Source: Somniosus microcephalus
Lineage: Eukaryota
Direction of reading: 5' to 3'
Length of the DNA: 64,000 nt
Assembly: GCA_052327205.1 (NCBI GenBank)
Contig: CM126207.1
Location: forward strand, 24,490,001 to 24,554,000
Below the pieces are notes generated by a model. That model was not told where the DNA came from. It did not search any database and worked only from the letters and a program-made list of their open reading frames with translations. Both the position numbers and the translations under genes were made by a program. Shown here in pieces: positions 1 through 64,000 of the stretch; within the stretch, counting starts at the first letter, position 1, and each line of letters begins with the position of its first letter.

Positions 1-2748
1 AGATTCCGTGATCGTACGAAATGTAGCATGCGCGTAACGCCAGGATGACACAAACCATTGTGGACATCCATGAGAGTGGAGGATGACATAGTGGAGCAGA
101 ATGCCCGTGTGAGGGTGTCCGGGGCCACATTCTCCTTGCCAGGCCGATAGAGAATGGTATAACCAAAAGAGGCCAGTTCCATCCTCCAAAGTTGTATTTT
201 ATTATTCTTAATTTTGGTTCGTTTTCGATTATCGAGCATGAAGGCGACTGATCGTTGGTCCGTGATCAACGTAAAGTGCTGGCGAGCTAGAAAATGGTTC
301 CACTTCCGTACTGCCTCTATGATGGCTGTGGCTTCTTTCTCAACCGGAGGATAATGTAGCTCGGCACCTTGTAAGGTCCTGGACATAAATGCTACAGGAC
401 GACCTTCCTGATTCAGAGTAGCCGAGATCGCCACCTCCGAGGCATCACATTCAACCACGAAAGGGAGATTCTCATCAATGGAGTGAAGAGCCGCTTTCTC
501 CAACTGTTTTTTGAGAAGGTTAAAGGCTGCAACAGCCGCTGTTCCCAGTGGAAATGATCTAGCATGCAGCAAGGGTTGGATTTCGTCCGAAAAATGAGGA
601 ATCCATTTAGCGTAGTATGCAAACAGACCGAGAGCCCGACGTAAAGAAGCCGGATTCTTAGGTGACGGGAGCTCTTGGAGCGGGCGAAGTCTTTCTGGGT
701 CTGGCTTAATGATACCATTGCCTACGCAGTAGCCAAGGATGTTGATGGTCGGTTGCGACTCAACAGATTTGGATTCATTCAGGGTCAAATTACGGCGATG
801 GAGGGCATCCCGAAATTTTTGGAGGTTGGAGTCGTGTTCCTGTTGATCGTGACCTGCAATGGTAATGTTATCAAGATAGGGAAAAGTGTCCCTTAGGTTT
901 TCCTGCTTAACCAGGCCATCCATTGCCCGTTGAAAGACAGCCACTCCATTAGTAACCCCGAATGGGAGGTGACGAAATTGGTACAGCCGCCCATTAGCCT
1001 CAAAGGCTGTGTACTGCTTATCTGAGACCTTCAAGGGTAACTGATGATAGGCACTTTTTAAATCGTAAGTTGAGAACACTTTGTATTCGGCCAGTTTATT
1101 AACCATATCATCAATGCGTGGCAATGGGTAGGCGTCCAAGTCGGTATATTGATTGATGGTTTGCGAATAATCGATGCATAGTCGCTGTTTGTGAGGTTTT
1201 AGAGGGTTCTTGACAATGACGACTTGAGCCCGCCAGGGCGACGAACATGGTTCAATGATATCCTCTGCTAGAAGTCGAGAGATTTCAGCCGCAATAAAAG
1301 ATTGGTCTTCCTGATTAAAGCGCCGCGATTTCGTTATTATCGGTTGGCATTGAGGCGGAATACTGGCAAATAATGAGGGTTCATTAAGTGAAGCTGCTGA
1401 TAATGCACAAAATGGTAATTTAGATGGTATATTAGAAATAGTAAGTCCGGGTTTGGATCCACCAAACTCAATGGTGAGTTTCTTATGCTATTTTTGGAAG
1501 TCCAGCCCTAAGAGGAGATCACTACATAAGTCTTTGAGCACCGAAAGTCGGGTGGAGGGATACATACGACCATGAAGTGTCATATCAACAACACAAAAGC
1601 CGGAGATTCTGGTATTAAGTGATGACTGGGCCATCGCAATTGCCTGGTCCGATGGGAAGACATGTAGTTTCAATTTCGCAACAATCTGTTCCTTAATGAA
1701 ACTATCAGTACTTCCTGAGTCAATTAAGGCATCTAAGGTATGCCCTTTAATTGAAATTTTTGTGGCTGCCTGAGACAGGTTCTGTGGGCAAGCAGCTGTA
1801 ATTGGTGTCGTTGCACAGAGAGTGGCTAAAACTCTCGGTGTGCTTCTTCGGGAGAGAGCTCGAGAGGAAGCTTGATAGGTCCTAGCTGGAGCATCTTGAT
1901 AGGCCCTAATTGGGGCAGTTCGGTAGGCCTTAGCTGGATTGGCCCTCGTAGAGGCCCTTGATAGGCAAACTTTAGCAAAGTGTCCTTTTTTCCCCGCAAT
2001 AACTGCAGATTGCATTGCGAGCAGGGCAGGTTTTCCTAGGGTGAAAAGCATCTCCACAAAAGAAGCATTCCTTCCTAGATTGCCAAGAGGCTGCTAAAGT
2101 GGGGTCGTCCTCCTCTTCTTCATCAGAATTATCAGAATTAGATTCCCCCATGATAGGGTTCACCTGAGACCGCTTGAATTGTCTGGTTGCAGCTACAGCA
2201 GCAGATCAAGAACTGGGCAGCTGATAGAGGTCTGCATTTCTCTTTGCCAAATCCAGTGAACAAGCTAGGTCAAAAGCTTTTTGTAGCTCAAGTGTTTTAC
2301 TTTCTAGTAGACGCTGGCGTATAAATGGAGAGGCAATCCCGCAGATGAAAGCATCACGAATCATTTCTTGGCGGTACAGTTCAGCTGAGGCTGCCTGAAA
2401 GTTACAATCTACGCTGAGCCTGCGAAGTTCTTGCAGGAATTCGTCAATTGATTCCCCTGGCCCTTGTCGGGCTGTGGCCAGTAGATGTCTAGCATAGACC
2501 TCATTTGGGGTCTTCGCATACAGTTTCTTAAGTGCCCGAATCACCTCTTCGTAACTATCCCAGTCATCAACATATTCGAACACTTTTGGGGTCACATAAT
2601 TGACAAGTATCTTCAATTTAGCAGGAGCATCCACTTTACATTCATCCAGAAAATTCTCAAAAGTACGATACCAATGCTTCCATACCCTGCCAGCTGCTGG
2701 TGTATTCGGGTCCAAGTCCAGACGAATAGGTCTAAGGATTTTCTCCAT
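1..2748 (-). pseudogene. Gypsy gag-pol polyprotein, disrupted by two nonsense codons and one frameshift
   Basis: ATG at 2748 (MEKILRPIRLDLDP). In-frame TGA at 2206-2208 with gag continuing in frame; 1-nt frameshift in the G/A run near 1985-1995 splits CSYCG/KKGHFAKVC; TAG at 1488-1490 after protease. The same frame then reads as RT-RNase H-IN to the window edge (frame checked at 878, 554, 449, 302, 5). Confidence 0.9.
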
Positions 2749-2831
2749 GATGGGTGGTTCCCTGGATCCTTAACTTCCGAGTTTGTCTGAAGGTCTAGTA
2801 TTTGTCAGTGTAAATACTAAGTTACTTAAAT

Positions 2832-3089
2832 TGATGTAAGAAAAAGGAGACTTACCATCAAGTAACTTTAAAGTAAGCTTTAAGTAACTTATAAACACAC
2901 TATATACAAGAGAGGTCTTTACCATGCCTCTGGTAGAAGCCTCTTACAATACTGAACAGACCAGTATTTATACCAGTCCAACAGGAAGTGACATTTACAG
3001 GAAGTGAGGTATGTACACAGTTCATAGTTCATAGTTCATAGTTCACAGGAAGTGATGACATAACTTCCCGGATGTTATCATTTTTATCA
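2832..3089 (-). repeat. 5' LTR of the Gypsy element (~258 bp)
   Basis: TGAT...ATCA termini; TATAAATA on the minus strand at 2965-2972; three CAGGAAGTG (ETS-like) motifs; short AGTTCAT tandem; CR1 sequence resumes at 3090. An alternative end at ATCA 3080 is possible; the partner LTR is outside the window. Confidence 0.75.
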
Positions 3090-5410
3090 CACACAGTACT
3101 CCAGATGTGGTCTCACCAATGCCCTGTATAACTGAAGTATAACCTCCCTACTTTTGTATTCAATTCCCCTCGCAATAAACGATAACATTCTATTAGCTTT
3201 CCTAATTACTTGCTGTACCTGCATACTAACCTTTTGCAATTCATGCACTAGGGCACCCAGATCCCTCTGCAATCTCTCACCATTTAGATAATAAGCTTTT
3301 TTATTCTTCCTGCCAAAATGGACAATTTCACATTTTCCCACATTATACTTCATTTGCCAGATCTTTGCCTACTCACTTAACCTATCATCCTTTGTAGCCT
3401 CCAAATGTCCTCTTCACAATTTACTTTCCTACCTATCTTTGTGTCATCAGCAAATTTAGCAACCATACCTTCGTTCCATTCATCCAAGTCATTTATATAA
3501 ATTGTAAAAAGTTGAGGCCCCAGCACTGACCCCTGTGACGCACCACTTGTTACATCTTGCCAACCAGAAAATGTCCCATTTATGCCTACTCTCTTTCCTG
3601 TTAGCTAGCCAATCTTCTATCCATGCCAATATGTTACCCTCTACACCATGAGCTTTTATTTTTTGCAATAATCTTTGATGTGGCACCTTATCAAATGCCT
3701 TCTGGAAATCTAAGTACAGTACATCCACCAGTTCCCCTTTATCCACAGCACATGTTACTTCTTCAAAGAACTCCAATAAATTGGTTAAACATGAGTTCCC
3801 TTTCACAAAACTATGTTATCACTGCCTGATTGCCTTGAACTTTTCTAAGTGCCCTGCTATAACGTCTTTAATAATAGCTTCTAACATCTTCCCTATGACA
3901 GATGTTAAGCTAACTGGCCTGTAGTTTCCTGCTTTCTGTCTCCCACCCTATGAATAAAAGAGTTACATTCACTATTTTCCAATCTAATGGAGCCTTCCCT
4001 GAATCTAGGGAATTTTGGAAAATTAAAACCAACGCATCAACTATCTCACTAGCCACTTCTTTGAAGACCTTAGGATGAAGTCCATCATGACCCGGGGACA
4101 TGTCAACTTGAAGCTCCAACAATTTGCTCAGTACCACTTCCCTGGTGATTGTAATTTTCTTGAGTTCCTCCCACCCTTACATTTCCTGATTTACAGCTAT
4201 TTCTGGGATGTTACTTGTATCCTCTAGTGAAGACCGATGCAAAATACCTGTTCAATTCAACTGCCATCTCCTTATTTTCCATTATTAATTCCCCAGACTC
4301 ACTTTTTATAGGACCAACACTCACTTTGTTAACTCTTTTTTTTAAATCTATAGAAACTCTTACTATCTGTTTTTATATTTTTAGCTAGCTTTCTCTTGTA
4401 CTCTGAATTTTTCTCTCCTTGTTAATCTTTTAGTCATTCTTTGCTGTTTTTTATATTCTGTCCAATCTTCTGACCTGCCACCCATCTTTGCACCATTATA
4501 TGCTTTTTCTTTAAGTCTGATACTATCTTTAACTTTTTTAGTTGACCACAGATGGTGGGTCCTCCCCTTGGAATTTTTCTTTCTCATTGGAATGTACTGT
4601 ATATATTCTGTGTATTCTGAAATATCCCCTTAAATGTCTGCCACTGCAACTCTATTGACCTATCCCTTAACGTAATTTGCCAGTTCACTTTAGCTAGCTC
4701 TGCTTTCATGCCCTCATAATTGCCATTATTTAAGTTTAAAATACTAGTCTTGGACCCACTCCTCTCTCTCAAACTGAATGTAAAATTCCATCATATTATG
4801 ATTGCTGCTACCTCGGGGCGCCTTCACTAGGAGGTCATTAATTAATCCTATCTCGTTGCACAATACCAGGTCCAGTATAGCCTGATCTCTGGTTGGCTCC
4901 AGAACGTGCTGTTCTGAGAAACTATCCCAAAAACATTCTATGAACTCCTCATCTAGGCTAACTTTGCCCATCTGAATTTTCCAGTCTATATGTAGATTAA
5001 AATCCCCCATGATTATTGCCATACATTTCTGACAAGCTCCTATTATTTCTTCCTTTATCCTCCATCCTACTGGATGGTTACTGTTAGGGGGCCTGCACAT
5101 CATTCCCACAAGTGACTTCTTGCCTTTATCATGCCGCATCTCTACCCAAACCGCTTCTACATCCTGGTTTCCTGAACTTAGGTCATCCATCTCTATTGTG
5201 CTAATACCATCATTAATTAACAGAGCCACCCTTCACTTTTTCCCAGCTTCCTGTCCTTCCTAAATGTCATGCCTTCAATATTCAGGTCCCAATCTATGTC
5301 ATCCTGCAGCCATGTTTCTGTAATGGCTATTAGATCATACTTATTTATTTCTATTTACAGTTCATCTGTTTTGTTTCGAATGCTACGTGCATTCAGATGC
5401 AGAGCCTTTA
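3090..5410 (-). pseudogene. CR1 ORF2 (endonuclease and reverse transcriptase), fragmented
   Basis: Collinear ORF pieces 4744-5229, 4584-4772, 4381-4587, 3910-4137, 3489-3806, 3087-3353 with many frameshifts; LNARSIRNK endonuclease start near 5400. Confidence 0.9.
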
Positions 5411-5619
5411 GTTTTGTCCTTTTATTATTTTTGTAACCTCTAGCCTTATCTGTTGATTTACTCTTAGATTTGTACTCTATCCCTTCCTGTCCTCTATCCC
5501 TTCCTGTCCTCTCTATCCCTTCCTGTCACAGTCTGTTTATCATTTCTCATAAATATCTTTCTCTCTTGCCTTGTCTCTACTCTTTCATTTACCACATCTT
5601 CCCAAATTTGATACCATGC

Positions 5620-6557
5620 CCCCAATATTTAGTTTAAAGCCCTCTCTACCGCCCTAGTTATACGACTCACCAGAACACTGGTCCCAGCACGGTTCAGGTG
5701 AAGACTGTCCCAACGATACAGATCCCACTTTCCCCAGTACTGGTGTCAATGTCCCAGGAATCAAAACCCATTTCTCCCATACCAGTCTTTGAGCCACATA
5801 TTCATCTCTTTAATTTTATTTACCCTATGCCAATTTGTTCGTTTCTCAGGTAATAATGCAGACATTATTTCCCTCGAGGTTCAGCTTTTTAATTTTAGCC
5901 CCTAGCTGCTCATACTCTCTCAGCAGAACCTCTTTCCTAGTTCTACCTATGTGGACCACGACCAGTGGCTCCTCCCCCTCCCACTACAAGTTCCTCTCTA
6001 GCCCAGAGCAGATGTCCCGAACCCTAGCACCAGGCAGGCAACACAGCCATCTGGACTCTCGCTCTTGGCTGCAGAGAACTGTATCTATCCCTCTAACTAT
6101 GCTGTCCCCTATTACCACTACATTCCTATTAACTACCCCCGCTTGAATGGCTTCCTGTACCACGGTCAGTTTGCTCATCCACCCTGCAGCCACCGCTTTC
6201 ATCCATACAGGCCACAAGAACCTCAAACCTGTTGGACAATTGCAAAGGCTAAGGCTCCTCCACCTCCTGGGTCCCCATACCTGCTTCACTCACAGTCGCA
6301 TCCTCCTGTCCCTGACCACTGACCAAATCAGAAGACCCTAGCCTAAGGGGTGTGACTGCCTCCTGGAATAAAGTGTCCAGGTAACTTTCCCCCTCCCTGA
6401 TGCATCGCAGTGTCTGCAGCTCAGCCTCCAGCTCATCAACGCTGAGCCGAAGCTCTGCGAGCCGCAGACACTTACCGCAGACGTGTTTGTCCTGGATCAC
6501 ACGGGCATCCTGAAGCTCCCACATCCTGCAATCACAACACATCACCTGCCCTGCCAT
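5620..6557 (-). pseudogene. CR1 ORF1 (zinc finger/coiled coil plus SGNH esterase), fragmented
   Basis: ORFs 6249-6557 (CCDCRMWE...CGKC...LRLSVDELEAEL) and 5984-6289 (VVIGDSIVRGID...CLPGARVRDI). The 3' boundary is approximate. Confidence 0.85.
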
Positions 6558-7244
6558 CTTTATTGTGCCTTAATTTATTTATTTATTTATTTAATAAACC
6601 CTACTACACCTAAGACTTATTGCTGCTAGTAAAATTCACAGTACTAATGAAACCTTACAATTACTAATACATTTCCTGGGCTTTAAAAGATAAGTGAGCA
6701 AAATACTCACCAACCAATAATTTACCCTTTTCCCTGTGATGTCACCTTTTATTTTTTCCGAATGCGGTTGGGGGGTTTCACAGAGCTGAACTGCCGCTGG
6801 TTCTCTGTTCCCTCTAATGCAGCTTTTTAACTCCTGCTCTCCTGGAGGCTGACCAAGATAGAAAAAGAAGAAAGGAGCACCTCCCACCTCGCCGAACTCC
6901 CTTACTCACCAAACTCGCAGGTTTACACTTTGTTCCAAGCTGCATGCCATGACAAACTGCACTCTAGCCTATTTATACTACTGAGATTTAAACGAGAGCT
7001 CTCTGGCAGTTACAGAACCAGCTTAGACCAGTTAATTAATTAACTAATCTCACCTGCTCTCCAGCACAGAGCTTGCTTAGCCCTGCCCAAGCCTGGAAGA
7101 AACTTAAAGCTTAAAACAGTAAATTTAAGTTAAATGCTAATTGCATGCACGCAAGACTAGGTTTTATAAAAATAAGAGATTAACCCTTAAGATTCACTCC
7201 CTTACTCACCAAACTCGCAGGTTTACACTCTGTTCCAAGCTGCA

Positions 7245-7434
7245 CTCCTTCAATCTGATTGGTTAAGGGGACACACTCTTGGTTGCCCTGTTCACTCAGG
7301 TCCCAGATGCTCTGTTTGCCTTGTTGTGCCGTTATCAGCTTGCACTTTCAGAAACTTTTGAGCCGATGGGTGCAGAGGCAAGTCTAACTAATGGCAGATG
7401 CCGTTAGATGCCCTGCTACAGCAAATTCTGGCCC
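7245..7434. mobile_element. One end of a non-autonomous DNA transposon (PIF/Harbinger-like terminus), probably the host of the CR1
   Basis: Ends in AAATTCTGGCCC, resembling the terminal repeat of the complete MITE at 12418-13179. The other end is not seen in the window. Confidence 0.45.
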
Positions 7435-8056
7435 AAATAAATCAGTGCTGATTAAGGTTCAGCTAGCCAGTATCAGCATCAAAGACCTGCAAGTCAAGTG
7501 CAACATGAGCCCGAAACAAATGAACATGCCCTGTGTTTTTCCTCAGTGATGTTCATTAATCCCACCCTCAGCGCACCAATGTCCTACTGGACTATTGTAA
7601 CATTTCCATTTGTTAGATTAACCCTTCTTGTAGCCTCTGTTGGTGAAAGTGCAAATGCAGTGCTAATCTATGAACAAACTTACGCTCATCTCATAAACAA
7701 ATGGGTTGTAATCATTTCACTCACACCCCTTCACAGCCATCAGAGGGAGGACAGTTTCCTGTATTTATTTAACATTTATAATGCACGGGCATAGATTTGC
7801 AGAGAACATGCAACATGTTTCATTCCTATGCCAATAACTTGTACATTTGCATGTATGAAAATTTGTGTAGCCTAAAAAGTTAAAGTATGAAAGGATCTGC
7901 CACATTCTTTATATCTTGCAGTAGAATTCATAGTTCAAGATCCCAGAGTGAGAATTGTCTTTTTCTTATTCTGCATTCATGCTGCTGAATTCAGTATCAA
8001 AACATATTAAACCAGACCCATTCTTTGGATTTAATGAGTATTATAATTAATATATT

Positions 8057-8925
8057 ACAAGTAACATTCACACCATGCAAGTGCTAGGCAATGACCATCT
8101 CCAACAAGAGAAAGTCTAACCACCTCCCCTTGACATCATCGAATCCCCCACCATCAACAGCCTAGGGGTCAACAGTGACCAAAAACTTAACTGGACCAGC
8201 CACATAAATACTGTGGCTACAAGAGCAGCTCAGAGATTGGGTATTCTGCGGCGAGTGACTCGCCTCCTGTCCAATTTTTTTTTTGTCCATTCAAAATTCC
8301 GTGCATGCATGATTTTTCAATTCAAAAGCTGGCTCACCGGCTGTATGGAACCTGCAGAGAGCTGCGCGGCATGAGAACATTGTTCCTGACTTCCCAAAGC
8401 GTTTCCACCATCTACAGACACAAGTCAAGAGTTTGATGAAAGACTCTCCACTTGCCAGGATGAATGCTGCTCCAACAACACTCAAGAAGCTCGACACCAT
8501 CCAGGACAAAGCAGCCTGCTTGATTGGCATTCCATCCACCACCTTAAATATTCACTCCCTCCACCACCGGCATACCGTGTCTCCAGTGTGTATCATCTAC
8601 AAGATGCACTGCAGCAGCCCGCCAAAACTTCTTCGAAAGCATCTCCCAAACCCGCAACCTCTACCACCTACAAGGACAAGGGCAGCAGATGCATGGGAAC
8701 ACCACCACTTCCAAGTTCCCCTCCAAGTCACACATCATCCTGACTTGGAAATATATCACCGATCCTTCATCATTGCTGGGTCAAAATTATGGGACTCCCT
8801 ATCTAACAGCATTGTGGGAGTACCTTCACCACATGGACTACAGCAGTTCAAGAAGGTGGCTCACCACCACCTTCTCGGGGGAAATTATGGTCTTGCCAGT
8901 GACGCTCACATCCCGTGAATGAATT
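8057..8925 (+). mobile_element. 3' fragment of a CR1/L2-group LINE, interrupted by a ~115-bp insert at ~8270-8385
   Basis: Degenerate RT C-terminal coding sequence (QKLNWTSHIN, LDTIQDKAACLIG) ending in a GAATGAAT-type tail; the insert is flanked by a repeated TCCTG. Confidence 0.8.
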
Positions 8926-9028
8926 TTTAAAAATTACACATTTTAATTTTTCGCTCCACTTCTATTTTCTTCCTGCTTTATTTTTGGATCACCCTTTTTA
9001 TCTCTGCCTCTATGATGTTTGCTGGGTG

Positions 9029-10977
9029 AGAAAGAAAGACTTACATTTATATAGCACCTTTCACGACCACCAAACATGTCAAAGCACTTTATAGCCAATG
9101 AAGTACTTTCGGAGTGTAGTCACTGTTGTAATGTGGGAAACGCAGCAGCCAATTTGCACACAGCAAGTGTAGGGTTCTCAAAATTCCCACATTCCCCAAA
9201 GTTATGGATAAAGGGACCCTGTATGGACAAATTATTAAAAAGGGTACCCAAAATGGCTTCTGAGACCTCGTGACCAAAACTGACAGGATTTTTAAAAGCA
9301 AGGCCCTGCAAAAAGGCAGGCCCTGAAACGAAACCTAACATGCAGGAATCTGTGAAAAGACTTTGTAAAGCCAGACAGATAAGTAAACACAAAATATGCA
9401 TTCTTCACCTTGGAACAGATCAAGCCAGGATGGCCCTAATCTGAAAACCATCTACTCTTCGCATAAATAATCGGTAACAGCTCACAGGTAGCTGCCAAGT
9501 CAGGAAACCCGATTAAGTTTCATAAATGACAAACAGCCAGGACATCAAAGCCATTATACCAGGAGACAACTGCCCCAGAAGTCATTAAAGTAAATGGCTG
9601 TAATCATTTTAAACGAGCCTGCCAAAAGTTAGACAAAGGACTGACCTGATTTGGCGTGCAGATAAGGGTGAAGAACCGGGTATAATTGTAGGCCCATCGG
9701 CAGTGATCGCTCTCTTGCTCTTGCCCTCATCTTTTGGCCTTGGCCTCCTGCCTCTCGTTCTCATGCCCTGGCCTCGTGGCGGGCTCTCTCCTCGCTCCCC
9801 AGGACGCCCATTACTACAACGAGGGCCAAACGCAGGAGGAGAACGAGACCCGAATTTGAAAACACACAGGACACACAGGCCACAAACAGGCAGACAAGAC
9901 AAGATGAAGAATACGGTAAACCGATAAGGGCAGAGAAGGGCAGCGGAAAGACGCATTGGGGGACAAACGCCTAGTTATAAGCTGGCGTTTGATGAATAAG
10001 TTGACGTTCAAAGCATGGATAGCAGCGTCCATGACGAATAAACTGGCGTTCGAAGCATGGGTAGTAAAATCAGTTTGACAGTGTAAACCGCCAACCGAGC
10101 CCCAACCGTTTTAAAAACCCGTCAGCGACCAAACCCCCCGAGGAAGAAGAAGACGACCCATCGCGACTCGACAACGATGTTAGCTGAGGAAAAGGAGGGT
10201 GAGTCGCATAAACAACTCCATTGCCGTGCCCTGTGACCACGTGGCGACGAAGTACCCCAGAGGACAGAAAGAGTGAACCTCAAAACCCATACCAGTTAAA
10301 TCAACAGGTTTCGAATTGGTGAGCATGAATTCCTGGCCCCTCGTAGCTTAATCTAGTTAGGTATAGGGGGTGGGATAAGGGGATTTTAACATGTTTGTTC
10401 CCTCGATGTGCCGTGTGTTCCCCATTCCCATATAAGTGTAATTGTTTTATGCCTGTAACTATATCAGTAATTCTCAGTAAGATTATGTTTTTATCCTGCC
10501 TTTAATAAAATGTTGGTTTTCTTGTACCAAACCACTTGTCTACTCGAATTTCTGTATCGCCGCCTGTACCTAAGTCCGGTGTCTAGAACCCAGGGGTGTG
10601 GGAGCAACTCGAACTGCTCAGAGACAGTCAGAGGTGAAGCTGACTCGGTGCACGCCATCCCCTACACAAGCTCCCACAAACAGCAAATCTGTTTTGTTAT
10701 TTTAATTGAGGGCTAAATATTGTCCAGGACACCAAGGATAACTCCCCTGCTCTTCTTTGAAATAGTGTCATGCGATTTTTTACATCCACCTGAGAGAGTA
10801 GATAGGGCCTCAGTTTAATGTCTCATCTGAAAGACGGCACCTCCAATAGCACAGCACTCCCTCAGCACTGCCCTGGAGTGTCAGCCTAGATTTATGTGCT
10901 CAAGTCCCCTGGAGTAGGACTTGAACCCACAACTTTCTGAGCCAGAGGTGAGTGTGCTACTCACCGAGCCACAGCTG
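9029..10977 (-). mobile_element. tRNA-derived SINE (DeuSINE/SacSINE1-like) with L2-type tail, split by a solo LTR (parts 9029-9167 and 10667-10977)
   Basis: Pol III A-box-like TGGCTCGGTGAG and B-box GGTTCAAGTCC on the minus strand near 10917-10972; tail shared with the L2 fragment at 16306-16609; the halves join across the CAAG duplication. Family name is from recalled similarity only. Confidence 0.8.
9168..10666 (+). mobile_element. Solo LTR, 1499 bp (ERV or LTR retrotransposon)
   Basis: TGTAGGG...CCCTACA 7-bp terminal inverted repeat; 4-bp target duplication CAAG (9164-9167, 10667-10670); TATA-like TATAAT near 9682 followed by a CT-rich tract; AATAAA at 10504-10509; no recognisable coding domains. 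Confidence 0.88.
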
Positions 10978-11687
10978 GCCATGGGCTAGCAAGTTTCTGC
11001 CACTAGCACAAACAGTTACATATTTTGTTAAATACTATACACCTTAACCAGCAACCAGTTGGAAATCAAACACAAGATCACATAATCAAAATAAAATTAA
11101 TGCCATGCTTTGGTGATTTTAATGGCATACCAAACATCAATCTGAATGAGACATTTTGACTGATTGTCTATTATACCATAATGAATTCCTGGCAGGATTC
11201 TAAAATATACTGGTGACCAGATCTGCCTGAACATGCTGTGGCTGTCGTGGCAAAACAACTTTCACAAGATAAACACACACAAAAATCACTTACAGGGTTC
11301 CAGAGTGCAGCAAACAAAATAATTATAATAAATTTATTTCTGATTATACTTCTGTAGTTCTTTAAAGCAGCGGTTCTCAAACTTTTTTGGTTGAAGGACC
11401 CCTTTTCAAACGGATTAGTAATCACAGACCCCTTATCTAAATTATAATACTATATAATACTCATCGTGAAAGTGCTGCAAGTAAAGAGTGATAATATCAG
11501 TGACAATGATGTGCCTACTTCTCACTGCAGAGTCTATCTAGTCTTGGTGTGATGTTTGACAATGACACTAGTAAATTATTGACGGCCACTTTATCCAATC
11601 AACGCTCTCCAATGATTGGTCTCTCACCAATCAGAAAAAGGGGCGGGGTCATTTTATGGAATTTTTTTCAAACATATATTAATGATT

Positions 11688-12136
11688 TTTTAATTCATTT
11701 ATGGGATGTGGGTGTCGCTGGCAAGGCTAGCATTTATTGACCATCCCTAATTGCCCTTGAGAAGGTAATGGTGAGCCGCCGCCTTGAACCGCTGCAATCC
11801 TTGTGGTGAAGGTCTTACTATAGTTTCTTGTCGCGGTTTGATACTGAGTGACTTGGTGTGCCATTTCAGAGGACAGTTAAGAATCAACCACATTGCTGTG
11901 GGTCCGGAGTCACATATTGGCCAGGCCGGGTAAGGACAGCAGATTTCTTTCCCTAAAGGACATTAGTGAACCAGATGGATTTTTACGTCAATCCTGTAGT
12001 TTCATTGTCACTATTACTGATACTAGCTTTTTATTCCAGATTTATTTAATTAACTGAATTTTTTTAATTTCCCAGCTGTGTGGTGGGGTTTAAACTCATG
12101 TATCTGGATCATTAATCCAGGCCTCTGGGTTACTAG
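11688..12136 (-). mobile_element. tRNA-derived SINE whose 3' tail matches the LINE at 8057-8925
   Basis: Degenerate B-box near 12085-12100; the reverse complement of ~11690-11812 aligns with 8822-8925. Confidence 0.75.
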
Positions 12137-12159
12137 TGTGTGTGTGTGCGTGTGTGTGT
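12137..12159. repeat. (TG)n microsatellite
   Basis: Visible dinucleotide run with one interruption. Confidence 0.9.
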
Positions 12160-12417
12160 AGCTAAGCCTAGTTTTTAAAGTACGGTTTTATCTATTCCTC
12201 TCCACAAACCGGATGTTAGCGTGTCGTATAATTGACGTGTCAAAGAATCAATAAATGGTGAATCTCTGGTTGGAAAGCTCCAGATAGGAACAATCAGTTT
12301 ACAGAGGGGTGGTGCTTATCGAGGTTGGTGGGGTGGAGGAAGGTTATTATTAGTGTTAATAACATTTAATTTATCATTATTGACGCAGGCTCCGGTTAGA
12401 AACCTTTTTATTTCAAT

Positions 12418-13179
12418 GGCCCAGAAATTCGGGTCCCCACACGTGAGTATGCACTGGGTACTCCCCTGTAGGCCCAACGAAAGTGCCGGTTTCCTGCATG
12501 CACTGCGCATGCGCGGGAAACCGGCACTTCCGTTCCCCTGAAAGAAGGGGTTCAGAGGTCGAACGTGTGCGCCGGAGAGGCAGCGCATGCGCATCGAACT
12601 TACGTTTTTTTTGCAGGTTTCTCCGGGAGGGTAAGTCTCCAGCAGTTACACTTTTAAAAAGCAGGCACAAGGCCTGCTTTTAACAAGGCAAGTGGTGAAT
12701 TAATTAAAATTAAAACATTTTTTCCACAGGTTTATTATTTTTAAATACTTTAAAGAAAGGTAAGTTTATTCTTAGCCCTGTTAGAAAATGTAATTAATTT
12801 TTTCAAAAATTTAAATTATTGTTTAAAATAGTTATTTCATATAATTTATAGTTATTTTAAAAATGTGATTTTTTAAAAATTTATTTGAAGTTTTAGTGAT
12901 GTTTTGGGGCTTATGGTATTTATAGGTTTTACAGCTCTTCCTGTCAAACTTATGAATGAAGCATTCCCTGCTACCATTGGCTCTCCATGGCCCACGTGAT
13001 CCCAGGGGCTGCATCGAATTAATTGTGCCCCTGGGATACGCAAGCACTGCGCGCCGGCAGTTGGAGGAGGTCCAGGATCGGAATCCCACGCGGGCCCACA
13101 GCTCAATGGCCGGCGCGCTAGGTAAGTGCAGGTCGGGGGTTTGCACCCGCGGGAAGCCTCCGACCCGAATTTCTGGGCC
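12418..13179. mobile_element. PIF/Harbinger-type MITE, 762 bp
   Basis: Perfect 18-bp terminal inverted repeat GGCCCAGAAATTCGGGTC (12418-12435 / 13162-13179); 3-bp target duplication AAT; GC-rich arms and AT-rich centre. Confidence 0.88.
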
Positions 13180-14327
13180 AATATTTTTCATATGAAACTT
13201 GTGACAGAGGCGGTTTAGTTCGTGGACTCTCTGGAAAGTCTCTACAGACCTCCAGGGGTCCGCAGACCCCAATTTAAGAACCACTGCTTGAAAGCACAGC
13301 ATCTTGTATAAAGCAGACACAAGGCTGCCAGCTGTGAAATAAAATGTTATACCATAACTAAACCTGACCAGAAGCATTAAGGCTATATGTTCTGTTTACA
13401 CTAAGGCTCCTTCTTTCAATGTTTTTGTGGGTCAAAAAATTCATCCATGGTGTTTGATTTTCATGTCTCCACAAACCAAAACTATGCTTTAAAATAGCAA
13501 TAAACTTAACAACCCCAAGTATCCTTAGCAAAAAACCTTTTCTCTGCCATATTAAATACCTCTTGTGCATATGCTTTTTTCCAGTGCACAAAAGCTCTTT
13601 ATTTCCATATATGCTCTGTGAGTCTTATATTGGCAGAGTTTTCGCAAACATAGAAGCAATATAGGATACACATCAGAGATGAGTGTTAACATAAAACAGA
13701 TCTAGTAGCTTCGACCATATAATTCACAAGTACTACAGACAAAAGCGATTCATTTTCTACCAACCACAGCTACTAACCTGCGCTATATACAATACATTTT
13801 ATATTTTTAAAAGCCCTCTTTTACAGAGATTTGGTGAATTCATTTTGTTTGCTGATATTACAGTACAAGGATGCAGAGTGATACACCTGATGGCATCTTG
13901 TTGTGTGATTTGAAATCTGGGGGGAAAGTTTAAAAGGGAAAAAAATGAAAAGGGTAAAAATACAAATTCTGTAAAAAAAACAAAAAATGAATAGCCTTTG
14001 AAATGAACAGGACATGCAGTCAAAATGGGAGATTTCTCAACAATTTGATAAAACTGTTCATGTATTGATTTTATGGAAGCATAAACTACTATGTGTGAGC
14101 TGCTGGTAGATCTCAAACACGTATTGTATAAATCTCTGTAAACCATGCATGTTAGAAGATGTAGATTATGTTATTTACAATTTTATACCTCAGGCATTAA
14201 ACATTTATTGCTAGTTGCCGGTGTGACATCACAGCCCCACTGATTTTCACTACCATTGACAACTTGACCTTTGCAGCCATTCATTCTGACCTACAGGCAC
14301 ATGTTTTAAGTATAGAAACAAAAGAAA

Positions 14328-14660
14328 GTGACGGGTTTTGATAGTCAATAAGGAGAAACTGTTTCCACTGGCAGGAGGGTCAGTCAGCAGAGGACACAGA
14401 TTTAAGGTAATTGGCAAAAGAACCAGAGGGGAGATGAGGAGATTTTATTACCGTAGCGAGTTGTTATGATCTGGAATGTACTACCTGTGGTGGAAGCGGA
14501 TTCAATAGTATCTTTCAAAAGGGAATTGGATATATACTTGAAAAGGAAGAATTTGCAGGGCTACAGGGAAAGAGCAGGGGAGTGGGACAAATTTGATAGC
14601 TCTTTCAAAGTGTTGGCACAGGCATAAAGGGGTGAACTCCTCCTGTGCTGTATGATTCTA
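14328..14660 (+). mobile_element. CR1 3' end fragment
   Basis: Degenerate ORF2 C-terminus (RGHRFKVIGKR) followed by the typical 3' end CCTGTGCTGTATGATTCTA. Confidence 0.8.
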
Positions 14661-15304
14661 AAGTAAGAGATGGTCAAGGGCTAGATTAAATATGTATGAG
14701 ATTCTCACTGATCCAGAGCGCTTATGTGCAGAAAATATCATGTTTTATCTGTAAATCACCCCATCCCAATTATTCAGTTAACAATAATGAACAAAATGAG
14801 TGCAAATCTATAAAATGACTTGGATTTAGCTTCCCTTATCTAAATATTCACCTTATCATTTTTTCCTTAACAGGATTTAGAAATGTTCTTAATATAAAAT
14901 GGATTTATCTATATTCTTTAAGTGGAATCAACAAAGTAGCTTCTGAATCATTTATATAATGTTGTTGTATTACTGCGGGTACCAGTTTGACATCACTATC
15001 TGATGTATCATTAACACTACTGCAGTGCAAGGCAATAAGACGACCAGTTTGGCACTATTATCACACCAAGGGAGAGCTGAGCACTTATCTGAATGTGTAC
15101 ATACACATGGTCTGTCAACCAGTGTCCAAACGCTGGTGACATTTTAAAATGTTAGCTAAGAGCCAACAGTGCAGAAGCACAAATCGATACTGAAGAGGTT
15201 AACTTATACTACATATTTTGCATTGCTGCAAAGGTGAAACCCCTTCTCAGCAATAGATATAAATGTGCAATATAAGGGCATTATTATACTATAGATCTCA
15301 ATAT

Positions 15305-15367
15305 TTAAAGCGCTTTGGGTCATCCTGAGGTCATGAAGAACACTATATAAATGCAAGTTCTTTCTTT
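15305..15367 (+). mobile_element. Short L2/DeuSINE-type 3' tail fragment
   Basis: TAAAGCGCTTTGGG...CTATATAAATGCAAGTTCTTTC resembles the tail of the SINE at 9029-9100 in opposite orientation. Confidence 0.6.
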
Positions 15368-16042
15368 AGTGCTATCCATAATCAGATCAGCAACTTGAAT
15401 TCCAAGCCAATGAGCATCTGACACAATTTCAGTTCCATGCAAAAGCGGTGGCATAAGGATGATGTTATTTCCGTTGGTTCCATGTTGCTTTCATCTAGCA
15501 ACAGAGGAGCTCTGCCAATGAATGCTGACCAGCTAGTTAAACTTTAGTGTTCAAAGAGCTGAGGCTGCCTCCTAAATTAAACATATACAAATTTAAGTGT
15601 AAAAATATCCAGTAAACCACCTGTGAATTTTTTTGAACGTGATTTTGCACGGCACTGCAGCATCCCATGTGGAACTCAAGTGGTGTGATACTGTACAGAG
15701 CATCAGTCCCGTCAGGTGTCAGTCTGGCTCCAGAGTTACGCTACTACGTCATATTTACATCAATGCCCATCAACATACATTTAAATGCTCTTCACATTGA
15801 TTGTACTTATACTACTTTCCTGGTCTGAGACCAGTGGCTGCACAGTGCAGAGAACAGCTGGCAGGATCCATTTACCCATGGCTGCAAATTCAACTCATGC
15901 ATGTGTGTGCAAATTGGTAGAGCTCTAATACCCCAGGCGGTAAATAATTAATCTTTTGTGAGTGTGAAGAGGAGTGTCTGTTTCCTCAAAACATTACAAA
16001 AAGACTCTACAGTAAATGTATAAACTGCCTAGGAACACCAAT

Positions 16043-16195
16043 TACATAGAATGTACAGCACAGAAACAGGCCATTCGGTCCAATAGGTGTTTATGCTCCA
16101 CACGAGCCTCCTCTCACCCACTTTATCGAACCCCATCAATATAACCTTCTATTCCTTTCTCCCTGGTGTAATTATCTAGCTTCCCCTGAAATGCA
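16043..16195 (-). mobile_element. CR1 3' end fragment
   Basis: ACATAGAATGTACAGCACAGAAACAGGCCATTCGG is the reverse complement of a CR1-type 3' terminus. Confidence 0.7.
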
Positions 16196-16238
16196 ATCAA
16201 CCACCATCCACATTTTAAGCCAGGCTTCATAGCGCAAT

Positions 16239-16820
16239 GAACATAAGAACATAAGAAATAGGAGCAGGAGTGGGCCATTCGGCCCTTCGAGCCTGCACCT
16301 CCATTGAACAACAATAACAACTTGTATTTATATAGCACCTTTAACGTAGTAAAACATCCCAAGGTGCTGCACAGGAGTATTTTAAGACAAAAAAATTTGA
16401 CACCGAGCCACATAAGGATAAATTAGGGCAGGTGACCAAAAGCTTGGTCAAAGAGGTAGGTTTTAAGGAGCGTCTTAAAGGAGGAGAGAGAGGTGGAGAG
16501 GTGGAGAGGTTTAGGCAGGGAACTCCAGAGCTTAGGGCTTAGGCAACAGAAGGCACAGCAATGGTTGAGCGATTATAATCAGGGATGCTCAAGAGAGCAG
16601 AATTAGAGGATTCAATAAGATCATGGCTGATCTTCGACATCAACTCCACTTTCCCACCCAATTCCCATATCCCTTGATTCCCCTAGAGTCCAAGAATCTG
16701 TCTCAGCCTTGAATATACGCAACGACTGGCTCCTATCTTCTATGTTTCTATGTAGAGAATTCCAAAGATTCACAACCCTCCAAGTGAAGAAATTCCTCCT
16801 CATTTCCGTCCTAAATGGCC
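16239..16820 (-). mobile_element. CR1 3' end fragment interrupted by an L2 fragment
   Basis: (GAACATAA)n 3' microsatellite tail at 16239-16256; ORF2 C-terminal motif EMRRNFFTWRVVNLWNSL in ORF 16621-16854; the host reads CCATT|CAATAAGATC across the insert. Confidence 0.8.
16306..16609 (-). mobile_element. L2-type LINE 3' fragment
   Basis: (AAC)n tail followed by TTGTATTTATATAGCACCTTT; inserted within the CR1 fragment. Confidence 0.7.
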
Positions 16821-17164
16821 GATAAATATAAACTAAATGGAGTTCATACTCCACATGGTGCCTACCCCAAGTGGTGTGAGGAGTCTACCTGGATGGCCAT
16901 CTCACCTTGCTGGGCGTCAGTACATTGCGGAGTCAGGTGAGGACCTCTCACTCTCTCTTTCTGGAGTATTTGCAGCCACTTTCGCCGTTGCGCAGAAAGG
17001 GCGCAGAAAGGGCGCAAGTGCACCCACTGAGGTGGTGATTGCTCCAATTAACGCTGCAAGTGGTGTGTGTGTGGGGTGGGATGAAATTTGGGTCCAGTTA
17101 AAAATTAATTTCACCCCCACCAAAACAAACATGGGGAGCAAGAGAGAGAGGGGAGGGGAAAATG

Positions 17165-17480
17165 GGGAGCTCGGTTGTGGCGCGCACGCGCCTGCAGACG
17201 CTGCAGTTTAAAAAGCGGGAAGCTGCACCGCGTGCGGGAATCGGGGGCGCGCGGGGCGGGGCGGGGGGGGCGGGGCCTGGGCGTGGGGGGTTGGTTGATG
17301 GTGAGGGACGTCGAATGCGATTGGATGGTGCAGCTCGGGGGGGCGGGGCCTGGGCACGCGGCTGGAGGGCGCCCCGCCCCTCTCCTCCCCGCGCCCCGGG
17401 GAAGCTCGAGCTGGGCTTCCTGGTGCAGGTGGAAAGGTGGCCAAGCTGCGTGCTGCTTGCAGCCTGATCCTGGGCGGGCA
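17165..17480. promoter_or_regulatory. GC/CpG-rich island with GC boxes and G-runs (function unknown)
   Basis: Several GGGGCGGGG motifs, ATTGG near 17320, dense CpG. Sits at the edge of the repeat-free zone; could also be a GC-rich MITE remnant. Confidence 0.45.
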
Positions 17481-20400
17481 AGACTTGCAATCCACCCATC
17501 TGCTGCTGCTTGTTTTAAAAAATGACACAATGCATGCAAATGCGCTGTAACGTTTAACCCAATAATGATTTTAATATTTGCACGTCATTTTTTTTTCATT
17601 TTCAACGTTCAATCCGGATTCTTATTCTGCACCCCCCTTACATATTTCCAACAAAAAAAATAGCTGCGCGTATAATGCAATGAAACGAGAGAGAGAGAGA
17701 GAGCCGGTAAAGTTTTCTTCAGAATCGAGCAAAAAAAAAGAGGGGGGTGGGTGGTAATTGAAGAAAAGCGCACGTCGGGAATGGGAGAGGGAGTTATTGG
17801 GAGTAACCTCTCACCCGGAATCAGTGCCAGAGAGAAGCACCAGCGACTGTGAATTAACACACAGCAAGAAAACAAAATTACAACCAGCAACAACACTAAG
17901 GATCAACGCAACATGCTTCCAACCAGCGCCAAGTGGGCACACACCCTTTTTATATTGCATCGCCTGATATTACTTGTACTTTTTCTTTATCACAAATACA
18001 ATACAAATATTGATCTATATAACTGCAATAGTTCTTCATTCCATAATACATGCTAATTCTTACTCCCTAAATACTTATTTCCAATTTGTATGTGAACATT
18101 CAAAGAAACTCTACATTTCATACGCAAAAAATCCTAAGAATCACAAAGAAATACGCATTTATGCTTGATAAATGTATGATTTTGTTTGTGTTTTATAATT
18201 ATTATTTATAACTATCATCACAATAATCATTTAAGTTGGGTTTTTTTTTAACTGACGCAGTACTATTACGGTCTACATATATACCCCATTGTTGGACTTA
18301 CTTCAAAGTGACCCTGACAATCGCCTTCTTAGCAACCAGGCCAGGCTCTGAGCATTTTCTCAATTTAACCACTGGACCCCGCAGAAAGAAAAAAAGCATT
18401 TACTGAGTACTTCGTAACTGAGCGAGTTACTTTTGGAAAGTTGCGTATAGTAGAATTGTGAATTGTGGCTGATAGCAAAGAATGACTATGCATGTTACAG
18501 TTTAAAATGTGTGTCAATGCCAATAAACAATATGCAAATGAAATATACAAATAAACTATATAATTACGACACTTTTCGAAGTAATGTAGTGGGAAATTAA
18601 GTTGAAATGCACACTTCCCTTTTCGTTTGCGTTCAGCTCGTCGTTTGCCAATCAGATAACCGTCACGCAAAATCTTCCTTGGTGCTTCATAATCTTTCCT
18701 TAGCTACGTAGTGTTACTGGTTCTCCAACCGGTGTTTTATGGCAGTTTCTAAAATAATGTAGTGATGATTTTTGTTGCTCCCTTTTTACCTTCGGATCCT
18801 GCGGAGGAAATAATCTGGACAAATGACAACATACCTAAAGAGATGTATATATTTGAAACGCACGCATAAGAAGAATAAAAGAGAAACCAGGTTCTTCGTG
18901 ACAGGTCTAGTACTTGTTGGTAAACATTTGCAGGACTGTAATGCATTACTTTTCGAAATGAAGAGTTGGTTGGACGCCCACACAAAGACTGGGCCTTTGG
19001 AAATTAAAACATTAGTTATCAAACACACAATCCTTGTGTATTATACAACATGCATTCGTTTTAACTACCTTTGTTGAACTTATGTACATTAGCCATACAT
19101 CACATCACAGGTGTTTGTACCGATTGCCCCTGTCCTTACGATAGAAAGATAGCCGAGATTTTAATACATACTTTAAGCTCCAAGTTCAAATATGTATATA
19201 AAAACTGAGAATATTGCTGTGTTTTAATAAACGTGGCCTATATAGTGCATCTTTTAAAGAAATTAAGACACAACATCACATCAACAATTAAACCATAGAA
19301 GCCAGACAGTAAAAGCAATATTCATGTTTTTAATTTTCTACCCGTCTATTGATTTTTACAATACGCATGCAGAAGTTATTGTCACAATTATTATCATGTT
19401 AAAGTTTGTGTAACACACGCGGCGAAATATAATATTGCTTTGTTGAGTATTGTCTAGTGGGTGTTTTTGAACCGAAATTAGCAGCTAAAAAATAAAAAAA
19501 ATAAACTTCACAACGTCAACACTGCATGTGAAAGAAAGCATGTAGTTTTACTTCCAGTAGATTCGAAATGCTGTCCAGGCAAACTGGCGGAAAATTCTAC
19601 ATTAAGCCAGCAACACACCGTTCATTTATTTTGCTTGAATAGTATTTACATGCACTAATATTGTTAACGTTATGATGGTCATGCATTGTTCGTACTCAGT
19701 AATAGCGGTTTATAATATTACATTTTTTGTGGCCACGTCAATCCAAACTTTTCCATGCGACCTGCAAATCCTAAAGAGTATTTCATAATTCCAAGGTTAA
19801 AAGAATACAAAAAAGAGATACACAATATTATTGTAATGTGCATAAGTCAATTGTTTAATGCATAAGGATTTGTACTTTCGTCGCTGTCTATTCAGAGCCT
19901 AAGATAAATTCAGCGAGGAAAAAAAGCTAACAAATCCGCTCACAAATTCTGCGCTTCTATTATTTATGCTGTATTCGTTTTCACTACAGGTGCTTATTTC
20001 GCGCGTTGGAGCTGCTACATTATGCGCATCTACACCTATGGTTGTTGCGGCGCCTATATTTTGTGGCATAATTCAACGATTAACAATATTGCTTTTTGAC
20101 TTAGCCGAAATGTGTACTGTACTTAAAATGGGAGAGTTTATAAACAGCAACAATAAAGTGGGCAGAAATGGAAATATATTATCAATATATGTTAGATTTA
20201 CTAAATAATTATTATGAAACTGAATCTAAATTAACCCGTATTACTTAAACTGGACCCTGTACACTGTCAAATTGAATAGACTGCGAGATTCATTTATTGT
20301 TCTGGCATATGATTAGCAATCTTACTTTCGGTGAAGTCCTAATTATAATCATATATATTATGGACATCAGCAATGCAAATAAAATATACTAGCGTGTACT

Positions 20401-23400
20401 AAATATACATGTATATGTGAATAATATAGCTTAGGACATAATACAATGCCACTTTGTTTGCCCCTCGATAACAGCAATCAGCATCCACATAGAGAACATT
20501 GATTCATCCAACATAATCTGCTTTAAAGATGCAATCCGCACAACGGTGGTTCACACCGGTGATATATTTTATAAATCCTGATAAAGTCCAAATACATTTT
20601 CCACAGACAAAAAGAAAAAGTGCTGATTTAACGTGAATATTATCCTGCCGTAGAAAAAAATATGACTTTTAAATCATGGATTGGTGTATATTTGAATAAG
20701 TTGGTCATATGGGAACTGATATTAAAAAATGACTTCACCGTATTATTTACACAAACTATCTGAAAATGTTTTTTTAAGTACTTATATCAATAGGTTTAAC
20801 GTTTTAATTTAGATAAATGCTGTACATTTAATAACTATATCGCAAATCTATAGCTCAAGGAAGCAGCAAAAATAATTTAACATTTTGATTCTGGTTGTGT
20901 ATTTTGCAAGTATAAATATGTATGCGGGGACATTTAAAGCATTATAATTTATACAGATTTAATTATTGTGGTATCACATTAGCGTGTCTTAAAAGCTGCC
21001 GTAAGTGACTGGTAACTAATTTGTCCTGCACGGTGTCAGAGGACAGCCTTTACTATAAGGTCAGTAGATGGTGATTGTAATAAATATTCACCAGCACGTG
21101 TAGCACTGTTGGCCACATTTCCACTCAGCACACTGCGCATGTACCGAGACTGGCTGCACCACAGCGCACTGTGACTCCGCCAAAGTGAAGTTCCAGAAAT
21201 GTTTCACCCGAACAGAAATCTCTCTGGCACAAAAGTCATTTGGGAAGAGAAAATTTTGTTTTTAAATAACCGTAAACAGTATTCCTTTTCCTTCTCCGAT
21301 TGCCTCGGTTGAAACTATTAATATTTGAACCTCTGAGTTGCCGTGGCAGAAATTGTAACGCGAAATGTAGCATTTTTTTAATGCAAATTCCCCTTAAATA
21401 TTTTTTTGTGTAAAGTGCGTCATCTGGTAACTCCGTGCTATTTTGTGCTATCATTCTAACGCTGGAATAAATGTTACAAATTAATAACAGCTTCCAGCTG
21501 CAGGTTAAAAATAGCAGCGATGTTCCACAGGCTGATCGTGTTTCTTTAGTTAGTGAATTGCACCGCTCTCAAGAGCCTATGGGCAGTCAGCTTGCTTTCT
21601 GTAGGTAAACAGGGAGAAATTGTAAAGACACAAAGATCGAAACAGCAGCTTTTAAAAGCTCGGCGCTATTCGGGTTAATTTAATTTACAATGCATTGTTT
21701 AGTAAGTGAGCTTAAAAACAAAAATGCACGGCGATATCCTTTTGTAACGCACATACACGTCTCTAACTGAATTGATTCTAGTTACCAATAATGAGTTTCT
21801 GTGCGTAGGACTGTTTAGCAGAGATATGTACTATTTCTAAAATAATAACAACTCGTTGCACTGAATATGACAGATCAGAGTGAAGAATGCATAAAGTGCG
21901 ACCCCCATCCCCCCACCCATCCCAAAACTATACCGGCCAATCAATGCTTGTAGACAAGGCTAGGATATTACACTACTTATTGTTATATGCGTTCAGTTAT
22001 TCTGTCCCACCTAATAAGGGTAGGAATCGTCAGTTGTAAACACCAAGGTATTCGTTGCTTTAAGAGCGGTCTTGTGCTTGCAGATAGTGCATAGAGACGG
22101 AGATAAACATTTTATAAGTGTTTTGCTGTCCCTTTTGTTTGTCTCCAATATTGTATTTATAAATATTGGCAACAATAATAAAGATTCGTGTTTGGAGAAC
22201 CGGTGATGCAAACAGCACCAACCCGCTCTCATGTTATCAGTACGCGCCTGTTTTAAAAAATATATCGTCATGTTCAGCTCCAAAAAGGAAAATGCACTGA
22301 GAGTATTCTGCTTTGGGCCTTCCATACGCTACTACTATATTTTCCACTTAAACAATGCAGAAATCAAAAATAGGTCTGAAAGCATTTTCTCTGAAGGAGG
22401 TCATTGACAACGTGGTCCTCGGTTTCTGCTAACTAGTGTTGGACAGGACATGCTATCGCAAACCCTCGTGGGTTTCAAAAATCAATAAGACATGAAGAAA
22501 ATAGCAATAAAATATATTTTTTAGAATTTAAGCAAGAAATAAAATCCAATTGGCCAATAACGTTGCTCTTGTACTTGCAGGCCCGTTTGAGGTATGCCAA
22601 AAAGGTCAAAAATCTTCCGCTGTTTGCGATTCTTTGGGTTTGAGTCGCAATGATTCGAATCGTTGTGTTAGAATTTGAAACAGTTTTTCGTTTGTGCTTC
22701 ATTTCCATTTATTAAAGCTATAAATGCTAAACTTGTGCTTCTATCGATCGCCAAGTACTCCTAATGGTCGACAAACCACCGATAGGTTTCGAACCGAGAG
22801 GGAAATAAAGATAAGATTTCGCATTTGCTATCAATAAAATAAAGGCAAGTAAATTTAAGAATGTATAACGAGAGTGGTCAGGGTGTTTGACCGTCACTCT
22901 CCACAATTTGGAGGAGTGGGAAGCCCACGATTGTGTCCGTGCAGTTTCGCAACCTGCAGACCCAGGTTCCAAACACACTGCGCCTTTCACGCAAACATCT
23001 TGCCTATAGTGGCCCCAGTTACTGTTGCAGTTTCGCACAGGTACCAAAAGCTAAATCCTGCACATTTGTTTAATTTACTGACGTATCAAAAGTGCTCAGG
23101 GCAAAAGTTACAATTTTCACTGTCAATGTTGTGCCTATTAAACAGTACTAGAACCGAGTTAATGTGTTTGTTTACAAACAGTACGCTCTCCTGCACGGCA
23201 TAGCTGGGAGTTGGGGGGGGGGGGGGGTTTACAATGATGTACATTTACGTAACTCTTAATACTAAATATTTGCACTGAATGGTTTAAAAAGGGTTAAAAA
23301 AAATTTCCAGGTGTTTTATTTCCACACACCGATTTTGACGGCTCTGCTACTAGGATTCACAAATGGGCAAATAAATAAAAATATATCAATGCATTTAGGC

Positions 23401-24199
23401 ATATGCAGCATAAAAGCTCTGCGAATGACCTTTTTCATGTTGTTGCTCAGTGAGGCTCCATCCACTCGCAGCTCAGCCTGCCTTCAGAATCCTCACAATC
23501 CTTCCTTCTGCAAGGTGGCGCTCTATGATATGATTTTACTTTGAACACTGCTATGGCTGACTGTTACCGGCTGCTGAAAAGCTTAATTTCAAAAGTGCCA
23601 TTATTCACGAACATACATAAGGCACTTGCTTGTTTTTTTTAAACTATACAAGCTAATGTATTACTAAATAAATGGATGAAGCATATCTTCATTGGGCAGA
23701 ATCAGCATTCTGCACACTGCCTGTTAGTCAGTTAAGACTATTTCAATCCGATGTTGTAAAACACAAACATTACGTTTCAGAGTATGATTACTGAACTAAT
23801 ATTTACGAATGTAATTGTACTTGGTGCTACATTGCGCTTTCTAGACCAGATGAACTTATCTTTTTCTCTAACCCGCCTGCTTACCATATAGCACTGGCCT
23901 TGCTAACCCTAATCCTTGAATAAGCAGTTAAACTATCAATCTCATCTCCCGGAAGGTCAGTTTCTGTTATGTACTCTATGGACATCACAAGCATTCGTAA
24001 CTTTAGCTAGCATCATGATTTGTGTTGTCTGTTGATATGTTGTCTGCTTAATGGGGCGGTCATGCAAGCTACAATGAAGAACAAAGCCCAACAGTTCCAA
24101 CAAGCGTAGCTAAGTTAGTGGAAGCAGTATAGCCTGCAAATCTATCAAAGTAAATAGCAAAGAAGACAATCTGATTTAGTGAAACAGGCGTTCGGCTAC

Positions 24200-26022
24200 A
24201 GTCATTAAGCATAAGTAATTTAGATTTTTATTTTTTCCTCATTTAGTAATTTGCTATCAGAGCATCATCGAATGGAACGGATTTTTTAAAGTGAATGGGA
24301 ATTAAATAAGTAAAGGCACATAAAGAAAATCAGATTACATAAAATAAATTGTGTTCTTGTAAATTTAATTTCGCACTAAGTGGTTGGGTTTAGAACCATT
24401 GGTTATAATTCACAGTAAAGAACATAAATTAAAAATGATTTCAATTAATGCCAGCTATTAACGATTATAATTGCAAAATATGAAACCACGAAGGCCTCAG
24501 CTAATTGTAAAAACGCATATATGCATTTTTTGCCCCTCCCTATGGAAAAAAGTTTGAGAAATCTGTCACAATTGAATCTTTAAAAGGTGTTTGTAATTAT
24601 ACATAATTATATAGATATGTTTTAAATTCTGTGGCTTTCAAAAAAATGCAATGCTGATGGCAATATTTATCAGCGCACTTCCATAAACAAATGTGTCCAA
24701 AAAGGAGACATTATTCTTTCGCTAACTTCCTGTGAAGTCAGGCGGTTGTCTTTACACGACGCATCAATTAAATGGCCAGCGTTAATATTTATGTCGGAAG
24801 AGTAATCTTTTTTGCCCCTCTAATATTTTATGGCTGCTATTGCAAGCTCTGCAAAGTTAATTTAAAATATTATTATATAGTGATCCAAAATTTTGGTTTC
24901 ATAAATTTAGGTATGAATACTAATTACGCACTAAGCTAATATCAGCAGGGATGCTTTCATCCATCATTTTTATATCTCCAAAGGCACTTTTCTGATGGTT
25001 TAATAGAGACAATTCCAGCAAAGTAAAAATATGTATATATATTTTCACTCCGTTTCCTGGGTTATTTTATTCTGTGACGTGCAATAGTTTGCCGTTATGA
25101 ATAAAAATACTGAATGCAACGCACTGGATTTTGGAATCTTTAATATTGTAGGAAATGTTATGGAACAGTTTGTAAACTAGGTTTTACATACGAATGCATC
25201 TTTCATAAATATCGAATATCTGTAACACGTAATACCGGTAATTTACGTACATGCGGATAAATATGGAGATTGGGAATATATACATAAATTTATCGCAACT
25301 GCGAAGGCAATAAACAGATAAATTTCTTATTTTGCTTTAATATCAAGTCTTACATAAAACAAAGTTACATTTTAACACGGAGTTCCAAGCTTGCACTACG
25401 ATTTTTTTGACATAACAAGCAACACTTTGAACACTTCACTACTCCGACTGGACTTTGGGACGAAAGGTTTGCACTGGATACAAAAAGCACATTAATAACA
25501 ATAGTATCTGCTAGCTTTCTGACGCTCAGTTGAGACTGAAATACAAAGTAATTCACATTTTGGTACACATCGACTATAGTAACTTTTTTTTGCCATCCAT
25601 AAACAAATAATTGCATTTTTTCCAACCGTCGCCCAGATATGCAAATACCACGTTGACAAATCCCCTGTGATATGTCTATGTACAGGATTCAAACATTAGA
25701 CTCTTAAACTAGTAATTCTATATTTACAAAAAGGAAAGAATAAAAAGGCCGCTGCCATAGAACACATGCAATTTCAGAGCTTTATCAGTTCTTTCTTTAA
25801 ACCTAGCACTTGGCAATGGCTAGAGAAATAGCATCGTCCTACATGCATTTTAAGATTCGCTACTACACAACCTTTCAAAGGTTTTGATTTCTTCCTTTTT
25901 TTATTCCTTTCGGCGTCTATTGGCAGCTTTTTTTTTGTCTTTGATTCCTCGCGATCGTAACTTTGGAGTCTTTTTTGAAAAGTTTTTTGTATTTTTTTTT
26001 GTATTTTTTGATGTATGTTTAC
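24200..26022 (-). other. zic1: Zic1 3' UTR (distal end uncertain)
   Basis: AU-rich sequence after the stop codon; minus-strand AATAAA candidates near 25900, 25070 and 24230. Confidence 0.5.
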
Positions 26023-26220
26023 TTAAACGTACCATTCGTTAAAGTTCGATGAAAGCGTGCTGTGGTTGGATGTGTGGTGGACTGCAGAAGATGTTGGGGA
26101 CATTGAACTGTTGGTCTGGTTTTCTGTGGAGGGCGACACGATGGTGGGGGGTGTTGAGGACTCGTAGCCAGAACTTGCCGCAGGAGAAGGCTGTGACCCT
26201 TGAGAGGATGCTTCGTGGAC
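26023..26220 (-). CDS. zic1: Zic1 coding exon 3 ([30 protein letters not shown]...NFNEWYV*)
   Basis: TTTTTGTAG acceptor at 26221-26229; 198 nt ending in TAA at 26023-26025; characteristic Zic1 C-terminus. Not in the ORF track in this frame. Confidence 0.97.
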
Positions 26221-26580
26221 CTACAAAAACCATCCACCATGTAAAAAAACAGCCTTAAAGACAACTAGAGCGCTTGTGTGAGGCTTTGTAATAAATTTGT
26301 AAAATAGATATCTACACAATATACCGTTTAACATAACAAGGCCTTTCAAAAATTCTATCTAGATTTTTTTTTAATCTGTTGTGATATTCCAAAGTTTAAA
26401 GTAAACAAAGGTAGCAAAAATTGCCCGATACAATTTTTCATTGAGATGAAAGCTGTCAGAACTGTAAACGATGTTTAGGTTTGACCTGTGATAGAATAAA
26501 ATATATTGACCATACCAGGCTATAAAAGGGATACTGGCTCTTTAATGTAATGTGCACAGCGCTGAGCTGTCAGCTATTCA

Positions 26581-26904
<324 letters not shown>

Positions 26905-27687
26905 TTATATAAAACCCTAAAATTACGATTTAAAAAAAAAACTAAGCAAAGCAGCCATCATGAAAACAAACACTTATTTTGAATCACCCTTCCTCACCAA
27001 TCTACAACTATGCCTTGCACATCGCAGAAAACGGCAGCATTTTTTAAATATATGTCCATGCACACAGTTCGGAATATTATGAAGAATGAATAAGGCAAAT
27101 TAATAAATGTTGATTATTTGCTTAATTTATGATATGGACAGGGACTGGTTACACGATGTTGCAGCTGCCGTAGCGGCCTTACATGCATATATGAATGCTT
27201 ATTGCCCTTTTAAAATTGCAGTGGTAGGTTGAATAAAGTTGAAAATATGTACCAGAACAGTTGTAGGTTTCTATTTCTTATTTGTAATATTGTCCCTCTC
27301 TGATACAAGCATTGCTTCCATGATAGACTAATGTAGCCCTTGTAACGCAAACGCGGAAATAGCATTTAAAAAAAGACAACGGAAATGATTATTTGCTAAT
27401 TCTATTTACATTTTCGCTTTAATTAAACCGTTTCCAATTCTGTTTATTTAAAGTACGAGTTAGTGGACATCTCATGCAGTGAAGTGAATTGTTGCTAAGT
27501 GCCCCTGGAGGTTTTATAGTCGAGAAAGTGTTAAATCTCGACTTTGCAAAATCTTTACAACTACCTAACCACTATGTGTCATTAACATCGACATTGTTGT
27601 CGAGTGCTATTTTTTCACAAACGCATATTGTGAACCAAGTTTTAACAAGATTATGAGCTCTTGGGAGCCCAAAATATATGTGTTAAG

Positions 27688-27852
27688 GCATACACACACA
27701 TATATATATATATAATATATTCACACACACATAAAAATACGCGCACATATATTTACATGTATGTATACAACGTCTGCGTATCCGAAAGTTGATTTCGCAG
27801 TTATACATATACACGCACTTACATATATATATAATATATATAGAGAGAGATA
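27688..27852. repeat. Low-complexity (CA)/(TA)/(GA) tracts in Zic1 intron 1
   Basis: Visible mixed dinucleotide runs. Confidence 0.7.
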
Positions 27853-28364
27853 CAAATATGCAAACATAGAATGAGGCAGAGAAGAGGAAGCGAGGAATAA
27901 GAATATACTCAATTTGTTGGTTGTGAATTTATAACGAAACGAGGTAAACCAGCAACAGTGGGTATTTTTCCTCTTTAGATAAAATTAAGCTTAGTGATAA
28001 TTTAATTTAAAATAAACTTATCACAATATATTTGTAGGTTAACTATTTTCCGTCAATATTGGAATAATTAAGCATAGCGTCTAATGTTGTAGAATCGCAC
28101 ACAGTGTAATACATTTCTATATATATTTAAAGCAGCGCCCATAATTCCAGTATACAGAGCACAGAGAGTTAAGCAAAATCAAAATACTAAACATGTTAAT
28201 TTTATTCTGATATAAATATTTATCTGCACATGCATCTACAACACGTTTACTAAATAAATACTTGGAGTGTCCCATTTATTTAAAAATGAAAGTAAGATAG
28301 AAACGGCAATAAATGCTTCGCAGTATTTCATTTTCTCCCTCACTCTTTTAAATACAGTCACCAT

Positions 28365-28619
28365 ACCTGTGTGAGTTCTTTTGTGGATCTTGAGGTTTTC
28401 TGATCTGGCAAAGACTTTGCCGCAGCCAGGGAATGGACAGGGGAATGGTTTCTCGCCAGTGTGGACTCTGATGTGATTTACAAGTTTATATTTGGCTTTG
28501 AAAGGCTTTCCCTCTCTTGGACACTCTTCCCAGAAGCAGATATGGTTCGACTGCTCTGGTCCCCCAACGTGTTCCACTGTTACGTGAGTAACCAGTTCGT
28601 GCATCGTGCTAAAAGTTTT
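28365..28619 (-). repeat. Left arm of a 255-bp near-perfect inverted repeat (partner 42940-43194)
   Basis: Manual alignment of the reverse complement against 42940-43194 gives 251/255 identity with no indels. Confidence 0.95.
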
Positions 28620-29342
28620 GTTGCAAGATTTTTTAGGATTCGTCAACTGTTCGGGCTCTACCCATTTACATATGAGTTCTTGCTTAATGGGCTGCCTCAT
28701 ATAACGAAAGAAGGCCCCGGCCCCATGGTGGGCCGCCATGTTCATGTTCATGGGGCCATAGCTGTGTAGCTGGGTCGAGGCGTAGTGGTCCGATCTGGGA
28801 CTAGTGACCTGGCTGTATTGGTCTGCTCTGCCATACATGTCCCCAGAAAAGCCTAAGCGCATTTGGCCGTTCATTACATGTGCATTGGGAGAAGCGTGGG
28901 TCGTCGCCTGCTCGTGAAGCCCCGGGAAGAGTAGGTGCCCCGCAGCGTCAGTATGTCCATGGGGTCCCGCAAAACTGCCCGCAGCCGCCGCCGAAGCGAA
29001 CAGGCTGTGCCCGGCGCTGGCTGCCGCCGCTTCCCCAAAGCCCCGATTGCGAAACAAAAAGTCCCGGGTCGAGTTGAACGCCGCGCTGCTGTACGAACTC
29101 ACATGGCTGGGATGGTGACCTAGAGCCGCGGCGTAGCCTGGAGCCTGCGACGTGAAGGCAGTTTGACCCGATGCGAGATCGTGAGTGCTGGGGCTGATTT
29201 TAAAAGCACCCATCCCGTCAGCGAAAGGATTTATCCCCAGCCCCACTTCTCGATCGTTGACATCGCCTGTTGAGTGATGTCGGGATGATCCGAAGGTAGT
29301 CACTCCTAGAGTAGGATATTGAGGTCCAGCGTCCAGAAGCAT
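28367..29342 (-). CDS. zic1: Zic1 coding exon 1 (N-terminus, ZOC box, ZF-NC, zinc fingers 1-3); spliced protein 445 aa
   Basis: Starts [10 protein letters not shown] at ATG 29342; [10 protein letters not shown] (ZOC), [14 protein letters not shown] (ZF-NC); phase-1 GTATGG donor after HTG; 976+164+198=1338 nt. Confidence 0.98.
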
Positions 29343-29689
29343 CGTCTGGCGATGGGGGTGGAGAAGGAATAATGATACAAAATAAAGAAAAGCAAGCGAC
29401 AAAGATCTCACAACGAAACTTGCTTAATATAAAATAGTCTCTGAGTCTGTTTGGAGGACTTGCAAAAACTCCTTATTTTTCTTTCTCCCTCTTCTCTCTT
29501 CGGCGTGTGGGAATTTGCTGGAGATATTTTTCCCCCTCTGCAAACGCAAATCATGCAATATTGTCTTTTGCGGTTTATCTTCCTGGGGAGAAACTTTCAC
29601 CTCGTCAGCCGGGCGGTGAGCTCGAGAATGATAGCGGCAATCATTCCTGCAGATAAATGAATTGAAAAGACAACACCATCCCCTTGATG

Positions 29690-29880
29690 AATGGGAGTTG
29701 GGGGAGGAGTCACGTGGCGCTCGGCGTCTATGCCCATTGGCCAGCCCCGCGCTGCCCCGTTGCGCCCTGCCGCCAATCAACGGCCCGCGGCGCTCGTCCC
29801 GCCTCCTGATTGGCCCGCGCGCCTCATCAATCCCAGGTATTGTGCGCGCCTGACAGTCGCTCCTGATAAATTATTGTCGA
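29690..29880 (-). promoter_or_regulatory. zic1: Zic1 proximal promoter (CpG-rich, CCAAT boxes, E-box)
   Basis: CACGTG at 29711-29716; three CCAAT/ATTGG boxes between ~29735 and 29815; GC boxes; 350-500 nt upstream of the ATG. Confidence 0.7.
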
Positions 29881-32800
29881 GTCCAGATTTTCTTTCTTTT
29901 TCTCTTCTCTCTTTTTTTTAATATAATATGGAAAGAGGAGGGGGGGGGAAGGGGGGTGGGGGGAGAGAGAGAGAGAACTGAAGAAAAACTCTTGTCTTCT
30001 TCGACTTCACAATTCAGTCACCCCTTGTCAGACTGTTTGAAATTCGTTAATGTGCCACAACTCCAGACGAGAAAAAAAGCGGGCGGCTTCCTTTGTTGTT
30101 CAGTAGCTTTTTGATCGCCGGTGAAAATTCACTTACCCAGATGAGTGAGCAAAAAGAGAAAGAACACTCTTTTGAATTGGGTTAGGAAAATGCATATGTT
30201 TGGATTCAGTACAAACATACAACACTTGGTTGTTTTCGAGACGAAACCCTTGATTAACCTGTCTTTCCCCATGTAAAAGGCGATTGAAAACATCTTGCTT
30301 GGGCCTTTTTTTTCCATGGTGACAATGAATTGCTCTATACATATCTATAGGCTCTCAAACAATTGCAGAATAGCTGCAAGTAAGGATTCCCCCCCTTTTT
30401 TAAAAAAAAGGTTTGGTGCTCTTTTCATTGATTGCGAACAAAGAAAGAGAAAAATGGTTTATGAATACTCAGCTAAGAAAAATGTAGCTCCTTCCCACGT
30501 CATGTTTTAGTTTATACCTTGCCATTCACAACCCCAAATTTGTTAAAGTCCATCTTCTGTGTTTCTGTAAAGTAATTTAATTATTTACGTGAGGCCAACG
30601 GTTTGCATATTCATTAAGTCTAATTATATTCTAGTAATAGAAACGTAAAAAGCCAACAAAGAATCGGAATCGTTCAATTTACCTTTTGTTCACCACTTCA
30701 ATGAGCTTCCTTGAAGCTAAATCTGTGTGTTAAAGTCTTATTTTATAACAAAGAAGCTTTACCGCATCCTTTAATAATTATCTCCGTTAGTAAACCATCA
30801 CTTTGGAAGGACACTGATTGAAATAGTTGTCTTGTTTCCTCAACCCCCGCCCCTTCCCAATTCAGCCTTTTCTTATCGAAAAACATATTTACACGAACAC
30901 TTGTGCTCGCTTACTTTTTTTAGCTAATACTTTTTAAAGGTTTTCATATAAAGGTACAACAGGTTAACTTCGAAAAAGGGTTTTCGCGCGCGAAGGTATT
31001 GGCGTAAGTGAAAGTGCCGGCGGTTTAAATGACTACCTTCCGACGTTCTACGGCAGCGAAGTTCCAGTTATATTTAACAGCAGCGTTATTGTCCAAGGAA
31101 ACAAGTTTATCATTAAATGTTAGGAAGCTGAGGGACAATGTACACGCGGGGACCTTGTAGCTGCAAAGAATTTAAAGCGGGTGCCTCTTGAGTGCATATT
31201 CCCAGTTCACGACAATTTGGGGCTGTATGCTTACTTTGCCGCAACAATACCAGGCGGTGTGGATGTTTAATAGAGAATTGCAAATGTAGATTTTAGATGC
31301 TTTAATGATCTAGAATTGTCTTATGCGAGGGTATCTGTTATAGTTAATCTGACTTATCCGATGCAATAGATCCCACGCTTGTTGTGCACATAATGAAATG
31401 TTATTTTTCTGCTTTAGTCGTGTACTCTGCACCCGAAGAATTAAATGGAACGTGATATTGTCTTGCTGAGTGATTACAATAGCTAACATCATAGCATTAC
31501 TTTAAATGATGCAATATACTGAAAACATGGATATTAAAATCACAGCAGTCAAGTAGCAGAGGCTGGAGTAATTTGATTCAAAAAGATTTACTGCTCATTG
31601 AAAGAGTGTGCAAATTCTAAAGGGACACTTTAAGAGTATGAAAAGTAAACGTTTCCCATCGCATAATCTTTAGGCTACATCTCCAAATATACAAAGAAGG
31701 GCTGATTTTAAAAGTTGTGGGATGGTAGAAGTTATCAAGTGGGATTTGCGGCGCTCTCCGCAGGAAACGCAGGCTGCTTGAGTTCAAAGCCACATGCACC
31801 GACGTGACATATAAGCCATTAAAATATCATCCTGACGGCTCATTTCTGCTTCATCATACATTCCCTAACTGCTTCCAGAAACCTTGAAAAGGCGAAATGA
31901 AGAATGACTACCTAGTCAGAGCTACAAAGTAGATTTTTTTTTACTTCGAAGTTACCTGAATTAAAAGATCGAAGACATCTTCTTCAACAGGTGGAGGACG
32001 GTAAGAGAGGCACGTGTATTCAAGTGACTTTTACTAAACGACTCCTGACCTCTGAATTTCCATCATCTTTCATGTAAATGCAATTGACTAAAAAGAGAAT
32101 AGAGATATCAGTCAGATTTTTGTTTCCTCAGAATAGCCCTTGTCAGGGGCCATCATGTTCTAATAAAAACAAAACTAGGTGCGAGTGGCTCTGAATTATG
32201 CATTTCCATTCGAATGCACTTGTGTGTACCGATATTATCCCTCGGATTGTTTTCAGTCGATGGATAGCAAAGCATTTAGTTGTTCTGTGAAGGGAGGGTG
32301 GGGGGGGGGACATTTGCCTCGGGGTTGAAGTGTTAGTTTACAAAAGGAATTGTTTTTACTTGATTTAAAATTCTGGCTATTTTCATTGAGTCTAATTTAA
32401 AATTTAAATTTGATTTATAACTTGAAACGAAGTTAATCTTTCAATCGTTTATTTGCGACTAATATGTATGAACTGTTGCTCTCGTTAAAGTGCAGTTTTA
32501 CTTGTACGTGCACTTGCACCTAGAATTGTTTTATGCGCGAATGTATGTTTGAGTACAGTGGAAGCTCTTCAAAAAGTGCGCTGAGCAACGCGTGTCCTTT
32601 ATCCGCGTTCTCCTGTTAAGCAAATGCTTTAGAATATTGAGGTAATGAATTGATGTTTGCGTCCACGCTCCCTTTAAACACATATTCCCATTAACGGAAT
32701 GCCATTTAAGTGAATTCAATTGTAATGCAAAAGTTATCTTGCAAATTTGTTCCTGATGACTGACCCCAGCACCGCATATTTAATTGATACCTTTTTTTAG

Positions 32801-34927
32801 ACATGATTTTACGCATTATTTGAAATGCCCTGATACTAAATGCCACTGTAGAGTCAGGATTCTTTGTATACCGTTTCCGTGTGTTAGATACCGTTTCGTT
32901 TCTTATACTTATCCCTATTAAAACTGATTCGAATGAAGTTAGTCAGTTGGCTTTTGCGCGCTAGGATAGCTCTGATGTCGCCGACTTTTGAAATACCATA
33001 TCGTTTGACCCCTGACCCGTGACCGACCACATGTGCCAGAGCCACACAATGCCACATAATGCATACCTTCGAAAATATTAGCTGTGCTGAAAGTAAAGTC
33101 ACTGACCAAAGTTGGAAACAATAGTTCAAAATATAAGTGCTCTTTATTTTGACCAGCAAACGGATTGTATATTTTTTTCCTATTATCACGTTGATATAAA
33201 TCTGTCCTATAGTTATATCCACAATAGGGGTTCCAGTGGTGAGTGCTTCAATGATTTGTTTCTTTATTGTGTGTTTTTTTTAAACTTTCTTTTCTTATTA
33301 TTCATGCAACCGAGATTATGTATGATTTGTACACTTGCACTGAAAAAAAAACCTCAACAAAGCAAACCCAAATTTCAGCTCGTATTCCAGCGATGCCTGG
33401 GCAAACTCAAGTATTAACTGTGAGTTAAAATAGCACCCAACGCCTCGCATTTAAACAGATTATTATACTTCCGATTAGGCAGACACGCGCATTTCGAGTA
33501 TTTTATTTCAAGCAGCCCATGACTTTGAATTAAAATTCCAACTGCCAAAGGTTTGTGTTAGAAACTTTGGGGGGTGGGGGGAAGTTTTGAAGGTCACCCT
33601 TGCCTTTACCCATTATCCGCTTGCCCGCCTTGAGATCTGTGCCTCACATCACCGTTAGAGATTTGATTGGTATTTGGGGCGATGTGTTCAGACAGAGCTA
33701 TTTCCATTTTCTGAAATTATTTCCAACATATATAAAAAGTAATATTCCCATGTGAATTTCGCGTTACAATCTTTATAGGTATTTTACCCAACGTGTTGGA
33801 GTGTCCCGAGTTTGAAATAAAAGATTCTGACACTAATTCCTCTATCTTTTTACTGAATTTATTCACGGGCGTTTAAAGATTACGCAAAATGTTAAAACCT
33901 AGAGAATTCTACATTTTAGGGAGGACAAACTTTTTGTATCCTTGTTTTCCCCTGTTCGGACGTCTGTGGAACAGTAACCCTAACAGAGGCTATGATCACA
34001 TTGGAAATACGCGTGTTTTTGTTGAAATGTATATTTTCGATTTTAAAAAAGCTACCGTAAAGTATATCAGGACACAAATGCTTTCACGTTGTACCCGAAA
34101 ATTTAGCAGGTTTGGGGGATTGGGGGGGGGGGGGGGGGGACGAGTTCGTGAGGACTATCTCGGGCCAAACTATCAGCAGCTGTAGTTAAGTTTAAAGTTA
34201 AGGAGACAAATCTACAGCAAGAACTGAAACGTCACAAATATATCCTGCAAATAATATGGTATTGGGCCAAATAAAATTCGAGAAAAAAAATGTAAGCAAC
34301 ATAACTGAAAAAATAGGAAGCCATGCCTACTATGGCGGTTTTTGATCAATAATTTCTTCTGGAAAATATTACGTTCACACAGTAATCATTTTTTTTAGTA
34401 TTACTAGATGCATGCTATACACAAGTAGCCTTTCAACTGTTCAACAGGACAAAGGTTCGCCCCATTAGATTTGTCCAGGTATCCACTGCGACGCTATGAT
34501 TCCGTTCTTGTAGCATAAAACCTGACTAGAAGAAATTGAAACTAAAAATATAAGCGAACCGTGTCATTTTGTCAGTCTTATTATTTATTAAAAGAACATC
34601 TGTATCCTTAAAGCACACGCCCAACAACTTTCAACGTTGCTTCATTGGAATCGCTTGGTCTATCTATTTAGTTATCTGGCTATTTATTTACCTGGCTATT
34701 TATTTATCTGCAACATTGTACCAAAAAAAGTTACTACGACTGCACTTTTTTTTAGGTTGTCAAACATCCCATGGTGTTGCTGGCGCTGTCTGAGGTATGT
34801 GTAATTTAACGGAATGGACGTATCTTGGAATAAAGTGCAGACTCTTAAAAATTACACTTACAGTGAAAGATGACGCTGCACTGGGTATTTTGCAGGTCTG
34901 TGTATTTTTTTAAACTGCTACAGATGC

Positions 34928-35092
34928 ACGCACACACACATACACACACATAAACACACTCATACATACACATATACACTCACACACACACAAATATACA
35001 CTCACACACATAAACACACTCACATACAAATGCACACACACACACTCACACACACACATGCATACACATAGACACACTCACATACACACACA
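34928..35092. repeat. Degenerate (CA)n microsatellite
   Basis: Visible ~165-bp CA-rich tract. Confidence 0.92.
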
Positions 35093-38000
35093 AAATCATG
35101 CTTCAAAAATAGAGTTGCTCGTCACAGTTTTTTGGGAATTTCTTTCCATCGACCTAATTTAAAATCGTGACTGTGTACAAGTTAAAATATAGGCATCGCC
35201 AGTTCCAATACAGGTGCGACGTTTAACATCATCGAATGATTAACTTGCAGCTAACTTAGAAATTACACTCACTGAAATCCAGGCTTGCATGTGACTGAAT
35301 CAATTGTTCATCATATTCGAATTCCCGCAATTATATTTAAAACCACTGTTTATACTAAACGAATGTAATGGGTTGTTTCAGGTCTTACCATGGCATCATT
35401 GCACTCTCAATAATATACCAAGGAAGTAAAAGTTGTAATTTGCTCACTTGGTAAGTTATTGGCACAAAAGTTTATATTATCTTCTGAATAAATATGAATA
35501 CGGTGAGGTCTGTGTAACCGCAATCGTTGCCTGACGAGACTATCAGTATAAAAAAACACTTACCTATGGAATTAGGATCAAACATAAACATTTTAAAAGG
35601 CACTGGGACCTCTCTTAACTCGTGGTTTTCAACCTCCAGTCTGTATCGTTGTCACTTACAGTGTTTTATGTGGTCGCATACTGTACAAATTAGTGACAGT
35701 ACATCCCACAAGCAGCTGTTTGCTGTAGTTCAATGTTCTCTGCGTGGCAGTACTAGAATTAATATTTGACGACCATCGCATTGTAACAACAACCTTCGAC
35801 CCGGTGTGCTTGGAATGCCACATTATTCTATGACACTTGCTTTCTTTAATTCATTTACGGACGATTTGAGTGTAATGAAAGTTGGAAGCGTATTTGGATC
35901 AATTTAAGACTGAGGCTTTGATCTCTTTGATGGGTTTCTACCCGCTTATAAGTCTCGGGGTTACAGGTATCAACATTGCAGTGTTTAATCACAGCCACAT
36001 CCACTCGGACCGTATCAGAAAAGCTTTCCAAATTTACAAACTGTTTAACAACGATAGAGAGGTAATGTACAGAAGTTAGCAGAAATATATCTGTCGGTTT
36101 ACTGTCGCCAAAACTAGTTGCTTGTGAAAAGCTGGCAGGAGGAATGGCCACAACTTTGAAAGTGTATTTCTTTTCCTCACAATCGTTCTGTATTTACACC
36201 GTGAGAAGACAGCCGCATAACTTGTGGACCCATTTAAAACTAAAGCTATCACAGCATTAATATTTTCTGGCAATACCAATAAGGATATCGCTCAAATTTG
36301 TAGACTTCACAAGTATATTTTTTGTAAACTGGTCTGTTGTTGTAAAATATTTAAAATATTCGCAAAGATAGTGCTTTGCATTCGTTACACAAATACAACG
36401 GCGAGTTTAAACGTGCTTCTTGTTAGAGTAACCATTCTGCATTGATACAATCGTGTGCATATTATATAGAATGAATGGTGCAAGTTGTCTTGTTTCTAGT
36501 TTCTTTCCCTAGCACTTTAGAGTTCCAGCCATACACTGGTTATAGGGGACACAGACCACGATGGCTATCTCCGCGATCAGCGTAGCAGGTAAATGAACGA
36601 GTCATATGGTATCTGTTTCTGAAATGGAATTGTGTTTGAAATCTCGCAATATCCTATATTATTGAGGTTCTATGTGCAGTACGTTTACGTTGCGGCGATA
36701 CTAAAGGTGTAACTGGTGACCTTAAATGAACTATAACTAGAGGTGTATATAGGGTCCCCAGTTTTCTCTGCCATGGTGATAACTTGTTATCACACCCTAA
36801 CTTCCTTCGATGGGAGAAAGTGTAAAGCATAGTGAAACAAATGCTTGCTTCCGTCTAGTATCTCATGCCTGTAGAATACGACTACACTGCCTCGATACAG
36901 GTTTCCTAGCCTTTTATTACTTAAATTGTTATTACAAATATATAATAGCATTTTTTTATTTTAAAGCTGACGTTTGCAACATTGCACGTGTGCAAAGCAG
37001 GTATGATGTCGTTACTGAAGCATTGTCCAGGCAAAACCAAACAATGCAATCAATAGGTGCTGCTTGAAGAATACTTTCAATAATGTCATTAACCAACCAA
37101 CAGTCTAACGGTTATTGGTACATAACATTAACATCGTCAGTTACTAGGGGGAGGGGTCTCTATGCGGCATCATATATAGGGCAAGTACAGAATAAACATT
37201 TTTTTAAAGGGAATAAATCGGCAATACAGTAAAGGTAAAGCGTAACCCTGCTTTCAGTTCTTTAACTTGCACCACACTGATGATGCTAATTAACCGCAGT
37301 GTATCATTCAGTATGTTATAGTTACTACGTTTCTTTAATCTGGGATAGTTTTCTTGTTTAATTCTTGTTTCTTAATAGGAACTGTTTGCATATTTTGCAC
37401 ATAAACATGCTACACGACTTTTTCTGAATCAAAATTCTTTAACTAAATATTTACAAATGCATCTCGATGAAGGCAGAATGCACCGAATTCTAGCAACATA
37501 TATGATTACTAATGTAAATCACACACAGCTTGTGTGTGTGGAGTCAATCCTAGCAATTCATAAACTAGCCCATTCTATTTTGCGTTTTTGTAAATGTTAT
37601 TGCAGGTTTCATGTTCCTCGATTTTATTTTAAGTCCTTTTTTGGATGATTGAATGGGGAAATCATATCCCTTCCCCAGAAATGTAATTGGATCATAGTAT
37701 TTGTTGACAACGTTCTCAGATTAAACCTTATGATTTAAACTGCAAACATGCACAAACCCATACACATACAACCAAGGCAAATTAATCTGTAGTAAAAATG
37801 AAGTATTTCCTTGTTCATTACGCTAAACGTTTGGTGGGAGGGTTGAAAGGTACAAGTATAACGCATGGAATCTTGGGAATCTAAATAACGAGGCTTCTAA
37901 GCTGTTTTTTCAAATCGAGTTTGTGATTAAAAAGGGCTTATGAAAATATTGCATTAAAACAACGCCAGAGTTGAGCTTCAGTAAAAAGAAAGGGGTTTCC

Positions 38001-41000
38001 CTAAACTGCTTTCTCTCAACGCGTTTCTCGAAAACAAATTTCGCGAGAAAATAATTTAATTTGGAATTTACACTGCTCAGTTGTAATATAACCAAAGCGA
38101 ATACCACGCCTATTTGTTGCATTTCTAATAGGTTTTTTTTCCGCTGGGCTTCACTCTGCACTAGGGTTTAATCAAGGTTCCTTAGCATCTCTGTTGGACT
38201 TCTTTAGTGTTGATCCTGTAGTCTGCAAACCTGGAATTCTGCAATAATTTCCTGTTTATAATGGGGTACAGGAAGCTGTGAACTGCCCGCCATAAGAGGG
38301 GTATAACGTCTGCCTCGTGTTATTCTGTGACATCTTAATCACATAGAGAAATATCCTGTCGATATCAAAAGTAGTAGTAACACGCTAATTTCTGGAGCAT
38401 TTAGTTTGGGGCACAATATAAACCATATTTAGAGCAAAAAAAACTTTCTACACTTTATCAACGTTTACAATCTTTGCAAATAAATTAAACGATAAGCTGG
38501 AAGGATCAATTACGTAAAATGGAAAGGTAAACCAAAGAACCTTCACCTTAACTGTATCTTTAGATATTAGTGTACACATTATGGTGCCGTACACATATTA
38601 TACTTAACCTAAAGTACAAAACTCTCCATCTGGTCAAATAACGTTGACAATGAAGGATCAGCAACGTGATCGCTATTTATATTTCAAATGAAGAGTACTG
38701 TTTTCTCAAAAGTCCGTTGTAATGAAATAGTCTTCCTTTCTAAGTCTTATATTTCAACAACATTAAATAATATAGCAAAAGTCAGAGCTCCATGTAACGT
38801 TATGTGTAATAAACGTATACTTGTATTGCACTCACTCACAAGCTGTAAATTGATTATTTTACAATACGATTACTTAGGAGTTTCTATTACACTATGTTTA
38901 CGTTTTGGGAAACATTTATATATTGCAACGTGCGTAAGCACTGTGTCCTTTTTTAGGGACTGTCACTTGCGACTGAGAAATTGCTCGAAAGACAACGGAC
39001 AAACTGACACCAAGGTGGGGGCTTAACCAGGTAATGCAGCAGCACATGTACAAATCCCAGTCTAAGCCTGCAGTGTGAAGCCCTGGAGGCTAAAATACAA
39101 ACGTGTCAACACTCACAGATCCACATTACATTCTTCTCTATTACACGTTAGAGCTTTGGGTGAAAAATAACTCCAAATCGTGCTGGTTATTAACTCCGTT
39201 TTGATTCCGAGTGATGGTCTGAGACAGGGGTTCAACATTATGGCAGATGTAAATAACATGGGTATAAACAGAAAGGAAAATGCCAGCAATTGAAACACTT
39301 ATTGTGGATAATGAGAAAAATATACAGCGTTTTGCAGCTTTTAATGCAACTTTAATCTAGCCTTGGTTGTACAGCATTAAAATATTCTAAAGCCTTTACT
39401 ACCTACATTTGAAATGACTACTCAATAGTGAATATGAGTTAATTACATTTTTTGCATTATCTGAATGGCGTGTCTTCAGCTAATTTACGTTTTGGGGTTT
39501 AGTGTTTACAAATTCAGCGAGCCCTTCATTATATTTAACTTGCTACGACTGCAGAGAATTGTTTTGAACAACTGTGTGATCTTTTTTCCCACCGCCATAC
39601 CCCTACCCCTCCCCCACGTGTTCTCATCTGATCATACTTTTTTTTTAGCATTTTTCTTTCTTGTTCGGAGTGTTTGCCTGTCTCTGGATATGTTCCTCGC
39701 ACGTATATAGCACTGCTTACGTCTTTCTACTTCTTATTTTTCTCCCACCTTAAATTTGCACTTTCTCTTCCCCCCCCCCCCCCCACCCCACCCAATCCCA
39801 TAAATTTCTGCCCACGCTATTGCTCCCACCTCCCTTTCAAAAACCTACCTTTTTCTCTCTCTTGTATTGTAGGTCTGCTGTGCGCTAGACTGCAGGCTTC
39901 AAGCCCTGTCGCGGATCAGCTTAGGACGGCGGCCTAAATCCACGGATATCGCAGCACCAGGTTTCCGTTCCCCCTTTAGCTCTCTTGCTGAACAATCTAA
40001 AGGGCTACAACGTACATATTTGAGTTAGTAGCCCGTTTTGTCATTCTCTTCCTCCCTGAAAAATAAAGCCTAAACTACTTTTTACGTACACGGCGAGATG
40101 GTTAGACAGACGTATGTACTCAGGGCGAGTTAAACCAACGATGTGCACTAAGGACAAGTTACAGTTGCAGACATAAGACTATATATTGGGGGGAGGGATT
40201 GTGGCTAGCAGTACGTTCTGGTATTAGAAGAAAAATATGAAAACGTGAGGCTGCTATAACGAGCGGAGTTCGGTCTAAACAGCCTCTCATTCATGTGTGT
40301 ACGGAGACGCATACAAGTCACTGGCAATCTATCATTGCGCTATCTTTCTCTATGCCTCCCGATAGTCCATTACAGTTTACTTTTCTCTCCCCCAGCGATG
40401 CGAGTTTCCCATTCGCAGATTACACAGTGTTTATAGATTCTCGAAGCACGGTGTCGGTTCGCCTTCACAAACTGTGTCTTGGAATTGGAAACACGTTTTT
40501 TTTGTAAACTGCAATGCACGTTTGCATCCATGTGATGCAGGCGGTAATTCAAATCTCTTGACAATCTGTCGAAACAAAGTATTGAAACAAAAAAAAAACT
40601 TGCCAAGCCTAAGAAAATAAAAGTATCTCCCCGCCCCATCCCACACCCCTCCATGAGAACCACAGCTTCCCCGGATTTTGACTTACAGAATTACCAACCC
40701 GGGACTGCAGGCAGGGAACTCAATAAGTTCGTACATGCTGAGCAAAGTTTCAGACTCAGTCTCGGGGAGAGAGAAAAAAAGTGAACAGATGCCTTTGACT
40801 GGGGATCTCTTTGATCGTCTGCGCCGCTAAGAACAACCAGCCGTCTGATTTTGTCAAAAAAACATAACACGCCTGGAAGTCGGCTGGTGTCAGGAGAGAT
40901 AAAAATCACTAACTAATTTCCCGCCTGAGCATAACAGGCCATAACCTCATTTTCAGTTCAGTGCTGTCTGCGCCTTCCTTCTTTCCCACAAAAAGCTAAA

Positions 41001-41719
41001 TTCTTGCATAAGCCGCAGGAGCTGGTGCGGATAAATAAAGGGGTGTGCGGGGCACGGTGCGAGATATTACTAAGTAGATGGCGGTGTTTGACCGGCTCGA
41101 TGGAAGGATAAACTTTCCAACGCTTCTAACTGTATATTTGTTCGTGAAACAAACACCATTGCAACACCTCATAAATTATCAAATCCTGCTGCAATACACT
41201 TTTTCGCTGTCCTCTTCAGCCTGATAGACGGTTCCATATCAACACCATCATAAAAGTGCGAGTAGATGTCTATTAATAAGCAGCGGATCTAATTTAATTG
41301 CATAATGTAAGGAAACTTTACAAATATATAGATAGATAAATAATTAAGGAGTAACCTTCACCAGAACCGTTAAATCCTGTCCCAATCCATCGTTGGTTGA
41401 TGGATCTTATTGTCTTCCCCCTCCCCTCAACACTCCAAGAAATGAATTACAAAATGATCAAGTGTCTAACGTAGAGGGTTAAAAAAAAAACACTAAACAT
41501 TCACTCTTTGCGGTAAAAAAAAATCCCGCTCAGATCAACTTTTAAAATCTGCATTGTTGTTATTTAAGGAAAAGTGGCCTTCAGCAGCAGAAAATCTGTT
41601 AAAACGAGCTTACAAAACAGTTACAAGGTTTTGCTAATAAAATTAGTATGGTGCAAGAAACCAACAAAACAAAACCCACATCCTGCAGCCAAAAAAGACT
41701 TTTCTGTGTTCTGTTCAAC

Positions 41720-41900
41720 ACCCCTCTCGCCGCCCCCCCCCCCCCCCCCCCCCGCACCCCCGGTGTAATACGCATGTGCCCTGACTGGGGTCCGTAACTG
41801 GCGCTGTCAATCATCGGAAACTGACCAATGAGATTGCGTGTTGCTCGCGGAGCTCGACGGGCTGCAAAGCTGTTCATGAATCTCAATTCAGTTTCTCAAT
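41720..41900 (+). promoter_or_regulatory. zic4: Zic4 proximal promoter candidate
   Basis: Long C-run/GC box at ~41730-41760, CCAAT at ~41825 and a CpG cluster 130-300 nt upstream of the ATG. Confidence 0.55.
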
Positions 41901-42030
41901 GCGTCCTGCTGCTGCTATCCGTCTGCACTCTCTACACCGAATGGCTATCCACGTTGGCAAAGAGCGAGTTTCTAAAGTTCGGTAACTTAAAAAAAAAGTT
42001 TCTTTTATTATTTTCCTGCTGTCCTGCATT

Positions 42031-43192
42031 ATGAGCATGGATGCTTTGGGGAGTCCGATGATGGACCCATCATTCGCCAAAAGAAACCCAGCGCTGAGAT
42101 TAGTAGATTTGGCAGGAGCTCACCACCATCATCATCACCATCCCCCTCAGAGCATGACAGGCTTCCCGGGGCTCAGCGGCCATCCCCACTCAATGGCACA
42201 CACGCACCCTGGGGAGAGTACTGGAGAAGCCCGCCTGGGGCCGAGTCCATTCGGGCCTGAACACATGGGGCACCCTGCAGCCGCTGCTGCGCTTAAACTC
42301 AGCCCAACCCATCCCCACCACCATCACCACCATCATCATCACCATCATATGGCAGGCCACGCTGAGGTTGTCTCCAATCCAACGGCAGCTTTTGGCCCAG
42401 CGCAGGCAGCAGCAGCAGTCAGTTACTCGGTCTCGCACTCCCACGCCAGCTATACTGCCCAGGCTATCTCGGCAGGTAGAGACTTCCTCATCCGCAGAGA
42501 TCTGACATCCTCAGTCATGCCTGGGCTCACTGATCAATATCCTGGCACAAGTTCTCACCACGGAATGTTTGTATCAACAACAGGTAGCTACCCCGGACAC
42601 CATGGTCACCCCGAGGCTGGAAGCCACTCTTTATTCCCTGGACTCCATGATCAGGCTCCCCATGCAGCCCCAACTGGACACCATCTGAACGGACAGTTAA
42701 GACTGGGGCTACCTGGAGACATGTACGCCAGGTCTGAGCACTACAGCCAAGTGGCAAGTTCCAGGAGTGATCCCTTTGCATCTTCCCCTCTACATGGCTA
42801 CGGTGGCATGAATATTAACATGAACTTAACTGCCCACCACGGTCCAGGTGCATTCTTTCGCTACATGAGACAACCCATCAAGCAGGAACTGATCTGCAAG
42901 TGGACTGAACCGGACCCTGTCACTAAAAAGCCATGCTCAAAAACTTTTAGCACGATGCACGAACTGGTTACTCACGTAACCGTGGAACACGTTGGGGGAC
43001 CAGAGCAGTCGAATCATATCTGCTTCTGGGAAGAGTGTCCAAGAGAGGGAAAGGCTTTCAAAGCCAAATATAAACTTGTAAATCACATCAGAGTCCACAC
43101 TGGCGAGAAACCATTCCCCTGTCCATTCCCTGGCTGCGGCAAAGTCTTTGCCAGATCAGAAAATCTCAAGATCCACAAAAGAACTCACACAG
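42031..43192 (+). CDS. zic4: Zic4 coding exon 1 (N-terminus with poly-His tracts, ZF-NC, zinc fingers 1-3); spliced protein 532 aa
   Basis: [28 protein letters not shown] start typical of fish Zic4/Zic5 types; His7 (42121-42141) and His11 (42316-42348); GTCAGT phase-1 donor after HTG; head-to-head with Zic1. Confidence 0.95.
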
Positions 43193-43194
43193 GT
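42940..43194 (+). repeat. Right arm of the 255-bp inverted repeat (partner 28365-28619)
   Basis: Mismatches only at 42981, 43014, 43054 and 43164. Confidence 0.95.
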
Positions 43195-46100
43195 CAGTAT
43201 TTTCGAAGGATCATTAATCCATTTTTATTTCATTTTCGGTGTACAAAAGTTAATAAAATAATGTTTTCGGTTTAATACCGGTGGGAATTCAATCCAAATG
43301 CTCAGCGAAGCTGGGCTTTATGTGGCTTGGAAAATAGCCTATTTTTTTTTACAGCATTTCTATAAATCACACAGCTCTGAGAACTTTGTAATGTTGTGGA
43401 TAATAAATAATTAATAATGTTTTAGCTGTAAACGGCTTTCCGGTTACAGATAATAAAGCTGTCCTGATTCAATTTCTACCGAAATTAAAAGCCACTAGAT
43501 TTCTTCCTTTCAGTTGCAGTTAAAGGTTGTTACAAAACATGACACTCGGATCTCTGCGAACACTGTTTTGACGTTAAGTAGGGTTCAGTGGAAGCTTTTG
43601 CGGATGATTTAGAATTATTAAAGAGTAGAATACATTGTCTATTTTGTTCTGTTGTTTTTTGTTAGGATCCACACACATAACAGTATTATTTTTAATCATT
43701 GTATGTTGTATCTGTACTGCAAGTGTGTATGTGCTTAGGGTAATCTACTGGCCATAGTTATTTTTAAAAATCTAAACATGTTATAGGCCTAAGACTAATG
43801 AAAACAAATGTGTAGGCCTATGTTTCGAAAAATGTCATTTGCAGAACCATTTGTGAAACTGGGACATGTGTCAAAAACATCTGCTAGCTCCACTTAGCAG
43901 CGAGTAAACTGAGTCGATCGAAGCTTATTCAAAGCTACATTTGAACTTCCCAGGCCAGGGTAATTTATAAGTAATGAAACCGCACTTATAAAATTTTCAC
44001 ACTCCCTGGAACAGCCTCTATTAATTGGTTTTTACAGCAACGGTTCGATACTTGCTCCTTGTATTGTAGTCTGCCTTGAGCGCGGCCTTGCTCGGCTACT
44101 AGACATTGCAGGGAAATTGTAGATCTGAACAATTCCCCACCGAGTTACTCCTTAAACGTTGGACATTTTTCAATGTTATGATCCATTCTATGTTAGCAAA
44201 ACGTGTTTTCTTGGTTGGTTTCCTTTACTTCTCGAGTATAGTTGGCGGAGGGGAGGATGGGGAGGAGGGGGTTGGGGGGCGGGGGGGGGGGGAGATTCTC
44301 CGTGAAATCAGTAGACACAATTTAACCCGAGGCACTTTGCTTCACTAAAACTTGTAAACTCTTCCCAAACTGTCCGCTTGCGTTCTTTTCTTCGTTCTGC
44401 CTCAGTTATATGCTGTATTTATTCGCTCCATAATTGTGCCATGTTGGTTTGCTTTTTATTGGAACCGAAGTGTATTTTCAATGTACATCGGATCACGAGG
44501 TGGTTTGTAGGCCTTTTTATAGGTATAACCCTGGTTGCATTTTGAATTCAAAACATAATTTTCCCTTTACAGTATAAACTAAACATCGCCGATGGCGCCA
44601 ATAAATTGAAGCGTATGGGTAAACAAAACAAAATGCTTAGAGCATTGTTGTAGCAGTGATAATGTGTAAAATGGATATTGCAAAAATATTTCACGTAATG
44701 ATGATATTACGTTTAGTGCTTTTAAATAGTCTAACGTATAATATAATACATATAAATGCATGTGTTGTGGGTGCAGAATAGGCACACTGACTGTGCGTAT
44801 CTGACACTTGATAGCATTGTATTGTGCCTGCCTAAACAAACTTTCCCAGCACTTCATCGACTCCAGTTCAGCAGTTTAGAGTGCTGAGCACTTAATTTAC
44901 AAGAGCAATTCATTCGACCGGCCGTATTGCTATTTATTTAAAAATAATGTAGTAACCAATAGAGGAGCTGTGTGTTTAGTAGCGTCGAATGCTTACACAT
45001 TCCCATATTTCAGTTAAATAGCGATCTCCATATGTTGCAATTAATCACTGTAATTGTGATAAATATTGCATTTCTCTTTCAGTTTAAAATTGCAAACACT
45101 AATGTTACTAAATTCTTAAATAAAAAATAGCAAGTATAGTAATTCTATTAACAAAGTAATTATCTTGTAAAATATTCATGCCGTTTGATTGGCTTCAGTC
45201 CTTTATAGGCAAATTTTATTGAATTGAAATCCCGTCCCTTTTACATTATTTATTTCAACAAGCATGAAAAGATCGCCTCTGGGTAAACAGAGGCTTCAGT
45301 AGTTTTGTCACCTCACTTATAAAATATTACCGTATAAAGTCTAAATCTAGAATTAAACATGGATATTAAAAAGATTGATTAGAACGCGCAAACAGCTTGT
45401 AGAGTTTATCACCAGGTAGCCATTTTTTTTCTAAGTTATCCAATGCAAAGTTTAAATTCAATTTCAGGGAGGCTTTTTTCGACTTATTTATTTTAGCCAG
45501 GACTAAGCTAACTGGTGAGATGACACTTAACAAGGATTGGTCGCAGTTAATCTTACATTACTCACTCCTTTATACACAGCATTAATAGTAAAGAAGGAGA
45601 AATGTGTAGCCAGAAGGAGTTTAGAGCTCTCGGGAATTGGCAGAGCAGACTTCATGCTCGTAGTGTCGGACGCTCCAGACACGGCACAATAACAGTGTTT
45701 ATGAGTCTGGGCTTCCCCATGGGTCCACTAACTTACTACTAGCTTGTACTACACTAATATCGTTGATTGGTCGTCTCAACCTAGCAAGTGAAGGTCAAAT
45801 TATTCTAACGGCTTTCTGAACGTTTGGCTAATTACGGTGTAATATTAAATCGACATTTTGAGAGTTCGGTGAAGGGTCTCTGTTGCAAAGCACGTAGCTT
45901 TGCACTGTAGCCGCATTGTTTTACATTTGCCACAGATAGTGTTTTTAAAATCTTAGATTTAATGATGTTGCAATGTTTTATTAGAATAGTTATAATTAAA
46001 GTTTTTTTTTGAAAAAGTTTTTTATTCCCCACCCCTGCTGTTTCAGAAATCCATTGTAAGCCACTATGAGCAAGTGACTGCTGTTTAGGCCTTGGCGTTA

Positions 46101-46344
46101 AACATTGCTTTAACTTTACTAACAAGGGTAAACTATTACTGCACATTGTATCTGCAACAACGTGCCTGCAACATATCACTGCAATAGGAATTCCTCAATT
46201 AGCTAATTAAATATTTTATTGAAACGTGTGTTAGCGGTTACGTTGTAGTTTTAATAGTGGAGGATAATACCTTAATGTTAATAATGAATGATAATACCTT
46301 AACGTTTGTGACTCATCACTCTGCCCCTTGTGGTTTTCTTTTAG

Positions 46345-46781
46345 GAGAAAAACCCTTCAAATGCGAGTTTGAAGGCTGTGACAGACGTTTTGCTAACAGC
46401 AGCGACAGGAAAAAGCACTCTCATGTGCATACAAGTGACAAGCCCTATAACTGCAAAATAAGAGGCTGTGATAAATCGTACACGCACCCCAGTTCCCTTC
46501 GTAAGCACATGAAGGTCCACTGCAAATCTCCTCCTCCCAGCTCGGGCTACGAATCCTCCACCCCTTCGCTGGTATCTCCTTCTTCGGACTCAGGCCGGGA
46601 CCCCCCGGCTCCAGCCTCCCAGCTTGACCCCATCACATCTTCCCACGCAGCTAACCTGAGCGAATGGTATGTGTGTCAAAGCACAGGAGCAAGTGGTATT
46701 CCAACACCTCCAAGCAATGCATCATCACCTGGACCAGGAGAGCACGCTTACAGAAACTCTGACCCCAGAACTATTCACTAA
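46345..46781 (+). CDS. zic4: Zic4 coding exon 2 (zinc fingers 4-5 and C-terminus)
   Basis: TTTTCTTTTAG acceptor ending 46344; KKHSHVH and CKIRGC (C-x4-C ZF5) are Zic4/5-type signatures; 1162+437=1599 nt ending TAA. Confidence 0.96.
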
Positions 46782-48163
46782 CGAGGAACCGAAGGCCACT
46801 TGGACATGCATCCACAATAAGAAATATTGACTAAGTCTTTGTTCCTATGATGTTTGCAATGCCATACTCTCTGCAGCATTTGACTTGAGGAACTACTTGA
46901 GTTTCTGGAGGCCGAGCGCCTAGGAAACGTGAAAAATGATGTAAAGCACTGGCATACAAAAAAGATAAAGACATGTATTAAAGAGAAAGTATCCCTAATT
47001 GTAATCTTACACAAGTTGCAGTTAATAGTCAAGAACTACGCATCTTGAACAACACAGCATCACTTACAAGTGCTCCCCACCATATAGTATTGTTTTCATA
47101 AAATGTTGTATAAAGAAAATCGTTGTTCGATTTATCGTTATTATTTTTCTCTCTTGTGGAAAAAAATACACTGCTATATCGATTTGTTAAGAAAGTATGT
47201 TGCATTTCTTTTTGAAAGCCAGAAGGGTGTTAGAAGATATTCTGTACACCTGATGTGAATAGTAATGAACAAAGGCCTTTGTAGGCCGAAACAAAATGGA
47301 TACTGTCTCTTTAAAAGCCTGCCTAGCCTTTGACTTTGTTTAAACATTTCTGCAAACTACATTTTCGTGTTAGACGTTTTTGCAGAATAAGCCTATAAAA
47401 ACATATAAATATTGGTATTGACATATACAGCGTACGTCTGTGTTAAGTATTTCGTTTCTTTTTCTGTTTTGTTTTCCTTGAAATAATTTATTTAAAATGT
47501 TACAATAAAACACATTTTGTATAAATGAACCAAAGTGTTTTATTGCAGGGCGATTAGACAGTGTACATTTTTTTCTTAGATGATTTTAAATAATTAGCGT
47601 GTGTTCTGTAAATTATAGTGTTTTATAAATGGAGGTTTGACTATGTAGGATCATTTTCTTTCTGTATTTTTGATCCTGTTTTGATATACATGGGTACTGG
47701 TTTGTAATAAATTGATAAGAATAGAAATACTGTTTAAAAACTTTTAGAAATGGACCCATTTGTTGTTAATATGTATAGTAAAGCATTGGTTCTGTCTTAT
47801 CTCTGTGACATATATATTTAACCACCACTAAAGAGCAAGCTCTAACTCATTGACTTGGTCTAATTTTTTTGTAGTCAGGAGCAACACACATTTTAGTACT
47901 TTTGTTTTACGCTACAAGCACTGTTTTTTTAAAGCGCATTCTCGTTAAAATGTAACATCGGCGAAGCACATTTTTTTTGTGGAACCCTTAAAAATAGTTG
48001 GTGAAAAAGTTGTAAGACCGAGGTATTGTTACGGTGAAATCCTACTGTTTAAGCAGAAATCGTTGTACTGAAACCACTTTGTATTTTGCCAATGTACGAA
48101 TGAACTGTGCATAGTTTATAATTGTATTGTCAAAAACTCACAAGTAAATGCGTCTTGTAAAAA

Positions 48164-48183
48164 AATAAATTTTGTAAAATAAA
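48164..48183 (+). terminator. zic4: Candidate Zic4 polyadenylation signals
   Basis: Two AATAAA (48164-48169, 48178-48183) followed by GU/U-rich sequence; a proximal AATAAA lies at 47504-47509. Confidence 0.5.
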
Positions 48184-48257
48184 ATTTAAAAATGGCTGTT
48201 TGTTACACTTTACAATGAAAAGATAACATCACGCAGATGCCTACTACACATTATACA

Positions 48258-48330
48258 TATAGATGATAGTAGATAGATAGATACATACATACAGACAGAC
48301 AGACATAGGTAGATACATAGGTAGTTGGTT
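48258..48330. repeat. Compound GATA/CATA/GACA tetranucleotide microsatellite
   Basis: Visible tandem tetranucleotides. Confidence 0.88.
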
Positions 48331-51300
48331 GATACAAGGAAAATATATATATCACATTTAAATTCTTTTGATTAAAACATCGCACAAAACATTTAATCAA
48401 CACAAAAAGTTGATAAACCACGACTGTGCACAAATTAATTTTGTATCAGTTTAGTGCAAATATCCCCTTATGATATACTTGATGGCTCAAAGATCCATAT
48501 TTCACAAAAATAGTTATCCTTTGGGGATCCCATGAACTGGAAAATAAACGTTTTTTTTACTCAAATGCAAGTAACGATTTATAATTGAAATATGAACTCT
48601 CTTGCTTTCTCTCGCCATTCCTCACACACACACACAAAGACTTAACGAGGGAGTTTAAGGTTTGTCATAAGCAGTTCCCGAAGACTAGTCGTTTTCTCTT
48701 CAGGGTTTTCTGCTATGGGGCCTAGCAAATGGGGATATAACGTGTTGCACAGTAAGGGGACTAGGTTGCTATGCAAGATAAATAAAATGGGGTTAATATA
48801 TTCGTTTCTCCCTCAGAGAAAGCCTAATCTACTATATATTCCAGTAAAGTCGGGACAGCTGTGAAAAGATATTAATAATCCAATCATCTTTTCCTCAGTT
48901 TGCTCTGCTGCACCGCCAGTGACTAAGGCTGTCTGACTTCCTTCACAGCTTATTAAATACGTTAGTTTGCTCTCATGCCTTAATTATGTTTTCCCCGAGA
49001 TCTGGCGCAGAAACCATTGCAGGCCAAAAATAAAAGTAACCATGAAAATAAAATAAAAATAGAGGACAGACATCTTCAGAAAGACGTGGCATCCATTTCT
49101 TACAATAACCAAATTCACGTGAAAGACATGGAGAGCAACCGAAAGTTCCTTCGCTGAGCAGTTGAGGCAGAAGTTGAGCCAACGGAAGAATAATACTAAA
49201 GTCCATAAAAGTTGAGTAATAGTATGGATAGTAACGCTTTTATTTGTTGTAATCTACTTTTGATCAGATTATATTGGCGTGTGATGCATTCGCTAGGAAA
49301 CGATAAAACTAATGACATGGGCTTTTGGGCAATTTTTCAAAGTTTTGGAGTCGCAGATGGTACAAAAAAGTAATTTTATACCCAAGTTTATAAATTGAAT
49401 TCATTACGATGGGTAGTTCTTCACCTTTAATTTTTCATTTACTTGTTGCAGATGTCCACCCAGTTGCTATAGGTAATCCAGGCAGCCGCAGCTCAAAAGC
49501 CTGAATATCCTCGTGGAGACATCAAAGCAGAAAAATCTACAAAGAAGTATTTCTTCGCAACGGTGAATCTTCATGGTGAGTTAGGATTTCTATGGCAATA
49601 GACAAGTCATACTTAAATACTGAAAGCCAAGTCTGGAGCTAGTCCAGTCTTTTCATTAAGGACGGAATGTTTACGTCTTAAGAACCATATGTAAGCAAGT
49701 TTGTGTGTGTATCTATATGTGTGGATATATATATATATATATGTTTTACGCTGTTCAGCTCATTGTTATTTAACTTTAAACCGCAAAGAAAGCCTCACGC
49801 GAAGCATGACTTGTACCAAATTCAAATAAAACGTCAAATATAACCCCCCAACCTCCCCCCAACAAGAAAGCGAGGGCTTGAGTTAGAATGTCAATTAACT
49901 TGTTATTTCCCGTTTCTATCTGATATAGTTAATCAGGGAATGAGTTAAACTTTCTGTAAACTTTTAAAAGGACTAGGAGATTTTTTTCTCCAAAGAACGA
50001 GAGAGAAAATAAAAGACACAAGGACTCTAATCAGACTCGGGCTGTTCAAAGAGCCGGGTTTTAGAATTCCAAAGTGTGAGTTTTATGGTACATCAGCACC
50101 GCACGCTAGGATCGCTATGGTAATGAACGGAGCAATGGCAAACTGCCTTCAAAGGAGGCACACTCGATTCGAGACACTCTATTAAGATACATTTGCGTTG
50201 ACCTTTGGTTTCATGCTAGGTTAGTACAGTCAATCTTCACTTCATCATAATCTTTAATATTTTGGGGTTGGGACGAATTCTCAGGCGGATTAGGGGCGGC
50301 CTGAATCGAGCTGGCTTGGTTCCTCGGAGAGGGAGCCCAGCGGGTTCGATCTGGGACCTGTGAGCAGATAAGTTGGGGATTCGTCTTTTAGTAATTGTCT
50401 TGTTGTTTATTTTATACAAGTACCCAGTGAATGGCGAAAAATAAACACGGTGAAAAATAACCAAACACTCGAGTCCTCTTTAGTGAAAACCCTTGTGGCT
50501 GAATAAAAAGGATGGTACAATCTCTATTCAGGGCAGAAGTCTTTGAAGTGGGAGTTATTATCTAAGGGATTCTTCCTCGTCGTCTTAACGACGCTGATGA
50601 AACGGAAAGCGTTCTTTGTCACCGATTTGTTCTCCTCTCTGTCAAGCGTTTTCTGTCCGTTAGTTCTGAACCGTTTCTAAAGAGATAAAAGATGGAAAGA
50701 CTTGTATTACTACCTTGAGCAGACAGGACAGTGTTAGAACTGTTGCTACATTTTAGATTGAACGACAATTGTGCTGATGCTTCTGGCGTACCTGTTCAAA
50801 TCCATGATCAAACATTAGTGCAGTCCGGAAACTTCAAAATGTATATAACTGTTAGAATAACTATTCTAGAAACAGAGCGATGACCTAAAGGGTTACTATC
50901 TTTGAGTGATGTGAAAAGGGTAATTATTTATGATTTTTCCTGCCATTTAAACATGCATAAAATGAAAACTTCCTGCATTGAAATCGAGCCTTTTATTTTC
51001 TTGCAGCAGTGTAATATCAACGTTGAGAAACATTCTTTAACAAATTTCGGGTTTTGTATTTCAAACTCCTGCACGGTCGCCATTTTGTTCAATGCAATTT
51101 ACTCCAGAATTGTATTAAGCTTTAGTTGCAGTAATCTCTATTACTCCGAGGCATCTTCTCGTTTTAGTTCCTTTCCTTCCTCTCAATTCTATTAGCAAAG
51201 CCGGTTTCTACCATTTTGTCTTTCAGTTCCTTTTTTTAAGTTTTAAATTGGAGACTGAAAAAAACTTTATTGAACAAAGTGTATTAAAAGTAAATCCAAT

Positions 51301-54300
51301 TGGCGCAATAATATGGCTTGCGTTGGATATGAATTAAATTAACTCAGTACACGTCACCGTTTTAGTTTACAACTCATTTACAGAATCATTTTGCACAGAG
51401 CAGTAAAATCAGCACAATAAATTGGGATTTCTTTTCCCTTGCTGTTTACTATCCCTGAACGGATTTAGGGCCGAGTTCTCCTGGGTAAATGCACTCTCCA
51501 CCCCCCCCCCCCCCCCTCCGCTCTACAATCGCTTGTAATGTCTGCATCTTTTGTTTGCTGTTCACTTTTTGATTATGTAGTTTTTTTTTTCCAAGAACAC
51601 GGCAAATCGGCACTATACAAGGAGTGCTGGGCATTAGATTGCGCCTGACACCACTAAAAAGGAATCTGTTAAAAAGCATTCAACCTGAAACAGATTCTTT
51701 CAGCCGTTTTTTTCACAAAACCTTGTTTAACAATATAAGCTAGTTTTAATTAAACTATTCATAGCTCTATCCCTGTCGCCTTTAAAACTGGCCACAATTC
51801 CGTCCTGTTAGTTTCCATGTTAAAGTCCACGCTAGGTTAGGCTTGAAGAAACAATGGGCATCTAACTTTTAATCATGAATTCTTTCGGGAGGGATTATTA
51901 TAGCATCGCGTCGCAAATCAATCGTTTCCAAATTTGTGTAAATTGTCAGTGAAATAAGTTAGCAGCTTACTCTTTTCGTAAATAGCTGGTTCTCGACGTG
52001 ACAGACAAGTTGCAATTTGCAGGAAAGCAATTTTCTAATGAATTCATTACCATGATTACAGAATTTCGTCCAGTATAACCCTCCCCCAAGTCCTGGAAGC
52101 ATTTTCTTATTTTGCATGGACGTTTGGGGGCCTTAAATTGAAACCTGGGTCTCAGACAAATAATTCATTATTGTCAATCAAGTCGGAAGGAATTATTGGC
52201 AGCTGCATTAAGTACATTGTGGTTCTTAATAAAATATCATAATGGATACAGAAAATCACATCGAATTGCTGTCAAAAGTGCGAGATATTTATTTTAATCG
52301 ACAGCCTTACACACTCTTGCTGCATACTGATGACTCTTAAGGTCAGCAAGTTTTTACAATAGTTACTCAGACAGAGTTTGCTGACAGCAAGTCTCTTAAT
52401 GTAGATGTTAAATGACTGGGGGAGACATTTCCTCGTATAACTATAACTGAAACAAAAATTAGGGATTGTATTGCATTATATTATCTTTGTATGAATTGCA
52501 ACACGTAGCTGACAACTTCAAGATGTGATCTCACTCTATTACAATATTGTTTGATTACATCGTTTAACTCAAATTGTTTTGAGTCATGTGGTATCACGTC
52601 GAGTGAGCTGCTTGCCCCAATCAATAAATAGAAAACTAATGGAGCTTTTATATGCATATCTTATAAAAGTGTTGCATGCACAAATTTTCTTTTGGCTGGG
52701 ACCGGTTACACGACAGTGAAATAAATGGCATGTGATGTACTCAGACGCTGGCAAGGCATTCAGCAACACGATTTTGTTAACAGTCGGTTTTATATCAGTC
52801 GAATGGTTTTGTCTTGATGGACATATTTTAAAACATAAGCGTAGCAGCAACGACTAAACACGTAAAACCATTTTAGTTCACCTGAGCTCCCCGTTTAACA
52901 TAAAAATCACAGCCCAGCTCTATAACTCCGTTAAAACACGTCGGAATCTAAAGCTACACGCATGCGCTCTGTTTTACGATATGGTTGATGGTGAAGTGAG
53001 CAAGCAATTTTTCCGGTGACTTAACAATTTTGGTGTCGTCTCTAATTTATGAACCTTTAAGGACCATATGGATTCTTAAGTTATCAAAACGGTGAAAATC
53101 GAAATCTAATCCCACATTCGCTATATGTTCACACACTTGCTTACTTTGAAATTTGTCCAAAATGGTGGCCAGAAAAAATGAAGAGGTGACAACACTTACT
53201 AATTAATCCACACGGTGAAAGGCTATAATGCTTGACTGAGGATATGCAGTTATTACACTTGACTATAGTCAACAAGAGATGGAAAGGCACGTTGGACAAC
53301 ATGGTGAGAGACGTGTGGCCATCATTAGTGGTTCTTTTATTGACACTGGCTTTTCTTTCTCATCATTGACAAACCATTTTGGAGGGATTCATCCCCTGTT
53401 GCTTCCTATCATCCACCCCATCCAAGCTTCTGGAGAGTATTAATTAACGTCCATTCACTGATAAGTCCTGACAACAAAGCAATGCATGTATAAGGACTAG
53501 CACCCCGAAACAATACGGAGACCAGAATACAAAACTATGAAGTGGGCAAAAAGTAATCAACTCATATTTATACCCCGCATCCTGATTTTCTAAGTAATCC
53601 TTTTGGTAGTGCAGGTTTTCGATTTTGCACGTGAATCCAAAAACACGGTGCCTTGTTGCCTCGTTTCTAATGACTACTATGCATAAAACGTGACGTCAGA
53701 ATTTATAAGCTAAACAAAATTTCAGCAACCGATCTGTTAAAGCACAATAACCGCACACTCGGTAACCTTCTGAGCCAATATCCTTACGATAAGCAGACCG
53801 TGCTCTGTCTCCCTCACAGCCCTGCATTTGTACGAATTAGATGAAAGTGATATGTGATCGATAATGAATGAGGCATTCTATAAACAGCGATTTTAATTTC
53901 ACTTTTCCTCCTTAGGTTTCTTAAGCTTTTTTTTTTAGATTTTAACAGCTTCTTGCGGTGTCGTTGTATAACGTTTAGTTTGAGGCGTGGATCCACAATG
54001 TGAACTGTTGAAAAACATCACAGACATATCTGGTACAGATATAAAAAAACACCTCAACTGTGGCTTAGAATGAATTTCCCAGGGAAAGGCCCACCTCTAC
54101 TTAAGGCACCTAATGTTAATAGAGGAAGAGTCTCTTTGGGAATGATAGACATCTATGTCATTTTAGTCAATGCTAGTCTACAGATATCAGATTGCAAGAC
54201 AAGCAAATTATTGGTCCAACATTTCATGTTCGATGCGCTCTAACTCAACTCTGTTTGATCCTGCCACGTTCATTATCTTATTTTTTTTATCTTCCTTTAT

Positions 54301-57300
54301 ATATGGAACAAGATGCGCCTTGCAACTTGGTTAAGAAAAAAGTCGCCACAATATAATTTGAGTAATATTGCTTAATAACTCTTGGTTATAGTCAAACTAA
54401 TAAGAACTAGAAATAACGGAAGATCGCTTCTCACAAACAATATTTGTCCGAAGCAATCACCCCTGGTAGAGATTCTGACGTCTTCAATGTCACCCACATG
54501 ACTTGTTAAGACCGTATAGCTTCGGTAAACCTTTGAAGCTGTGGACCATATGTTGATTTATACAGATCATAATAAACCATGGTAACATCAGATATTATGT
54601 GGTGAATGCGGTACCTAAATACGCGAGCGAAAAGCGCGCTAGCGAGTAAGGACAAAAGAAGGCACTGTTTAACTGACTAGTAAACATTGAACTGAGACTC
54701 CATAGAATCTAAATGATAGTTAAAATTTATTTACTCTCCCAAACAGGCAATAAACATTTCAAAATCTTTTAAATAGTTTTTAATTTTACGGCCATTCCAA
54801 AAACATAATTAAACACTTACATCTGAAGACCGCTTTTCAGTTTTATTTCTATGTAACCGATTTTTATAATAAAGAGGCAAGTCTCAAAGATATCGTGAAA
54901 TTTACTTTTCTTTTCCTACTTCTGGTGGAATCATTCTTAAAAAAACGCACCAATAATAGAATGGGCCTTGACATCTGTAAGTCTGTAATCCTGACATTTT
55001 TAATATTTGAAGGATTACATTTGCAGTGCATTTAACAAAATGTTTAAGCAGCAAAACTCAGTTCTACTCAGTTGATGAAATAATGACATTTTATGTTTTT
55101 AGATATTAAAATAAAAAAGGTACGCTGTTAAGATTGGATAGTTCTCATACAGCTTACATACACTACCACATACACATTACATGCATATTCTATACATACT
55201 GGGATTCCGTGTTACATGATAACAAACATTAAAGCTAATCTTGTTGGTGTTTACCAGCTGTATCAAGTATAGACCCGATTAAAAGTCATATTTACAGCCC
55301 TATTTCTAACAAAACATTGAAACGGACCTTTAAATCATGTTCACCGCGACAGATATTTCAGTGGCGCAATTATGAATCGGCACAGTACAGTTTAAAATAC
55401 CCAACATTTCCAACATTTCCATTTGGCGTGTGAAACACAGGAAGTCGAATGAAAACATAGTAAAAATTCTAATAAATCAACCACAAGTAAGGTCGCGTTC
55501 GCCAAAATGATCTCGACGAATGAACCCAGCGCTGTTTTCTTTTTAACATCTACAAATGTCTTCTGAATTATATTTTCTTTAACTATTGTCAACAAATATT
55601 GTGGAAAAGATGTCTGGATAAACAAATTAGGATAATTGCGGTGGAGTATTTCTTAAAGGTTCATCCAATGCCACTGATAATTTAACACAACATTTTTGTT
55701 GGGTTGTTTAAGAAAAAGAACATTTCTACACTGATATAGATTTTAGAAAATTACTGTTGTTCTGAACAACGACATTTAACGTCTTAGTACAGATAGACCC
55801 AAAATATAGACCTTTAATGTAAAAAAAAGCCCACTGATTACGAATTAGCTGAAATTATCATCGGTTGCATTATGGTGCATGTTTTATAGGTTTTTAATAA
55901 ATAAATATAATAAAATTATGACCGTCAAATGTTTTGCTCTAGATATAATGGTGCAATATAGTTTTTGCAACATGTTAGTTTATAGAAAACTTGGTATGCC
56001 CCACAAATATCAAATGACTTTGAAGTCCTTATTCGGGGTACAGAGACACAACTGCAATTCAGGTAATGCAAGGGTCGGACGATATACATATGGTGATGTT
56101 CATTTTCTAAAGTTGAGATTAATAACGTGTAGTGGTGTTTTCATACGCTCCAGTATTTCTTATCCCTGCATCTGGTGCTGCTCTACATACATCAATCAAG
56201 CGTGCAAACTTCAGCTTTGCAGAAATGACAAATACAGCCAGTCTGGTGTTTATGCAGCATGTCTTAATCACGAGTATATGTCAATATGATTCTTGGTATA
56301 ATATTACTGCTATGTTATATCTTGTGTGTGTATGGGGAAGTGAAAACCCCACATTGCATTTACCGATATTTGCAGGTGTATAGTCTGATGTCTATATCGG
56401 ATGTATGTGACATTACACGTATATATTTTATATTAAGTATTTGGAAACAGTCAAAACCATATTATATATATATAGATATATATAATTGTAAATATACCTG
56501 CTGTAAGGCAATCAATTGGAGTCTAACTCCATTTTAATAAAATTTGAACGAGTTACAATATTTTTCTGGACCCAGAATCATATCTGTTGGGAAATAATTT
56601 TAAATGGTTTAATTGTCGTTTTGCCTTTTCCCTTGCTTGAGTTCTTTGGGCACAGCAATTGCATTCCGAGAGTTTCAAGCTTACACTTTTGCCTCCATCA
56701 TATTGCTGTGAATTTGGATACACCGATTTATGTATTTTTTTAATACAAGTTTATCAGCATAGCATAAGATGATTGGAAAATTGAGTAATACTGAGTCGTG
56801 GATTCAGTGGCTGAGTAGGAAAGTTCAAATTTATATTTCAATACATGCAGTCAAATAGTGAAATACCACATTAGAAAAGAAAAAAAAGCCTGGTTTCTTC
56901 ATTGCATTTTTAATTACGGCTGCGGGTAAGGAGATTATTGTCATCCTGTGTTCATAAAAGAATCAAGCTCCCCTTTAGATTTCTAATTTCTGGAAAATAG
57001 AGGCTGACCTTTCAGAAGCTGTTATAGAAATACAGAGGTTCATTTGAGTGTGAAATATCATTTCATTGAAAAATAATGGAGTCGGTAATCCCACTTCCGG
57101 AAACTGTCCTGAATTATTTAACAAGACTCCTTTAATAGGGGATTAGTAGGAGCCTTAGAAAAAAATCTTTGCGTTCTATTCAATGTCTTATTTTATGTTA
57201 TAATTACTAGATATAAAGATGTACAGATTAGTATGCAGAAATCGTCCTGACAACACGCAGGTGCTATTCTAATCATTCAGCTTTCTTAATTAACGAATCA

Positions 57301-58547
57301 TGTAAGAAAATAGAATAATAAAAACATTTCCGTGAAAGCTGAGGAGGTTTTGTTAGAGACTGTGTGAATGATGCCTTTAACAAGGAGCTGAAGGGTCAGA
57401 CAGCAATGCACTGACTTACGACCTTTTATGTGGAAACAATCTCCTTTAAGTTTTAACTTGCAGCTTGTATATTAAGGAGACTCTACTTTTTAGTAAATTG
57501 TGTCTCTTCTAGATTCAACATAACTTAGTCGTCTCAAGTCCGTCGACAAACGCAAGATAAGTTCTGCTGTCAATGCATTGAAATTAAACAACCCCACTGG
57601 GGTGTGTTGCAAGTCGAGATATCTAAAACTGCAGTCTTCAGTATGCATCGCACCTCTAGCAAAGTTCAGTATAATTGCCGGCAAATGTTAGACATTGCCT
57701 TGACTCATGCTCTCGCTAAAAATATGGACGCCAAACATTCGTATATTAGCCTTCACTATAAAAAAGGGACTGTTAATATTTCCTCTTGACAAGGTTTTGC
57801 ACGTGACGTGAAATTTTGAGGTGGACACTAGGTATATTTTAGTTAGAGTACAGATTATATGTACCTGAGATGAATGGAAAATGGGAGAAATAATTGATCA
57901 CAATGGTTATTTAAACTCATAACATTAACCTTAATAATATATTTATTCCTTTGTATATTTAGTCTGTTTATTTATTTCATTTTATTTTGGTCTTAGTGTG
58001 CAACGATTTTTTTTAATTTAAAAAGAAGAACATTTTGAAGTTTACTTACATTACGTTCAGTCTAGTACTGGTCGTTTTTGGTATTTATTTGCACATATGT
58101 GTATATATATGTGATATTTGGATATATATTATATATCTATGTATGTATAATAGTTTAAATTATAATACAACTTCATTGTGGCACTATTTGAATGATAAAT
58201 AACATTACCTCAAAAATGCCCCTGAGCACGCTGTGATCCCTAAATGGTCACATGACTCACATACACTCAAGAATGAGAGGATCCATATTTTTCCCAATAA
58301 TATTGGGACCAATTACAACGAGCAGTTTACTAACTGAAATAACCAGTCGACACATGAGTATGCAAGTACAGATCCGATTAAGTAGGATTTATATAATCTC
58401 CCTGTTTACTTTTAATTGCTTTTCCCCCCCAAACTTGTCGGGCTCCTGCGACCACTCATGTGTTTTTATATTCCTTTTTTTTCTCCATTTGTGCCACTTA
58501 CCTCGTTCATTCTGACCACTCCCTCCCGTTTCCTTCCTCTTTCTCGC

Positions 58548-58558
<11 letters not shown>

Positions 58559-58587
<29 letters not shown>
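58559..58587. repeat. (CA)n microsatellite
   Basis: Perfect run of about 14 units. Confidence 0.95.
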
Positions 58588-58589
<2 letters not shown>

Positions 58590-61500
58590 GTCAATACTCA
58601 TTTCTAAGATTAGTGCAGCGGGTGTAAATGATAGGTTTCTAAGAAGCGATGCAAAGTACTCCAGCAGTTTTAGAACACAATAAAAGTATTAGGATATCAG
58701 CCGCACTCCAAATGATCACGCGTTAAATTATTTTGCTTTCACGGATGAAGAGGCTTTCTACAATGTAAATCAAGCGCCTTCGTTATTAAGTCTGAACACT
58801 AATCTCTAACAACCTTTACATAATGTGGCAGAATGTGCCACACTATTTCGCACCTGCACTATGAATAGAACCGTCTTTTGAATATAAGACACGCTTGTTG
58901 CCCTTCTGTTCCAAAGCAGTTGTCTGAATAAGTCAAGCGTCCTGAATGCCCATACTTGCTTTTCTGTTCCCCCTTTGATCACAGAAAATTTCTTCTAATT
59001 TGTCCTTTTCTTTGTAACAACGTTTCCAAATCTTTTTTTTTAATCACTTTCCAAAACGCATTTTGTAAAAAGAACATAAATCGGCAGAAAGACAAAAGTC
59101 CTTGGGAAACATTTAAAGTCATTCAGGGTTTTGTAAAGCTGTAGAATACAAGAAAGATTGTTGCATGTTACTTGACTGAAAGTGATGTTTAAATGAACAT
59201 AAGCTTGAATACCAGTGCCGGGCAGTTTGCGGGGAGAACATTTTCACAAATATCAAACATTGTTTGGTCAAAGCTGACCCATCCCTTTGTTTTTAATTAA
59301 TCGGGCTGATTAAAACGGGAGGGTTACAGAAACCCTGGTCTGTGCACACTAAAGATTAAGGGGCTACAGCAGACTTCGCACAACATTATTCGACAATTTG
59401 TTTTTAAATTAAACGTGGGCTTTTCTCCTGGACCCTGAAGGAAAGACGCTAAAATATGAAGCAACATCGCAGCTCACAATCCATTGTTTCCTTAAACTTG
59501 TCAGCACATACCCAGAGCGTTTTCAATACTGCCTGCAATTATATTCTCCCAGTACCATAGTCGGCATCTGACATTTTATTGTACTCTACACACAGGGAAA
59601 TACTAAAGGGGTTGTTACATGTTTGATTTGAACACAGATTATTATCTATTTATTTAAGTACGTTCAATTTCATGCCAATAAATGTACATAAAGGTTTGTT
59701 TTCGAGCGCGGGGGGTGGGCGCTTCTTTTTTGTAACTAGACTAACTAGCAGTTCACCAAGGAAGTTTTTTTCCCGGAAGGTGTGGCTGTGAAAACCACTT
59801 CAGGATCAGCTGCAATGGAGTGCCCTGGAACTAAACAGCAAGGGTAACAGGCTGAGTGACCCGGGGTTGTTCGAGGTCAAACGAAAGACCAACTGGAAGG
59901 CAACAAAAATCATATTCTAAGTTATGAATAGAAAATGTAGAATTATTTACAGGACCAATAATTATGATGCAGAACACATAGAAAAGCCAGGCATTTGTTA
60001 TAAATATTCCCTATTTTAATAACCGGCTGTATGTAGATATGTATAGATGTAATGGAAAGTAAACCAAAGATTTGTGATTAATGCAACACTCACCACTTTT
60101 TGGTTCAATATAAAGAACACATTTAAAATGTTATATTCCAACAAATCTGTGATAGTCTGATTGTCCAGGCAGAATAATATAAATGATCAGAAAGGTGCTA
60201 ACAAGACGCGACCGATTACCCACGTCTATCTTCAAGCGCTGTACACAGGTTGATACATTTGAAGAATAGTCTATAAGTAATTTGCTCTATTTATATGCTT
60301 AGTTTTTGTTTATTTTTTTCCCTTCAGCCCCAATTCTCCTGCAATAATAAATGTATTTCCATCTTTTGGAATTCTACCACCACGACCAGGAAATAAACCT
60401 ACAGAGCAAAAGTCAATATTTGTTTTTTGTGCATCAGGTGTTCAGTTGTCTCTGGAAAGATATCGCAACTTACTTTCTCAGTTCAGTGTGCAACAACCAC
60501 GGGGGTCTAATACAACCCAAATAAGGGCGATTGCAGTGGAAACAACTCACTAAATTAGCGCCACGTCTCGACTTCATTAATATGTAACAGGGCTGTCTGT
60601 TAATCTCCTAAACCTGTGTTCTCCCTCTAAAATGGCACTCTGGGACAAATTGTACATTAGATCAATCACGCCTAATGCAGCAAGGTTTACTGAAGAAAAA
60701 AGCTATTTACACCTTCAAATGGAAGCTTTTCAGATTTAAGAGAAAGGGTCATACATCACCAAGAACAAATGATTATGAATTGGTAAACGTGCCCTCCAGC
60801 GATTAGTTCTTCGACGCTATTTATCATTTTTTTTTGTCTTTTAAAATCATCTGGCAGTCTCGCAGGAAGCATGACGATCAGAGAAGAAACTAACACTGCA
60901 GGAAAGTTTGTTTTATGTACGTCCTATAAGTCACCAAAACCCTCCCGTCAAAAACAAAACGAGTGCCACTCTGTCCCAGGGCAGACAAAAGTGCCCCTCA
61001 GCTTTTCTCTGTTATCTGAACACAATGTTGGTACACAAGAATTTCCATGTCACACTTGTTTGGCAATTAAGAAAAAAAAACTTAGGTCTACGCTTTACAC
61101 AACAAACAAATAACAAATATGGTGTAATAGATAAGTGCGCTGCACCCATTCGATTGTGTTTAATAGACTGGTAACATAAACTGGCATGTCACAATCCAAT
61201 ATCTACTGTAACCACCATTGTTATTTAAATGAATGCTGTTGCACCAGGCAAAATGTCACTGAGATGAGGAAGTATAAAACTTCAAGTAAATTATAAGTCG
61301 AAGATGAGCGGACCAGAATATGAAAGATGGGGGAGGGGGATTGAGGATAGGTGAACTGCAGTAAACGTGTTAAAACGATTACATTCAAATGGCCAACCTA
61401 TGATGTCGAGAAACACAGGGAGAAAGGGTGCTTTGTAATACAACCCAGACTGCAGCGCAGTCCAAAAGGTCTGTTCAGCAACAAGTTTCATGCAAATCCT

Positions 61501-64000
61501 TAGGGTTTACTCCGAGAAAGAATGGAAATAAGCAACACCGAGGCCGTTTGAGCATTTAAAAATAAATGTACATCACCAGAAATTGATAATTGGTATTTAG
61601 TTACACTATAATTCTCACCTTAGACTCAAAATGGGCAAGGTGATGATAAAACGGTTCGGAGAGATGTTTCACCTACTACATTAATTGAACAAGATTAAAT
61701 TAGACAATTGAAGTCTGGTTTAAGTTCTGCTTCCCCTTCCCTTCACACATCATACGCCAGTATAAGTTACCCTTTTATAAGATATGCAAAGAATAAAACG
61801 ATATCATGACTTGGGTGTAATACTATATGTGTTCACAAACGCTGGGACAATCCGAGGGGCCTCTCTCCCGCTGTTTAAATACATCAAGATTCTGTTCCTT
61901 CTGCATCTTGAAGTGACCTTCGTTCTCCTCTGTGCAAAAGAAAAATCATTAGTTAATCGTTACACAGACGTGCCTGTTGTATAAATAATTAAAACAGCTA
62001 GTTGCTAGAATATGACGCCCTTTTATTAAGCAAAGTTGGTCCTCCGACAAAGAATGAACTGCACAGAACTTTGGATTTCCTCACCTCTTTAAGAGCCCCG
62101 CCCGCAAAGTGCAGAATATTTGATACAGGTCATAACTGCATTCGAAACATTTGAGGGCTTCATTTTGTTTCTGACAAATCGTTTTTTTAAAAATTAACAA
62201 TTTGATGCAGGTGTTACATATGAGCAGCAACGCCCCAGAACCGACAATTTCAGAATCGGTAGTCAAATGTTTCATATTGTTGTGCCATCAATCGGCTTTC
62301 AATAGTGTGACAAGTATGTATTTTCTTAAAGTATCAAATTTAATACGTCTGGTGAACATGGATGGTGGCTATAACTCTCTCAGTAGGAAGTCTTCGCTTT
62401 TAGGTCGTCGTGGTGTAAACTTTTAACAACAGGAACATTGAAATATTCACGAGATTACTCAATGAGGTAACTTCCTCCCGAAGTATGTTTATCAGGGGCT
62501 GGGGTGAGGGGCTACACCTTTAGATATGCTCATGGGAATTTTTAACGTATGACGTAGATTGTTTCCTGCACTTCTGCTTAAAAAACTCTGAAGTTTTGCT
62601 TTTTTTAAAAAAAAAACGCAAAGGTTTTGACGATATAGGCAAACTTTTAGTACAAATATTTGAACAAACGTGTAACGAAATAATTCGTTTGTGTTCGTTA
62701 AAGACGCTGCGAAATTGTTAATCAAACAGAAACTTCTGGCTCTCGCCAGTTCGCTTTTATAATTCCGAATAAAATTATTGCAGGACTTTGCAGGTAAGTG
62801 GGTTTTGTTAAGGTGATAACTCCAGATAATCTCTACAATGACACTGTAAATATCCAGATTTAATTCGTTCGGCAACGTAATTAATCAACGACAGGTGATG
62901 ACGACAAAGTACATTTACAATATTGATTTTGTGAGCTAAACTGACTGTAACTAAAATAAGTATGGTTTATTCAATCTACAGCAAATGAAATGCAACAAAA
63001 ATCGTACTATTCATATTAAGATATTATATGTATATTTTGCAAATGAACCCTGTTCTCAATAATTGCCTTTAAATTACCAAATTATTTTGGGGAGAATATT
63101 ACAGATAAGCATTGCAAATAAATTAAATTAGATTTAACTTATTATCTAAACGATCGTATCATCTAAGTATAATTTTCTTCTTCGTATTAATATTCGATAC
63201 ACAATGAGTTGTCTTATTAAAATGACACTTTTTTTGCCAATTTAATATTCGGACGATTTTAATTGCATAAATCCTATAACTGACGTTTTCAGGTTTAATG
63301 CGATGAATTCATAATTAATTGCTAGATTTTTATATGGGTGGATTGATAAATATACATGCAGGTATGCAAATATGTATTACAACATATTCTACAGCATTTC
63401 TTGCACTGTTTTACTTGATCAAAATAACTTTAGCTGATTTGTAATATTCTATTATTTCTGAATACTTTGACTGTATAACAGGCTTTATAAAAAGTTTTAA
63501 CATGGCATACAAATGATGCAGGCCGACATGTTTTGGTGCCTATTCGTCCATGTGTTACAGAGAGGTAGTCATCAGAACTGGCCTCTTGTGTTGTATACGT
63601 ACCCTGGGCGATATTGGTGCCGTATCAAAGGCAGCACGGTGGAAACAGGTGCGATGTAAAGAGGTCGAAATAATACTTGCACCGTCGCCCTCACCTCATG
63701 CAAGATGTGCAAGAGATGAACAGCTTGTTCCTGTTTTAAAATAGCTCACATTGGTTTATCTGCACTAATTCACACGTCAGTTACACAGTGTGTTGTGTAA
63801 AGTGAAACTACTGTTCCAGATACATAAATTCATCTTTGCGCACTTTACGAGGCATCATACAGTTTGGGTCATTTTGTGGTCTCCCGCAGAAAAGACATTA
63901 TGTCTCCCATATTTACATACTTTCTAATATTTGTCAAACAATCATAAATTATAAATTAATGAAATGTTGTGTGGTCTTTGGAGATCCGACTAATGAAGAC

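Follow-up and report, generated by a model that had tools for sequence, protein, structure and literature searches.

A putative primer-binding site complementary to the element's own LTR in a Gypsy retrotransposon lineage of animals

Results

The window, by which we mean the whole stretch of 64,000 nucleotides of Somniosus microcephalus DNA that was analyzed, begins within a young Gypsy LTR retrotransposon of 4557 bp (4.56 kb) whose element strand is the minus strand. Its 5' LTR (2832..3091, minus strand) is 260 bp long, has TG...CA ends, and matches the 3' LTR, located outside the window at L031:4535-4787, with no substitution; the sole difference from window 3091-2832 is an indel of one 7-bp repeat unit. 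A 5-bp target-site duplication, CTGTG (3092..3096, minus strand), was identified by comparing the flanks of the element and recurs after the 3' LTR. The near-identical LTRs and the duplication thus set the LTR as window 3091-2832 and point to a very young insertion. This boundary is exact: it had been proposed in an earlier note on this DNA, and alignment of the 3' LTR left it unchanged, with the duplication as additional support. The insertion target was a decayed LINE (3097..5232, minus strand), recognized by its ORF fragments; LINE sequence resumes after the 3' LTR, and reads connect both LINE flanks across the element. From its motif resemblance, this LINE may be CR1-like. Elsewhere in the window, two inverted copies of 272 nt (28365-28636 and 42923-43194), 96% alike and 14 kb apart, probably represent a dispersed young repeat.

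The coding part (1..2748, minus strand; ORFs and domain search) comprises gag with zinc knuckles, protease, RT with a YLDN motif, and RNase H, and continues beyond the window start into integrase. The first ATG of the element is at 2748. In the window copy, stops at 2206-2208 and 1488-1490 and a frameshift near 1990 interrupt the frame; open frames of ~1300 codons are found in other copies of the family, which is large (1125 first-look candidates, 40 scored). LTRs, target-site duplication, the order PR-RT-RH-INT, and a polypurine tract are those of Gypsy elements, and the best match in a PDB search was the Ty3 RT, which gives no clade name. No chromodomain (PF00385, E ≤ 0.1) was found in the pol of the element or of 5 homologues, and none was listed among 120 homologues. 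The element family is transcribed in a species holding near-identical sequence, two RNA runs of which have reads in all 30 bins (162-nt bins, 90% likeness), with one strand richer across most of the coding part. Twelve molecules of one RNA run end at L031:4599 (equivalent to window 2896); they may be duplicates and were left unused. A sequencing-run search for the element listed no RNA holder, and scans of viral contigs found no relative of it.

We then looked at the junction between the 5' LTR and the leader. On the minus strand, the LTR ends in CTTACATCA (last base at 2832), followed by a single A (2831) and by TTTAAGTAACTTA (2830-2818). This putative primer-binding site (2818..2830, minus strand) thus starts 1 nt after the LTR and, in our pairing search, was complementary at 13/13 positions to an arm located inside the LTR (2879..2891, minus strand). 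The arm, which is the predicted self-primer, was delimited by pairing and motif and reads CTTAAA in the window family, where most relatives have AATAAA or ATTAAA. Leader and arm are identical in 20/20 fetched copies of the family. In 3000 dinucleotide shuffles of the LTR, the longest run was 11, and 0/3000 reached 12 or 13. TGG is absent from the first 20 leader bases, and host tRNA genes for Lys and Cys (the two isotypes compared, among 30 loci) match the site in runs of 4, so the comparison proposed in the earlier note gave no good match within these isotypes. An Rfam search returned a single chance-level match (E 0.66).

The predicted fold of this region (z = -2.43) contains the helix between site and arm, whose ensemble probability is 0.92 if the RNA starts at 2945 and 0.59 if it starts at 2896, and a U5 tip stem (2831..2861, minus strand; 2851-2861 paired with 2831-2840, one bulge), with probabilities of 0.96 and 0.72, respectively. 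The earlier note had described all of these elements from the letters; its positions for the LTR end, the 1-nt gap, the site, and its complement are exact in the sequence, the lack of an initial TGG stands, and the tip stem appears in the fold. It had also pointed to an alternative pairing at 2860-2868, and this 9-nt partner exists, but its probability is negligible (0.00 for a start at 2945 and 0.06 for a start at 2896), and we rejected it as a candidate switch. Fold prediction places two other hairpins, one upstream of the arm at the presumed RNA 5' end (2910..2944, minus strand) and a small one (2864..2879, minus strand) leaving from the 3' end of the arm, i.e., from the predicted cut junction, where a stem also begins in most relatives. 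Window 2818-2828 in the site and 2881-2891 in the arm are near-palindromes around one central base, a possible dimer contact that most relatives do not have.

To follow site and arm through related elements, we used 69 metagenome-contig loci, 8 loci from contigs in bacterial genome bins, and loci of the source genome. A long direct repeat was present in just 17/69 metagenome loci, most others having no LTRs in the contig. The loci from bacterial bins (L174-L181) contain a retrotransposon of animal type, in some cases with two LTRs and a target-site duplication, and probably reflect host contamination of the bins. LTR ends could be defined in 31 elements, in which we anchored the arm by a flanking motif and not by pairing; the motif was present in 29/31, and the two elements without it, L084 (17-nt run) and L094 (run of 5), were dropped before counting. 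All 29 anchored rows have an A at +1, and the helix register begins at +2. Over 23 nonredundant sites, 12.57/13 positions were paired with the cognate arm versus 9.09 with the arms of other elements, and at positions +7 to +14, the values were 7.65/8 and 4.92, with 0/20000 permutations reaching the observed value. The covariation between site and LTR that the earlier note asked about is therefore present, and complementarity is kept in relatives down to 47% RT identity, in the same register and with changed letters.

Since kin share letters, substitutions were also counted on an RT tree of 24 rows (5 duplicate or partial rows of the 29 were left out). The count gave 36 site changes and 34 arm changes in 40 joint steps, 30 of which were double-sided; when the partners were slid by 1 to 3 columns, only 4 to 6 double-sided steps were obtained. 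Compensations occurred even between families that are 95 to 98% identical in RT, such as L089/L093 and L151/L153. G-U pairs made up 1/290 of the pairs in the primer helix versus 39/260 in the U5 stems of the same RNAs, the latter being predicted stems.

In retroelements, the plus strand copies the primer. A self-primed element would thus rewrite its site from the arm in each cycle, which predicts double changes made in one step and few G-U pairs. With a host primer, the site should stay fixed, and a hairpin of structural function only should pass through wobble intermediates and have no fixed register. The observed covariation matches the pattern predicted for a site recopied from its primer, the situation in Tf1, and agrees poorly with a host tRNA. 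We thus consider it probable, on the strength of these sequence comparisons, that reverse transcription is primed with a 13-nt segment of the element's own LTR, in its 5' copy, and not with a tRNA; counting the arm of either LTR copy, self-priming appears highly likely.

Priming by a host tRNA half or another small RNA, with the LTR match as a secondary trait, would have a precedent, as half-tRNA priming exists in Ty1/copia lineages (discussed in part of PMC6317226), and our tRNA comparison covered the Lys and Cys isotypes. Yet at least 23 different site sequences exist, more than ten of them within one genome, each matched by its own LTR, and neither a TGG after the LTR, nor Lys or Cys matches beyond runs of 4, nor an Rfam match of note was found, so that we regard this explanation as very improbable.

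Complementarity to the LTR was also looked for without LTR pairs, in a scan of 25 further loci. Runs of at least 10 were seen in 14 of them, five of which belong to families already counted. Among the 11 misses, 4 became positive with a wider window, and 2 have one mismatch (read by eye); 2 others keep the site, with the arm lost to an interruption, and 3 have no clear LTR end. No TGG site was found behind a plausible or defined LTR end in the lineage, i.e., in the 31-element set and the 25-locus scan. Pairing was imperfect in L094 (run of 5) and in L117, L178, and L197 (11/13 each). The arm of the 3' LTR pairs better in L117 (16) and L178 (12), pointing to decay in these two; it does not restore full pairing in L197, L245, and L094. 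The leaders of some relatives are as short as 16 to 19 nt before the ATG, which leaves no room for another primer site. In one copy of the L083 family (L138:3822-8236), a pol segment of ~1.5 kb between the intact LTRs is inverted; arm and primer site remain intact on the element strand.

We then analyzed the position of the arm within the LTR. The arm is 13 to 16 nt long in the lineage, lies 23 to 79 nt from the LTR end, and terminates with AATAAA or ATTAAA in 24/29 anchored rows. The shortest distance, 23 nt, occurs in L081 and L180, and it bounds the length required for the remainder of R plus U5. This overlap with the poly(A) hexamer raises the possibility that the helix only masks the poly(A) signal of the 5' LTR, for which a partner exists only behind that LTR, and that another primer is used. 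Masking, though, needs neither a fixed +1 register nor pure Watson-Crick pairs (as in the 1/290 count above), and the pairing is retained where the canonical hexamer has been lost (window family, L083, and L085). Moreover, an outside primer would fix the site sequence, yet near-identical families differ in it, and the short leaders hold no second primer site. Masking as the sole role is consequently improbable in our view, less so than a tRNA half.

A TATA-like box was visible in 17/29 rows, all from the source genome, 70 to 90 nt before the arm. In the window, the box (2965..2972, minus strand), recognized by sequence, lies 81 nt before the arm and predicts a start near 2945; a second, weaker TATA-like match in the window family lies 15 nt before the arm. 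Given the 70-to-90-nt spacing, we predict an internal primer located at the end of R and not at the RNA 5' end. The earlier note had listed as a caveat that this TATA would put the start ~50 nt upstream of the complementary segment; the ~50-nt gap between predicted start and arm seems to be a trait of the lineage and not a defect. As a stem starts directly after the arm in most families (fold prediction), the predicted cut falls at a helix junction. A U5 stem adjoining the site is likewise predicted in most families, and the second flank, where present, pairs upstream of the arm.

Weighing against use of the 5' copy, the arm lies away from the predicted 5' end, where the Tf1 primer sits, and it is also present in the 3' LTR. 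Being at the poly(A) signal, the arm is predicted at both RNA ends, and the primer might be the one in the 3' R, belonging either to the same RNA or to a second packaged RNA; a cut there would detach the poly(A) tail, and all of the 5' R would remain available for transfer. Such priming would explain the covariation equally well and avoid a very short transfer overlap. Against it, the local 5' helix, with a probability of ~0.9 or more in most families, would be made first, and in several families, its pairing continues upstream of the arm, within the 5' LTR. We therefore judge priming from the 3' R unlikely, though a stronger contender than masking alone, and favor the arm of the 5' LTR as the primer.

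As controls, we applied the same search to other elements of the genome. Self-runs were ≤5 in 11/11 TGGCGAC tRNA-type elements with defined ends and ≤6 in 5/5 ERV-like elements. Sushi-like chromoviruses, identified by chromodomain or tree position, had an 11-nt self-match at offset 1 in 5/8 cases, the others having 9, 9, and 6. The method thus picks up the group known to self-prime and leaves out the tRNA-primed elements. The +1 register is common to the lineage and to the tRNA-type and sushi-like elements of the genome. An TATTTAAG box lies ~30 nt before the arm in 5/7 sushi-like controls and nearer in two (run cut short or different spacing); the ~30-nt spacing is that expected of a primer at the cap. 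The sushi-like elements L186-L191 and L237-L240 carry the 11-nt self-complementary site, and AATAAA/ATTAAA was absent from the seven LTRs scanned. The genome also contains young ERV-like elements (L226-L233) with ~780-bp LTRs, a 4-bp target-site duplication, and a TGG tRNA-type site.

We then examined the RT relationships and distribution of the lineage. Homologues of 54 to 75% identity numbered 974 at E ≤ 1e-30, and among the 120 listed, the named hosts were a soft coral, sea anemone, shrimp, copepod, nematode, mussel, tunicate, and cartilaginous fish; a catshark protein was 81% identical to another family of the source genome. The careful RT-RNase H tree comprised 25 rows and was rooted on two ERV-like rows, with outgroups all from one genome and no named reference; BEL/Pao loci, tried as a root, gave no alignment over RT and were left out. 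All rows of the lineage fall on a single branch (100/100, stem 0.87); the sushi-like and TGGCGAC-type elements form groups of their own (100/99 and 100/100, respectively), with the base open. The best tree weakly groups it as sister to the TGGCGAC tRNA-type elements (72/84), and forcing it together with the sushi-like elements costs 2.8 log units (AU p=0.174), long branches meeting at the base. By this phylogeny, the lineage is not nested in Tf1/sushi and is not a member of that group.

Covariation, register, and controls thus strongly support the earlier note's suggestion of self-priming outside Tf1/sushi. An independent origin, which the note raised as possible, and shared ancestry with the sushi-like elements are both compatible with the tree, as the AU test does not reject a single clade.

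Discussion

In the papers cited below, self-priming is demonstrated for Tf1 of fission yeast, and for its chromovirus relatives and a single plant copia lineage it has been inferred. In Tf1, bases 1 to 11 of the RNA pair with the primer-binding site, and cleavage by RNase H falls between bases 11 and 12 (per sections of PMC7175516); the primer lies within a three-duplex structure (sections of PMC10085805), and the full primer-binding site is copied at the 3' end in ~50% of cDNA (sections of PMC11042837). The feature described here is real, and we infer that it works like Tf1 self-priming. By analogy, the 5' RNA would fold back onto the primer site and the element's RT/RNase H would cut directly behind the arm, on its 3' side. 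The 3' end so generated would then copy one spacer base, U5, and the 10 to 25 nt of R predicted before the poly(A) site, this remainder of R serving for strand transfer. Plus-strand synthesis would copy the still-attached primer, so that the site would be retemplated from the arm every cycle. The primer would differ from that of Tf1 in carrying a 5' extension of 40 to 60 nt. The same helix likely has a second role in hiding the 5' poly(A) signal, because only the 5' LTR is followed by the partner strand.

Beyond the earlier note, we found that the arm usually holds AATAAA or ATTAAA and lies 70 to 90 nt behind a TATA-like box, versus ~30 nt in sushi-like elements. Tentatively, and with more doubt than for self-priming as such, we propose an ancient, animal-wide Gypsy lineage that invented self-priming independently of Tf1/sushi and turned its poly(A) signal into a primer, one helix silencing 5' polyadenylation, fixing a cut that leaves enough R, and being retemplated each cycle.

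In the literature searched, descriptions of self-priming concern Tf1/sushi, Tcn1, and copia TAR, with none for an animal non-chromovirus Gypsy lineage among the papers cited here. Priming of the lineage was likewise not found in the portions covered of PMC6934838, PMC3601003, PMC5006619, PMC5341516, PMC2774666, and PMC2582038. A second large self-primed Gypsy lineage, in animals, would make tRNA-free priming far commoner than assumed, with hosts spanning cnidarians, molluscs, crustaceans, nematodes, tunicates, and cartilaginous fish. It would bear on which came first, tRNA priming or hairpin priming, and it predicts that silencing by tRNA fragments would be unable to reach these elements. LTR finders that demand a tRNA primer-binding site would undercall them. 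The lineage could also provide a compact test case for the coupling of priming to poly(A)-site choice, and its double-sided, G-U-free substitution pattern a reusable genomic signature of primer templating.

Among known systems, the Mag-like TGGCGAC Gypsy elements share with the lineage a similar size, a single frame, a related first zinc-knuckle spacing, and the lack of a chromodomain, but differ by a TGG tRNA-type site without self-match, YLDD instead of YLDN, and ~30% RT identity. We take these TGGCGAC-site elements to be Mag-lineage-like, with no named reference in the tree, and the size of our element presumably resembles that of Cigr-1. Cigr-1 and MolGy are animal non-chromovirus Gypsy clades of tunicates and molluscs, where homologues of the lineage also occur (Thomas-Bulle et al. 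2018, PMC6238403, in part), and "PBS" is absent from the main text of that paper. The lineage may already be named without its priming having been described. The Ty1/copia TAR lineage (Houba, Osr-1) and plant Tcn1 are likewise predicted to self-prime from complementarity between LTR and primer-binding site (PMC6317226, in part); both are plant elements, TAR belonging to another superfamily and Tcn1 being related to Tf1/sushi, and TAR shows that self-priming is predicted outside chromoviruses, too.

The closest likeness in priming is to Tf1/Tf2 of S. pombe, Tj1, Tosmo, and Tf1/sushi generally, which have a site right behind the 5' LTR, a complement in their own LTR, and no tRNA match, and Tf1/sushi elements also share the flanking U5 stems, which are predicted in the lineage, and the Gypsy domain order (sections of PMC10085805, PMC7175516, and PMC4600332). 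Two tandem elements that we observed (L159:1337 and 5554) share an LTR, with a polypurine tract before it and a primer site after it; they resemble Tf1 tandem structures (PMC11042837, in part), although unequal recombination would explain them too. Unlike Tf1/sushi, the lineage lacks the chromodomain that chromoviruses usually carry at the integrase C-terminus, and its RT-RNase H is ~29% identical to that of the sushi-like elements of the genome. The arm differs as well: in these sushi-like elements, it has 11 nt, lies 154 to 180 nt from the LTR end, and follows the TATTTAAG box by ~30 nt, whereas in the lineage it is longer, overlaps the poly(A) signal, and sits closer to the LTR end and farther behind the TATA-like box. 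As for the Tf1 "pretzel", in which both flanking duplexes are formed by LTR sequence downstream of the primer, a U5 stem is predicted in most families of the lineage, and the second flank, where present, is predicted to pair upstream of the arm.

Follow-up and report, generated by a model that had tools for sequence, protein, structure and literature searches.

Concerted evolution between old, linked regulatory genes has precedents. In hexapods, engrailed and invected, an old inverted homeobox pair of insects, reportedly evolve in concert (attributed to Peel, Telford and Akam in 2006). Theory predicts that old duplicates escape conversion for good after their silent sites have become saturated. 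Among the closest described systems is that of the annelid Capitella teleta, in which the inverted, linked developmental transcription factor genes Dlxa and Dlxb share a conversion tract of 150 bp that covers the DNA-binding domain, the rest having diverged; these are homeodomain genes in tail-to-tail orientation, and the tract enters an intron (PMC3199776). In mammals and cartilaginous fishes, the Lefty bi-gene clusters group by lineage, and conversion has been proposed for sharks, rays, and chimaeras, but it is ambiguous how old the pair is, with independent duplication as a competing explanation, and the effect reaches the protein tree (PMC12344233). The linked pairs BMP8A/B (inverted), DDX19A/B, and TUBG1/2 combine converted and diverged parts with boundaries conserved across species; they are about 100 million years old, their tracts cover both exons and introns, and the case for recurrence was built on species-wise trees (PMC2720389). 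According to a 2024 review, conversion has been little studied in vertebrate developmental genes (PMC12344233).

The window analyzed here is the whole stretch of 64,000 nucleotides from Somniosus microcephalus, which contains Zic1 and Zic4. Like the Capitella Dlx genes, these are inverted, linked developmental transcription factor genes with a near-identical tract over the DNA-binding domain and a diverged remainder. They differ from the Dlx genes in that they encode C2H2 fingers, lie head-to-head, are older than the vertebrate genome duplications, and show the tract in five organisms. Like Lefty, they are a vertebrate developmental pair, but their age is fixed by the sister pairs Zic2/Zic5 and Zic3/Zic6, and their tract is sub-exonic with sharp edges. 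They resemble BMP8A/B, DDX19A/B, and TUBG1/2 in being linked and in having converted and diverged parts, but they are several times older; ZIC is not mentioned in that study (PMC2720389). The Zic tandem duplication is older than the vertebrate genome duplications (PMC7403390), for which one study gives a date of more than 525 million years ago (PMC4166920). No report of Zic gene conversion was found in the open-access literature, where a medaka genome paper was the only one found to bring together Zic1, Zic4, and "gene conversion". The process itself is already known from Capitella Dlx, Lefty, and BMP8A/B; what is unusual is the age of the pair together with the unconverted state of its sister pairs.

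Zic1 is encoded on the reverse strand, with the coding part of exon 1 at 28367..29342, exon 2 (ZF4-5) at 26683..26846, and a predicted exon 3 coding part reaching the stop codon at 26023..26220. The exon 1-2 junction is present in contigs of two putative RNA runs. Zic4 is encoded on the forward strand, with the coding part of exon 1 at 42031..43192 and that of exon 2 (ZF4-5 and the C-terminus, to the stop codon) at 46345..46781. Exon 2 is unconverted in both. The best named protein matches were a catshark ZIC4 (96%) and a chimaera ZIC1 (95%), which by themselves place the window in a cartilaginous fish, most likely a shark. Both proteins have five fingers with an atypical ZF1, and the top PDB match is the ZIC3 structure 2rpc. 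Zic1 (subclass A) and Zic4 (subclass B) form a divergent pair, each with the N-terminus and ZF4-5 typical of its subclass.

The genome (G000) contains six Zic genes in three inverted pairs, with one match each; the duplication is old, and copy number and gene structure are stable. Zic2 and Zic5 have the inverted geometry of Zic1/Zic4 and lie about 12 kb apart. An intact Zic6 is found opposite Zic3 at a distance of about 579 kb (L005 and L006; G000:C1:458629881-458630132 and G000:C1:459208679-459208930); a chimaera protein (P0098) also resembles Zic6, and zic6 is said to persist in teleosts only (PMC6771876). Within the window, the two-gene locus (24001-50000) has CpG observed/expected ratios of 0.46-1.04 in 1-kb bins despite low GC, a pattern that resembles a broad unmethylated developmental domain. 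Elsewhere in the window there are an inverted pair with about 71% identity (8822-8925 and 11692-11813), probably a mobile element present in two old copies, a 49-nt direct repeat with one difference (6896-6944 and 7196-7244, 300 nt apart), and an imperfect palindrome of 59 nt (12476-12534).

The reverse complement of 28365..28619 (the Zic1 arm, reverse strand) matches 42940..43194 (the Zic4 arm, forward strand) at 251 of 255 bases (98.4%). Four positions differ: 42981, 43014, and 43164 are silent, and 43054 codes for Pro in Zic1 and Ala in Zic4. The longest perfect run has 109 nt (43055..43163, forward strand). Each arm is the 3′ end of exon 1 in one of two intact head-to-head genes and comprises the second half of ZF1, ZF2, ZF3, and the splice-donor GT; the arms are inverted, and their inner ends lie 14,320 nt apart. 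The edges are alike in both genes, from the K codon of KTFSTM to the GT of the intron. Next to the second ZF1 cysteine comes a residue that, in nearly all orthologues among the matches listed, is Asn for Zic1 and Ser for Zic4; the left edge is the codon immediately after it. Beside this edge lies a boundary zone (42877..42939, forward strand) with the ZF1 Cys-Cys spacer, paralogue-specific residues, and a two-codon length difference between Zic1 and Zic4; 10 of its 14 same-residue codons differ. The tract coincides with a block of Zic1/Zic4 protein identity and fills it to both edges. The initial annotation had described the match with its four differences, the 109-nt run, and the extent of the tract from KTFSTM to the GT of the shared intron, and our recomputation gave the same values in both genes, as it did for the protein-identical segment of 19 codons upstream, in which 12 codons differ.

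Both edges are steps, and sliding windows likewise show the near-identity to be local. Upstream, 75 of 110 same-residue codons differ between Zic1 and Zic4, the far N-terminal alignment being loose; downstream, over the first 34 codons of exon 2, 17 of 33 do. The dissimilarity claimed earlier for exon 2 therefore stands, but it affects about half of these codons and not most third positions. The first 24 codons of exon 2 are protein-identical between the two genes and saturated at silent sites. When the window was compared with itself by BLASTN, no Zic1/Zic4 similarity was found outside the tract apart from exon 2 and the remainder of the exon 1 end.

We compared the same 84 codons in the six Zic genes of the genome, scoring same-residue codons. 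Only 3 of 81 differ between Zic1 and Zic4, compared with 42-54% in every one of the other 14 pairs, whose longest perfect runs reach 11-20 nt where that of Zic1/Zic4 reaches 109 nt. Set against two flanking controls (29 of 50 codons differing), the tract is sharply distinct (Fisher P = 1.7e-12). Separate trees for the tract and for exon 2, which had been proposed across species, were here built from these six genes, and the grouping switches. The upstream exon 1 protein tree (support 100/100) and the exon 2 DNA tree (97/96) separate Zic1/2/3 from Zic4/5/6, whereas the tract tree joins Zic1 and Zic4 (93/90, the bootstrap of 93 falling below the tool's mark of 95). The paralogues are thus alike locally, silent sites included, and differ in affinity between tract and flanks. 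The two sister pairs were considered as converted pairs and rejected. Zic2/Zic5, to which the initial annotation wished the comparison extended, is saturated (36 of 75 codons differ), as is Zic3/Zic6 (34 of 67). Conversion is not family-wide, there being nothing of the kind in either pair, and the geometry of Zic1/Zic4 fails as an explanation because Zic2/Zic5 is arranged alike, about 12 kb apart, and is unconverted.

Contigs from four of 23 listed runs, representing four other organisms and four studies, were placed on 42760-43300; run X1 was omitted as a possible source of the assembly. In all four runs, a contig with Zic1 upstream sequence appears as a loose end at 42940 beside the Zic4 upstream contig, and both run into common sequence. 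In X11, this is a single 255-nt contig covering exactly 42940-43194, at a depth of 9.63 against 4.69-6.88 in the four flanking contigs. X10 has a 240-nt shared contig (depth 13.6 vs. 4.56-8.41), and X15 one of 254 nt. In X19 (organism I), the copies are common over 42940-43064 and 43141-43193 and follow two paths over 43065-43140, with seven silent differences. The ratios of shared to flanking depth, 1.96 and 1.75, are noisy enough that a few hidden differences are possible. Assemblers remove short bubbles, and a merged contig is read here as evidence of near-identity, with anchors of about 30 nt that match exactly, short of proof of full identity.

These contigs also bear on age. At 42981, all four relatives carry the Zic1 letter, in X10 in both gene-specific contigs; at 43164, all four carry the Zic4 letter, including the Zic1-specific contigs of X11, X15, and X19. 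Of the four differences, these two at least thus appear to be private to the lineage of the window, and the homogenization is therefore older than its split from the four relatives. In about 100 nt of intron, organism E departs from the window at seven listed sites. The Ala at 43054 is also found in organisms D and E, Pro is found in both copies of organism I, and all 12 named shark and ray Zic4 proteins among the matches listed have Pro. The same Pro to Ala change in ZF2 occurs in many fish Zic5 proteins among those compared, so it is evidently tolerated in subclass B.

The best explanation, and a highly probable one, is gene conversion between the inverted Zic1 and Zic4, 14 kb apart, before the lineage separated from at least four relatives. 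One arm would have suffered a double-strand break and been repaired with the other arm as template, probably through a fold-back on the same chromosome. Conversions confined to the block of identical protein would be neutral and able to fix, and longer ones would erase paralogue-specific residues or find no homology. Selection and falling homology would then stop tracts on the left, at the paralogue-specific residues of the ZF1 spacer, and the end of homology at the intron would stop them on the right. Base composition points weakly to Zic4 as the donor: at third positions, the tract has a GC of 0.49-0.50, closer to the Zic4 flanks (0.52-0.54) than to the Zic1 flanks (0.60-0.67). A teleost Zic4 is about equally far from both shark copies (203 and 204 of 252) and as an outgroup gives no signal on direction. 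There is no sign of GC-biased gene conversion in the form of a third-position GC rise in the tract relative to the flanks (0.49-0.50 vs. 0.52-0.67).

The earlier claim of conversion is upheld by the contigs of the other organisms and by the saturation of the teleost Zic4, but its two qualifiers fared less well. "Recent" has to be qualified, as five organisms have the homogenization in common and no fewer than two of the four differences seem private to this lineage. "Recurrent" was not borne out: merged contigs can conceal isolated differences, and for no other species is a substitution proven to be common to the two copies. The candidates for shared changes, 43005 and 43023 in organism I, 43011 in E, and 43143 in D, all lie in merged contigs that possibly hide differences.

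Exchange may nevertheless have recurred, and repeated overlapping events appear somewhat more likely than a single one, because the tract fills the block exactly and because a first event at about 80% identity would be rare. Rates of substitution are slow in sharks, and a single chance conversion in a shark ancestor, with the likeness kept since by slow change and no later exchange, is a substantial alternative to which we give somewhat less than even weight. It agrees with the apparently private states at 42981 and 43164, with an Ala at 43054 that is also present in D and E and never spread to the Zic1 of this shark, and with the copies of organism I, which differ at seven sites at least. One of these copies has six changes in 76 nt against about four in 235 nt elsewhere, a post hoc comparison that speaks against a single event. 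The clustering is not significant after a window scan (P = 0.10; a fixed-window Fisher test, also post hoc, gives P = 0.016), and neither is the 6:1 asymmetry between the copies (P = 0.125), so that one ancestral event fits too. Such an event is hard to reconcile with a tract that reaches both edges of the identical-protein block exactly. Conversion needs long perfect homology, and saturated Zic pairs, with their common runs of 11-20 nt only, would have been a poor substrate for a first event.

A more far-reaching form of repeated exchange seems doubtful to us. Here the block would have been exchanged on and off since the duplication, before the genome doublings; the slow-changing sharks never escaped, and the bony fish, Zic2/Zic5, and Zic3/Zic6 did. 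The tract edge would again be held in place by selection on the ZF1 spacer, which is paralogue-specific. If true, few cases of concerted evolution between a pair of single-copy transcription factors in vertebrates would have lasted as long.

We surveyed proteins in 24 same-species or same-genus Zic1/Zic4 pairs, hand-picked from the matches. A derived residue common to both genes occurs in three pairs, always at sites that change often: P34A in two of three frog pairs and I27V in one of two salamander pairs. The frog pairs (P0291/P0025 and P0292/P0041) come from two distant frogs with Ala at tract residue 34 in both genes, which we treat as a mere lead for conversion because the site changes often. 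No shared derived residue was found in 12 ray-finned fish pairs, in two ray pairs (Ser in Zic1 and Pro in Zic4 at residue 34 in both), or in five amniote pairs, of which four are identical to the shark sequence and so uninformative. In ray-finned fish, Zic1 and Zic4 each have their own fixed changes in the tract, and exchange there has therefore likely ended. The initial annotation had expected conversion to mislead Zic phylogenies; for protein-based trees the effect is small, because the tract is nearly invariant as protein.

That the donor was a reverse-transcribed mRNA, which would explain the stop at the exon end, is quite unlikely. The right edge does coincide with the boundary of exon 1, but the homology of a genomic donor ends there too, a spliced donor would bring along exon 2, whose first 24 protein-identical codons are saturated, and the introns are intact in both genes.

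Selection on the DNA or RNA itself (an exonic enhancer, a splicing signal, or RNA structure) that fixed both copies since the duplication is more improbable still. The tract orthologues of the five organisms are 97-99% alike and the locus is CpG-rich throughout, as such constraint would have it. Fourteen silent tract sites nevertheless vary among these five close relatives, and upstream Zic4 coding sequence varies among them at a similar rate. The initial annotation had named constraint as the reading to be tested with distant orthologues, and this was done in part, with the one non-shark vertebrate Zic DNA compared. Among 80 metagenome loci, one (L020, a teleost Zic4) was clear vertebrate Zic DNA, and there was none in prokaryote genomes or viral contigs. 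Between it and the shark Zic4, 44 of 79 same-residue codons differ, so it is saturated at tract sites, as are Zic2 and Zic3, the true sisters of Zic1. Silent sites of the tract are free to change among orthologues and cannot have kept one state in both genes since the duplication, which leaves copying from gene to gene as the explanation.

Polishing may merge near-identical copies, and the initial annotation had itself raised an artefact, but the chance that an assembly or polishing error overwrote one arm with the other, close together as they are, is negligible, because, in a partial run of the check then proposed, four other organisms from four studies show the same merged stretch and edges at about double depth in contigs made without this reference, the four arm differences have states that recur in other organisms, and mis-mapping presupposes near-identity in the first place.

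The functional effect of the conversion is probably small, because the two proteins are nearly identical in the tract in many vertebrates. In practice, the tract collapses in short-read assemblies, and in sharks, reads, probes, and primers placed there therefore cannot separate the two genes. As a legacy marker in fish phylogeny, ZIC1 has known paralogue trouble (10.1101/2020.02.18.949735). The three sister pairs, of one age and in one genome, amount to a natural experiment in which one pair is converted, with sharp edges, and two are not. The locus makes it testable whether slow evolution in sharks prolongs concerted evolution, and it suggests that very old regulatory gene pairs are likely still able to exchange DNA.
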